From Candidatus Caldarchaeales archaeon (GTDB lineage Archaea > Thermoproteota > Nitrososphaeria_A > Caldarchaeales > Calditenuaceae): a DNA stretch of 32,000 nt. A model generated the notes under the pieces. That model did not search any database and was not told the origin of the DNA. It saw nothing but the letters and a program-made list of their open reading frames with translations. The DNA lies in the NCBI GenBank assembly GCA_032249095.1, contig JAVVGN010000002.1, positions 2,048-34,047 of the forward strand, read 5' to 3'. Below, in pieces: positions 1 through 32,000 of the stretch (the stretch's first letter is position 1; each line of letters begins with the position of its first letter). The translations under genes and the position numbers were made by a program.

Positions 1-281
1 ATCCCGACCAGCACGCCTAGTGAGAGAAAGAAATAGGCGACCTGCCTAGCTATGACGAAGCGCGTATCTATCGTTGGGGTCGGAATCTTCAGCTTAAAGG
101 CGTTGACAATCTCTATCCTAGGCAACGAGATAAGAATGTCCAGCGAGATGCTCGCAGAGACAACGAGGGCGAAGAACAGAAACGCTATAGATGCTCTAGG
201 GTTTTCAGCAATCTCCTCCAAGATTCTTCTCGGCCTATAGATTATCTTCACAGGCCTTGCAACAGCGGCGGTAAAAGACAT
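1..281 (-). CDS. hypothetical membrane protein, N-terminal part only (ORF runs off the left edge)
   Basis: Not in the supplied track because there is no stop in the window. Minus-strand ATG at 281-279 lies 12 nt downstream of the stop of the 1561-aa ORF, and the frame is open to position 1. My translation MSFTAAVARPVKIIYRPRRILEEIAENPRASIAFLFFALVVSASISLDILISLPRIEIVNAF... includes a clear hydrophobic helix. It competes with the + strand ORF 52..240. Confidence 0.4.
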   Translation of the reverse strand, partial: MSFTAAVARPVKIIYRPRRILEEIAENPRASIAFLFFALVVSASISLDILISLPRIEIVNAFKLKIPTPTIDTRFVIARQVAYFFLSLGVLVG

Positions 282-293
282 TCTCTGAGCCCC

Positions 294-3200
294 CTAGCTG
301 CTCCCCCTCGAGTGCTGAGACGCTATGAGGGGACGGGCAGCCTCCACGTACTTTGACCTCTCCTCCGCAGATATAGCCCTCCAGATCAGTACTTGTTTCC
401 TCAGGTCGTCGGCGAAGAAGTAGGACTGAACGGCCCAGAGCGAGTCGGAGCCACTCGTCTTACTCATGACGAGGTCGAACAGGTACCGCTTCGACGACTC
501 GTCGTACTGCGAGATTATCTCCACGTTCTGGTTGATTCCCTGCTCGTAGGGGGCCAGGGAAACGGCGAGCTCGAGGTGCAGGAGCCCGTCATCGGTGATG
601 ACCGGTGGGTTGACTGCCCTGACTCTAAAGTTGGGCTTCTCCGCCCCGGCGCCCTGGTAGTATTCATGGAGGAAGTACGTGAATGCGGCTGCCTCCTCGA
701 AGGTATCTACGCTCAGGGGCAGCGGCATCCTCCAAACCCCCTCCCGAGGCCTCGTCGGCGGCTTCCACCGCCTCTCCAGGGAGGGGGTCACCAGCATGGC
801 CGCTATTCTGGACGGGTAGATCGACGCTAGTAGGGCGGCGATAATCACTACTCCGAGGGACAGCATGATGAAGATCGAGGCGTAGTTAAGTGTGTAGGCC
901 TGCGGCAGGATACCTATATCTATGAAGAGTCTGTTGAGGAAGAAGCCAAACAAGTATCCGACTAGTGCTCCGAGGGACGCGTAGACTGCTGACTCGACGA
1001 GGAAGAGGAAGCTGGAGCCGAGCGGCGGGAGGCCAAGCACGGAGTAGACGGCTATCTCCCTCTTCCTCTCTACGACGCTTCCCATAAGGTTGATGACCGT
1101 GTTGAGGGCGCCGATTACTATCAGGGCGGGCACGATCTCCCAGCCCACCGCCTTGAAGCTGGAGACCCTTGACGCCCTGTATGTGGTCCCCCTCTCCCCC
1201 ACGTAGACAGCCAGGTCCGTGGCCATGGCTAGGTCGCTTGACAGGGATCGGAGGTCGCTTGGGGATGTGTTAGGTCCTGGGTAGATGTTGTATGAGGCCA
1301 CATAGCCTCCCAGCTGCGTGACTATGCCGAAGGGAGCTACTACAAGCCTGTCCCAGGGTAGGGGCGGAGGTGTCTGCTGGGTCGGGATGGTGGCGCCAAA
1401 CGCCACCGAGCCAACATAGTAGGGGTTGATCGGGGCCATGGAGAACCCGCTTATCTCTCGGAGAGCCTCAGCCTCCTGCGACGAGAAGATCCCGACCACC
1501 CTGAATCGAAGCCCCATCATGTAGACATCGTCTCCTACCCGGAGCTGAAGCGCGTCAGCCATCGCGTCCGGCACTATTATCTCGTACGAATGTAAGTCGC
1601 TGAATGTGGAGCCAGCCTTAATTACGCGCGACAGGACCATTTGCGCATCCTGTGGGGTGAGGCCAAGCACTGCGTGGATGTTGTAAGATGACTCGCGGAG
1701 CGGGTTCTTGCTCACAGATAGGACCGGCCCGATGTTTGGATATATCGAGGCTGGGTATAACCAGGCGCGTGGAGCAACTATCATCCCCCGCTGCTCGTAG
1801 GCCTTCAACGCCTCCATACCCTCGACACCCATAACCCCGCCCACCGGAATAGCGTATCCTATCCGCACTGAGACGCCGTCCATCGGCGCCTCCTGCGGGA
1901 TGGTTGGGAACATCACGTCGACCGACGGAGCCACGGAGGTAAAGACCGACAGGCCGAGCGTGACCCCTACTATGGACCCGAGGACGAGGGCGGTTCTTAG
2001 ACGGCGCCGCCTCATGTTCTCAAGAGCCGTGTTGTAGGCCACAGCCGCGATGCCTACCCTGCCCATCTCCATGACGTGCGACCCTAGGAGTCGATACGAT
2101 ATGCTCCTCCTGACCCTCTCCACCTCGTTTCCTAGGACCGAGATGACGATAAGGTAAAGTATGATTGTCAGGAGGCCGAAGACGGCCATTATAGCGGTGC
2201 TCATGACTGTGAAGGCTGGATGGACTAAGGTGAAGAGGAGGAAGAAGATGCCGCCGACAAGCGCTATGAATAGGAGCCTTCTACGCCCCTCGCTGTGTAC
2301 CAAGAGCCTCTCAGTGAAGACGCTGCTTATGACGACTAGGGTGATGAAGAAGAGGCTGGTGGATGAGGAGTCGTTAATGAGACCCATAACCTCGTTATAC
2401 GCCCTGTAGGCCCATCCCCAAGCCAAGATAGAGTAGGACTGGAATAGGGAGTACTTCTTCTCCCTGAGAGCCTCCTCGGCCAGCGACAGATACTTCTCCG
2501 CATGCTCGAGCTTCTGCTCCACACTCAGGGTCCTTACACTCCCTCTGCTCAGAGATTCGTACCTGTGCTTGCTTATGCTGTACATGTCGAGCGCTATCCG
2601 ATATGCAGTATGGTGCAGCGTTGTCTCTCTCCTCGGCGAGAACCCGACACCCTCCATCTTCTCCGAGGTCGAGTTGACGAGCGCTATGTAGGGGACCCTG
2701 GATAGCGCCACGCCAGTCCCTCCAAGCCTCCCAAGAACCATGAAGATATCGCCCGGCTGTGTGAAAACCACGCCGACAGGCTCGTACATGTTGAAGTAAA
2801 CGCCGTAGAACAATAGGTCGCCTTTAATGATGAAGTTTAGGGGTACTACGGAGGCGCCGCTCGTGTGGTACCAGCCTCCCCCAAGCCCGGCCTGCCCACC
2901 GGTTGTGACTGTGGCCCATCCTGGGAGGTGTGGATCGGGGACCAGGGCACTCCTGAAGTTTGTGAGGTCTATCAGGTCGAACAGCTGTGTGGGAATAGCC
3001 CTGAAAACAACTACGGATACTTCGTCGAATGGGGCGAGAGGCGAGACGGTGGGCACGATGGATCTCGCGCCATAGATTCCGAGGTCAGGCGCATAGATTA
3101 TCTCGCCGGTTTCCTCGCTGAAGCCCCACGCCTCTACGAAGTATCTGCTACCTGGGACAAACGGGTATGGGACGAGACCCTTTACCGTGAAGTAGCCGTT

Positions 3201-4979
3201 CTCGTCGGCGAACGTCATCATCTTATTGAACGGGTAGGGAAGGGGCCAGTAGCCGGAGCTTAGACCCAGACCCACAGCGGTTCCTCCACCCGGCCCATAC
3301 ACGACCGATGCTGTGGGAGTGAAGCCTACATAGATTCTCACCAAGAGGTTTGGTACTGGTCGGTACCAGCCCACCGACGCATTATACGTCGTTACACGCC
3401 CCCTAAGCTCTATAAAGCCCGCGTACTCTGCGAAACCCCCGGGCTGTACAAACACTCTGGCTGGGGAGACGCTCTGCCAGCTGATTCCAAGCTCGTTCTC
3501 ATTGAGGAACGAGTCTATGATGTGCGCGATAGCATACATCTGCGGCTTTAGGGATGGGATATCCACTAGAGCTAGGTCATTTACGGGCGTTCCGATCCAG
3601 TATCTGGACGTCTGGGCCGAGTGTATTGTGAAAGCTATGCCCCTGGTCTGCTCGGCTGGCTCGGTATCAAGCATGTAGGGATACTGCTGTGACCCCCAAT
3701 ACATACCGTTTGTGAAGAATTCTGCGATGAATGAGGTAGGCTCGACACCAACCATTTTCCGGAGATTGTCAACGAAGCCTGGATCATGAATGTAGTTTGT
3801 GAATATCTGCTTCCTCACCCACGCGTATCTAACAGTTATTCCTCCGGCGTTGCTTGTAGTCGCGTAGAGGCTTAGGGCGCTTCCCCTAACCAAGTCGAGA
3901 CCAACCCCACGTGGATCTAGGTCCCCTATCCCTATCATCATCATCGGCCTAAACTTCCCTCTATCCACCTCGGCGGAGAAGTAGAACCTGTCCACGAAAC
4001 TTCTGGGCCCCTCGAGTCCTTGCCAATGCCCGCTGAAGAATACGAACCAGGTGTTCCAGAGAGGCCTATTGGCCGAGAAGTATTTCGCGAGCTCTAGGAG
4101 TAGGGAGGGCGCAACCGCCTCCATGGCGCCCGGCGAGAGGGCTGGCACGGCAGACCAGCTATCAAAGCGCGCGGCTAGAAGAATGGCCTCAGACCTATCA
4201 GCATTCCTTCCCTCGAGGACGCCAATCACGTTGTACGCGGTCTTCTCTACATACCGCATATTGACGTGGACCGTGGCCCCCGCACCACTCTCAGCCAGAC
4301 CGATGAGTTTCTCACCGACAGCTCTATCCACGTAGAGCCTCGGAAAGTTGATCGGCGCGTCTACGAACTTTTTGATCGATTCTTGATAGGGGGGTACCGT
4401 GGGGGGCGCTATGAATACGACGGCTCTAGCTCCCAGCTTGGCCGCATTTATCCAGTTAGATCCGCTCATATAGTCCATCAGAACTATCGCATTTTCGACC
4501 TCCTTTCCATCGAAGTTCTCTAGGTCCCCTCTACCTACATAGATGAGGTGGCCTGAAACACCTTCCGCTGTGGTTCTCGAGACCTGTACACCGTTGGGCC
4601 ATACTGCAAAGGCTTCAAGCCTAGACTTCTCGCCGTCAAGCTCCACTTCTATCCAAGAGCCGAGGTCTATCGGAACAACTACACTATAGTTATGTATGAT
4701 CACCCTAAGCCCCATCGCCTTCAGCCTCTCAGCGATGTAGTTGGCCGCCTCGTAGTGTCCCTGATAACCCGTGACCCTACTACCTAGTCCGCTGAGATAC
4801 TTGATGTGAATCATAATGGCTTCTTGGTCGATGGCGTCGGGCCCTATCCTCGCGGCCGTGGCCTGCTGCCCCATTGTGGTGGGTGTGAGGAGCGAGAAGG
4901 CGGCGGAGGCCAGTAGCAATACTGATAGCGCGTATACGATTAGTGGTGCGGAGGCCTCCTTCTCTCTGCGCGTGAGCAT
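294..4979 (-). CDS. giant multidomain membrane protein: signal anchor + PA/M28-like ectodomain (apparently non-catalytic) + beta-sandwich region + MacB/FtsX-type permease module + C-terminal cytoplasmic domain
   Basis: 1561-aa ORF. The N-terminal hydrophobic anchor is APLIVYALSVLLLASAAFSLL. A PA-like segment (GHLIYVGRGDLENFDGKEVENAIVLMDY..AAKLGARAVVFIAP) is followed by an M28-like core (NVIGVLEGRN..ILLAARFDSW..SPGAMEAVAPSLLLELAKYF..FVFFSGHWQGLEGPRSFV). There is a carboxypeptidase-regulatory-like motif (DENGYFTVKGLVP). A MacB-like TM1 (RRRLRTALVLGSIVGVTLGLSVF) is followed by an extracytoplasmic domain and an FtsX signature (VERKREIAVYSVLGLPPLGSSFLFLVESAVYASLGALVGYLFG). Confidence 0.8.
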   Translation of the reverse strand: MLTRREKEASAPLIVYALSVLLLASAAFSLLTPTTMGQQATAARIGPDAIDQEAIMIHIKYLSGLGSRVTGYQGHYEAANYIAERLKAMGLRVIIHNYSVVVPIDLGSWIEVELDGEKSRLEAFAVWPNGVQVSRTTAEGVSGHLIYVGRGDLENFDGKEVENAIVLMDYMSGSNWINAAKLGARAVVFIAPPTVPPYQESIKKFVDAPINFPRLYVDRAVGEKLIGLAESGAGATVHVNMRYVEKTAYNVIGVLEGRNADRSEAILLAARFDSWSAVPALSPGAMEAVAPSLLLELAKYFSANRPLWNTWFVFFSGHWQGLEGPRSFVDRFYFSAEVDRGKFRPMMMIGIGDLDPRGVGLDLVRGSALSLYATTSNAGGITVRYAWVRKQIFTNYIHDPGFVDNLRKMVGVEPTSFIAEFFTNGMYWGSQQYPYMLDTEPAEQTRGIAFTIHSAQTSRYWIGTPVNDLALVDIPSLKPQMYAIAHIIDSFLNENELGISWQSVSPARVFVQPGGFAEYAGFIELRGRVTTYNASVGWYRPVPNLLVRIYVGFTPTASVVYGPGGGTAVGLGLSSGYWPLPYPFNKMMTFADENGYFTVKGLVPYPFVPGSRYFVEAWGFSEETGEIIYAPDLGIYGARSIVPTVSPLAPFDEVSVVVFRAIPTQLFDLIDLTNFRSALVPDPHLPGWATVTTGGQAGLGGGWYHTSGASVVPLNFIIKGDLLFYGVYFNMYEPVGVVFTQPGDIFMVLGRLGGTGVALSRVPYIALVNSTSEKMEGVGFSPRRETTLHHTAYRIALDMYSISKHRYESLSRGSVRTLSVEQKLEHAEKYLSLAEEALREKKYSLFQSYSILAWGWAYRAYNEVMGLINDSSSTSLFFITLVVISSVFTERLLVHSEGRRRLLFIALVGGIFFLLFTLVHPAFTVMSTAIMAVFGLLTIILYLIVISVLGNEVERVRRSISYRLLGSHVMEMGRVGIAAVAYNTALENMRRRRLRTALVLGSIVGVTLGLSVFTSVAPSVDVMFPTIPQEAPMDGVSVRIGYAIPVGGVMGVEGMEALKAYEQRGMIVAPRAWLYPASIYPNIGPVLSVSKNPLRESSYNIHAVLGLTPQDAQMVLSRVIKAGSTFSDLHSYEIIVPDAMADALQLRVGDDVYMMGLRFRVVGIFSSQEAEALREISGFSMAPINPYYVGSVAFGATIPTQQTPPPLPWDRLVVAPFGIVTQLGGYVASYNIYPGPNTSPSDLRSLSSDLAMATDLAVYVGERGTTYRASRVSSFKAVGWEIVPALIVIGALNTVINLMGSVVERKREIAVYSVLGLPPLGSSFLFLVESAVYASLGALVGYLFGFFLNRLFIDIGILPQAYTLNYASIFIMLSLGVVIIAALLASIYPSRIAAMLVTPSLERRWKPPTRPREGVWRMPLPLSVDTFEEAAAFTYFLHEYYQGAGAEKPNFRVRAVNPPVITDDGLLHLELAVSLAPYEQGINQNVEIISQYDESSKRYLFDLVMSKTSGSDSLWAVQSYFFADDLRKQVLIWRAISAEERSKYVEAARPLIASQHSRGSS

Positions 4980-5346
4980 TTAGTTTACCCACTAATCCAC
5001 GCGTTGAGGTGCTTATCAATCTTTTCACGTACTGGGACCTTAGTCCCTTGATCTTACTCTCTCCGAAAAGCACTTTGAGTGGCGTGAGTAGCCTCAGCGC
5101 GAGGTTCTCGGCTATAACCGAGCTAGACAGGTCCTTCAGGAGGAGGTTATAGGTGGTGATGATTGTCCTTACGTTGTCTCTCTGCTGTATTCTGATGTAG
5201 TCTCGCTCAGAATCATGTAAAACGAGCCGTTCATATATTATGTTGCCCCAAGCTCTGACCGGGTACTCGAAGGCCGCGACCTCCCGCCCTAAAGCAGCAT
5301 CGCCTAGCCCCAGCGCCGCGCCGGAACGAGCCAATCCACTCTCCAC
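4780..5346 (-). CDS. hypothetical protein; 3' end uncertain because the last ~200 nt overlap the start of the 1561-aa ORF out of frame
   Basis: ATG at 5346 has a TATA-like box (TTTTATAA, 5372-5379) 26-33 nt upstream, which fits a leaderless-type start. The first ~120 residues look protein-like (EYPVRAWGNIIYERLVLHDSERDYIRIQQRDNVRTIITTYNLLLKDL...). The overlapping tail is Arg/His-rich and looks like off-frame sequence. No family recognised. Confidence 0.3.
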   Translation of the reverse strand: MESGLARSGAALGLGDAALGREVAAFEYPVRAWGNIIYERLVLHDSERDYIRIQQRDNVRTIITTYNLLLKDLSSSVIAENLALRLLTPLKVLFGESKIKGLRSQYVKRLISTSTRGLVGKLNAHAQREGGLRTTNRIRAISIATGLRRLLAPHTHHNGAAGHGREDRARRHRPRSHYDSHQVSQRTR

Positions 5347-5371
5347 ACCTGTTCTAAGTTAGGTCTCAGTC

Positions 5372-5379
5372 TTTTATAA
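5372..5379 (-). promoter_or_regulatory. TATA-like box for ORF starting at 5346
   Basis: Minus-strand GTTATAAAAG lies 26-33 nt upstream of the ATG at 5346, the typical archaeal TATA-to-start distance for leaderless mRNAs. Confidence 0.35.
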
Positions 5380-5781
5380 CACTACGCGCGAAGGGGATTA
5401 ATAGAGAGAGATTTTGGTCGTTTGTTAGTCTGGCCTTGGAAATCCGTATAGTGTTGTCTGTCCTTTTCCCCTGAATATTACCTCGTTTCCCCAGCATTTC
5501 TCTTGGGAGTATTAGTCCCTTTGATGCTTTATGTATCCTAGTGGTAGTTCTTTGGCTCCCTCTATGAGGTATAGAATGTTTCCATCCATTTGTAGGTTTT
5601 TCTATTTGTATTTTATTGCCCAGTACTGTTTGCTGTAGAGTATCTTGACTATTATCTTCTTGAACCCTCTACTCTCTCTATTCTTCTCAGGACGGGGTTT
5701 GGAGTGATTCTTATGAACGGTTTGTCCAGCTCTTAGTGAGTGCAGGGTTGGTGATGGCCCGACTATTGAGGCCACTATTCC

Positions 5782-5787
5782 TTATAT
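5782..5787 (+). promoter_or_regulatory. TATA-like box inside element copy 1 (conserved block)
   Basis: CCTTATATGCGG aligns with CTTTATATGTGG (copy 2) and CTTTATAGGTGG (copy 3) within a block conserved in all three copies. Orientation cannot be fixed from sequence alone because the box is quasi-palindromic. Confidence 0.3.
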
Positions 5788-5811
5788 GCGGTGCTGGTGG
5801 AGGGTCTTATC

Positions 5812-6117
5812 CGAGCAGGTGATGCGGATGTGGTTGGTGGTGACTGATTCGGGGATCGAGGTGGGGAGGGTTCTGAACATTACTCCGACCCCAGACGGAG
5901 TCGTGATTGTGCAGAACGTGTAGGATGGCAGGCTGAGGACATGGATGATACCCTCCATCGCGACGCTTAGGTGTCTGATATACGAGGCGACGGTTGGAGA
6001 GACGCCGCCGAGAATCTACCACCAACTTAACTCAATGGTCCTAGAGAGGGAGTAGATAGAGAGGTTCCACATAGTTGCGAGGCCATACGAGATAAAGACA
6101 CAGAATGAGGGGTGTAG
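5812..6117 (+). ncRNA. candidate structured leader / guide-type RNA of element copy 1
   Basis: G-rich sequence downstream of the conserved TATA block. No reading frame is conserved between copies. A long-range helix pairs GTTGGTGGT (5833-5841) with ACCACCAAC (6018-6026). The 3' block GGTTCCACATAGTTGCGAGGCCATACGAGATAAAGACACAG is shared with copies 2 and 3. Confidence 0.3.
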
Positions 6118-6962
6118 TGGGCGGAGAGATGCCTGCCGCTGGCGCTTCGGATCAAGCTGTACAATGATGTTGTTGCCCTTCGGAGACGCGGTCTGACATA
6201 TAGAGGGATCATCGGGGAGATCTATCGAAGATACGGAGTCAGGATATCTGAGTCGTCGATAAGCGAGTGGCTACGCGGGGTGCATAACCCATACAACGGA
6301 AGAAGGATATCTTCGCTAGAACTGTTGAAGCCCTCTGAGGAGTTGGCGTACGTGATAGGTGTGAAGGTCGGTGACGGATACACTTATAGGAGAAGACGCA
6401 CCATCAAAGGCTACAATGACGTAAAAATAGGTCTTAAGGCTAGGGATGGGAGTTTGTCGAGGAGTTCGCTAGGTGTCTTGCAAAGGTTCTGGGCAGGAAA
6501 CAAATAAGGCCGAGATTTAGGGATGACGTAGGAAAATATGTCGTTGAAGTTAAGTCGAAGACGCTCTACGAGCTTCTGAAAAAGCCGGTAGACCTCCACA
6601 GACTGAAGAAATATATTGAGCATTGCGAGAAGTGCGTTGCGGCTTTCATCAGGGGCTTCGCGGACTCGGAAGGAAGTGTTGACAAGAATGGACACATATT
6701 TATCCTCAACACCGACCAGAGACTACCCATATATGTTAAGGAGCTTCTTAGGAGACTTGGCATAGAGTCAACGGGGCCAAGAATTCATGTCCGGCGAGGA
6801 ACTATATTCTATGATCCTAGGACGGGGAAGAAATACACACATGACAAGGATGTATATGTGATCTATGTTCGAGCCAGCAGTAATATGAGCTTCTACAGAT
6901 AGGTGGGCTTCACTATTAGGAGGAAGCAGATACGGCTAGAAAGCTACATCAAGAGAAGCACT
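6118..6962 (+). pseudogene. LAGLIDADG-type endonuclease with N-terminal HTH-like segment, disrupted
   Basis: Two LAGLIDADG motifs are present: ELAYVIGVKVGDGYTY (frame 1) and VAAFIRGFADSEGSV (frame 3). The HTH-like N-terminus reads LRIKLYNDVVALRRRGLTYRGIIGEIYRRYGVRISESSISEWL. Lesions: no canonical start in frame after the stop at 6115-6117, a frameshift near 6447-6450 (DG|EFVEEFARCLAKVLG continues in another frame), and an in-frame TAG at 6900-6902 followed by protein-like VGFTIRRKQIRLESYIKR. Confidence 0.7.
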
Positions 6963-7144
6963 AGAAAACTTACCCCTCCCCCAACCATTTCTCCCCATTC
7001 AACATCCTCAAAATAATAACTAATATGGGGCCCGGCGGGTCTAGACATGTTCCTAAACTTCGCGTGAGAGGTGAGGCTCGAGGGGCCTGCATCGCTCCTG
7101 CCAAAGCTTTTATGTTGCGAGAAGGCGGCTAAATCCGAGGGAGC

Positions 7145-8218
7145 TTGAGGGAATTCAGAGTAGGGATTATAGGTTGTGGAGGGATCGCGCAGAACGTACA
7201 CATTCCTGGATACCAGAAGCTAGAGAGTGTTAAGGTCGTGGCCTGCTGCGACGTGGTTGAGTCCGTCGCCATGAAGGCGGCCGAGAAGTTTGGGATACCT
7301 CGCTACTACACGGACTACTCGAAGATGCTGGAGCGAGAGAAGCTTGACGCCGTAAGCGTATGCACACCAAACGCACTGCACAAGGAGCCTACGATCCTGG
7401 CCCTCGAGAGCGGTGCCCACGTGCTCGTTGAGAAGCCCATAGCAACGAGTGCCGAGGAAGGCGCCGCGATGGTTCGCGCGGCTAAGAAGGCTGGCAGAAT
7501 ACTGATCGTGGGGTTCCAGGAGAGGTTCAACCCCTACGGGATGGTGATTAAGAGGTTCGTGGAGAACGGCGATATCGGTTGGATCTACTATAACAAGGCA
7601 GTCTATCTGAGGCGGAGAGGCGTCCCAACGTGGGGGGCGTTCTTGGATAAGAAACTCCAGGGGGGAGGAGCCCTCATAGATATCGGGGTTCACGCCCTAG
7701 ACTTGGCGATGTATCTCCAAGGATTTAAGAAGCCCGTGAGCGTGTTGGGGAAGGTCTATACCCTGTTCGGAAAAAGCGAGGAGGCGGCTCAGGCCAACGC
7801 TTGGGGGCCATGGGACCCATCCAAGTTCGAGGTAGACGACAACGCGCTGGGGGTGGTGAATATGGAGGACGGCTCAACTCTCATACTGGAGGTCTCTTGG
7901 GCGAGCCATCTAAAGTCGACCGGCTCCTTCAACGTTATTCTCCGGGGCACCAAGGGTGGGGCCCAGCTCGACCCCCTCGAGATCTACATGGATAAGAACG
8001 GTGTCGCGGCCGACGTAACACCAATCCTTCACGGAAAGAAGCCCGACTGGAGGGAGCAGTCATACATGAAGATTCAGAGGTTCATAGAGTCGATTATTGC
8101 TGAGAAGCCCCTCTACGCCCCTGGGGAGGAGGGCGTGATCGTCCAGGCGATCATCGACGCGATCTACAAGTCCTCGCAGACGGGTAGGGTCGAGCCCGTG
8201 AACATACCTCCAATGTGA
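7145..8218 (+). CDS. Gfo/Idh/MocA family NAD(P)-dependent oxidoreductase
   Basis: The N-terminal Rossmann motif is FRVGIIGCGGIAQNVHIPGY. The EKP motif is present (VLVEKPIATSAEE). The C-terminal alpha/beta domain is typical of the family. TTG start. Confidence 0.85.
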   Translation: MREFRVGIIGCGGIAQNVHIPGYQKLESVKVVACCDVVESVAMKAAEKFGIPRYYTDYSKMLEREKLDAVSVCTPNALHKEPTILALESGAHVLVEKPIATSAEEGAAMVRAAKKAGRILIVGFQERFNPYGMVIKRFVENGDIGWIYYNKAVYLRRRGVPTWGAFLDKKLQGGGALIDIGVHALDLAMYLQGFKKPVSVLGKVYTLFGKSEEAAQANAWGPWDPSKFEVDDNALGVVNMEDGSTLILEVSWASHLKSTGSFNVILRGTKGGAQLDPLEIYMDKNGVAADVTPILHGKKPDWREQSYMKIQRFIESIIAEKPLYAPGEEGVIVQAIIDAIYKSSQTGRVEPVNIPPM

Positions 8219-16241: not shown

Positions 16242-17097
16242 ATGTTGAAGTTCTACGCAGATGTTCAGATGTTCATAGGACTAAGAAGAATAGCGAGGGA
16301 TACAGGATAACATACTCTACTGACGGAACGACTTTCAGGCACGTAGACAGCTTCAGCGGGATGCCGGCTGGGCCCGGAGATCAAGTATTGGTGGATACAC
16401 TACCGGTCCAGCACACGGACGGCGCGATAGAACTTATGAGGAGAGGGGTGGAGGTCTATTATCTTAGGAGGCTTACACTGATTGAGAAGATGCGCAGGGA
16501 GCATAAGTTGCCGAAGACTGCTAGGGGAGACATCAAGGCATTGATGAGTGTTGAGGAGAGGTGGTTTAGGAGGATTACTGGGGACTTCCTAGTTATGCGT
16601 AGGATGATACTGGCCTATAGGTCTCTATTGAGGAGCCATCAGCAACTGCTGAACAAGTATAGGGCTTTGTCTGAGGTTGAGAAGGTGGTTCTGAAGCCAG
16701 CTATCTGATCCATAGAGAAGCAGATGGTGGAGATGGCTAGGATGATTGTTGGGGAGGCTGGTAGGAGGTATCCGGCCTATAATTGGCTAGTTGATAGGCT
16801 GGGTATTCGTGGGAATATTAAGGCGCTGGAGGCTTTGGCCGAGCTGATACCGTATGTTGGCCAGCCGATGGGTCTCAGAAAGATGATTAACCTTCTGGGC
16901 TTGTTCAGACCGTCCGTGGGAGAAAGAAGATCTATTGCGGGTATTTGAGGCGTGCTTTGCAGAGGCTGACGGCTTCAGCAAACAACACCACATCATTTCA
17001 ACTGACCGCGGAGAGGAAGAAGGAGGTGTTATCGAGAGTCTGGAGGATATATAGGCAGGAAGTCCTTGGGAGGCTGGCCATGCCGACGCAGGGATAA
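16242..17097 (+). pseudogene. IS110-family-like recombinase, disrupted
   Basis: Clearly alignable at the nucleotide level with 11623..12576. Lesions: an 8-nt tandem duplication GATGTTCA/GATGTTCA (16260-16275) shifts the frame, an in-frame TGA at 16706-16708 sits where copy 2 has TCT, and a further frameshift occurs near 16945 (the YLRRALQRLTASA motif continues in another frame). Confidence 0.7.
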
Positions 17098-17258
17098 AAC
17101 CGGAGGCCGGCATGACGCATAGTTTAACGAGCACCCCGCTGTCGGGTGCTTTGATGGGTGGATAAACGTCCGGCCTCCTCTAAGGGTTTCCCAGATGCTG
17201 CACGGATGGCCAGCCACCCCTCCCCCCTTCTTCCCCTTTACAATAAATTTAAATTGAT

Positions 17259-17336
17259 ATTTAGTTGGTTTAATATGGCGTTATGGTGGTTATGATTGAT
17301 GAAAGCTTGGCGAGGCCTTCATTAAACCGACTAAAT
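17259..17336. repeat. 16-nt inverted repeat (one G-U/mismatch position) upstream of glgB
   Basis: ATTTAGTTGGTTTAAT (17259-17274) and ATTAAACCGACTAAAT (17321-17336) are separated by a 46-nt spacer. A third half-site-like TGGTTTAAT lies at 17339-17347. The repeat sits in the AT-rich region between the right end of copy 3 and the glgB start. Confidence 0.6.
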
Positions 17337-17385
17337 AATGGTTTAATCGTTTATCCACCCCCACCATCCTAGGCATACAAGCCGG

Positions 17386-19377
17386 GTGCGGGTGGGCGAG
17401 GTGGCGCGAAGTGAGGTGAAGCCGCTTTACGACGTGAGCCTCATAACCGACTACGATGTATACCTCTTTAGGAGCGGGACGCACTACCGGCTATACGAGA
17501 AGCTGGGCGCCCACATAACCGAGCGGGAGGGCGAGAGCGGCGTCTTCTTCGCCGTCTGGGCACCAAGCGCCGAGAAGGTCTCGGTCATCGGCGAGTTTAA
17601 CGGCTGGGACCCGGATGTCAGCCCCCTGAGAAAGAGGGGCGACGGCTCCGGGATATGGGAGGGCTTCATACCCGGCCTCGGGCAGGGAACGCTCTACAAA
17701 TACAAGGTGTTTGGGAGAGGAGGATACGTCGCTGACAAGTCAGACCCCTTCTCCTTCTTCTTCGAGGCGCCTAGGACGGGGGCCGCCTCGGTGGTCTGGA
17801 GCCTCGACTACTCGTGGGGCGATGAGGAGTGGATGAGTGGACGCCGGAGGGCTAACTCGCTTAAGTCTCCCATCAGCATATACGAGGTCCACCTAGGCTC
17901 TTGGCGCCGCGCTCCAGAGGAGGCTGGGCGGCACCTGACCTACCTTGAGCTCGCCGAGCAGCTACCTAGATACGTCTCGGAGATGGGCTTCACGCATGTG
18001 GAGTTCCTGCCAATCATGGAGCACCCGCTCTACGCCTCGTGGGGGTACCAAGTCAGCGGATACTTCGCCCCGACCTGTAGGTATGGGAAGCCACAGGACT
18101 TCATGCGCCTGATAGACGCGCTACACCATGAAGGCATCGGCGTTATCCTCGACTGGGTGCCATCCCACTTCCCCCGCGACGAGTACGGGCTCGCCTACTT
18201 TGACGGGACACACCTCTACGAGTACGAGGACCCGAGGATGAGGATACACCCCGACTGGGACAGCCACATCTTTGACTATGGGAAGAACGAGGTGAGGTCC
18301 TTCCTGATAAGCAGCGCACTCTTCTGGCTCGACAAGTATCACGCGGACGGCTTGAGGGTTGACGCCGTGGCCTCTATGCTCTACCTCGACTACTCGAGGC
18401 CGCCGGGCGGCTGGGTGCCCAACATATACGGTGGTAAGGAGAATCTCGAGGCGATAGCCTTCCTCAGGGCGCTGAACGAGGCCGTCTACAGATATTATCC
18501 AGAGGTCCAGACGATAGCCGAGGAGTCGACGGCATGGCCTAACGTCTCTAGGCCGACCTACATAGGGGGTCTAGGTTTCGGCCTCAAGTGGAACATGGGC
18601 TGGATGCACGACATGCTGTTCTACTTCTCGAGGGACCCGATCTATAGGAAGTACCACCACGACATACTCAAGTTCGTCGCGTGGTACGCCTACTCGGAGA
18701 ACTTTGTTCTGCCGCTCTCGCATGACGAGGTTGTTCATGGGAAGGGCTCCCTCCTATCCAAGATGCCGCTTGACCCGTGGCAGAAGTTCGCCAACCTCAG
18801 GGCCCTATACGGCTTCATGTACGCCTTCCCCGGGAAAAAGCTCCTCTTCATGGGTGGGGAGTTCGGACAGTGGGCCGAGTGGAGCCACGATAGGAGCCTC
18901 GACTGGCACCTCCTACGATATGAGCCACACAGGGGCCTCCAGAGGCTCGTCAAGGACCTGAACAGGCTTTACAGGAGCGAGCCCGCACTCCACACAGGCG
19001 ACACGGATCCGAGGGGCTTCGAGTGGATCGACGCCAACGACTGGGAGCAGAGTGTCATATCATTCCTGAGGAAGGACGTGGATGGGGAGGGGGTCGTGAT
19101 GGTCGTCTGCAACTTCACCCCTGTCCCGAGGACCGGCTATAGGGTTGGGGCGCCGGTGGCGGGCTACTGGCGGGAGATACTGAACACGGACGCTGCGGAG
19201 TACGGTGGCTCGGGCTGGGGCAACATGGGGGGAGTCGAGGCCGAGGAGATAGGTTTCCACGGAAGGCCCGCCTCCCTCCCGCTCACACTCCCACCACTGG
19301 CCTGCCTGTATCTTAAGCCCAAGGAAGATGCTGAGCGGAGAGGGATAAACAGGGGCGTCGCTCACCTCGCGCTATAA
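17386..19377 (+). CDS. glgB: 1,4-alpha-glucan branching enzyme, GH13 type
   Basis: The sequence matches bacterial-type GlgB throughout: [94 protein letters not shown]. The GTG start is uncertain by a few codons. Confidence 0.9.
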
Positions 19378-19378
19378 G

Positions 19379-19384
19379 TTTTTT
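19379..19384 (+). terminator. oligo-T tract after glgB
   Basis: TTTTTT begins 2 nt after the glgB stop codon. Oligo-T runs act as archaeal termination signals. Confidence 0.4.
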
Positions 19385-19409
19385 GAGGGGCTGAGCGGTC
19401 TATTGGGCG

Positions 19410-20759
19410 ATGAGTTCTGAAAAGTGGGAGGGCTACTCGGGCCTCCTGCTCGAGATGATTAGGGTCGCGGGCTGCGAGGTCGGAGACGAGGTCGAGGTCG
19501 AGAGGCCTGATGGCTCGAGGTTCCGGGGGCTCCTCATGTCTAAAACCGAGCTCTCCGCCGAGAACATAATAGTCATCAAGCTCCCCAACGGCTACAACGT
19601 GGGTGTCGCAGTCGACCCTTCCTGCAGGATCAGGAGGATAGCGCCGGGCCGCCGGCCGGCCTTCACAAGGCCGCCAACTCCGCCCCAGAAGCCAGACCTC
19701 CCGAGGGTCAGGGTGATAGGCACGGGCGGGACGATCGCCAGCAGAGTGGACTACAGGACAGGCGCCGTTAGGCCCGCAATCTCCTCCGAGGACCTTGTCT
19801 CGCTTGTCCCTGAGCTCTACGACGTGGCCTACGTAGAGGCTGAGGTTCTCCTCTCGGTCTACAGCGAGGATCTTACGGTGAAGGAGTGGGAGCGGATCGC
19901 GGAGAGGGTCTACCAAGTGGTTAGGGAGGGAGGGAGGGGTGTTGTCCTGACCCACGGGACAGACACGATGCACTACACGGCGGCCGCCCTGAGCTTCGCC
20001 CTCCAGAGGCCGCCGGTCCCGATAGTTCTGGTGGGTGCGCAGAGGAGCAGCGATAGGCCCTCGAGCGATGCGGCAACCAACCTTATAGCAGCGGTCTGGA
20101 CCGCCGCCAGGGCTCCGTTCGGCGAGGTCGTGCTCGCGATGCACTCTTGGCACTCGGACGATGAGGTCGCGATACATCGAGGCACTCGCGTCGTCAAGAT
20201 GCATACGAGCAGCAGGAACGCCTTCAGGAGCGTCAACGCCGGCCCGCTCGCGCTATACAGGTCCGGCTCCCTCGAGATTCTCGACGCGGACTACCATCCC
20301 CGCGGGCTGGACGGCTTCGTCTATGCACCGGGCTTCAGCGACAGGGCCGCCCTCGTGAAGTTTTATCCCTCGATGGGGCCGCAGATCCTAGAGTACCTTG
20401 AGGCGAGCGGGTTCCGGGGGGTGGTGATAGAGGGGACCGGGCTGGGCCATGTCGCTAGGAGGTGGATACCCGTGATCAGGAGACTCACCGATTCAGGCTT
20501 CTTCGTGGGGATGTGCTCCCAGTGCAGGTTCGGCCGCGTCAACATGCGGGTCTACAACACGGGGCGCGACCTCCTAGCTGCTGGGGTGACACAGCTCGAG
20601 GACATGCTTCCAGAGGTGGCCCTCGTGAAACTTATGTGGACCCTGAGCCGCGTCGGCGACCTAGAAGGTGTTCGGGAGCTGATGTTGCGGCCCATCGCCG
20701 GCGAGATCGGCGCCAGGATCCTACCGGAGGTGGCTTGCAACTGGACTACAAGGAGCTAG
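19410..20759 (+). CDS. gatD: Glu-tRNA(Gln) amidotransferase subunit D
   Basis: An N-terminal AD1-like domain is followed by an asparaginase-type domain (RVIGTGGTIASRVDYRTGAV..VVLTHGTDTMHYTAAALSF..PIVLVGAQRSSDRPSSDA). gatE follows directly. Confidence 0.9.
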   Translation: MSSEKWEGYSGLLLEMIRVAGCEVGDEVEVERPDGSRFRGLLMSKTELSAENIIVIKLPNGYNVGVAVDPSCRIRRIAPGRRPAFTRPPTPPQKPDLPRVRVIGTGGTIASRVDYRTGAVRPAISSEDLVSLVPELYDVAYVEAEVLLSVYSEDLTVKEWERIAERVYQVVREGGRGVVLTHGTDTMHYTAAALSFALQRPPVPIVLVGAQRSSDRPSSDAATNLIAAVWTAARAPFGEVVLAMHSWHSDDEVAIHRGTRVVKMHTSSRNAFRSVNAGPLALYRSGSLEILDADYHPRGLDGFVYAPGFSDRAALVKFYPSMGPQILEYLEASGFRGVVIEGTGLGHVARRWIPVIRRLTDSGFFVGMCSQCRFGRVNMRVYNTGRDLLAAGVTQLEDMLPEVALVKLMWTLSRVGDLEGVRELMLRPIAGEIGARILPEVACNWTTRS

Positions 20760-22618
20760 GCCTGAGGGTCGGCCTCGAGATACATAGGCAGCTCGACACT
20801 AGGAGGAAGCTCTTCTGCCCCTGCAGCACCTCCCCTCCCCTCCGTGGGGGGGCGAGGATCGAGGTCGCGCGGTACCTTAGGGAGACACAGAGCGAGCTCG
20901 GGGAGGTCGACCAGGCGGCGAGGTTCGAGTCGAGAAGGATGCGGAGGATCGTCTATCTCTCAGACCCCTCGGCGACGTGTCTTGTGGAGCTGGACGAGGA
21001 GCCGCCGCACCCGATCAACGAGGAGGCCGTGAGAATAGCCCTAACCGCCGCTCTGATGGTCGGTGCGAGGCCGCTCGACGAGATACACGTGATGAGGAAG
21101 ATAGTTATCGACGGGTCTAACACCTCTGGGTTCCAGAGGACGTGCGTGGTAGCCCTTGGGGGAGAGATAAGTATTGGCGGCCTGCCCGTCCCGATCCAGA
21201 CCATAACCCTCGAGGAGGACGCGGCGAGGATAGTAAGATCCACGCCGAGCGAGGTCGTCTACGACCTTACGAGGCTCGGGATACCGCTCATAGAGGTCTC
21301 GACGGGGCCGGTCCTCACCTCGCCACAGGAGGCTGCGAGGGCGGCCGAGGCTATAGGAAGGCTGCTGAGGGCCACGAGGGGTGTGAAGAGGGGGCTTGGA
21401 ACCGTCAGGCAGGACCTCAATATCTCGGTCCGCGGAAGCGGCCTCATGGAGGTTAAGGGCGTCCAGGAGCTCGAGCTGATCCCCAGGGTAGTGGAGTTCG
21501 AGGCGAGGCGCCTCAAGCACCTACAGGATGTGATGGCGGAGCTGGGGAGGCGGGGGGTCTCCCCAAGCCTCGTCGAGTCCCAGCCCATCCAAGATGTAAC
21601 AGAGGTCTTCAGGGACACGGGTAGCCGCGTGATTCGAAGAAAGCTGACCGAAGGGGGTGTTGTGCTCTGCCTGAGGCTCCCGGGCTTCGAAGGCCTCCTG
21701 AGGGGCGATGGCGAGGTGAGGCTGGGTAGGGAGCTGGCGGGATACGCGAAGGCGTGGGGAGGAGTCGAAGGGATATTCCACTCGGACGAGCTTCCCGGAT
21801 ACGGCGTCTCGGAGGACGAGGTACGCTCTGTCAGGGCTCTGTGCGGGGCAGGAGAGGGCGACGCCTTCGTCCTAGTGGCTGACGAGAGAGGGAGGGCCCG
21901 CGAGGCGCTGGAGGCCGTTAGGACAAGGGCTGCCCAGGCCTGCTACACAATACCTGACGAGACGCGGGGCGCCCTCCAAGACGGCACCACAGTCTACCTG
22001 AGGCCACGCCCCGGGGCTGCCCGGATGTACCCCGAGACCGACATACCTCCCTTCAGGGTCTCGCCGAGCCTACTAGCCGAGATAGCCCGAGACCTTCCCC
22101 CACCCCTCGAGAAGGTCGCCGAGGACCTCATGAGGCGTCATGGTCTGAGCAGCCAGCTGGCGTGGGAGCTGATAGACGAGGAGAGGGTCGAGGAGTTCGA
22201 GAGCATCGTTGGGCTAGGCATAGCGCCCAGCGTGGTAGCGAGCGTCCTGACCGAGGGGCTTAAGCAGCTCAGGAGGGAGGGGGTCCCCGTCGAGAACCTC
22301 GACACAGAGAGGATCGCCGGCTATTTCAGGCTCGTCAGCGAGGGCGTGACCGCGAAGGAATCAGCCCTACAGGTCCTGGCCGAGCTGAGCAGGGACCCCA
22401 CGCTGCGCCCAGAGGAGGCGGTGGACAGGCTGGGGCTGAGGGCCCCGCCCCTTGAGGAGGTCAGACAGTTCATCGACCAGCTTATCCGCGGGGTTCCCAC
22501 GGAGGAGAGGGGTAGGGCAACTGGAAGACTGATGGGCGAGCTTATGAAAAAGTATAGAGGGAGGATAGACGGCTCGCTCCTCAACAAACTCCTCCTAGAG
22601 AGGATCTCGGCCAGCTAG
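20735..22618 (+). CDS. gatE: Glu-tRNA(Gln) amidotransferase subunit E
   Basis: LDYKELGLRVGLEIHRQLDTRRKLFCPC..VEVKGVQELELIP..MYPETDIPP is a typical GatE/GatB pattern. I place the start at TTG 20735, preceded by GGAGGTGG. The track ORF start at 20462 is an out-of-frame read-through of the gatD 3' end. Confidence 0.88.
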   Translation: MQLDYKELGLRVGLEIHRQLDTRRKLFCPCSTSPPLRGGARIEVARYLRETQSELGEVDQAARFESRRMRRIVYLSDPSATCLVELDEEPPHPINEEAVRIALTAALMVGARPLDEIHVMRKIVIDGSNTSGFQRTCVVALGGEISIGGLPVPIQTITLEEDAARIVRSTPSEVVYDLTRLGIPLIEVSTGPVLTSPQEAARAAEAIGRLLRATRGVKRGLGTVRQDLNISVRGSGLMEVKGVQELELIPRVVEFEARRLKHLQDVMAELGRRGVSPSLVESQPIQDVTEVFRDTGSRVIRRKLTEGGVVLCLRLPGFEGLLRGDGEVRLGRELAGYAKAWGGVEGIFHSDELPGYGVSEDEVRSVRALCGAGEGDAFVLVADERGRAREALEAVRTRAAQACYTIPDETRGALQDGTTVYLRPRPGAARMYPETDIPPFRVSPSLLAEIARDLPPPLEKVAEDLMRRHGLSSQLAWELIDEERVEEFESIVGLGIAPSVVASVLTEGLKQLRREGVPVENLDTERIAGYFRLVSEGVTAKESALQVLAELSRDPTLRPEEAVDRLGLRAPPLEEVRQFIDQLIRGVPTEERGRATGRLMGELMKKYRGRIDGSLLNKLLLERISAS

Positions 22619-23697
22619 GCCTCGCCTGGGTCACCCTCGTGCAGGGGCTCGCCCCGCGATATCATCTTGAGCGCCGTGTATACTGCGAGGAGCGCGGTGG
22701 GAGCCGCGAGCTCCGTCGGGAGTGTGATGGCAGGCGCGAGGTCTATGACCAGGTCGGCGGCCCTATAGACGCCCTTCGGAATCCCTTCCCTAGAGCCGAA
22801 GAGGAAGTTGATACGCCTCGCAGACCTGTAGAGCTCGAGGAGCATCTCAGCGGATCTATGAAGCCCTACACCTTCGGGCTCGAAGACGACTAAGGGCTCG
22901 CCGCGCCTGGCCCTGACGAGCTGGTACAGGTCTTGGACCAGGACCTCTACTGGGTTGGGTTTCCTCGCATAGGTTCGCGCCTGGACCTTCAGCCGGCTCT
23001 CCCTACCCTCAAGGACGCCTTGGATGAACTCTGCGAGGGCGCCGGCCTCGACGGGCTCTGAGGGAGCAATCACCAGCTCCCCGACCTCGAAGGACTGGGC
23101 GGCTCTCCCGATCCTAGAGCCCATCTCTCTGCAGGACTTTGGTGGGCCGAGGTAGGGCATCTGGACAACGCTGATTCTCCTGAAGAAGGGATGCGCCTCC
23201 GTCTTCCCCGGCCCCATCTTAGACCACTCCAGCGCGCCATCGTAGACCGATACGTATGCCTCGTCTCCGACGATCTCTATCCTCACGACCTTGTCGGGCT
23301 CGTCCAGATCAACGGGGGCTCCCAGCTCCTTCTGAATAGCCGCGCCGACGGCCACGTTGACGTCGAGGCTGGTGAAAACGTGTCTTCCCCTCCTCACGGT
23401 CCTGACGGCGAAGGTCTCCCCACTGGAGATCAGGCCGCCGACGGCCCGCAGGGCCTTCTCAGCTATGTCTCCGATAGTGGCCCTAGCTGTCTCTAGCACC
23501 CGGTAGACGTGCTCAGCCTCTAGGACCTCGGAGCTTATCGCGGAGGCCAGCGCCTCGGGCTCCCTACAGCTCTTTACGCAGACCAGCCCCGCATAGCCGC
23601 CGGGTTTGGCGATGACCTCGGCCGACGGGTCGAGCTCAAGTATCCTAGATGCGCAGACCTCCTCGAGCCCCAGCGCCGTCTTGACCAGAATCTCCAT
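22615..23697 (-). CDS. THUMP domain protein with C-terminal SPOUT-like methyltransferase-type region (putative RNA modification enzyme)
   Basis: The THUMP-like pattern is ETFAVRTVRRGRHVFTSLDVNVAVGAAIQKELGAPVDLDEPDKVVRIEIVGDEAYVSV. The C-terminus INFLFGSREGIPKGVYRAADLVIDLAPAITLPTELAAPTALLAVY resembles a SPOUT knot region. Its stop shares the CTAG at 22615-22618 with the convergent gatE stop. Confidence 0.55.
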   Translation of the reverse strand: MEILVKTALGLEEVCASRILELDPSAEVIAKPGGYAGLVCVKSCREPEALASAISSEVLEAEHVYRVLETARATIGDIAEKALRAVGGLISSGETFAVRTVRRGRHVFTSLDVNVAVGAAIQKELGAPVDLDEPDKVVRIEIVGDEAYVSVYDGALEWSKMGPGKTEAHPFFRRISVVQMPYLGPPKSCREMGSRIGRAAQSFEVGELVIAPSEPVEAGALAEFIQGVLEGRESRLKVQARTYARKPNPVEVLVQDLYQLVRARRGEPLVVFEPEGVGLHRSAEMLLELYRSARRINFLFGSREGIPKGVYRAADLVIDLAPAITLPTELAAPTALLAVYTALKMISRGEPLHEGDPGEA

Positions 23698-23703
23698 TAC
23701 CCC

Positions 23704-24138
23704 CTACTCGATTAGGACCTTGTCGATCTTGAAGTGTCTCTTAGCCATCTTCCTGACGAGGTCGACGTTCCTTCCTCCCTTACCTATCGCGAGGGCCTTC
23801 TTCGCGGGGTCGACCTTTATTATGGCTACCGTTGCCCCGTTGTTTTCCTGGACGATCTTCACCTCCTTCACCTCGGCGGGCTTCACGGCGTTTATGAGGA
23901 AGGAGGCGGCGTCCCCCGAGTACTCGACCACCTTCAGCCTCTTCTTCAGTATGTTTGAGAGCTCCTGCACCTTCAGTCCGCCCCTACCCACGGCCCTCCC
24001 GATCTCTCCTTCACTCACGAGGAAGACGATCAGGTCCTCCTCAGCTAGGCAGTCAAGCACGGTCGCGCCCGTGTAGCTCTGGAAGAGAGAGACGAGGCGC
24101 AGCTCGTTCTCCGTTAGCTTCACTTCGCCGCCAGTCAA
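23704..24138 (-). CDS. nusA: archaeal NusA-like transcription termination/antitermination factor (two KH domains)
   Basis: GRAVGRGGLKVQELSNIL and ALAIGKGGRNVDLVRKMA are GxxG KH motifs. The protein is 144 aa with a TTG start overlapping the rpl30e stop, and it sits in the conserved position downstream of rpl30e. Confidence 0.85.
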   Translation of the reverse strand: MTGGEVKLTENELRLVSLFQSYTGATVLDCLAEEDLIVFLVSEGEIGRAVGRGGLKVQELSNILKKRLKVVEYSGDAASFLINAVKPAEVKEVKIVQENNGATVAIIKVDPAKKALAIGKGGRNVDLVRKMAKRHFKIDKVLIE

Positions 24139-24476
24139 TCCTGACCGCCTAGGATCGAGGAGTTGCCCGGATCTATGACCGATAGGGTCGAGACCCAGAA
24201 GGGCTTGCCGACAGCCTTTCCGAGCTCTCTCGAGTCTATGTCGGCGTATATCACTTGGACGCCGGAGGCCCTCGCCGCGATCTCCATCATGGTCCTAAGC
24301 CTTGAGGGGCAGTTGCTAGCCAGTATAACAGCCTTCGCCGCGCCCCTGAGCACGCTGAGATAGCTCTGCCTAAAGCCGACGATGTATTTCCCAGTCATCC
24401 TCACGACGCCGAGCTCCCTTCTAAGATCTAGTATAGAGGGATTCTTATGTCCTTTAATCGATTCTTGAGTCATCAT
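24135..24476 (-). CDS. rpl30e: 50S ribosomal protein L30e
   Basis: GKYIVGFRQSYLSVLRGAAKAVILASNCPSRLRTMMEIAARASGVQVIYADIDSRELGKAVGKPF matches the L30e/L7Ae-fold pattern. The position between rpoA and nusA is conserved. Confidence 0.85.
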   Translation of the reverse strand: MMTQESIKGHKNPSILDLRRELGVVRMTGKYIVGFRQSYLSVLRGAAKAVILASNCPSRLRTMMEIAARASGVQVIYADIDSRELGKAVGKPFWVSTLSVIDPGNSSILGGQD

Positions 24477-24539
24477 GTCTTCCTATGTCGTACCATTTGT
24501 TAGATTACTTCCTATATATGTATTACCATCGTATTGTAG

Positions 24540-25258
24540 GATAGTGTCCGGATGGTGTTATGTTTAAAGGCCGCTTGATGCGTCTTTGTTTGTATGGATG
24601 TTGTGGCCCTGGTCTCGGGCTGTTTTATGCGTAATAAGAAAGTAGGGAGGTTAAGGTCCTAGCAGTGTTGGACTACATGTTTCATGGTAGCTGTAGGAGG
24701 GTTTCCAGAGTTCTGAGCCTTGCTTTGGAGCCTATAAGCAAGTCCGCCGTCCACTACCTTGCCAAGAGGGTATCTGAGATCAGGGTCGCTAAGGAGCCCA
24801 GGTATAGGAGGTGTATAGCTGTTGATGAGACCAAGCTACGTGTCAAGAAATCCTACGTATACATATGGTCTGCAGTAGACGTAGATTCAAAGGAATTACT
24901 GGCTCTAGAGGCTTCATATGGTAGGAGCAGCCTAAACGCCCCATCATTCCTCAAGAAAGCATTGAGGATGTGTACAGACAAGCCGTTGGTATTGGTTGAT
25001 AAAGGCCCATGGTATAGATGGGCATTTGAGAGGCTTGGCCTAGAGTATAGGCATGAGAGGCTCGGCATGAGGAACAGGGTCGAAAGATTCTTCAGATATC
25101 TTAAGGAGAGGACAACGGTATTCCACCGCGAGATGAGCGCGGGAAACCACATACAGGGAATAAGAATAAAGAACCTCAAACTATTCCTAAACCTATTCAC
25201 ACTATACTACCAGGCCGCGAGCCAGGAGGTGGGTGAAAAAGCTTATCCGGACACTATC
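24540..25258 (+). mobile_element. IS6-family-like insertion sequence (~719 bp)
   Basis: A perfect 14-bp terminal inverted repeat is present: GATAGTGTCCGGAT (24540-24553) and ATCCGGACACTATC (25245-25258). These bracket a transposase ORF of IS6/IS240 DDE type. The size is typical of archaeal IS6 members. There is no matching 8-bp direct repeat in the flanks (TATTGTAG vs GAGCGAAA). Confidence 0.7.
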
Positions 25259-25795
25259 GAGCGAAAGAACAACGGTCTGGGAAAGACGCATGGGAATGGT
25301 GTGAAGGCTCTGAGAGGGATGTTCTATGTGGCCAAACATACGCGGACTACAACAGATGATCCATTAGTAGATGAGACTCGTAGGGCTCTTCAGTGTTACG
25401 CGGACAGGCTGGCGACTAGGATTCATGAAAAGGCTATGGAGCTACCGCTCTACAGGATGGTTGTCGAGAGGCTTGGTCTTAAGGGTCCTTCACTGGCCTA
25501 CATCGTCTCCCACGACTCCATCGTCCTCAAGACATCGTCTAGGACTGGGTTGGAGACCCACTATGAGCTGTTTAGGCGTCCTTGGAGAGGTAGAGGATTA
25601 CGGAGCCAACTACTGATGCAATTGGCATACGCAACAGTCACAAACAGGAATCAGAGGTATCTAGCAGTATATGAGAGCTATCGTCAGAGGGGTAAGAAGC
25701 GTTGGTGGGCAACCCTACGCGTGGCGAAAAGAATTCTAAGAGACGTCAGGAGACTAGCTATGGAGGCACAGGAGGCCGGGCCGACTCCAGCCTGA
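24665..25795 (+). CDS. chimeric ORF: IS6-type DDE transposase (to ~25258) reading through the right IR into a fragment of an IS110-like recombinase gene
   Basis: The N-terminal ~198 aa carry an HTH-like region (SCRRVSRVLSLALEPISKSAVHYLAKR) and a DDE triad context (AVDETKLRVKKSYVYIWSAVD; LVLVDKGPWYRWAF; RNRVERFFRYLKERT). No stop occurs before the right IR, so the frame continues into unrelated sequence. The functional transposase is probably only the first part. Confidence 0.6.
   Translation: MLDYMFHGSCRRVSRVLSLALEPISKSAVHYLAKRVSEIRVAKEPRYRRCIAVDETKLRVKKSYVYIWSAVDVDSKELLALEASYGRSSLNAPSFLKKALRMCTDKPLVLVDKGPWYRWAFERLGLEYRHERLGMRNRVERFFRYLKERTTVFHREMSAGNHIQGIRIKNLKLFLNLFTLYYQAASQEVGEKAYPDTIERKNNGLGKTHGNGVKALRGMFYVAKHTRTTTDDPLVDETRRALQCYADRLATRIHEKAMELPLYRMVVERLGLKGPSLAYIVSHDSIVLKTSSRTGLETHYELFRRPWRGRGLRSQLLMQLAYATVTNRNQRYLAVYESYRQRGKKRWWATLRVAKRILRDVRRLAMEAQEAGPTPA
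25259..25795 (+). pseudogene. 5'-truncated, divergent IS110-family-like recombinase gene (repeat family copy 4)
   Basis: LGKTHGNGVKALRGMF aligns with LPRTARGDIRGLMSI of copy 2. LPLYRMVVERLGLKG aligns with LPAYNVLLEGLGIDD. LRSQLLMQLAYATV and YRQRGKKRWWATLRVAKRILRDV match the IS110-family C-terminal pattern (GKKxxxAxxAxARKL). About the first 85 codons and the whole 5' non-coding region are missing at the IS6 junction. Confidence 0.5.
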
Positions 25796-25925
25796 CGGAG
25801 AAAAAAATCCAGAGGGCTGGAACGGTCGACATTAAGATCCTGTCACTCTATAGAGTGGTGTGGTCCCTAGCTCCCTCCATCCGGCCTTCTGGGTTTCTCT
25901 AGTGTCAGGTTGGAGAGAGCCCAAT

Positions 25926-25945
25926 CCCTCCCCCTTTATTCATTT
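25926..25945 (+). repeat. right-end-like motif of the repeat family (copy 4)
   Basis: CCCTCCCCCTTTATTCATTT resembles the CCCCTCCCCC + T/C-rich right ends at 6973-6996, 12608-12630 and 17217-17236. It lies about 20 nt downstream of the rpoA stop. Confidence 0.4.
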
Positions 25946-25964
25946 ATGCTTATATGTCTCCCTT

Positions 25965-28900
25965 TTAATGTCCACCGCCCTCCACCACCCCTCCCCTACC
26001 GTTAGATCCAGCACCAACGAGGTCGCTGTACCGCATCAGCAGCGTCACCCTCCCAGTCCCAACAGGCACCTCCTTACCTATTAATATCCTCTCGATGTTG
26101 CCTCGCAGGTAGTCGACCTCGCCTGAGGCCGCCGCCTCTATCAGGGTCTGGAAGCTTATCTCGAAGGCAGCCCTCGCCAAGACGCTGCTCTTCAGCCTCA
26201 CGACTCCGTGCCGCCCCACCTGCCTCACGCGGCCGTCAAGGGTCATGGCGTCTGCTAGGAGTAGTAGGTGACGCACGTCGACATCCAGTCCCTGCTCCCT
26301 CAATAGGTGTCGCGCCTCCTCAACTATGAGCTGCCGCGCCGCCTCGATCCCAAGGACCGCCGCCACCTCGTGTATGTCGTTTGACCTAACCCTCTTGAAG
26401 TCCACCTCGGGGATGTTCGCCACCTCCCTCAGATTGGAGCCTTCCGTCTGGATGACGTACTCGTCCCCAGACTTCCTGACGATGGCCTTGGCTACTTTCC
26501 TGACTCCGCGTACCCTGATGCCCAGTATCCGCGCCTTGAGCAGGTCGAGGGCCTCTATGTCGGCCTCGGGAACCTTAAGAACTATGCTGCGCCTCGAGTC
26601 GACGAACTTCGGCTTATACTGCTTGAGGGCTGCGAGCAGCTCCTCCTTCGTCACGCCAAGGTCCCTCTGCTCCTCCTCGTTGAGGATAAGGATCAGGTCG
26701 CCGGTCCTGGCGTCTATCCTCACCTCATCGATTACGTCTCCGACGCTCACGTACTGGAGCCTCTGGGCGACCTTCCGAGCTGCCTTCGGGTCCTTGTTGT
26801 AGGGGGGCTTCAGATAGACGGTCATCATTGGGGTGGATGGGGTTCTTCTAGCGTCTATTATCTCGATTAGCCGCGGGAGCCCCACGAGGATGCTCTGCTC
26901 CCTGACCCCTGCAAAGTGGAAGGTCCTCAGCGTCAGCTGCGTGCCCGGCTCGCCGATGGACTGGGCCGCTATGATGCCCACGGGGTCTCCGCTCTCGACG
27001 AGGCTCTGGAGATACATCTTGTAGGCTGTTGAGAATATTTTGTCGAGCGCCGAGCTCGGGACTCGCAGCTTCTCACAAGCCTCCACAAGCTCGTCGACCG
27101 CCAGCCTCGGCATGAGGCCCTCGTATCTCTGCGCGACGGCCATGATTTCCTCCCTAGACGCGGCCCCGCCCCTATGCTCCATCTCCGAGAGGACCTGTTC
27201 CACCACTATCCGGGGGGTGTAGGGCCTCCCGTGATCGCTCTTGCCGGGGTCAACCCCGTCCTCGCCGTAGAGGAACTGGACTATCTTCTTAGTGTCGGAC
27301 ATCCTGACGGAGCCGTCAAACTCCACGTAGAGCGATTCGAGCGCGTTTATCAGCCTCCTCTGCATGTATCCGCTCTGCTGCGTCCTGACGGCTGTGTCCA
27401 CGAGGCCGTCTCTGCCTCCCATGAGGTGGAAGAAGAACTCGATCGGGTCGAGGCCCTTTATGAAGGGCTTGTAGACGAATCCTCTGGCTCTGGGCGAGAG
27501 GTCCCCTCTCTCGAAGAAGCTCAGCACCCTATCTTGGAAGCCCCTGCTCGGCCTCTCCCTCCTCACGGCTTGCTGTCCAACTATCGCGATCATCTGGTCT
27601 ATGTTAAGCGTGCTCCCTCGAGCCCCGGTCCTCGCCATGACGACGAGCGGGTTATCGGGCGAGACGTACTTCCTTATGAATCCGCCGATCTCGTCGCGCG
27701 TCCTTGACAACAGCTCAAGTATCTCAGACTCGAAGGCCTTTTCAGGCGTCTCACCAGGCCTGACCTCCAGCTGCCCCTTCTCGTATGCGCGTTTCAGGTC
27801 CTCGAAGCCCTGCTCCATCTTGTCCAAGACGCTTGACACCTTCTTGTAGGCCTCCGCAGGGACGGTGAGGCTGTCGATGCCTAGCGTGAAGCCTCTCATG
27901 TTGATGTAAGCGTTCGCTAGCCTAACCACGCCGTTCAGGAACCTAGCCGCGACCTCGCTTCCGTACTCCCTGAATATTCTGTGGAGGGCGCTGTTAGGCT
28001 TCTCAACCCCGACGACGGCCTTGTCTACGAAGCCCTCGACGAGACGGCCTCTCTCGATGACGGCTTGGACCGATGGATTAAAGTTTGTTGGGACCCTGTG
28101 AGAGAAGTCTGGGGGTAGTAGGAGGCTGAAGATCTGCTTCCCGCTCCAGAGAGGCGTGGGGCCAGGCTTCTCCGGTGGCGGCAGCTCCCCCCGGTATCCG
28201 ATGGCCGCGAGCAGGTAGCCCACCTCCTGCTTGGTCAGGTAGGTGCCGTCCTTCGTGAGCAGGTATAGAGATGTGAGGAAGTCTCTTATAGCGCCGATGA
28301 TCGGCGCCCCATACCTAGCCGAGATTATGTTGCGCTGAACCTGAAGGAGTAGGCGGGCCTCGGCCTGAGCCTCCTCGCTCTGGGGGACATGTAGGTTCAT
28401 CTCGTCTCCGTCGAAGTCGGCGTTGTAGGGGGTGCAGACGGCCAGGTTAAGTCTAAAGGTCTTGTAGGGCAGGATCCGGACCCTATGGGCCATAATCGAG
28501 ACCCTATGGAGGCTGGGCTGCCTGTTAAACAGGACTATGTCGCCGTCCATCAAGTGCCTCTCCACGACCCAGCCCTCTTCCAGCGTCTCCGCGACCTCGT
28601 CGAGGTTGTGGACATACTTCAGCCTCACCATCTTCTTATCCGGCTTGATGATGTATTTGGCCCCCGGATACTTATCGGGCCCGTTCCTCACCAGCTTCTT
28701 CAGCTTCTCCTTGTTCCAAGGCGTCACCGTCTCCGGCACGGTCAGCTGCATCGCGATCTCCTGGGGCACTCCGACCTCGTCAAAGTCGATGAGCGGGTCG
28801 GGGGAGATCACGGTCCTGGCCGAGAAGTCGACCCTCTTGCCCGAGAGGTTGAGCCTGAACCTTCCCTCCTTCCCCTTCAGCCTCTGCGCAAGCGTCTTGA

Positions 28901-29780
28901 GGATGCGGCCCGACCTGTGTTGCGCCGGCGATATCCCTATCGTCTCGTTGTTGATGTAGGTCGTCACGTGGTACTGTAGGAGGTCTGCCAGCTCCGCCAC
29001 AACCGGCGAGGGGGCCGCAGCCGCGATGCTCTCCTTCAGCCTCTGATTAACCCTAAGTATGTCGACGAGCTTGTGTGTCAGGTCGTCCTCCGAGCGGTAG
29101 TTGCTCTCCAAGGTTATCGAGGGCCGGACATAGACAGGCGGTACAGGCAGGACGGTCAAAACCATCCACTCCGGCCTAGAGGACTGTGGATCTATGTCGA
29201 GGAGCTCGAGGTCGGAGTTCGGGATCCTCTCGAGCCTCTGCCTCACGGAACTCGCCGTGAGCCGCACGGCTCCCTGGGGCGTCGACTCTATGAAGGTGGA
29301 GGGTTTCTCCAGCTCGACCTTATACTGCCTCTCGCCGCAGTGGGGGCATGTCTGCGCCGTCATGGCTTTCTGCTTAATCCTGTAGAATAGGTGCTTGTAG
29401 AGCCTCCCCTCCTCCTTGAGCTGCCTCAGCCTCGCCCGCATCTGCTCCAGCTCCTCCTCCGGCAGGAGTAGACGGCCGCAGGACCTACAAGTACACTTGA
29501 GAAGCTCGTGGATTATCTTCACGAAGCCGATGTGTATGACGGGGACGGCGAGCTCTATGTGGCCAAAGTGGCCCGGGCAGGAGAGATACGTGTTGCCGCA
29601 AGTCTTGCACCTCTGCCCAGGCTCGAGTGTACCGAGAAGCGGATCCATCACGCCTGTCGGTATGGGCACGCCGTCCTCGTCATAGGTGTCGGGGCTCTGG
29701 ACCTCCACTACGCTCATGTTCCGGATCATGCTGGGCGAGAGGATGCCGAACTTGATGGCCGAGATAACACCCTTCATCAT
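25965..29780 (-). CDS. rpoA: DNA-directed RNA polymerase subunit A, unsplit (A' and A'' regions in one 1271-aa ORF)
   Basis: The N-terminal zinc region is CKTCGNTYLSCPGHFGHIELAVPVIHIGF. The catalytic motif is YNADFDGDEMNLHVPQS. A''-type motifs follow (IIAAQSIGEPGTQLTLRTFHFAGV, GIEAARQLIVEE). The reading frame is continuous across the canonical split region (about 27090-27250). Confidence 0.95.
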   Translation of the reverse strand: MMKGVISAIKFGILSPSMIRNMSVVEVQSPDTYDEDGVPIPTGVMDPLLGTLEPGQRCKTCGNTYLSCPGHFGHIELAVPVIHIGFVKIIHELLKCTCRSCGRLLLPEEELEQMRARLRQLKEEGRLYKHLFYRIKQKAMTAQTCPHCGERQYKVELEKPSTFIESTPQGAVRLTASSVRQRLERIPNSDLELLDIDPQSSRPEWMVLTVLPVPPVYVRPSITLESNYRSEDDLTHKLVDILRVNQRLKESIAAAAPSPVVAELADLLQYHVTTYINNETIGISPAQHRSGRILKTLAQRLKGKEGRFRLNLSGKRVDFSARTVISPDPLIDFDEVGVPQEIAMQLTVPETVTPWNKEKLKKLVRNGPDKYPGAKYIIKPDKKMVRLKYVHNLDEVAETLEEGWVVERHLMDGDIVLFNRQPSLHRVSIMAHRVRILPYKTFRLNLAVCTPYNADFDGDEMNLHVPQSEEAQAEARLLLQVQRNIISARYGAPIIGAIRDFLTSLYLLTKDGTYLTKQEVGYLLAAIGYRGELPPPEKPGPTPLWSGKQIFSLLLPPDFSHRVPTNFNPSVQAVIERGRLVEGFVDKAVVGVEKPNSALHRIFREYGSEVAARFLNGVVRLANAYINMRGFTLGIDSLTVPAEAYKKVSSVLDKMEQGFEDLKRAYEKGQLEVRPGETPEKAFESEILELLSRTRDEIGGFIRKYVSPDNPLVVMARTGARGSTLNIDQMIAIVGQQAVRRERPSRGFQDRVLSFFERGDLSPRARGFVYKPFIKGLDPIEFFFHLMGGRDGLVDTAVRTQQSGYMQRRLINALESLYVEFDGSVRMSDTKKIVQFLYGEDGVDPGKSDHGRPYTPRIVVEQVLSEMEHRGGAASREEIMAVAQRYEGLMPRLAVDELVEACEKLRVPSSALDKIFSTAYKMYLQSLVESGDPVGIIAAQSIGEPGTQLTLRTFHFAGVREQSILVGLPRLIEIIDARRTPSTPMMTVYLKPPYNKDPKAARKVAQRLQYVSVGDVIDEVRIDARTGDLILILNEEEQRDLGVTKEELLAALKQYKPKFVDSRRSIVLKVPEADIEALDLLKARILGIRVRGVRKVAKAIVRKSGDEYVIQTEGSNLREVANIPEVDFKRVRSNDIHEVAAVLGIEAARQLIVEEARHLLREQGLDVDVRHLLLLADAMTLDGRVRQVGRHGVVRLKSSVLARAAFEISFQTLIEAAASGEVDYLRGNIERILIGKEVPVGTGRVTLLMRYSDLVGAGSNGRGGVVEGGGH

Positions 29781-29781
29781 G

Positions 29782-32000
29782 CTAGCTCACCTCCTCGAAG
29801 ACTAGCTTGGGGTAAATCCCCATCGATAGCATCTCGTTAAGCAGTAAGAAGAAGGCGTATGACATAGTCACGACCCTTCCCGTGAAGTCCTTCTTGTGGA
29901 TCGGGCAGATCAGCTGGTTCTGCTTTAAGTCGTAGTATGCTGGGAGCCCGCACTTCTCGCAGAAATAGACGGTGTATTTGTCGCTCTGCTCCAGCAGCCT
30001 GTCGAGGAGGAGGTAGCTTGCGCCGTAGGCCATCAGGCAGTCCCGCTCCATCTCGCCGAACTTCAGCCCGCCGCCCCTCGACCTCCCCTCCGTCGGCTGC
30101 CTCGTCAGTATCTGGACCTGCCCCCTCGACCTCGCGTGTATCTTGTCCCGGACTAGGTGGTGGAGCCTCTGGTAATAGACAACTCCTATGAAGATCTCTA
30201 CCTCGTACCTCCTTCCCGTGAGTCCGTCGTACATCACCTCGGTGCCCGACGACTTGAAGCCCAGCGCCTCTAGCTCGGCCTTGATCTCCTCTAGGGGCTT
30301 GCCTATGAAGGGTGAGCCGTCGATTTCGCGGCCCGTCAGGCTGCCGAGCTTGCCCGCCAAGCTCTCTATCAGCTGGCCCACGGTCATCCTAGAGGGGAAT
30401 GCGTGGGGGTTGATTATGAGGTCGGGGACTATGCCGCTTGCGGTGTAGGGCATGTCGGCCTGCGGGAAGATCATGCCGACGACTCCCTTCTGCCCGTGCC
30501 TCGAGGCGAACTTGTCACCTATCTCGGCGAAGCAGTCCGTCCTGACCCGGGCCTTAACCAGCGTGGTATCCTCCAGGGACAGGCTTATCCAGATGTTGTC
30601 GACTACCCCAGCCTCGGTGGGGCGAACAACCTCCGAAGAATCACGCCAGACCATCTCCCTTGCCGGCGCCCTCAGGTACTCCTCCATGAACCTCGGCGGG
30701 CTTACCATCCCCACTATAGCCATGCCTCCCGTGACGTCCGACTCTGGGATTGCTAGTCCATCCGAGTCCAAGACCCTGTAGTACTGCTCGCCCCTGTACC
30801 CCCTCACGTTCGGCTCGGGAATTGTGAGCCTGTCGCGCTCGCCCCCGATGTACTGCTTCGCCTCGACTTCGTAGGTCCTGAAGCTTATGCTATAGCCTAC
30901 GCCCCTCTCTATCGAAGACTTGTTCAGCACCACGGCGTCCTCCATGTTGTAGCCGTAGCCCGTGAGGACAGCGACGACGAGGTTCTGGCCGATAGGCCTA
31001 TCCATGAGCGAGAGCATCTTCATAGTCCGGGTCGCGACGATCGGTTTCTGGGGATAGATTAGCAGGTGTAGCCTCGAGTCCGGCCTTAGGCTGAGGCTTA
31101 TGAGCGGGACTCCGAGAGCCTGCTTCGCCATCGAGGCCTCGTAGACATTCCTCGGAGACTGGTTGTGATCGCTATAGGGTATGATCGAGGCGACGGCGCC
31201 GAGCATGAATAGTGGGGAGATCTCGAGGTGGGAGTGGCGCGGGGTGGCCTCGTCAGGGCTGAGGGCGATCAGAATGTTCTCCTCCTCGCTCGCGTCAAGC
31301 AGCTCGACCACCCCAACCGAGATTAGGTCGCGGAACCTGAAGGTGCCGTTTGAGAGGGACTCGATAAGTCTCTGGGAGAGCTTGGGCACACCATTCTCAA
31401 GCACGATGAGCGGCCTCCTGACGCGGCCTTCATCAGTATTGATCTCCACCTCCTGGACATGGTTATACTCAGCCAGATAGAAGTTGACGGAGGTACTGAT
31501 CTCGCCCTTCCTCCGCATCTCCCGCAGCTTCCGCACCAGCTCCGCACCATCCGGGTGATAACCTATGAGCTCGCTGTCAAGGTACACCTTCGCGGCGAAG
31601 CTCCTCTTCCGGCCTCTCTTCCTCTCGTCCAAGGCCACCATGACTCCGACCATCCCCAAGTCCACCAGCCTCCTCTTCAGCTCGATCTTGTCCTGCTGCG
31701 AGAGCGGGACAGTCACGTCCGCCCCGAGGGCGAGGTTCTTCACGAGGCCCGAGTTGGCTCCCTCGGGAGTCTCGACGGGGCATATCCTGCCCCAGTGGGT
31801 CCCGTGGAGGTCCCTGGCCTCAAAGTGGGCCTGGCTCCTGCTTAGGGTTGACTGGACCCTCCGCAGGTGGCTCACCGTCGCGAGGTAGTTGGTCCTGTTC
31901 AGGAGCTGTGTGACGCCGACCCTTCCTCCGGGCCAGTTGCCCGTCGCGAAGGCGTGGACGACCACGTCGTTGACGATGCTCGGCCTTACGAAGGGCGAGA
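29782..32000 (-). CDS. rpoB: DNA-directed RNA polymerase subunit B, C-terminal ~739 codons (ORF continues beyond the right edge)
   Basis: SHLRRVQS, FASRHGQKGVVG, GGLKFGEMERDCLMAYGASYLL and the C-terminal zinc-ribbon-like CEKCGLPAYYDLKQNQLICPIH are present. The frame is open to the window edge (..SPFVRPSIVNDVVVHAF..), and the stop lies 1 nt before the rpoA start. The length already spans the region where split B''/B' genes are divided, so the gene is probably unsplit. Confidence 0.95.
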   Translation of the reverse strand, partial: SPFVRPSIVNDVVVHAFATGNWPGGRVGVTQLLNRTNYLATVSHLRRVQSTLSRSQAHFEARDLHGTHWGRICPVETPEGANSGLVKNLALGADVTVPLSQQDKIELKRRLVDLGMVGVMVALDERKRGRKRSFAAKVYLDSELIGYHPDGAELVRKLREMRRKGEISTSVNFYLAEYNHVQEVEINTDEGRVRRPLIVLENGVPKLSQRLIESLSNGTFRFRDLISVGVVELLDASEEENILIALSPDEATPRHSHLEISPLFMLGAVASIIPYSDHNQSPRNVYEASMAKQALGVPLISLSLRPDSRLHLLIYPQKPIVATRTMKMLSLMDRPIGQNLVVAVLTGYGYNMEDAVVLNKSSIERGVGYSISFRTYEVEAKQYIGGERDRLTIPEPNVRGYRGEQYYRVLDSDGLAIPESDVTGGMAIVGMVSPPRFMEEYLRAPAREMVWRDSSEVVRPTEAGVVDNIWISLSLEDTTLVKARVRTDCFAEIGDKFASRHGQKGVVGMIFPQADMPYTASGIVPDLIINPHAFPSRMTVGQLIESLAGKLGSLTGREIDGSPFIGKPLEEIKAELEALGFKSSGTEVMYDGLTGRRYEVEIFIGVVYYQRLHHLVRDKIHARSRGQVQILTRQPTEGRSRGGGLKFGEMERDCLMAYGASYLLLDRLLEQSDKYTVYFCEKCGLPAYYDLKQNQLICPIHKKDFTGRVVTMSYAFFLLLNEMLSMGIYPKLVFEEVS

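Follow-up and report, generated by a model that had tools for sequence, protein, structure and literature searches.

The analysed window, a stretch of 32,000 nucleotides from a Caldarchaeales archaeon, contains three related copies of one element on the forward strand. Copy 1 (5442 to about 7024) has four collinear blocks and a right-end motif in common with copies 2 and 3, and a decayed HTH-LAGLIDADG gene occupies the position of the 276-aa gene found in the other two copies. Comparison of copies 1 and 2 by blastn recovered all four blocks on the plus strand and in collinear order: 5442–5493 corresponds to 11112–11163 (51 of 52 positions identical, including the first 46; E = 2.7e-21), 5496–5551 to 11267–11322 (82%; E = 1.6e-11), 5736–5864, which contains a TATA-like block at 5781–5788, to 11333–11469 (72%; E = 8.8e-15), and 5969–6117 to 11464–11617 (82%; E = 9e-40). 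No significant blastn match was obtained between the two copies for 6118–6966. The first-pass annotation of this DNA, which had described the shared blocks and the 46-nt identical left end, is thus borne out at E values of 1e-11 to 1e-39, but the shared sequence ahead of the start codon measures approximately 150 nt instead of the 60 nt it had reported. Within the window, ACCCCTCCCCC is found at three positions and no others (6972, 12607, and 17216), compared to 0.06 occurrences expected from shuffles, and all three fall in corresponding right ends of the copies, in agreement with its earlier designation as a shared right-end motif (6972–6982 in copy 1). Copies on one contig are just 70–90% identical to each other and hence do not indicate recent bursts.

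The left-end core of copy 1 (5442–5493, plus strand), which starts with ATCCGTATAGTGTTGTCTGTCC, is 98% identical to 11112–11163 and 88% identical to 16019–16069 in copy 3, and shares 85–100% identity with the left-end cores of related loci carrying any of the three cargo types described below. The sequence to its left (5394–5441, plus strand) ends in a semi-conserved TCTGGCCTTGGAA block, has a 47-nt match (87%) to positions 1982–2026 of locus L062, and resembles sequence in L103; TCTGGYCTTGGRW precedes ATCCG in most loci irrespective of the cargo. This stretch may belong to the left end, which makes the true left boundary uncertain. The end-proximal leader (5494–5797, plus strand) belongs to a medium-length chassis class and is collinear with, and 76–79% identical to, sequences of L076, L083, L075, L066, and L113, where these lie upstream of a small gene, ORF165, from about its codon 13–15; the TATA-like block within it may function as a promoter. 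The right end (6967–7024, plus strand) terminates in ...CAACATCCTCAAAATAATAACTAAT, and the LAGLIDADG frame reaches into it with its 3′ end. The end of the element had been placed at 6996, but LAGLIDADG-type homology extends to approximately 7024 (...AATAACTAAT), and the same terminus is found in L002, L050, L079, L084, L094, and L103. It is also homologous to right ends of elements with IS110-like type A genes, for example in L060. No inverted repeat was detected between the two ends, and their outermost sequences, ATCCGTATAG... and ...AATAACTAAT, show no relationship.

Contrary to the earlier view of the chassis as non-coding, the stretch adjoining the cargo gene (5798–6117, plus strand) is the decayed 3′ part of ORF165. 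It covers approximately codons 63–166 with internal stops and a frameshift, shows 65% identity in a tblastn search with residues 63–166 as query, and ends with the stop codon TAG at 6115–6117. Intact ORF165 genes are found upstream of both cargo types, as in L012 (1501–2004) and L004 (938–1435). No known domain was found in this family, which comprises 120 members. Its substitutions are distributed 11/9/35 over the three codon positions and its variability (entropy) is codon-periodic over 36 unique sequences; judged by these patterns, ORF165 is a real gene on which selection acts at the codon level in other Caldarchaeales loci. The AlphaFold2 model of its product (pLDDT 61) was too poor for a fold search. 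Searches of Pfam, NCBIfam, PHROGs, and PADLOC assigned no meaningful family to ORF165 or to two further small genes of the backbone, ORF284 and ORF64, and sequence searches of the Protein Data Bank gave no match for ORF284 and ORF165.

A long-range helix (GGTGGTGA/CCACCACC) that had been noted in the leader does appear in its minimum-free-energy fold, but the leader as a whole folds no better than shuffled sequences (z = +0.64 and +0.25). A structured leader RNA was ruled out by this shuffle-level folding and by the identity of the last approximately 320 nt of the leader with decayed ORF165. LAGLIDADG genes are generally associated with introns, and this general association is the one point in favour of regarding the leader as a group I or group II ribozyme, and the LAGLIDADG gene as an intron-encoded endonuclease, in an intron-like or IStron-like arrangement. 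Archaeal group I introns are reported (PMC6125680). For the present element such an origin was rejected as extremely improbable: no Rfam model reached its gathering threshold anywhere in the window, a search of 5300–7150 at E ≤ 10 returned a chance sRNA match but neither a group I or group II intron nor any further family, the leader derives from a protein-coding gene, and the element lies between genes, not within one.

The pseudogene of copy 1 (6121–7016, plus strand) had been recognised as an unrelated gene with an HTH-like N-terminus and two LAGLIDADG motifs, an identification corroborated by a match of the repaired frame to Pfam PF14528 (LAGLIDADG_3; E = 1.2e-13) and by the presence of the motifs GVKVGDG and RGFADSEG. 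It has 656 homologues, among them the intact variants whose existence elsewhere the annotation had proposed to check, with identities of up to 89% (closest P0121). The catalytic acidic residues are kept, GDG being invariant and RGFADSEG nearly so among 22 members of the family, and the active-site residues together with the whole reading frame are conserved over hundreds of homologues. All three lesions taken as signs of decay were confirmed. The start codon GTG, retained in L001, L082, L089, and L090, has become GCG at 6121–6123, one base has been deleted from the G run at 6448–6450, where all intact homologues aligned have an extra base, and TAG at 6900–6902 replaces the tyrosine codon of FYRYVGF. 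The same frameshift allele occurs at at least three sites (the window, L082, and L100), which indicates that defective copies persist or spread with help in trans.

Copy 2 is composed of a left end with leader (11112–11622), an ORF165 3′ remnant at 11464–11625, an IS110-like type A gene (11623–12576, core to 12450), and a right end (12607–12650) that begins with the motif, all on the plus strand. Owing to an insertion of 1 nt close to the usual stop, the frame of this gene runs on through the 3′ RNA region and reaches 317 aa. Copy 3 (16019–17260, plus strand) has a short-leader chassis and a decayed type A gene, followed by an RNA region (approximately 17050–17215) and a right end from 17216 onward. 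No meaningful family was found in Pfam, NCBIfam, PHROGs, or PADLOC for the 276/317-aa protein and for a second form, type B, which hhalign placed in one protein family with it (probability 98.7%, E = 2e-16). Pfam PF01548 matched 4 of 34 members weakly and below threshold (best E = 0.0098), PF02371 was undetected in the family, and the sole Protein Data Bank match of a sequence search with the family profile was the coiled coil of RF2. The AlphaFold2 model of the 276-aa protein (pLDDT 92) comprises a RuvC-like domain, a coiled coil, and a helical domain; the C-terminal domain is all-helical, with a low-confidence loop at 221–230. The top Foldseek matches of this model were ISCro4 (9t56), IS621 (8wt6 and 8wt9), and TasR (9mty), with TM scores of 0.60–0.64. 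D6, D48, and D93 are near-invariant or invariant in 34 diverse members. The DxxD motif KSDENDA is present in type B and distant relatives, and its first D is A or T in subfamily A of the window. No serine column is conserved among the proteins of this family; P0090 and P0096 read RLAKK where others have SSR. The 276-aa protein is therefore predicted to fold like the IS110 bridge recombinases and TIGR TasR, without a conserved catalytic serine; its former label "recombinase" agrees with the fold but not with the missing serine.

The 3′ RNA region of copy 2 (12440–12606, plus strand) folds into a three-way junction made up of the helices P1, P2, and P3 that is considerably more stable than expected (z = −4.21; 0 of 200 shuffles were as stable). 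This architecture of the covarying, approximately 170-nt RNA is maintained by different helix sequences in five subtypes, as seen when the core region of each sequence was folded individually; MAFFT with RNAalifold across the subtypes did not recover the helices. The RNA is present in IS110-like versions only and absent from LAGLIDADG versions, and copy 1 has no counterpart of it. No Rfam match to the region was found. Guide-like complementarity to the left end, right end, and flanks was limited to matches of 7–10 nt; those with the left end (7–8 nt) were not above chance, and none was recurrent at the right end or flanks.

The relationship between these versions became apparent from a tblastn survey of approximately 100 loci. 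The backbone consists of a conserved left end with TATA-like block, as many as three small genes (ORF284, ORF64, and ORF165), a 3′ enzyme slot, and a conserved right end. Directly after ORF165, the slot contained an IS110-like A gene at 45 junctions, an IS110-like B gene at 20, and a LAGLIDADG gene at 30 (35, 19, and 17 unique junctions, respectively; many loci represent one site sampled in several metagenomes, and de-duplication was by sequence alone). The slot gene starts 0–20 nt past the stop codon of ORF165. In LAGLIDADG versions its reading frame extends into the right end. Long, medium, and short deletion classes of the backbone each occur with several slot types, ORF64 and ORF165 are intact in LAGLIDADG versions without any IS110-like gene, and miniature derivatives exist that have no enzyme (L001 3617–4134, L091, L092, and L101). 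Conservation of the left end is equally strong in the LAGLIDADG and the IS110-like versions, which would be unexpected under movement by homing alone. The LAGLIDADG arrangement is also present in a GTDB representative genome, beside the 17 unique junctions from many samples. A scan of GTDB genomes with ORF165 gave no match, and a scan with the left-end DNA pattern yielded one Nitrososphaeria genome plus chance bacterial matches. The hosts of the element family are thermophilic Caldarchaeales (class Nitrososphaeria).

Two unrelated DNA enzymes in one element context, as first noticed in the window, thus occupy the same slot of one backbone at many loci. The suggested cassette-like exchange is likewise upheld by the three slot types and by the comparison of leader phylogeny with cargo type that had been recommended: a neighbour-joining tree of 300 nt of leader, calculated without support values, requires 11 slot changes (Fitch), the lowest possible number being 2 and the mean under randomisation 30.5. 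In this tree the type A locus L068 is nested among the LAGLIDADG loci L069, L070, and L071. The L040 locus is a chimera with 22 type B codons ahead of the LAGLIDADG gene. None of 82 right flanks was shared by loci with different cargo, so that replacement in place was not directly caught. A unique accidental insertion was ruled out by the 17 unique LAGLIDADG junctions and the 11-step leader tree, and chance similarity of the blocks was excluded by their blastn E values. Nothing beyond the decayed state of copy 1 would favour such an accident or coincidence, and both together deserve practically no credence.

The slot versions also differ in their surroundings. A convergent tRNA gene adjoins LAGLIDADG versions at 12 of 22 unique right flanks, compared to 0 of 23 for type A and 0 of 15 for type B. 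Eleven different tRNA genes are involved, their 3′ ends lying a few nucleotides beyond the element terminus, and look-ups via the LAGLIDADG protein, which are independent of ORF165, gave concordant results. ARAGORN found no complete tRNA in the window, but the 14 nt at 7026–7039 (minus strand) look like what is left of the 3′ end of a tRNA gene (3′ strand of the acceptor and T-stem), at the position where complete convergent tRNA genes are found in L002, L040, L069, L071, L079, L084, and L103. With its gene dead, ORF165 truncated, and 14 nt of a tRNA end left, copy 1 is probably a fossil. No empty site was recovered, and among the loci compared none was an orthologous empty counterpart for the flanks of the window copies 1 to 3; the precise termini, a possible target duplication, and the mode of insertion are accordingly putative, which weighs against the explanation given below.

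Copy 1 is probably a decayed member of a widespread LAGLIDADG lineage within a family of modular mobile elements, shaped by slot exchange and by homing to tRNA ends. Slot modules would have been exchanged repeatedly by recombination between co-resident elements via the ORF165 3′ end and the right end, and at least one exchange may have been an illegitimate replacement within a type B gene. The LAGLIDADG enzyme, rather than the IS110-like enzyme, would determine the location of the LAGLIDADG versions by recognising and cutting tRNA gene 3′ ends, with repair copying in or retaining the element. A different and rather unlikely account is that LAGLIDADG versions are non-autonomous passengers that retain the ends only and are moved in trans by a sister IS110-like enzyme (plus RNA), the endonuclease being either inert cargo or a selfish gene that had at some time entered a recombinase gene. 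Homologous ends between cargo types (in the same genome, the left-end core of copies 1 and 2 is 98% identical), a frameshifted allele at different sites, the enzyme-less miniatures, and the LAGLIDADG gene inside a type B gene in L040 would all fit. Mobilisation by sister enzymes, however, predicts the context of the sisters, whereas tRNA adjacency is seen in 12 of 22 LAGLIDADG and 0 of 38 IS110-like versions; the conserved LAGLIDADG active site and frame argue for a selected activity; and the serine-less protein is only a putative transposase. Since LAGLIDADG versions have an insertion context of their own, the earlier proposal that copy 1 is still mobilisable in trans by the recombinase is disfavoured as the main route.

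Alternatively, neither slot gene may encode the transposase. Both would then be interchangeable accessory nucleases that home or restore one transposon, a serine-less RuvC-Nop-like relative of IS110, TasR, and Nop5 being RNA-guided by the 3′ RNA and the LAGLIDADG protein, which restricts the element to tRNA ends, being protein-guided, with strand transfer carried out by ORF284, ORF64, ORF165, or the host. This possibility, modelled by analogy on TnpB/IscB in IS605/IS607, is rather unlikely. The absence of a conserved serine and the all-helical C-terminal domain recall TasR and Nop5 (Vaysset et al., 10.1101/2024.06.21.599552; Faure et al., PMC12045711), the position of the RNA, between gene and right end, is like that of the TnpB guide RNA (PMC13565253), ORF64 and ORF165 stay intact where an IS110-like gene is lacking, and the restriction of a fixed-specificity enzyme to conserved tRNA ends fits as well. 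Yet neither a catalytic domain nor a known fold was detected in the three small genes and short-chassis copies devoid of them are common, subfamily A lacks the first D of the DxxD motif, and the complementarity search yielded no guide-like pairing.

Among known systems, the IS110 family (IS621, ISCro4, and the IS1111 subgroup with its RNA on the 3′ side) is similar in the three-part fold of the slot protein (TM 0.60–0.64), the lack of terminal inverted repeats, and a structured non-coding RNA beside the gene inside the element. In contrast to that family, the slot protein has neither the conserved serine nor a beta-hairpin in the C-terminal domain, subfamily A is short of one DEDD residue, as many as three additional genes are present in the element, and a LAGLIDADG gene can take the place of its enzyme and RNA module; loops for target and donor binding, as in bridge RNA, are only putative in the 3′ RNA. 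The element can be regarded as a new, modular IS110-like variant, with an inferred mechanism. The resemblance to TasR of TIGR-Tas is of the same order (9mty, TM 0.60, E = 5e-6), and TasR also lacks the serine nucleophile, but the slot protein resides in a mobile element with a single three-way-junction RNA, and no tandem interspaced guide array was found in 5000–17600. TIGR-Tas is reported from phage and parasitic bacteria (PMC12045711), whereas the host here is an archaeon. With LAGLIDADG homing endonucleases such as the archaeal I-DmoI type, the protein shares the two-motif monomer, the GDG and SEG acidic residues, and the association with a conserved genomic target class. It differs in its N-terminal HTH-like extension, its location outside an intron or intein, its place as last gene of a transposon-like backbone with a tail encoded by the right end, and a target context that appears, from the flanking sequences, to be the 3′ ends of many different tRNA genes. 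A site-specific nuclease on a mobile element, for example TnpB, promotes retention or spread by homing (PMC13565253), and the present element, with a structured RNA encoded beside the right end, might work in a manner similar to IS200/IS605 and IS607 elements with TnpB/IscB (OMEGA) and IStrons. Homology is absent, however, as the listed Foldseek matches were IS110 and TasR but no TnpB, IscB, or Cas12, and the element has no TnpA-like gene and no ribozyme.

The family represents a repeated natural exchange of modules on one backbone, between an RNA-associated IS110/TasR-like enzyme and a protein-only homing endonuclease. As the two slot versions have different insertion contexts, the role of the slot enzyme in target choice is directly testable. 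The archaeal, serine-less IS110-like protein, invisible to Pfam and NCBIfam and accompanied by a covarying RNA, bears on the proposed evolutionary link between IS110 recombinases, TIGR-Tas nucleases, and archaeal Nop5. If the slot does hold interchangeable nucleases, this protein would be a living intermediate of IS110 recombinases, TasR nucleases, and Nop5, and ORF284, ORF64, and ORF165 would make up a module for transposition or regulation that has so far gone unrecognised. Thermostable enzymes of related but distinct specificities may be obtainable from the LAGLIDADG family, whose hundreds of members are associated with the ends of many different tRNA genes.

Three copies of one mobile element lie within 12 kb of the window, all on the plus strand: copy 1 (5442 to ~7024), which carries a LAGLIDADG gene, copy 2 (11112 to ~12650), and copy 3 (16019 to ~17260). 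Their neighbouring genes are archaeal. Genes called on a contig from an ENA metagenome assembly that is 99.9% identical over 11.8 kb code for the DNA primase large subunit and GatD- and GatB-type amidotransferase subunits, and the named homologues of the element proteins belong to Candidatus Caldarchaeales genomes. Same-orientation clustering of elements was also observed in the related metagenome loci L012, L052, L077, and L082.

The first-pass annotation had described non-coding sequence shared by copies 1 and 2, and alignment recovered it as four collinear blocks: 5442–5493 with 11112–11163 (51 of 52 nt identical, including the first 46; E = 2.7e-21), 5496–5551 with 11267–11322 (82% identity), 5736–5864 with 11333–11469 (72%; containing the TATA-like block 5781–5788), and 5969–6117 with 11464–11617 (82%; E = 9e-40). 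The proposed break in homology between gene start and right end was also found, as 6118–6966 yielded no significant match between these copies. The right-end motif ACCCCTCCCCC occurs in the window solely at the three equivalent right ends (0.06 occurrences expected). The right end of copy 1 had been set at 6996 but needs to be shifted, since homology with other LAGLIDADG-type loci extends to ...AATAACTAAT at ~7024. The cargo gene of copy 1 matches Pfam PF14528 on the repaired frame (E = 1.2e-13) and has 656 homologues, the nearest of which is intact and 89% identical. As already noted from the sequence, this copy is decayed: the start codon was lost by a change from GTG to GCG (6121–6123), one base is missing from the G run at 6448–6450, and a tyrosine codon has become TAG (6900–6902).

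The sequence preceding the cargo, previously regarded as a structured non-coding leader, is a decayed protein-coding gene. An intact gene of 163–167 codons (ORF165) is located upstream of the cargo in other metagenome loci, for example in L012 (1501–2004), where the gene for a 276-aa IS110-like protein follows, and in L004 (938–1435), where a LAGLIDADG gene is next. Its coding nature is evident from the substitutions between these two sequences (11/9/35 by codon position), the codon-periodic variability over codons 43–147 among 36 unique sequences, and a protein family of 120 members, in which no known domain was found. A broken 3′ part remains in copy 1 (5798–6117) and a shorter piece in copy 2 (11464–11625). 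Folding of the leaders is no more stable than that of shuffled sequences (z = +0.64 and +0.25), and neither introns nor any further Rfam family were retrieved when the limit was relaxed to E ≤ 10. A group I or group II intron or an IStron was thus rejected because the leader is a decayed coding gene, is not detectably structured, and matches no Rfam family. The motif EL..YEGYY........Y......RF is common to ORF165 and another backbone gene, ORF284 (L012 1501–2004 and 452–1306, respectively), which suggests that the two may be partial paralogs; the middle parts of ORF284 are variable (179–284 aa).

Eighty loci were retrieved via ORF165, and further loci via the LAGLIDADG and 276-aa proteins. They share a backbone with alternative slot contents. 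The complete element comprises, in this order, the left end, about 140 nt, ORF284, ORF64, ORF165, the slot gene, and the right end; a complete element with LAGLIDADG cargo is present in L069, and L102 and L068 contain left ends of long forms. The backbone also exists in medium and short deletion classes, each with several cargo types. Copy 1 has the medium form with an internal ORF165 deletion, and copy 3 and both elements of L103 have the short form. The gene located 0–20 nt after ORF165 is IS110-like of type A, IS110-like of type B, or LAGLIDADG (45, 20, and 30 junctions, of which 35, 19, and 17 are unique), type B being a second subfamily of 284–303 aa (hhalign probability against the family profile 98.7%). 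The cargo exchange suspected from copy 1 extends beyond this copy: a neighbour-joining tree built from 300 nt of ORF165 requires 11 changes of cargo type (minimum 2, random mean 30.5), types B and L are interspersed on it, and one type A locus is placed amid LAGLIDADG loci. Slot modules would be swapped by recombination that uses the conserved 3′ end of ORF165 and the right end. No pair with an identical right flank and different cargo was found among 82 flanks. In L040 (1158–2420) and L041, 22 codons from the start of type B are joined to a divergent LAGLIDADG gene that has a long N-terminal extension and is followed by tRNA-Lys(ctt); this chimera points to a separate replacement event, at another breakpoint.

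The IS110-like slot protein, termed a recombinase in the first-pass annotation, normally has 276 aa, but a late frameshift extends it to 317 aa in copy 2. One extra base directly before the usual stop (...QLVVTAQAPG*; window 12430–12576) causes 41 further codons to be read through the RNA region, and similar extensions occur in the homologs P0003 and P0005. The 276-aa protein had no match in Pfam, NCBIfam, PHROG, or PADLOC, and only 166 relatives emerged when 1.84 billion representative proteins were searched with a profile. The best Protein Data Bank matches of its AlphaFold2 model (pLDDT 92; built from 34 diverse members) were the IS110 bridge recombinases ISCro4 and IS621 (TM 0.60–0.64, E about 1e-7 to 1e-6), followed by TIGR TasR (TM 0.60), presented as a RuvC-Nop nuclease by Faure et al. 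(PMC12045711). Residues D6, D48, and D93 are retained; KSDENDA (the DxxD motif) is present in type B and distant members, and the first D of this motif is lost in the window's subfamily A. IS110 recombination requires a serine on a beta element that is absent from Nop5 (Vaysset et al., 10.1101/2024.06.21.599552). The family alignment contains no conserved serine, and the C-terminal domain is all-helical in the model, without the beta element. The protein is therefore IS110/TasR-like by fold but lacks a defining feature of IS110 members, and its designation as a recombinase is only partly right.

In the IS110-like versions, about 170 nt separate the stop codon from the right-end motif (window 12440–12606 in copy 2 and ~17050–17215; also L012, L028, L029, L035, L042, and others). 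This region is strongly structured in copy 2 (z = −4.21), forms one three-way junction (helices P1, P2, and P3) in five subtypes with differing helix sequences, carries the conserved motif GGRGA-AAA-RCCC in the P2 loop, and matched no Rfam family. The LAGLIDADG versions lack it; their reading frame crosses the right-end motif (as TPPP codons) and stops inside the terminal AACTAAT. The P2 loop of subtype A1 (window 12477–12499) contains GGGGAAAA and ACUAUAC, which are antiparallel-complementary to TTTTCCCC and GTATAGT in the left end (11116–11141) but too short for significance. Miniature or deletion derivatives occur at L001 3617–4134 (equivalent to L082 from 6701), L091 ~4337–4450, L092 ~4205, and L101 ~615; one consists of left end, 3′ RNA, and right end without an enzyme gene, and in others ORF165 is joined straight to the 3′ RNA or to a LAGLIDADG-type right end.

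The LAGLIDADG versions are associated with tRNA genes. Among their 22 unique right flanks, 12 have a convergent tRNA gene whose 3′ end lies a few nt beyond the element terminus; none of the 23 type A or 15 type B flanks has one. The adjoining genes are Lys(ttt), Lys(ctt), Ala, Thr, Gly, Met, Pro, Arg, Val, and Gln, with Asp more distant; several further flanks resemble tRNA ends that ARAGORN did not call. No tRNA gene was found in the window, where 14 nt of a tRNA-like end are left after copy 1 (7026–7039). In L103 (3209–5632), tRNA-Val lies between two elements: one of LAGLIDADG type terminates just beyond the tRNA 3′ end, and on the 5′ side, at a distance of 64 nt, the left end of a type B element begins. 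In the P0140 group (L002 1796–2572), contigs are identical for ~790 nt beyond the LAGLIDADG element, through tRNA-Lys, and then continue into three different right flanks; this may reflect a fork in the assembly or a repeated block of larger size.

The LAGLIDADG family retains the catalytic GDG and SEG residues, and the enzyme would target tRNA gene ends and thereby spread or keep its element by homing. Mobilization in trans by the IS110-like enzyme, as had been proposed, is disfavoured because the insertion contexts of the two versions differ. Homing might also be envisaged as the sole mode of spread, but the left end is as conserved in LAGLIDADG versions as in all others, and copies of one frameshift allele sit at three or more sites and diverge from one another in a codon-biased way. 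The same 1-nt deletion occurs at 6448–6450 of the window, at ~4700 of L082, and in L100 in a minus-strand copy (~2670) and at 4477–4525; the copies in L082 and L100 are otherwise open, and those sharing the allele differ mainly at third codon positions. A defective allele may have spread, gene conversion may have occurred, or the frameshift may be tolerated.

No description of this element family was found in the literature searched or in domain libraries, and the most fitting label is a modular variant related to IS110-like elements, not IS110 family proper. A bolder reading, by analogy to TnpB systems (PMC13565253), is that both slot genes would encode accessory nucleases for homing, one guided by RNA and the other by protein; several of the observations agree with it. 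The slot protein family (window 11623–12450; P0001–P0120 and P0241–P0390) may represent an archaeal intermediate between IS110 recombinases, TasR, and Nop5.
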